Shown here one piece after another: positions 1-14,071 of a stretch of DNA of 14,071 nucleotides. Numbering within the stretch: the first letter of the stretch is position 1; every line of letters begins with the position of its first letter. Where the stretch lies: the NCBI GenBank assembly GCA_001303885.1, contig LJUE01000149.1, positions 1-14,071 on the forward strand. The letters run 5' to 3'. A model generated the notes under the pieces. The model worked only from the letters and a program-made list of their open reading frames with translations, searched no databases and was not told the origin of the DNA. The position numbers and the translations under genes were made by a program. The stretch comes from Planctomycetes bacterium SM23_32 (GTDB taxonomy: Bacteria; Planctomycetota; Brocadiia; SM23-32).

Positions 1-1455
1 CGCACGGTTGGCCCCTCCCTACGGTGGGCTCCAGGACAACGCGGAAGCCGTAGTTCGCCGTCGCGTCCGTCGGGGGCGCGCTGTGGCGGCGGGCCGAGCG
101 GCAGTCGCCCGCGTAGTAGCTCCACGAGCCGCCGCGCAACACCCGCCGTTCGCCCGCAGCTGGCCCGCCGGGGTCTTCGTGCTCCCCTGTGGAGTAGTAG
201 CCGGCGCCGTAGAAATCCTTGCACCATTCCCACACGTTGCCGTGCACGTCGTGCAGGCCCCAGGCGTTGGGCTTCAGCTCGCCGACGGGGTGGGTGCTGC
301 GCCCAGAGTTCCCGTCGAACCAGGCGTAATCGGGCAGCCCCTCCCTCTCGTCGCCGAAGCAGTAGGCGGACTGCGTTCCGGCGCGGCAGGCATACTCCCA
401 CTCCGCCTCGGTCGGCAGCCGCACGTCGTCCACGACGACACGCGGCCCCTGGACGGCCTGCGGTGTGCGGGCGAGGTGGGCGCGCAGCCTGCGGCAGAAC
501 TCGGCGGCGTCCTCATAGGAGACGCTGTCCACGGGCCGGCGCGGCCCCTCGAAGCGCGAAGGACTCTCGCCCATCACCGCCTCGTACTGCCGCTGCGTTA
601 CGGGGAAACGGCCGACGTAGAAGCCCCGCGTAATGTGGACAGTGTGGGCGGGGCGCTCGTCGGCGCTGCCCGCGCCCTCCGGGCTGCCCATGCTGAAACT
701 GCCTGCCGGCACGAACGCCAGCTCCATGGGCACGTCCTGAGGCAGCCGCAGCCGCAGCAGGCCGGCCAGTCGGGTGGCCCTGCCGCCGGCCACCGGACTG
801 AGCCCGATGGCCTGCCATTCGGCTCCCATCACGGCCTCAGCGCGGCCCTGCTCGGCGCTCAGGCTCAGCAGGTTGGCGATGTCGCTGCCGTAGACCTCCT
901 TGAGATGTGAAAGGTCCAGGTGGATGCCGCCCGATATGTTGATGCCTCCCTGGGCCTCGGGCAGGTTGGGGGCGGCCACGCGCACGAACAGGCTCCTGTC
1001 CGGCAGCTCAGAGAGCCGCACGTCAGCGGGGCGGTCCGGACGCGTGAGGACCATCTGGAGCCTCTCGACCGGCACTTCGCCCGGCTCCAGCGGGCGGAAC
1101 GGGAAGCTGAGGATGGCCTGGTCGCCGCGCGCCCGGAACTGGCAGCACTGCTCCCGCTCGGCCGGGTCCTGCTCGGCGTAGCGGCCCGCCCCGTGCAACT
1201 CCATGGACAGGGTCACGCCAAGGGGCACGCTGGCGATGTTGGTGGCCCGAAAGCGGAGCTGCGAGAGGTGTCCGACGACATGCCGTCGGTTGGCCTCCAC
1301 CTCGAGCACGATCCCGAGGCCCCCTGCCTCGTCGCCGGCGGCTCCGTCCAGCGCAGCCGCCGCCGGCGCGTCGGCGGGCAGCTCGGCGCCGCACTGCGTG
1401 CAGAACCTCTCCTCGGCCTCTGCCACCGACCCGCACTGCGGACACTTGCGTGCCA
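1..1455 (-). CDS. N-terminal zinc-ribbon + C-terminal FGE-sulfatase (SUMF1/formylglycine-generating-enzyme-like) domain protein; 3' end runs off the window start (partial)
   Basis: Own translation of the minus strand from the ATG at 1455-1453 (frame ends exactly at position 1). N-terminus reads [26 protein letters not shown], a zinc ribbon. C-terminal half contains [14 protein letters not shown]...[17 protein letters not shown]...[12 protein letters not shown]...[21 protein letters not shown]...VLRGGSWSY...NYGFRVV, the hallmark motifs of the FGE-sulfatase fold. GGAG lies 9 nt upstream of the ATG. The supplied ORF track does not list it because no stop codon falls inside the window. Confidence 0.8.
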
Positions 1456-1556
1456 TAAGTCTGCTCCGTCTCCCATCGCACATGCTTGGCCCAGCTGCCT
1501 CTCAGATGGTTCGAGCCGGCCGGCGGCACTCGAGTCCCCGGGCCGGCCGGGCGTCC

Positions 1557-2138
1557 TCATTGCGGCGTCGGGTCCAGGGCTGCGCCACACGCCGTGCAGA
1601 ACCTGTCGCCGGGCGCCGCCGGCCGGGCACAACTCGGGCAGCGCCCGGGAAGCCGGGCGCCGCACCGCAGGCAGAACCTGGCGTCGGCCGGGCACTCGTG
1701 ACCGCACCTGCCGCAGCGTACGGGGCCGGGCTGAGGGCCTCGACTCGCAACGGGCCCGAGCGCGCCCTGCGCGTCCTTCGGGCCTTCCGCATGATCGCCT
1801 GCTTCGCCGGGCGCCGGGGCGCTCACCTTGTCGCCCGCGATGATCTGGTCGCCGGCCACCTTGTCGCCGCCCACATGCTCGGTGTGGAACGAGAAGGCCA
1901 TGTGTTCGGCGCTCACCTGCGCGCCCTTGCCGAAGTAGGCGTTCGTGTGCACGACGATCGGCTCGCCGCCGGCCAGCACGTCCTCCAAAGCCGGAGGCAC
2001 CGAAAGCTCGACGCCGGGCGGGCGCGGACCGAACAGCACGGGTGGCCGCAGCACAACGGCCGCCTCCGGCAGGGCGCAAAGCCACGGCAGGCGGCTGTCT
2101 GTGGCGCCATCGCCCGCCGAGACCGTGGGGGGCAGCAT
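1557..2138 (-). CDS. Double zinc-ribbon (DZR) protein with a G-D-K-V repeat region; probably the C-terminal portion of the frameshifted gene that starts at 2982
   Basis: Very high GC3 (about 88%) in this frame. C-terminus CGRCGHECPADARFCLRCGARL...CPSCARPAAPGDRFCTACGAAL gives two CxxC-(n)-FCxxCG zinc ribbons. Internal HVGGDKVAGDQIIAGDKVSAP repeat. TGA at 1557-1559. Only a weak Shine-Dalgarno sequence before the ATG at 2138. A C6 homopolymer lies at codons 3-4 (coordinates 2127-2132). Confidence 0.6.
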   Translation of the reverse strand: MLPPTVSAGDGATDSRLPWLCALPEAAVVLRPPVLFGPRPPGVELSVPPALEDVLAGGEPIVVHTNAYFGKGAQVSAEHMAFSFHTEHVGGDKVAGDQIIAGDKVSAPAPGEAGDHAEGPKDAQGALGPVASRGPQPGPVRCGRCGHECPADARFCLRCGARLPGRCPSCARPAAPGDRFCTACGAALDPTPQ

Positions 2139-2982
2139 GAACTGACTCGCCCAACCGTGCCGAGGCGCACGGGAACACCTCGCTCAAAGCGGCGGCAACC
2201 TCTCCGCCCAACGGGCCCTGAGCGCAGGCCGTCACCCGGACAAGGGCACACGCCTCCGCCAGTGCGCTCTGGCGGGCCCCGAGGAGTGCGCCCACCGCCC
2301 CTGCCGGCGAGGATGGGATGACCTTGGCAACGGCGCGACAGAGCCTGACCTGCTGGCCGATCTCGGCCAGCTCCTCCTCTCGTGCATGGGTCGGCGAGAC
2401 GAGGGCGTCCACGCAGAGGGGCTCCTCCGCACAGAGCGCCCGGGCTGCCAGGCGGTTCCAGGGCGACAGGACGTCCGCAAACGGCATCAAATGCTGCACG
2501 ACATGCTCGTCAGTCAGTCTGGCTGAGGCGGAGGGCCGCCGCAGTTCCGTAACGCACGGCAGGCCCCGCAAATCCAGCAGCCGGTCAAACTCTTCTCGCG
2601 TCGTGACGGCCTTCAGCGGGAAGTAGCCCGAGGGGGCAGCGGAGCTGAACCGCCGCCACAGCGTACGCAGTCTGTCTGCTGCGTCGTTTTCCTCCCGGGC
2701 CGACGCGCCCAGGACGTACGCCACGGTGAGCGGCTGGGGCGCCCCAGGGCGCAGCCAAACGCGCAGGCCCAGCGAGCGCAGTCCGGGCGTGCGGAGCACG
2801 GCAGCGACGAAAGCGTCGTGCAGGTGCAGGTGTTCCTTCAGCCATTCCTCTTTCTTAGCCAGTGGCGCGGTCTGCGCGGGGCCGGCGCCGAGCAGGTCGG
2901 GCAGCGGATCCAGCAGCGCCGCGCCGTAGGCTATGTGCGCACTGCCCACCTGAAGAACGGCTACGTAAGGAGTCTGCGCCAT
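2139..2982 (-). CDS. Hypothetical protein, N-terminal segment; no in-frame stop before the frame decays. Most likely the 5' part of a gene continued in another frame as 1557..2138 (frameshift)
   Basis: ATG at 2982 preceded by GAGGACGAGG. About 280 codons with high GC3 and protein-like composition (MAQTPYVAVLQVGSAHIAYGAALLD...SEVFPCASARLGESVHAAP). Downstream of about 2140 the same frame becomes Arg/Pro/Gly-rich nonsense and GC3 drops. That frame then runs on without a stop to 1213, overlapping two other well-supported minus-strand genes. Confidence 0.55.
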
Positions 2983-3018
2983 GGCCTCGTCCTCAGGGCC
3001 AGATCACCGCAGGCCGCC

Positions 3019-4533
3019 CTAGCGCTTCCGGCGTAAGCCGGACAGCAGGGACTTCAGGCCGGACGTGGGTCTCTCGGCGCTTTCCGCAACGCCCGGCCTC
3101 CCCTCTGCGCCTGTTCGCGGCACGTGCACGGGCGTGCGGTCCAGCTCGCGCTCGATCCGGAACCGCTTCTGCAGCACCTCCACGGTCTCGAGGACCACCT
3201 TGTGGACCGCGTCGCTCAGGGCGCTCACGTCGGCATAGTCATACTCCGTCATCGGCGTTGCGATCGCCTCGTAGTCGAGCACCTGGACTCGGGAGGCCAG
3301 CGCCCGCAGCCATGATCCCGTCGCCCTGGCGAGCTTCTTCACGGGCCAGATCGTTTTGACGGGGCGCCGGTCCCAGAAGCTGGTGTTCAGGTAAGCGTCC
3401 CAGGAGACGTAGAGGTCCGCTCCGTATCCCCACACGCCGACGAGCACGACGGCGCGGCGGCTGCTGACCGTGAGCCACGTGCGCTTCTCTTCCAGCGTGT
3501 AGCCGCCCCACTGCGTCAGCTCCTTCTCGGCCACGGCTGTGTCGGGCAGGTCGAGGCCCTCCAGGCCGCTCTTGAGCCCCGCCCTGACGCCCTGCTCGTG
3601 CTCTCCGATGCCGGGCACAAGGGTGTGCCAGTAGGACATGGGGCGATAGGACTTGGGCACCTGCGACGGCACCTGCCGCGCAATCGTGTAGGTCCGTCTG
3701 ATCCGGCCCGACAGGGCGAACCACACGACGCCCAGAACGATCCAGAGGGGAAGCAACGCCAGGGCCAGGATGACCACCACACATCCCAGGGGCACGGTCA
3801 GGACGCCCAACCCTTTCTTCATGAACCTGCGCAGCCGCTCACCGAGGTTCCCCTTCTTCTCCTTCGGTTTCTTCAGCGCCACCAGGAACGTCAGCCAGGC
3901 CTCAATGTCCTCCTCGCTGATCGTCTTGAGGCCCAGCTGCGGGGTGACGGGACGAGCGTTCGACTCGTACTGGACGTCGTAGGTGTGCTCGTCCTCGTCA
4001 ATGGTCACTCGTATGGACCTCTCGTGGAGCAGTTCGGTCCCGAGGGCCTCGAAGAACCTCATGCTCATCCAGTAGTCGTAAGGCTCGCCCAGCTCCATCC
4101 TGAATCGCAAGCCCAGCTCGTCGCGGCGCTCGAGCACCCGCCGATACAGGTCCATCTTCAGGTCTTCGCAGACGTCCTTGTTGGACCTCTCGCGGGCGCG
4201 CATGTCGGCGTCGCCTGCGCCGTGGGTGCGTATCAGCCTCTCGATCGGCTCTTCGGCAGGCGGCCGTTCCACGCCGAGCGGCGGGTGCTGTTCTTCGGAG
4301 GGCCTCTCCGGCGCTTCCACCTCCCAGACACTCTTTCGCCGCTGAGGCGAGAAACGTGGGCTGCGGGCCGCCACCGGCGCAGCGGGCTCGTCTTGCCCAC
4401 CTGCGCCCGTGTCACGTTCGCCGACGATGTGGATCGGCTCTCCGCAATTGGGGCAGGGCACTGTCTTGCCCAGCAGGCTGTCGGAGCCCTTGAGCCGTCT
4501 GCCGCAGTTCTTGCACGTCGTCCTGACGGTCAT
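3019..4533 (-). CDS. Zinc-ribbon / two-transmembrane protein of unknown function (N-terminal CxxC...CPNCG ribbon, Pro/Glu-rich linker, cytoplasmic domain, hydrophobic hairpin, C-terminal domain)
   Basis: ORF 3019..4599 in the track. Preferred start is the ATG at 4533, which has a perfect GGAGGAGG 5 nt upstream and gives MTVRTTCKNCGRRLKGSDSLLGKTVPCPNCGEPIHIV. Hydrophobic segment GLGVLTVPLGCVVVILALALLPLWIVLGVVWFAL in the middle. High GC3 throughout. Confidence 0.75.
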   Translation of the reverse strand: MTVRTTCKNCGRRLKGSDSLLGKTVPCPNCGEPIHIVGERDTGAGGQDEPAAPVAARSPRFSPQRRKSVWEVEAPERPSEEQHPPLGVERPPAEEPIERLIRTHGAGDADMRARERSNKDVCEDLKMDLYRRVLERRDELGLRFRMELGEPYDYWMSMRFFEALGTELLHERSIRVTIDEDEHTYDVQYESNARPVTPQLGLKTISEEDIEAWLTFLVALKKPKEKKGNLGERLRRFMKKGLGVLTVPLGCVVVILALALLPLWIVLGVVWFALSGRIRRTYTIARQVPSQVPKSYRPMSYWHTLVPGIGEHEQGVRAGLKSGLEGLDLPDTAVAEKELTQWGGYTLEEKRTWLTVSSRRAVVLVGVWGYGADLYVSWDAYLNTSFWDRRPVKTIWPVKKLARATGSWLRALASRVQVLDYEAIATPMTEYDYADVSALSDAVHKVVLETVEVLQKRFRIERELDRTPVHVPRTGAEGRPGVAESAERPTSGLKSLLSGLRRKR

Positions 4534-4659
4534 CGTCACCTCCTCCCAGTGGGCCCGGGACGGCGCTCGCCGCATGAACGGCCGCTTCCGTGCGCGCACG
4601 TCAGTCTATGGCCGGCCTCGACGTCGCGGCATCGTCCCAGCTGCCACACTGCCCACCTC

Positions 4660-6282
4660 TCAGTCCGACAGCCGGCCGCCGCAGTGCTCGCAGAAGCGGC
4701 TGCCCGGCTCGACGCTGCCGTTGCAGTTGGGGCAGCGCAGAGCGCGCGCCCGTCCGCCTGCCCCGGCCGCGGCGTCGGCCTGGGCCCGCATGGCGTCACG
4801 GGCCATCCGCTCTATCCGGTCGAGCATGTCCTCGTAGATCTGCTGCACCTTCTCATTGCCGGCGGCCTGGGCCCTGTAGCGTTCGACGACGGCCCTCGCC
4901 GCCTCGGGCGACTCGGCCGCGGCGATGGCCAGGATCTGCTCTTCGCTGAGATTGCCCATGGCCTCGAGCCGCTCGAGTTCGCGGCGCGCTTCGGCGTCCC
5001 TGGCCTGCTCGCTGATGGCCTGCTCGGCGCGCGTCTTCTCCAGGTCGAGCTCCTGTTTGCCAGCCCGCGCCTCGAGGGCGAAGTCCATCTTGCGCTTCGT
5101 CTCGCCCATGCCGGCCTGGAAGATGGCTTCACGCTGCTTGAGCTCTTCCTCCAGGATCTCGCCGCGGCCTTCGGCCTTCGTCCTGGCGACTTCGATCCCG
5201 TGCTCGGCCTCGAGCTTCTCCAACAGGTGCCGGCGCGTCACCTCCGCGTCCTCGCGGGTCTCCTCGTAGGTGCGCTTCAGCTCCTCCATCTCGCCCTCGC
5301 GGATCACGTCCTTCATGCCCATCTCGTGCTCCCGCTGGCGGATGAACTCCTCGAGGTCCTTCGCCGAGGCGAACTTGTCCATCTGGTCCCTGGTGAGGGT
5401 CGAGCGAATGCGCCGGTAGAGGGCGGCGCGGCGTTCGTCTTCGGCGGCCAGCTCTTCCTTCACGAACGTCTTGCCGCGCGCCTGGCGCACCTGCTCGTAG
5501 GCGTCGCCGTAGAAGTCGAGGAACCTGAGCCGCACCAGCTCCAAGCCGTTCTCGGCGAGCATGTCTCCTATGCCTGCCCGCAGACCCTCCTCCATCTGCT
5601 GCCGCAGCTCCAGATTGCCCGCCAGGTCCTTCACAGACGCCCCTTTGATGCGAGCCTGGACCAGGTTGGCCCCCTCGGCGCCGAGGAAGTCGGCAAGCTC
5701 CGACTCGGTCAGCCTCTGGCGGCCGTGCATCAGGTTGGTGTAGAGGGCCTCGGGCTTGCCCAGGCGCACAACGGCCTGGGCGGCGGCGTTCACCGCCACG
5801 TCCTCCTCGGTTCGCAGGCCCTGGTAGCCGAGCTGCAGCGTCACGTCCCCGGCGTCCATCAGGATCGCCGTGGCCGGCGCGGCGGCGTCCACCTTGCCGA
5901 GCTTGCGGTTCATGTCGTAGGTGCCGGGCTCCGCCGTGCCGGCCAGCGAGCCGCCCTGGAAGATGAGGGCCCGGGTGCCGGGCTCCACGACAAGGCCGCG
6001 CGAGAGCAGGCCGCGCAAGTCCTGGGCTTCGATGCGCCGGGCGAACTCGCCCTCGGCGCGACGCCACCGGTTCATCTCGTCAACGGCCACCTCCCCTTCC
6101 GGGCCGGGGCGGATGGGTGCGCCACACTTGCCGCAGAACTTGGCCCCGCCCTTCAGCGTGGCTCCGCAGCTCGGGCAGACGGCCCTGGCCCGGGGGGCCT
6201 GCTCGCCGCAGTGGGGGCAGAAGGAGGCCCCTCGTCGCACTTTTCCTCCGCAGGACGGGCACTTGTCGCTGAAGAAACCCAT
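4660..6282 (-). CDS. Double zinc-ribbon + SPFH/Band-7 (flotillin-like) domain protein with a long Glu/Arg/Ala coiled coil and a C-terminal zinc ribbon
   Basis: ATG at 6282 with AAGGAGAG about 6 nt upstream. N-terminus CPSCGGKVRRGASFCPHCGEQ...CPSCGATLKGGAKFCGKCGAPI. Middle ...GTRALIFQGG...LYTNLMHGRQRLTESELADFLGAEGANLVQARIKGASVKDLAGNLELRQQMEEGLRAGIGDMLAENGLELVRLRFLDF resembles the C-terminal half of SPFH/prohibitin-homology domains. This is followed by a flotillin-like EA-rich heptad region. C-terminus CPNCNGSVEPGSRFCEHCGGRL. Confidence 0.85.
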   Translation of the reverse strand: MGFFSDKCPSCGGKVRRGASFCPHCGEQAPRARAVCPSCGATLKGGAKFCGKCGAPIRPGPEGEVAVDEMNRWRRAEGEFARRIEAQDLRGLLSRGLVVEPGTRALIFQGGSLAGTAEPGTYDMNRKLGKVDAAAPATAILMDAGDVTLQLGYQGLRTEEDVAVNAAAQAVVRLGKPEALYTNLMHGRQRLTESELADFLGAEGANLVQARIKGASVKDLAGNLELRQQMEEGLRAGIGDMLAENGLELVRLRFLDFYGDAYEQVRQARGKTFVKEELAAEDERRAALYRRIRSTLTRDQMDKFASAKDLEEFIRQREHEMGMKDVIREGEMEELKRTYEETREDAEVTRRHLLEKLEAEHGIEVARTKAEGRGEILEEELKQREAIFQAGMGETKRKMDFALEARAGKQELDLEKTRAEQAISEQARDAEARRELERLEAMGNLSEEQILAIAAAESPEAARAVVERYRAQAAGNEKVQQIYEDMLDRIERMARDAMRAQADAAAGAGGRARALRCPNCNGSVEPGSRFCEHCGGRLSD

Positions 6283-6305
6283 CGCTCTCTCCTTTCGCCT
6301 CGGCC

Positions 6306-6332
6306 GACGCCCCCGCCTCCCGCGCGGGCGTC
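6306..6332 (-). other. GC-rich imperfect hairpin immediately after the membrane-protein stop, in the 48-nt spacer before the SPFH gene. No U-tract, so not a classic intrinsic terminator
   Basis: Minus-strand RNA reads GACGCCCGCGCGGGAGGCGGGGGCGUC. The arms GACGCCC / GGGCGUC plus the inner CGC/GCG can pair. Confidence 0.2.
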
Positions 6333-7173
6333 AGGCAGACCGCAGTCGCTCCTGCTTCGAGAGCATCAGCCAGTCGTAGGCGAGCGCCGCCATCGTGCCG
6401 ACCACCAGCAGTGCGGCAGCCCACCACGTGTCCACTCGGAACCCCAGCATGGCATAGGCGGCGAGGCCGGCCACCAGGGCCAGCCCCAGCAGCATGGCCA
6501 GGTTTGCGGCATTGGACTCGGCCGCCAGGCCCCGGCCCGTCAGGGGGATCAGCACCAGCGGCAGAAGCACAACCAGGGCGAGCCAGCTTGCCAGCCTTGC
6601 GGGCCACGGGTATGCGCGTACGCCGGACTGCGGCCGGCCTGACTCCGCCGCGTCGCCGGCCCGGCCCGTCACACGGACGGGCGGCGCCGTTTCGCGCAGG
6701 GCGATGAGCACGCCTTCCAGGACGGCCTCCTCGGTCTCTTCCGTAGCCGCCAGCCGCGCCACTCGCCCCACCAGGGCATAGTCGGCGTCCAGAGTCCCGA
6801 GGTCCGCCCCTGCGATCGCATCGGGCGAAAGCGCCTCCTGTTCGAGCCCGAGTTCGTCGCGGAGGTTCTCCACGAGGTCGGCCGGCTGGACGGCGTAGCG
6901 GCCGGCCCTGTCAACGGCGCGTCGCACGGCGTCCGTCACGAAACCCGTCGAGTCCCCCTCGAACCGCGCCACAGCGACGGTAGGCCGCCCGCTCGCCGGG
7001 GCGGGCAGGGAGCGCGCCACCTCGGCAGCCGCCGCTTCCGTCAGCTCGCGGCGCCGGGCGTCGAGCGGGAACGGCTTCGGGCGCACGACCATCCATCCCT
7101 GCCAGGCCGCCACGGCCACCAGCAGCGGCACCGCAATGCGCGAGTTCAGTATCTTACCGATGAGCCGAAACAT
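6331..7173 (-). CDS. Polytopic membrane protein, unknown function (N-terminal TM helix, about 150-aa soluble region, three C-terminal TM helices)
   Basis: ATG at 7173 (MFRLIGKILNS) with GGGAGG about 10 nt upstream. Hydrophobic stretches IAVPLLVAVAAW, LASWLALVVLLPLVLIPL, LAMLLGLALVAGLAAYAMLGF, WWAAALLVVGTMAALAY. The start overlaps the 3' end of the upstream AAA gene by 20 nt. Confidence 0.7.
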   Translation of the reverse strand: MFRLIGKILNSRIAVPLLVAVAAWQGWMVVRPKPFPLDARRRELTEAAAAEVARSLPAPASGRPTVAVARFEGDSTGFVTDAVRRAVDRAGRYAVQPADLVENLRDELGLEQEALSPDAIAGADLGTLDADYALVGRVARLAATEETEEAVLEGVLIALRETAPPVRVTGRAGDAAESGRPQSGVRAYPWPARLASWLALVVLLPLVLIPLTGRGLAAESNAANLAMLLGLALVAGLAAYAMLGFRVDTWWAAALLVVGTMAALAYDWLMLSKQERLRSA

Positions 7174-8149
7174 GGCTTGTGCGCCTCCCGCCGTCCTGCG
7201 CCCAGCGCAGGTAGGCTTCCTCGTCTTCAGGCGAGACCGAGGGCTTCATCGAGGCCACGATGCCGCCTATGTCGTCCATGCCGATGTCCCGGGCGGTGCC
7301 GGTACGGATGCTCTCCACGAACGCGCGCGCCCCGGCCCGCTCGCACAGGTCGGCGATGTCCGCGCCGCTGTAACCGGCCAGCTCCTCGGTCAGCGTGTCC
7401 AGATCCACGTCGTCCGCCAGCGGGCGAGCCGCCAGGTAGAGCTCCAGCATCCGCCGGCGGGCTTCGGCGTCGGGCAGCCCCACGTAGACCTTGGCATCGA
7501 ACCGGCCCGGCCTGAGCGCCGCCGAGTCCACCGCCCACGGTTCGTTAGTGGCACCCAGAAACAGGAGCGTCCCCTCCCGGCCCCGGAAGCCCTGCAGCTC
7601 GGCCAGCACCTGCGGCACCACGCGCTGCATGACCGAGGAGCTCGAGCGGCGCCGTGCCGGTATGAGCGCCTCTACCTCGTCTATGAACACCACGGCGCGT
7701 CCGCAGGCGCGGGCCTCCTCGAAGAGCCGCTCGACGTTCTGCTCGGCTTCACCGACCCACTTGGACATCAGCTCGGAGGGCTTGGCCGTGAAGAAGGCGG
7801 CGTCCACCTCCCCGGCGATAGCCCGTGCCAGCAGCGTCTTGCCCGTGCCCGGCGGCCCGAACAGCAGCAGCCCGCCGCCCTGTCGCACGCCGTAGCGCGC
7901 GGCCGCCTCCGGGTACTGCAGGGGATATATGAGCCGCAGGCGGGCCTCCTCTTTGGCCTCCTGGAGGCCGGCCACGTCGTCGAAGCAGACGTCCGCCGGC
8001 TCGCGCACCAGGAACGCCGGCTCGCCCTCCTCGACGGCCACGCGGGCCGCCCGCAGGTAGTGCAGTCTTGCCCCCGCATAGTCGTGCGCCTGGCGGGCGC
8101 TCGACGCCTTGTTCAGGTACTCCAGGGATTTCTCCAGCAGGAGCTTCAC
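7154..8149 (-). CDS. MIT-domain AAA+ ATPase of the meiotic clade (Vps4/katanin/spastin-like), copy 1
   Basis: GTG start at 8149 overlaps the TGA of the upstream Snf7-like gene (GTGA). N-terminus LEKSLEYLNKASSARQAHDYAGARLHYLRAARVAVEE is MIT-like (compare Vps4 [34 protein letters not shown]). Walker A LLLFGPPGTGKTLLARA. ELMSKWVGEAEQNVERLFEEAR matches [14 protein letters not shown] of Vps4. Walker B VVFIDEVEAL. ALRPGRFD second region of homology. C-terminus MKPSVSPEDEEAYLRWAQ matches the spastin/katanin/Vps4 C-terminal RPSVSPxDLxxYxxW motif. Confidence 0.85.
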   Translation of the reverse strand: MKLLLEKSLEYLNKASSARQAHDYAGARLHYLRAARVAVEEGEPAFLVREPADVCFDDVAGLQEAKEEARLRLIYPLQYPEAAARYGVRQGGGLLLFGPPGTGKTLLARAIAGEVDAAFFTAKPSELMSKWVGEAEQNVERLFEEARACGRAVVFIDEVEALIPARRRSSSSVMQRVVPQVLAELQGFRGREGTLLFLGATNEPWAVDSAALRPGRFDAKVYVGLPDAEARRRMLELYLAARPLADDVDLDTLTEELAGYSGADIADLCERAGARAFVESIRTGTARDIGMDDIGGIVASMKPSVSPEDEEAYLRWAQDGGRRTSHVSAHR

Positions 8150-8739
8150 TTCATCTCCTTGCGCATCTGCTCTTCGACTTCCGTCAGCCCCCGCGCGATC
8201 CTCTCGTCGTAGGCCTGCGCCTCGTCGGCCTCGGCCTCGCCCTCCATGGCCTGTGCGATTTCGGTCAGCTCCTCTTCGTCCGCCTCCTCGGCGCCGAACA
8301 CCGAATCGGCGCTGGCGTCCATGGCCAGCGCCAGCATGTCGTCCACGGCCTGCGCTCTGGTCAGGGCCTCTTCCATGCGGGCCTGCATGGACGCTATCTG
8401 GCCGGGCTCGGCGCCGCGCATCATGGACTTGGTGGTGGCGGCGATGGCGTCTATGAACTCGGCGACGGTGGCCGACTCCTCCTTGCGCACGCCGAGCGTC
8501 TCAAGCTGGAGCAGGTAGCGCTCCCATCGTCCCAGGAGGTCCCGCGTGCGTATGTAGGCCCCGGCCAGGTGTCGGAACTGCTCCCGGTCGCCCAGGCGCA
8601 GGGCTTCCTTGCCGAGCCGCCAGTACTTCTTCTGCACCTTCTGCGCGTTCTTGATGAAGCGCTTTATCCTGGCCTTGCCCTGCCTGAGCTTGATCTCCCG
8701 CTCAAGCTCGCGCTGCCTCTTGGACTTGAAGAGTGCCAT
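8146..8739 (-). CDS. Snf7-family ESCRT-III-like protein (CHMP3/Vps24-like), copy 1
   Basis: 197 aa. ATG at 8739 with GAGGGAG about 7 nt upstream. Basic N-terminal half MALFKSKRQRELEREIKLRQGKARIKRFIKNAQKVQKKYWRLGKEAL. Helix ATTKSMMRGAEPGQIASMQARMEEALTRAQAVDDMLALAMD parallels CHMP3 QKSTEVMKAMQSLVKIPEIQATMRELSKEMMKAGIIEEMLEDTFE. Strongly acidic C-terminal region ends in an amphipathic MIM-like tail DERIARGLTEVEEQMRKEMK. Charge asymmetry and length are typical of Snf7/CHMP. Confidence 0.8.
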   Translation of the reverse strand: MALFKSKRQRELEREIKLRQGKARIKRFIKNAQKVQKKYWRLGKEALRLGDREQFRHLAGAYIRTRDLLGRWERYLLQLETLGVRKEESATVAEFIDAIAATTKSMMRGAEPGQIASMQARMEEALTRAQAVDDMLALAMDASADSVFGAEEADEEELTEIAQAMEGEAEADEAQAYDERIARGLTEVEEQMRKEMK

Positions 8740-8760
8740 CTGCTACTCCCTCGGAGACCC

Positions 8761-9939
8761 TCACCAGTTCTCGAACTTGCGCACGGTCTGCGGCGACGTG
8801 TCCGGCCGTGTGACGGCAAGCGCCGGCTCGAAGTGGCGCCACTCCAGCGGCCGGGTCTTCAGCTCGTAGCGTGCGAGTGCCGTCCTCCGGCCGCCAGCGA
8901 GCTGGGCCAGGTCGGGGTTGGCCTCGGCCACCATGGCCTCCACCGCACGGGCCGCCACGTGGGCCACCTGCCGGCCGCTCAGCCCCTCGCTCGCCTCCAC
9001 GAGCCTGTCCATCGGGAAGGACAACTCGTGGCCCCTGCGCAGCAGGTGCACCTCGAAGATGGCGCGCCGGGCCGCTGCGTCGGGCAGGGGCACGTAGACG
9101 CGCCGCCCGAACCGGCTCAGGGCCGCCTCGTCCATGAACCACGGCGCGTTCGTCGCTCCGATGGTGAAGACCTGTTCCTTGCCGCCTGCGGTCGCCACGC
9201 CGCTCATCTCGGCAAGCAGCGTCGAGAGCACGCGGCGCTCCGGCCCGCTGGTGGCCGCCTCGCGCGTGGGGAAGAGCGCCTCCAGCTCGTCGAAGAAGAC
9301 AACCGAGGGGCTCAGTTCGCGCGCCGTCGCATAGAGGGTCGAGACCAGGCGCGGCGACTCACCGAACCACTTCGAAAGCAGGCTGGAGACCCGCACGTCG
9401 AAGAACGTGGCGTCCAGGCCGTTTGAGATCGCGGCCGCCAGCAGCGACTTGCCCGTGCCGGGCGGCCCGTAGAGCAGGATGTTCGGGGCGGCCTCGATCC
9501 GCACCCCGGTCGGCTTGCGGGCCACCGCCAGGCCAAAGGCGAGGCGCACCTGACGCTTCGCCTCGCCCAGCCCGCCGATCTCGTCCCACGTCACGTCGGC
9601 CTTGGCGATGAGCCCCGTCACCCGCTCCCGCAGCTCGTCTGGCTGCGCGCCCTCTTCGTGGTCCTTGGCTTGCGCCCCTCCAACCAGGCGGGCAGGCACG
9701 GGGGCCTCCTCGCCCCTGTCGAGCCGTTCGGCCCACTCCCTCAGCTCGCGGGAGCGCTTCAACCTCCGCGCTCTCTCCGCGTCGCCCGTCGCGTAATGGG
9801 CATACTGCGCCGCCAGTTTCGCCGCCTCCCGGTAGACCTGAGCCGATCGGGCGAGGTCACCGGAGGCCCGCAGTTCCGCTGCGCGGCGCTCCGACGTGCA
9901 GAGCGCCTCATGAATGCTGCGGCTGAGGTCAACCCTCAT
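8761..9939 (-). CDS. MIT-domain AAA+ ATPase, Vps4-like, copy 2
   Basis: ATG at 9939. Three-helix MIT-like N-terminus ([64 protein letters not shown]). [55 protein letters not shown] is nearly collinear with Vps4 [55 protein letters not shown]. Walker B [38 protein letters not shown] versus Vps4 [28 protein letters not shown]. C-terminus [24 protein letters not shown] resembles the Vps4_C helix (FLKAIKSTRPTVNEDDLLKQEQFTRDFG). Confidence 0.88.
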   Translation of the reverse strand: [392 protein letters not shown]

Positions 9940-9947
9940 CGGACACC

Positions 9948-10601
9948 TCAGAGATCGGGCTCGTCGGGCTCCGCGGCTGCGGATGTCTCTCCACGCTCTC
10001 TCAGTATGTGGTCCACCCGGGCTCTGGCGGCCTCCACGTCCTCGCTCCGCCCCGCCTCCTCGGCTGCCCTGGCCTGCTCCATCGCCTCTACTATGCCGAG
10101 CACGTCGGCGTCTTCCTCCACCTCGGCCGTGTCCATTGCGCCTTCGAGTGCGCCGAGCAGCGTGGTGAACTTCTCCATCTCGAACTGGCCTTCCACCGTG
10201 GCCCTCTCGACGTACTCGGACAGCTCCGACAGCGGCATCTTGGAGACGACGGAGCCGACCTTCAGCTCGTCCAGGAGCGCCATGTTCTCCTTGATCTGAA
10301 GCAGGCCGTCCACGATCCGCAGGTGCTTGTTGAACAGGGCCAGTTGCTGCGCCTTGGCCCGGGCGCGCGAGTCGAGCTGCTTGATCTTGCGGGCCACCAT
10401 CACGCGCCGGCGCTGGCTGGCCTCATTGGTCCCCTCAGCGAACAGCTTCTGCTTCTGAGTGTCCAGGTCGTCCACCTCCCGGCCGAGCCGCCTCTCCATC
10501 TGCTCAATGCGGATCTGCTCGCGCTTCAGTTCGTCAACCGTGATGTTCTCAATCCGGTTCCCACGGTCAATGAGGCTCTTGATCCTGTCCAACAGAGACA
10601 T
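9948..10601 (-). CDS. Snf7-family ESCRT-III-like protein (Snf7/CHMP4-like), copy 2
   Basis: Preferred start is the ATG at 10601 with GAGGAGGAG 5-6 nt upstream. The track's 10616 start is a GTG that overlaps the kinase stop as GTGA. MSLLDRIKSLIDRGNRIE...QIRIEQMERRLGREVDDLDTQKQKLFAEGTNEASQRRRVMVARKIKQLDSRARAKAQQLALFNKHLRIVDGLLQIKENMALLDELK parallels CHMP4 KKIEQELTAAKKHG...ALKRKKRYEKQLAQIDGTLSTIEFQREALENANTNTEVLKNM. Acidic C-terminal half with a terminal helix EDVEAARARVDHILRER. Confidence 0.8.
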   Translation of the reverse strand: MSLLDRIKSLIDRGNRIENITVDELKREQIRIEQMERRLGREVDDLDTQKQKLFAEGTNEASQRRRVMVARKIKQLDSRARAKAQQLALFNKHLRIVDGLLQIKENMALLDELKVGSVVSKMPLSELSEYVERATVEGQFEMEKFTTLLGALEGAMDTAEVEEDADVLGIVEAMEQARAAEEAGRSEDVEAARARVDHILRERGETSAAAEPDEPDL

Positions 10602-10612
10602 TGCTCTCCTCC

Positions 10613-12937
10613 TCACTCAGGTGGCCTGTGCGTCGGCCTGTAGAGAACAACCCCGACCCCCGCCATCTGTTCCAGAACGAAGCCGCCCTCTCCGCTTAAC
10701 GAGTCCAGCACGCGAGCGGCGTTGACACGGCTCAGACCCAGCTCCTCCGCCAGGTGGTCCAGCGAAATCGAACCATGCAACTCCACATAGTCCCGCGCGA
10801 ATCGCTGCGCCTCCTGCAGCGCCGCCCGGTCGAGTGTCGGGGCAAACGCCTCCCGCACACAGGGAGCGAGCTTCTCGTCGGTCTCGTCGTAGATGAACCC
10901 CCCGCGCTCGTGGTCGAAGAGCACTACGCTTACCAGGCGGTCGCGGAAGCCCTGCCTGCCCCCCGCGACGGCGAGATCACGAGCCGCAGCGTCCCAGCCC
11001 GTCGGGCTGTAGGCGATGACCAGATGCCATTCCGCACCAGCGGCCGCGGCCCGGGCCGCCTCATTGAGGAGGGCCTCCAGTTCGGTGCGCGAGGAAGGGG
11101 CGTCGTCGTGGCCGTCGCGGGCGAAACGCTCCAGGTGCGTCAGGCTGCGGGCTTCGACGACCAGGCTCGGTCGGCGCCTGCCCAGCCCGCCCCTGCGAAC
11201 CTGGTACACCACGCCCGCCCCGACCGGGAACTGGTCCGTCGCCTCGGTTCTTCGCCGGCTCGGGCCGAGCGCGTCGCGCAGCTCGGCGGCCCTGTCGGTC
11301 CGTTGTGCCAGCCCGGCCCAGGACCTCACGCTCAGCCTCTCGCCGCTGAGGGGGTCCACCACCTCGCCCAACCCCTCCAGGGCGCTCTCCGCCAGGCGCA
11401 GGAACGTCTGTTCCCCCACGCGCGCTTCTCGAGCCGAAACGACGGCCCCGCCCTCGGCCGTCGCTGCAGCGGCCGCTTCAGCACCGGCTGTCTTCGACTC
11501 CTCGGCGGTGCGCTCAAGCCGTTCGGCAAGCCGGGCGCCTTCACCTGCCTTTGCCTGCTCGGCGTGCTCGGCACAATGCCGGACGCCGCGCGCCTGCCAG
11601 CACGTGCTGCAGATGGGCTCCCCACACACCTCACAGGCACCGGCCGCGCTCAACTGCGAGACGATGACCCCCGAACAGGCGGAGCAGCGGCCCGAGAACG
11701 TCGTCCCGCTCGAGCCGGAGCCCCCGCCCTCCGCGCCCGGCCCACGGCCCTGGGAAGCAACCGCTTCTCTGTGCACGGTCGTGCGGCTCGCCGTGACGAA
11801 CCGCTCGAGGTCCCCTGCAAACTCGGTCGCCGTCTGGTAACGCCGCCGGGGGCTCCGCTCCATAGCTCGGCGCACGACGCCGGCCAGCTCGAAGGGAACC
11901 GAGGGCCGTAGCGCCCGCACGTCGGGCCCCTCACCACGTGCTATCTTGCGCATCACCTCGGTGCTGCTCTCGCCGGGGAAGGGCAGTGCGCCCGTGAGCA
12001 TCTCGAACAAGACTACGCCCACCGAGAACAGGTCGCTGCGCGCGTCAAGGTCCCGGGCGCCGCGGGCCTGTTCGGGCGACATATACCACGGCGTGCCCGT
12101 CGTGGTCCCCTCCCGGGTGAGCCGCACGGCGTCCGCCACGCCCCGCGCCAGGCCGAAGTCGGTGATCTTCACACGGCCGCCCTCGGTGCCGATGATCACG
12201 TTCCCCGGCTTGACATCGCGGTGGACGATGCCGGCCCGGTGGGCATGCTCGAGCCCGAGCAGCATCTCGCGGGCGATGCCGGCCGCCCTGCCGGCGTCCA
12301 TCGGCGCCTCGCGGTCAATCACGGCGCCGAGCGATTCCCCCTCGATGAACTCCATGGCGATGTAGGGCACCGATCCCGCCTCGCCCACGGCGTGGATGGT
12401 CACGATGTTGGGGTGGTTGAGGCGCGCCGCGGCACGCGCCTCTCGCAGGAACCGCTGCCGGGCCTGCTCGTCGTAGAGCAGTCGGGGGCTCATCACCTTG
12501 AGCGCCACGTGGCGGTCCAGGGCCTCCTCGTAGGCACGCAGCACGATGCCCATCCCGCCCTGGCCCACCACGGAGACCACGTCAAAGCTGCCCAGGCGGG
12601 CCAGGTAGCCCTCGTGGCGGGGGGACTCCAGCACCAGCCCGTTGGGCAGCGTCACCCGGCCGGCCTGTGCCACCACGGTGACCCCTGCCCTCTCGACCAT
12701 GCCGCTCCAGTCCATGTCCTGCTCCTGGGCGTCAGGTGCCACGGTGGTCGCCTCGCGCAGGCGGTCAACCTGGTCCGACAGGGGAAGCGCACGGTCGAAG
12801 CGGCGCCGGCACTCCTCGCACTCATCCAGGTGCCTTGCCACCCGGTCTGCCTCCTGCGGCGATGCCTCGTCGCAGGCCGCCCGCCGGATCAGCTCCTCGG
12901 GCACGCAGGCGTCGTCCTGGGGGCTGCCCTCGCTCAT
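10613..12937 (-). CDS. Anti-sigma-factor N-terminal zinc finger (zf-HC2) fused to an active Hanks-type Ser/Thr protein kinase, a Cys-cluster (zinc-ribbon-like) region, a domain of unknown function and a C-terminal winged-helix-like segment
   Basis: ATG at 12937 overlaps the sigma-factor TGA (ATGA). N-terminus HLDECEECRRRF gives H-x3-C-x2-C, as in zf-HC2 anti-sigma factors. Kinase motifs: GQGGMGIV, VALKVM, HRDVKPGNVII, ITDFGLAR, GTPWYMSPEQ. Cys cluster CSACSG...CEVCGEPICSTCWQARGVRHCAEH. C-terminal ISLDHLAEELGLSRVNAARVLDSLSGEGGFVLEQ looks like an HTH/winged helix. Confidence 0.9.
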   Translation of the reverse strand: MSEGSPQDDACVPEELIRRAACDEASPQEADRVARHLDECEECRRRFDRALPLSDQVDRLREATTVAPDAQEQDMDWSGMVERAGVTVVAQAGRVTLPNGLVLESPRHEGYLARLGSFDVVSVVGQGGMGIVLRAYEEALDRHVALKVMSPRLLYDEQARQRFLREARAAARLNHPNIVTIHAVGEAGSVPYIAMEFIEGESLGAVIDREAPMDAGRAAGIAREMLLGLEHAHRAGIVHRDVKPGNVIIGTEGGRVKITDFGLARGVADAVRLTREGTTTGTPWYMSPEQARGARDLDARSDLFSVGVVLFEMLTGALPFPGESSTEVMRKIARGEGPDVRALRPSVPFELAGVVRRAMERSPRRRYQTATEFAGDLERFVTASRTTVHREAVASQGRGPGAEGGGSGSSGTTFSGRCSACSGVIVSQLSAAGACEVCGEPICSTCWQARGVRHCAEHAEQAKAGEGARLAERLERTAEESKTAGAEAAAAATAEGGAVVSAREARVGEQTFLRLAESALEGLGEVVDPLSGERLSVRSWAGLAQRTDRAAELRDALGPSRRRTEATDQFPVGAGVVYQVRRGGLGRRRPSLVVEARSLTHLERFARDGHDDAPSSRTELEALLNEAARAAAAGAEWHLVIAYSPTGWDAAARDLAVAGGRQGFRDRLVSVVLFDHERGGFIYDETDEKLAPCVREAFAPTLDRAALQEAQRFARDYVELHGSISLDHLAEELGLSRVNAARVLDSLSGEGGFVLEQMAGVGVVLYRPTHRPPE

Positions 12938-13536
12938 GTAGTCACCATTTCCACGGCTTCGCTGAGGCGCTTGAGCACGCGCGACTTGCTGACATAGACC
13001 TGGCCGATGCTCATGCCCAGCTCCCGCGCTACCTCAGCCGGCGGCCGATCCTCTAAGACGGCCATCTCGAAGGCCCGCCAGGTGGTGCCCTTCACCCTCG
13101 GACGAACCGTGGCGATGGCTGCCTGAAGGCATCGGACCTGCCACTCGCGCTCCCACTTCTCCTCCATACCCGCCCCGGCGTCGGGCAGCCCTTCGACCAT
13201 CTCCACGTTGCTGGTGCCGCCCCGGGCGGGCGGCCGGCGGCGCTGCCGCGCGAAGAAGCGCCGGGCCCGGTTCGTAGTCACCGTGTAGAGCCATCCCCGG
13301 AACGTGCCCTTCGCCGGGTCATAGTCGAACCTGGGCATCTGCTTCAGCACGATCTGCATCACCTCCTGGGCCACGTCCGGGGCGTCGTCGCCCGAAACGC
13401 CGATCCTCCTGAGGTAGCGGAGGACGAGGGGACCATAGAGCTCGGCGAACTCCCGCCAGCTCTCCGCGTCACGGGGGTCGCGCAGCCGCAGCAGCAGACT
13501 CGGGCGCGTTCCCAGCTCATGTTGCCCTGCTCCCAT
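12934..13536 (-). CDS. ECF-type (group 4) sigma-70 family RNA polymerase sigma factor
   Basis: MGAGQHELGTRPSLLLRLRDPRDAESWREFAELYGPLVLRYLRR...DAPDVAQEVMQIVLKQMPRFD...GTFRGWLYTVTTNRARRF shows regions 2.1-2.4. TWRAFEMAVLEDRPPAEVARELGMSIGQVYVSKSRVLKRLSE shows the region 4 HTH. The ATG at 13536 is preferred over the track's 13608 start because the conserved RPSLL(L/E)RL block lies close to the true N-terminus in this family. Confidence 0.85.
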   Translation of the reverse strand: MGAGQHELGTRPSLLLRLRDPRDAESWREFAELYGPLVLRYLRRIGVSGDDAPDVAQEVMQIVLKQMPRFDYDPAKGTFRGWLYTVTTNRARRFFARQRRRPPARGGTSNVEMVEGLPDAGAGMEEKWEREWQVRCLQAAIATVRPRVKGTTWRAFEMAVLEDRPPAEVARELGMSIGQVYVSKSRVLKRLSEAVEMVTT

Positions 13537-13649
13537 CCGGGACCGTCCATCAAGCAGTACCCGGGAGTCGCCCGCACCTTGCACAAGATCCGTGCCGGCT
13601 ACGCCCAATCAGGTGAGCCGAATGCGAGGACGGAGTCCAAGCGGACGCC

Positions 13650-13678
13650 ATTTTACCGGCCTTACCTGTGTTTTCAAG
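13650..13678 (-). promoter_or_regulatory. Candidate sigma-70-type promoter for the sigma-factor operon (minus strand: TTGAAA, 17-nt spacer, TAAAAT)
   Basis: Reverse complement of 13650-13678 reads cTTGAAAacacaggtaaggccggTAAAATg. This is a conspicuously AT-rich hexamer pair in roughly 70% GC DNA, about 110 nt upstream of the sigma ATG in the 284-nt divergent intergenic region. Confidence 0.3.
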
Positions 13679-13820
13679 CCCGTCTTCCCTCTGGCCGTCC
13701 CAGGCGCTCCGCCGGCCCGCCCAGCGACGCGGCAGCCCCGTGTGCAAGAGTGGCGGCCTTCCGGTATATTCACCCACGGGGGAGGTCTGCCCTCCGCCGC
13801 CCATCGGCAGGGGATGGCCC

Positions 13821-14071
13821 ATGGCGAAGTTCGGCCCTTATGAGATCCTCACGAAGCTCGGCGAGGGCGGCATGGGCCGCGTCTACAAGGCCCGCCAGCC
13901 CGAGCTCGGCCGCACCGTCGCCCTGAAGGTCCTCAACCCCCACGTCGTCTCGCCCGAGACCTACGAACGGTTCCGCCGCGAAATCCGCCTCCTGTCCCGC
14001 CTCCGCCACCCACACGTGGTGCGCCTCTTCACCAGCGGCACCCACCAGGGCCGCGTCTACTTCACCATGGA
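13821..14071 (+). CDS. Ser/Thr protein kinase, N-terminal fragment (gene continues beyond the window)
   Basis: ATG at 13821 with AGGGGA upstream. Translation MAKFGPYEILTKLGEGGMGRVYKARQPELGRTVALKVLNP...RFRREIRLLSRLRHPHVVRLF gives the Gly-rich loop, the VAIK-type Lys and the alphaC Glu of Hanks kinases. Confidence 0.8.
   Translation, partial: MAKFGPYEILTKLGEGGMGRVYKARQPELGRTVALKVLNPHVVSPETYERFRREIRLLSRLRHPHVVRLFTSGTHQGRVYFTM

Follow-up and report, generated by a model that had tools for sequence, protein, structure and literature searches.

The window, the whole 14,071-nucleotide stretch of DNA analysed, carries a compact run of minus-strand genes from an ECF sigma gene down to a gene ending at position 3019, with successive gaps of -4, 11, 8, 21, -4, -20, 48 and 60 nt. 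A sequence-only reading of the same DNA had described all downstream genes as co-directional with gaps of at most 126 nt. This holds from the sigma gene to 3019 (all minus strand, gaps -20 to 60 nt); below 3019 there are two overlapping ORFs, 1213-2982 and 1557-2138. The first gene (12934-13536, minus strand) encodes a 200-aa sigma factor, KPK61772.1, annotated as 'hypothetical protein AMK73_07805'. The second (10613-12937, minus strand) encodes a 774-aa soluble regulator comprising a zinc anti-sigma (ZAS) domain, a Hanks kinase domain, a Zn finger, a helix, a globular domain and a winged helix. It is directly followed by the gene for a 217-aa helical protein (9948-10601, minus strand), orthologues of which are present in all the related loci; profile methods found no tie between this protein and ESCRT-III.

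Further downstream, all on the minus strand, lie the genes for a 392-aa Vps4-like AAA ATPase (AAA ATPase 1, 8761-9939), a 197-aa Snf7/ESCRT-III-like protein (8146-8739), a 331-aa AAA ATPase of the classical clade (AAA ATPase 2, 7154-8149) and a 540-aa protein combining a double zinc ribbon with an SPFH/Band_7 domain (4660-6282), which is conserved in loci L001, L003 and L089. The best NCBIfam match of AAA ATPase 1 was CdvC, at 158.8 bits, far under the 650-bit equivalog cut-off. The 197-aa protein matched Pfam Snf7 with an E value of 1.3e-8 (35.2 bits, gathering score 27.3) and gave weak full-length matches to CHMP3. The orthologue of AAA ATPase 2 in L089 showed a weak Vps4_C match. The sigma/kinase pair thus stands at the head of a dense run of co-directional genes, with Snf7-like, Vps4-like and SPFH genes among them. 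Diverging from it, a second Ser/Thr kinase gene (13821-14071, plus strand; translation MAKFGPYEILTKLGEGGMG...) runs off the window after its N-terminus. Neither a phosphatase gene nor an obvious phospho-acceptor could be assigned at the locus.

Profile searches confirmed the first gene product as an ECF sigma factor, with matches to Sigma70_r2 (E 8.6e-16), Sigma70_r4_2 (E 5.9e-6) and TIGR02937 sigma70-ECF (74 bits, cut-off 42.9). Region 2 covers residues 32-101 and region 4 residues 154-191, and they are joined by a linker containing a conserved GGTS (13210-13221, minus strand). Both Asp residues of the region 2.2 DAED motif are retained, as DAPD in this protein (DDAPD codons at 13375-13389, minus strand) and as DAPD, DAAD or DAQD among its relatives. 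The sigma factor is 31% identical to that of Rhodopirellula sallentina and 42-50% identical to many others.

The stop codon of the sigma gene and the start codon of the kinase gene overlap as ATGA (12934-12937, minus strand), consistent with translational coupling. This overlap had been noted in the sequence-only reading, and overlaps of 4, 8 or 17 nt are kept in all six orthologous loci. The claim that the kinase is cytoplasmic was also upheld: no TM segment was found in the 774 residues, the highest Kyte-Doolittle 19-mer average being 1.63, within the alpha-F helix of the kinase.

Residues 1-64 of the kinase (12746-12937, minus strand) form a CHCC-type ZAS domain. The published definition of such domains is an HxxxCxxC motif with a fourth Cys upstream, encoded by a gene adjoining that of an ECF sigma factor on its downstream side (PMC4960319). 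The kinase N-terminus has this arrangement: HLDECEEC spans residues 36-43, the fourth Cys lies 25 residues upstream and the gene is directly 3' of the sigma gene. The H-x3-C-x2-C finger of the sequence-only reading is confirmed, and its ligands C11 (12905-12907, minus strand) and H36, C40 and C43 (12809-12832, minus strand) were invariant in an alignment of 14 homologues. Pfam zf-HC2 scored 20.0 bits against the whole kinase, under the gathering score of 22.2, and 22.5 bits against the isolated N-terminus; it matched 14 of 14 family members, with a best E value of 8e-6. Six of the ten PDB profile matches to the N-terminus were anti-sigma ZAS domains, the five best included (E 9e-4 to 0.1), namely DdvA (two entries), RsiW, ChrR (two entries) and RslA. 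An AF2 model placed helices at residues 14-21, 27-37 and 41-50 with pLDDT of 84-89, and a fourth anti-sigma helix (54-64) with low confidence.

The kinase domain proper occupies residues 113-396 (11750-12601, minus strand; Pkinase E 2.5e-49). All the catalytic motifs reported in the earlier reading are there and are invariant in the family: GQGGMG at 125, VALK at 144-147, HRD at 239-241, N246, DFG at 260-262 and SPE at 287-289. What had been described as a Cys cluster is an eight-ligand, probably binuclear Zn finger, C-x2-C-x13-C-x2-C-x4-C-x2-C-x8-C-x2-H (residues 415-458; 11564-11695, minus strand), with a weak, sub-threshold likeness to B-box, FYVE and C1 domains. None of its ligands, C418, C421, C435, C438, C443, C446, C455 and H458, varies within the kinase family. 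A globular alpha/beta domain (residues 502-700; 10838-11434, minus strand) found no fold match in PDB searches, and the C-terminus is a winged helix, as proposed earlier (residues 704-766; 10640-10828, minus strand), which scored equally against DNA-binding regulators and ESCRT-II.

Many proteins of 400-470 aa were found in which an HTH_17 DNA-binding domain is joined to the same globular and winged-helix module and the same Zn finger, again with invariant ligands. In the one such locus read, an orthologue of the 217-aa gene (44% identical) comes next after the HTH_17-module gene. The occurrence of the module in both ZAS-kinase and HTH_17 fusions indicates that it has repeatedly been coupled to transcription-control heads.

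In hhalign the module aligned with a 658-aa protein of Methanomethylovorans over 241 columns (probability 99.4%, E 8.8e-22). The archaeal gene precedes an AAA+Vps4_C gene by two or three small genes, and its product agrees with what has been described for arCOG09748, a hallmark of ESCRT loci in archaea (PMC10936438). AAA ATPase 1 is 31.5% identical over its full length to the archaeal AAA+Vps4_C protein (E 8e-72), and the 217-aa protein is 34% identical over 104 aa to archaeal Vps4-locus proteins. The 'main clade' archaeal ESCRT loci (Makarova et al. 2024) contain Vps4, ESCRT-III, arCOG09748, arCOG08177 and STK/STP. With the Methanomethylovorans locus the window shares a homologue of the kinase tail and matches to AAA ATPase 1 and the 217-aa protein; Ser/Thr kinases, SPFH and zinc-ribbon proteins, FHA proteins and FGE-sulfatase proteins recur in both the archaeal and the bacterial loci. 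In the bacterial host, however, the system has gained a ZAS domain and an ECF sigma factor, both bacterial inventions, no arCOG08177-like gene was identified, and the adaptor is fused to a kinase, whereas in archaea it is a separate protein with an N-terminal helical or coiled-coil part. The homology of the tail to an archaeal ESCRT-locus component points to the ESCRT machinery as the input that is sensed, in place of a general stress signal. The membrane-stress signal of the earlier proposal is revised accordingly.

Comparison of seven orthologous loci with differing flanks showed that the order sigma, ZAS-kinase, ~215-aa protein and the sigma/kinase overlap are kept in all seven at 38-59% protein identity. 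The core of sigma, ZAS-kinase, ~215-aa protein and AAA genes is found in six of the seven divergent loci; the AAA and Snf7-like genes are absent from L004 and the second AAA gene from L003. Upstream of the sigma gene in the six other loci, and in the window as the seventh, is a bipartite motif, TG[TC]AAGA-N13/14-GG[ACG][TA]A. The copy in the window, GTGCAAGG-N14-GGGTAC (13555-13584, minus strand), has one mismatch, begins 48 nt before the sigma ATG and is a candidate promoter for the sigma operon. A second copy, GTGCAAGA-N13-GGTATATTC (13742-13771, plus strand), faces the divergent kinase gene, so the 284-nt divergent intergenic region holds two copies, one directed at each gene. At up to one mismatch the motif occurs four times in the window, where shuffles predict 0.29. 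Exact TGTAAGA occurs six times in 137.5 kb (both strands), and five of these six lie 30-114 nt upstream of a sigma gene. The motif recurs before the SPFH/DZR gene in two loci (L003:14950; L004:15806, with one mismatch). This conservation fits a role in control of the operon.

Kinase-linked ECF sigma factors are known in Planctomycetes, in groups ECF59, ECF61, ECF62 and ECF217 (Casas-Pastor et al. 2021), and such groups have been described as being without anti-sigma factors. These groups and the window share a sigma factor with a TRPSLLxRxRD N-terminus and DAxD, followed by a Hanks kinase, an arrangement seen in Aquisphaera, Kuenenia, R. sallentina and several MAGs. A ZAS-kinase (C-x22-25-HLxxCxxC) was directly downstream in 12 of 12 planctomycete sigma-clade loci inspected, and every planctomycete kinase read had the full ZAS signature. 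The ZAS-kinase fusion is therefore the rule beside this sigma clade in Planctomycetes and is not peculiar to the ESCRT-like locus. What sets the window family apart is that its kinases carry the ESCRT-locus module, with no TM segment, in place of the TM segment and WD40 or other sensors of the planctomycete groups. The earlier interpretation was thus right in pairing an ECF sigma factor with a cytoplasmic anti-sigma/kinase fusion and in placing the pair at the head of the cluster; the picture changes in that the fusion is general beside this sigma clade and that the ESCRT machinery is the likelier input.

On balance, and with confidence a little above even, we favour a switch of the sigma/anti-sigma kind that forms part of an ESCRT-type membrane-remodelling operon. 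The overlapping genes would supply coupled amounts of the 200-aa sigma factor and the 774-aa protein, and at rest the CHCC ZAS domain of the latter would clamp the former. The active-looking kinase, eight-ligand Zn finger, long helix and globular plus winged-helix module would together receive the signal, the module perhaps docking on the ESCRT-III-like/Vps4-like machinery that the operon encodes or on its membrane-bound polymer. Docked in this way, the kinase molecules would cluster and become active, and the sigma factor could then be freed by phosphorylation, whether of the anti-sigma domain, of the linker or of the sigma factor itself. Free sigma factor may transcribe from the conserved TGYAAGA-N13/14-GGnTA, raising expression of the whole operon and the divergent kinase gene. 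Against this model weigh the borderline zf-HC2 score of the full-length kinase, the low confidence of the fourth anti-sigma helix, the non-ECF look of the motif, the mismatch in its copy before the sigma gene, the winged helix scoring no better against ESCRT-II than against DNA-binding regulators, the 217-aa protein giving no profile link to ESCRT-III, the failure to assign a phosphatase or phospho-acceptor, and the lack of AAA genes in L004. ESCRT membrane-remodelling machinery has been regarded as absent from bacteria, and a bacterial ESCRT system is apparently unreported. With a sigma factor and a ZAS-kinase-adaptor at the head of the operon, the bacterial ESCRT machinery seems to have a transcriptional switch of its own.

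It is possible, though unlikely, that the ZAS-like domain merely recruits the sigma factor to the kinase and that phosphorylation activates the sigma factor without sequestration, for example at the conserved G-G/D-S/T of the sigma2-sigma4 linker. The ECF43 sigma factors EcfP and EcfK are activated by direct phosphorylation (PMC8999054; PMC13147305), such working has been proposed for the kinase-linked planctomycete groups (PMC7826278), the linker region of M. tuberculosis SigH is likewise phosphorylated, at T106 and T110 (PMC13147305), and Ser/Thr is conserved at the equivalent T108/S109 in most relatives. The SigH modification, however, has no known effect on RshA binding (PMC13147305), and a complete, invariant CHCC signature is hard to account for as a docking site alone. 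The EcfP-PknT and EcfK-PknS pairs resemble the window in joining an ECF sigma factor to a Hanks kinase with no classical membrane anti-sigma factor, but ECF43 sigma factors lack DAED, are hence intrinsically inactive and are activated by phosphorylation of a region 2.2 threonine. Here the kinase has a ZAS domain; and as the sigma factor keeps DAPD, the idea that phosphorylation supplies a missing charge is not obviously applicable.

An RsrA-like thiol switch, in which oxidation of C11 with C40 or C43 would expel zinc and free the sigma factor while the kinase and tail have other targets, such as ESCRT proteins or FHA partners, is considered improbable. The spacing of C11/H36/C40/C43 is almost that of RsrA (C11/H37/C41/C44), CHCC sites can sense disulfide stress where HHCC sites cannot (PMC4960319), the kinase protein has a second invariant Cys-rich zinc site, and extra kinases and FHA proteins in related loci, with kinase and/or FHA genes flanking L003 and L004, suggest a wider phospho-network. 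CHCC is nevertheless shared by every kinase-fused ZAS domain inspected in planctomycetes, even in proteins that are anchored in the membrane and have WD40 or periplasmic domains; being independent of the sensor domain, the Cys residues are a clade trait and not evidence of redox sensing here. The kinase is covalently fused in every inspected member, which argues that it takes part in sigma control, and the DNA comes from a sediment MAG, whose organism may live without oxygen. Least likely of all is that the pair is a passenger, co-transcribed with the ESCRT-like genes while its regulon lies elsewhere, or that a housekeeping-type promoter drives the operon and the pair controls only itself and distant genes. 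The motif is unlike the usual ECF GGAAC/CGTC promoter and, with its TATAAT-like downstream box, might serve the housekeeping or another sigma factor; the contig spans 14 kb, and distant targets may lie beyond it; and a consensus scan gave a sigma-70-like match, TTGAAA-16-TAAAAT (13650-13677, minus strand; 10 of 12 consensus positions). Inspection of the upstream regions of the orthologous loci revealed no matching -35 box, which makes this the less favoured promoter. TGYAAGA is, moreover, unlike TTGACA, the motif recurs before other genes of these loci, order and overlap persist despite divergence and different flanks, and proteins of the kinase-tail type belong to ESCRT loci in their own right.

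The logic of the favoured switch is close to that of PspA-PspF feedback and of PknB-RshA-SigH, with different parts. In Psp a polymer-engaging component also restrains a transcription activator; the comparison drawn in the sequence-only reading is retained as a functional analogy that we infer, the window being without sigma-54, a PspF-type AAA+ activator and PspB/C. In RsrA-SigR and in the PknB-linked RshA-SigH and RseA-SigE of Actinobacteria, as here, a soluble CHCC anti-sigma factor is encoded right after the ECF sigma factor, and in M. tuberculosis phosphorylation of RshA or RseA by PknB releases the sigma factor (PMC8999054; PMC13147305). The window kinase differs from PknB in being joined in cis to its anti-sigma domain and in having a ~360-aa tail, and its sigma partner belongs to a planctomycete clade and not to ECF12. 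Among solved structures, the N-terminal profile matched DdvS-DdvA of Myxococcus xanthus best (PDB 8rlz, 8rot; E 9e-4). The effector/sensor domain and biological context of DdvA differ from those of the window kinase, but in both proteins a ZAS domain is fused to a large non-canonical domain, which in DdvA is CHAT.

Between 13536 and 3019 all convincing genes of the window, whose G+C content is 70%, lie on the minus strand. The ECF sigma factor gene (12934-13536), identified by exact-sequence look-up as KPK61772.1, 'hypothetical protein AMK73_07805' of Planctomycetes bacterium SM23_32, is followed by genes for a 774-aa kinase (10613-12937), a 217-aa helical protein (9948-10601), an AAA ATPase, AAA1 (8761-9939), a 197-aa Snf7-family protein (8146-8739), a second AAA ATPase (7154-8149), a membrane protein (6331-7173), a double-zinc-ribbon/SPFH protein (4660-6282) and a 526-aa membrane protein (3019-4599). 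The successive intergenic gaps are -4, 11, 8, 21, -4, -20, 48 and 60 nt. The sequence-only reading had described the genes downstream of the sigma factor as co-directional and closely packed, and this was borne out over 13536-3019 by the common strand and by gaps of -20 to 60 nt; the ATGA at 12934-12937, in which the sigma stop and the kinase start overlap, is likewise real. At the 3' end two minus-strand ORFs overlap, one of 589 aa (1213-2982) and one of 193 aa with terminal zinc ribbons (1557-2138). The former is rich in Arg, Gly and Ala past about residue 280, which suggests a frameshift or two genes. A terminator-like site inside AAA1 (9317-9301) was dismissed as chance, the scan having given 3 such sites against 4.2 expected.

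The sigma factor proved to be a standard ECF, as first read: its 200 aa carry only the sigma2 and sigma4 domains (Sigma70_r2 at residues 32-101, Sigma70_r4_2 at 154-191) and it scores 74 bits against TIGR02937 (cut-off 42.9). Hundreds of relatives were found at 42-50% identity, and the similarity shown to the kinase-linked planctomycete sigma factors is at clade level only. In ECF43 the sigma factors lack the acidic DAED motif of region 2.2 and threonine phosphorylation supplies the charge (PMC8999054). The sigma factor of the window has D-A-P-D at this position, rather than a Ser/Thr in place of the acidic motif, and its relatives have DAAD, DAQD, DALD, DASD or DAMD, with HVPD in the orthologous locus L001 alone; going by these residues, a mechanism of the ECF43 kind is not an obvious fit. 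With DAPD kept, the sigma factor probably binds core polymerase unmodified, and an inhibitor would therefore be needed.

The kinase had been read as catalytically complete and cytoplasmic. Every Hanks motif was found, and no hydrophobic stretch that could form a TM segment was seen beyond the kinase core. The match to Pkinase has E 2.5e-49, and the invariant residues are G125-G130, K147, E166, H239-R240-D241, N246, D260-F261-G262 and P288-E289, the core of the SPE at 287-289. The full-length relatives returned by a protein search number about 20 (38-49% identity, 98% coverage), and every one comes from a metagenome or a MAG. Fourteen were aligned, and C11, H36, C40, C43, the catalytic residues, the eight ligands of the Cys cluster and many positions among the last 280 residues are invariant. 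Within the C-terminal alignment no stretch was sufficiently conserved to seed a scan for loci. A scan of genome contigs on generic kinase motifs gave only unrelated kinases and no full-length relatives, although it did provide the Kuenenia and Rhodopirellula sallentina loci discussed below.

The zinc-binding anti-sigma (ZAS) domain is defined by HxxxCxxC, by a fourth ligand (Cys or His) lying 23-26 residues N-terminal to it and by the position of its gene downstream of an ECF sigma gene (PMC4960319). All three features are found here. The His-x3-Cys-x2-Cys zinc finger proposed for the N-terminus is present as HLDECEEC at residues 36-43, invariant in all 14 family members, and C11, equally invariant in the alignment, supplies the fourth ligand 25 residues before H36. 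By the published criteria, then, the kinase N-terminus is a ZAS domain, and its ligands are of the CHCC subtype, as in RsrA (C11/H36/C40/C43 compared with RsrA C11/H37/C41/C44). Pfam zf-HC2 is marginal in the full-length kinase (20.0 bits, cut-off 22.2); it passes in the isolated N-terminus (22.5 bits) and matches all 14 N-termini of the family. When an N-terminal profile was compared with the PDB, six of ten matches, the five best included, were anti-sigma ZAS domains (E 9e-4 to 0.1), namely DdvA (two entries), RsiW, ChrR (two entries) and RslA. An AF2 model built on the 14-sequence alignment, compared with the helical ASD fold of a three-helix core and a fourth helix, has helices at 14-21, 27-37 and 41-50 (pLDDT 84-89), a helix of low confidence at 54-64, and a disordered linker joining the ZAS domain to the kinase domain.

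The arrangement extends beyond this family. In all 12 loci inspected a ZAS-kinase lies directly downstream of the ECF sigma gene, with the 4-nt overlap in the window. Among these are the neighbourhoods of more distant sigma relatives, in Aquisphaera giovannonii and two MAGs and, from the genome scan, in Kuenenia and R. sallentina; in each of the five (L085, L086, L087, L006 and L008) the next gene encodes a kinase beginning C-x22-25-H-L-x2-C-x2-C. In these five the kinase domain is followed by a TM segment, and WD40 or other sensor domains are present; the family of the window kinase has none of these. Judged from these sequences, the ZAS-kinase fusion is a clade-wide trait in the loci inspected. 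The kinase-linked ECF groups listed in the literature consulted are ECF43, 59-62, 217, 267 and 283, and those of planctomycetes are described in the ECF literature as being without anti-sigma factors. A limited literature search found no published description of such a fusion, and an earlier one may exist. If the kinase N-termini are true ZAS domains, the model for several ECF groups would shift from 'sigma is phosphorylated' to 'kinase-coupled anti-sigma'.

The other half of the protein, beyond the kinase domain, begins with a zinc finger of the form C-x2-C-x13-C-x2-C-x4-C-x2-C-x8-C-x2-H, invariant in the family (kinase residues 415-458, 11564-11695, minus strand). Its seven Cys and one His, at residues 418-458, are the Cys cluster noted earlier from the sequence. 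Lipid binding is known for the FYVE and C1 folds, and ANCHR regulates ESCRT-III/VPS4. All matches of the finger were sub-threshold: to the B-box in 12 of 14 members, to an ANCHR-like B-box in eight, to FYVE in seven, and to C1. This likeness is too weak for the finger to be called FYVE or B-box. A long helix connects it to the remainder (residues 493-774), for which AF2 gave a confident model (pLDDT 89.5). The winged helix expected at the C-terminus was recovered and is the only part that the PDB matches cover; MarR, ArsR, Z-alpha and eS25 winged helices score equally, and no specifically ESCRT-II assignment is claimed. The approximately 200-residue alpha/beta domain that precedes it had no PDB match in the searches.

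An exhaustive profile search found the module formed by this globular domain and the winged helix in 412 representative proteins. The best 13 full-length matches (456-850 aa) were kinase fusions or truncated copies. A second class comprises many proteins of 400-470 aa that carry, ahead of the module, an HTH_17 DNA-binding domain and this same type of eight-ligand zinc finger (e.g. P0252, P0253, P0257 and P0262, and L093:39-2035), and in a third, of 540-660 aa, a helical N-terminus and a coiled coil come before it. At the one HTH_17-module locus that was read, L093, the next gene is orthologous to the 217-aa gene (44% identity, E 1e-53), with no AAA gene after it. On these gene orders, the module stays associated with a 217-aa-type protein whichever of two transcription-control heads it carries. 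It is chiefly this that suggests a tail sensing the machinery, with transcription of these genes as the output.

The relatives of one class-three member are annotated as Methanomethylovorans, and a profile of the kinase tail aligned with one of these relatives, P0394, at 99.4% probability in hhalign (E 8.8e-22, 241 columns). In both archaeal loci (L091 and L092) the module protein is followed by two or three proteins of about 195 aa and then by an AAA ATPase whose Vps4_C domain exceeds the Pfam cut-off, at 29.5 bits in the P0394 locus (gathering score 21.3). By this alignment the kinase tail has archaeal homologues whose genes accompany those of Vps4 and ESCRT-III; relative to the archaeal class-three proteins, the N-terminal helical/coiled-coil part is replaced by ZAS, kinase, zinc finger and one long helix. 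Makarova et al. described arCOG09748 as a signature of 'main clade' archaeal ESCRT loci, in which Ser/Thr kinases also occur, and as having a central globular domain, for which no fold relatives are known, and a winged helix at the C-terminus (PMC10936438). The P0394-type protein fits arCOG09748 by description, and the kinase tail, with a globular domain without PDB match ahead of its winged helix, fits an arCOG09748-like adaptor.

Other products of the operon also match the archaeal locus. AAA1 aligned over its full length with the archaeal Vps4_C ATPase (31.5% identity, E 8e-72), the 217-aa protein has 34% identity with the archaeal proteins of about 198 aa over its first 104 residues, and the 197-aa protein is above the Pfam Snf7 threshold. 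Neither ATPase of the window matched Vps4_C and both were far below the CdvC equivalog cut-off. Ranking of the two against PDB sequences did not decide between Vps4 and Cdc48 affinity because two-domain Cdc48/p97 chains dominate. For the 217-aa protein no ESCRT-III match was obtained, either among PDB sequences, with Snf7 (E 0.35) or by hhalign against the Snf7-like family. Apart from the regulator, the stretch at 3019-10601 (minus strand), with its Snf7-family and zinc-ribbon SPFH proteins, resembles an archaeal-type ESCRT locus in a bacterium.

The cluster recurs in six further loci, where the sigma gene overlaps the kinase gene by 8 or 17 nt and a gene for a protein of about 215 aa follows. 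In most of them AAA, Snf7-like and AAA genes come next, together with a varying set of genes for SPFH/zinc-ribbon, FGE-sulfatase and additional kinase/FHA proteins; the AAA and Snf7-like genes are missing from L004, and the second AAA gene from L003. The flanks vary and include bacterial ribosomal-protein, Tex and GGDEF genes, which argues for bacterial contigs rather than mis-binned archaeal DNA. Proteins with an FGE-sulfatase domain, in many cases also with a zinc ribbon, lie near the bacterial clusters (L001:18828-20213, L003:326-2182, L004:18511-20007 and L089:10738-12225) and surround the archaeal Vps4 loci (L091 and L092), one of which also has a kinase-domain protein.

The favoured model is that the ZAS domain would sequester the sigma factor and that the kinase/adaptor half would trigger its release. 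There is precedent in the phosphorylation by PknB of the ZAS anti-sigmas RshA and RseA, which frees SigH and SigE (PMC8999054; PMC13147305). Direct phosphorylation may instead activate the sigma factor, for which a conserved Ser/Thr (T108/S109) is available in the sigma2-sigma4 linker. Most sigma relatives have G-G/D-S/T there, and the GGTS of the window (residues 106-109, 13210-13221) is a possible phospho-acceptor; in M. tuberculosis SigH, PknB phosphorylates T106 and T110 in the same linker region. An RsrA-like thiol switch may also operate, the kinase ZAS being of the CHCC type. Each of these two could be compatible with sequestration and release. A further alternative is that the regulon of the sigma factor may be located elsewhere, the regulator being a passenger at this locus.

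Neither the logic of sigma and ZAS nor the linkage of ECFs to kinases is novel. What is new is a soluble ZAS-kinase with an ESCRT-locus adaptor tail, heading a Vps4/Snf7 operon in a bacterium. It is possible, if a little short of probable, that some Planctomycetota have the whole of an archaeal-type ESCRT module, with Vps4-like ATPases, ESCRT-III-like subunits, an SPFH protein and an arCOG09748/ESCRT-II-like adaptor that is fused to a Hanks kinase and a ZAS domain, and that a dedicated ECF sigma factor has its activity set directly by how the machine is assembled. If true, this would be the first bacterial ESCRT system and the first anywhere with a built-in feedback switch from machine to transcription. 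Recent reviews hold that Vps4-type systems are absent from bacteria, to which the operon and its six relatives are an apparent counter-example. Fusion of the adaptor to a transcription switch would also make sigma activity a genetic read-out of what such prokaryotic ESCRT machines sense.

Upstream of the sigma gene in all six other loci there is a motif TG[TC]AAGA, 13-14 nt, GG[AC][TA]A, starting 30-114 nt before the annotated start. The exact TGTAAGA occurs 6 times in 137.5 kb (both strands), five times at the sigma-upstream position and once just 5' of the SPFH gene of L003. In the window the motif is found at 13584-13555 (minus strand) as GTGCAAGG-N14-GGGTAC, 48 nt before the sigma ATG, and at up to one mismatch there are 4 matches compared with 0.29 in mononucleotide shuffles. 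It differs from the textbook ECF promoter GGAAC/CGTC and has a TATAAT-like downstream box; we infer that it is read by the ECF sigma factor of the window. GGTAAAA-N13-GGACT at 13657-13634 was dropped as the sigma promoter since 13584-13555 matches better, and a match at 7844, within Walker A coding sequence, was treated as a false positive. An alternative sigma-70-like match lies at 13677-13650, and no matching -35 box was seen upstream of the sigma gene at the other loci.

A second, divergent Ser/Thr kinase gene (13821-14071, plus strand) runs off the window. The motif lies 50 nt before its ATG (13821) as GTGCAAGA-N13-GGTATATTC (13742-13771, plus strand), and the perfect upstream box suggests that the sigma operon and the divergent kinase form a small regulon. 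Another copy, GTGCAAGG-N14-GGCTAC with one mismatch at 224 (minus strand), faces the left end of the window, so that any target lies outside it. No internal copy 5' of the DZR/SPFH gene was found in the window. In two orthologous loci additional TGTAAGA-type copies occur inside the cluster just 5' of the DZR/SPFH-type gene (L003:14950 and, with one mismatch, L004:15806), and these are possible internal promoters.
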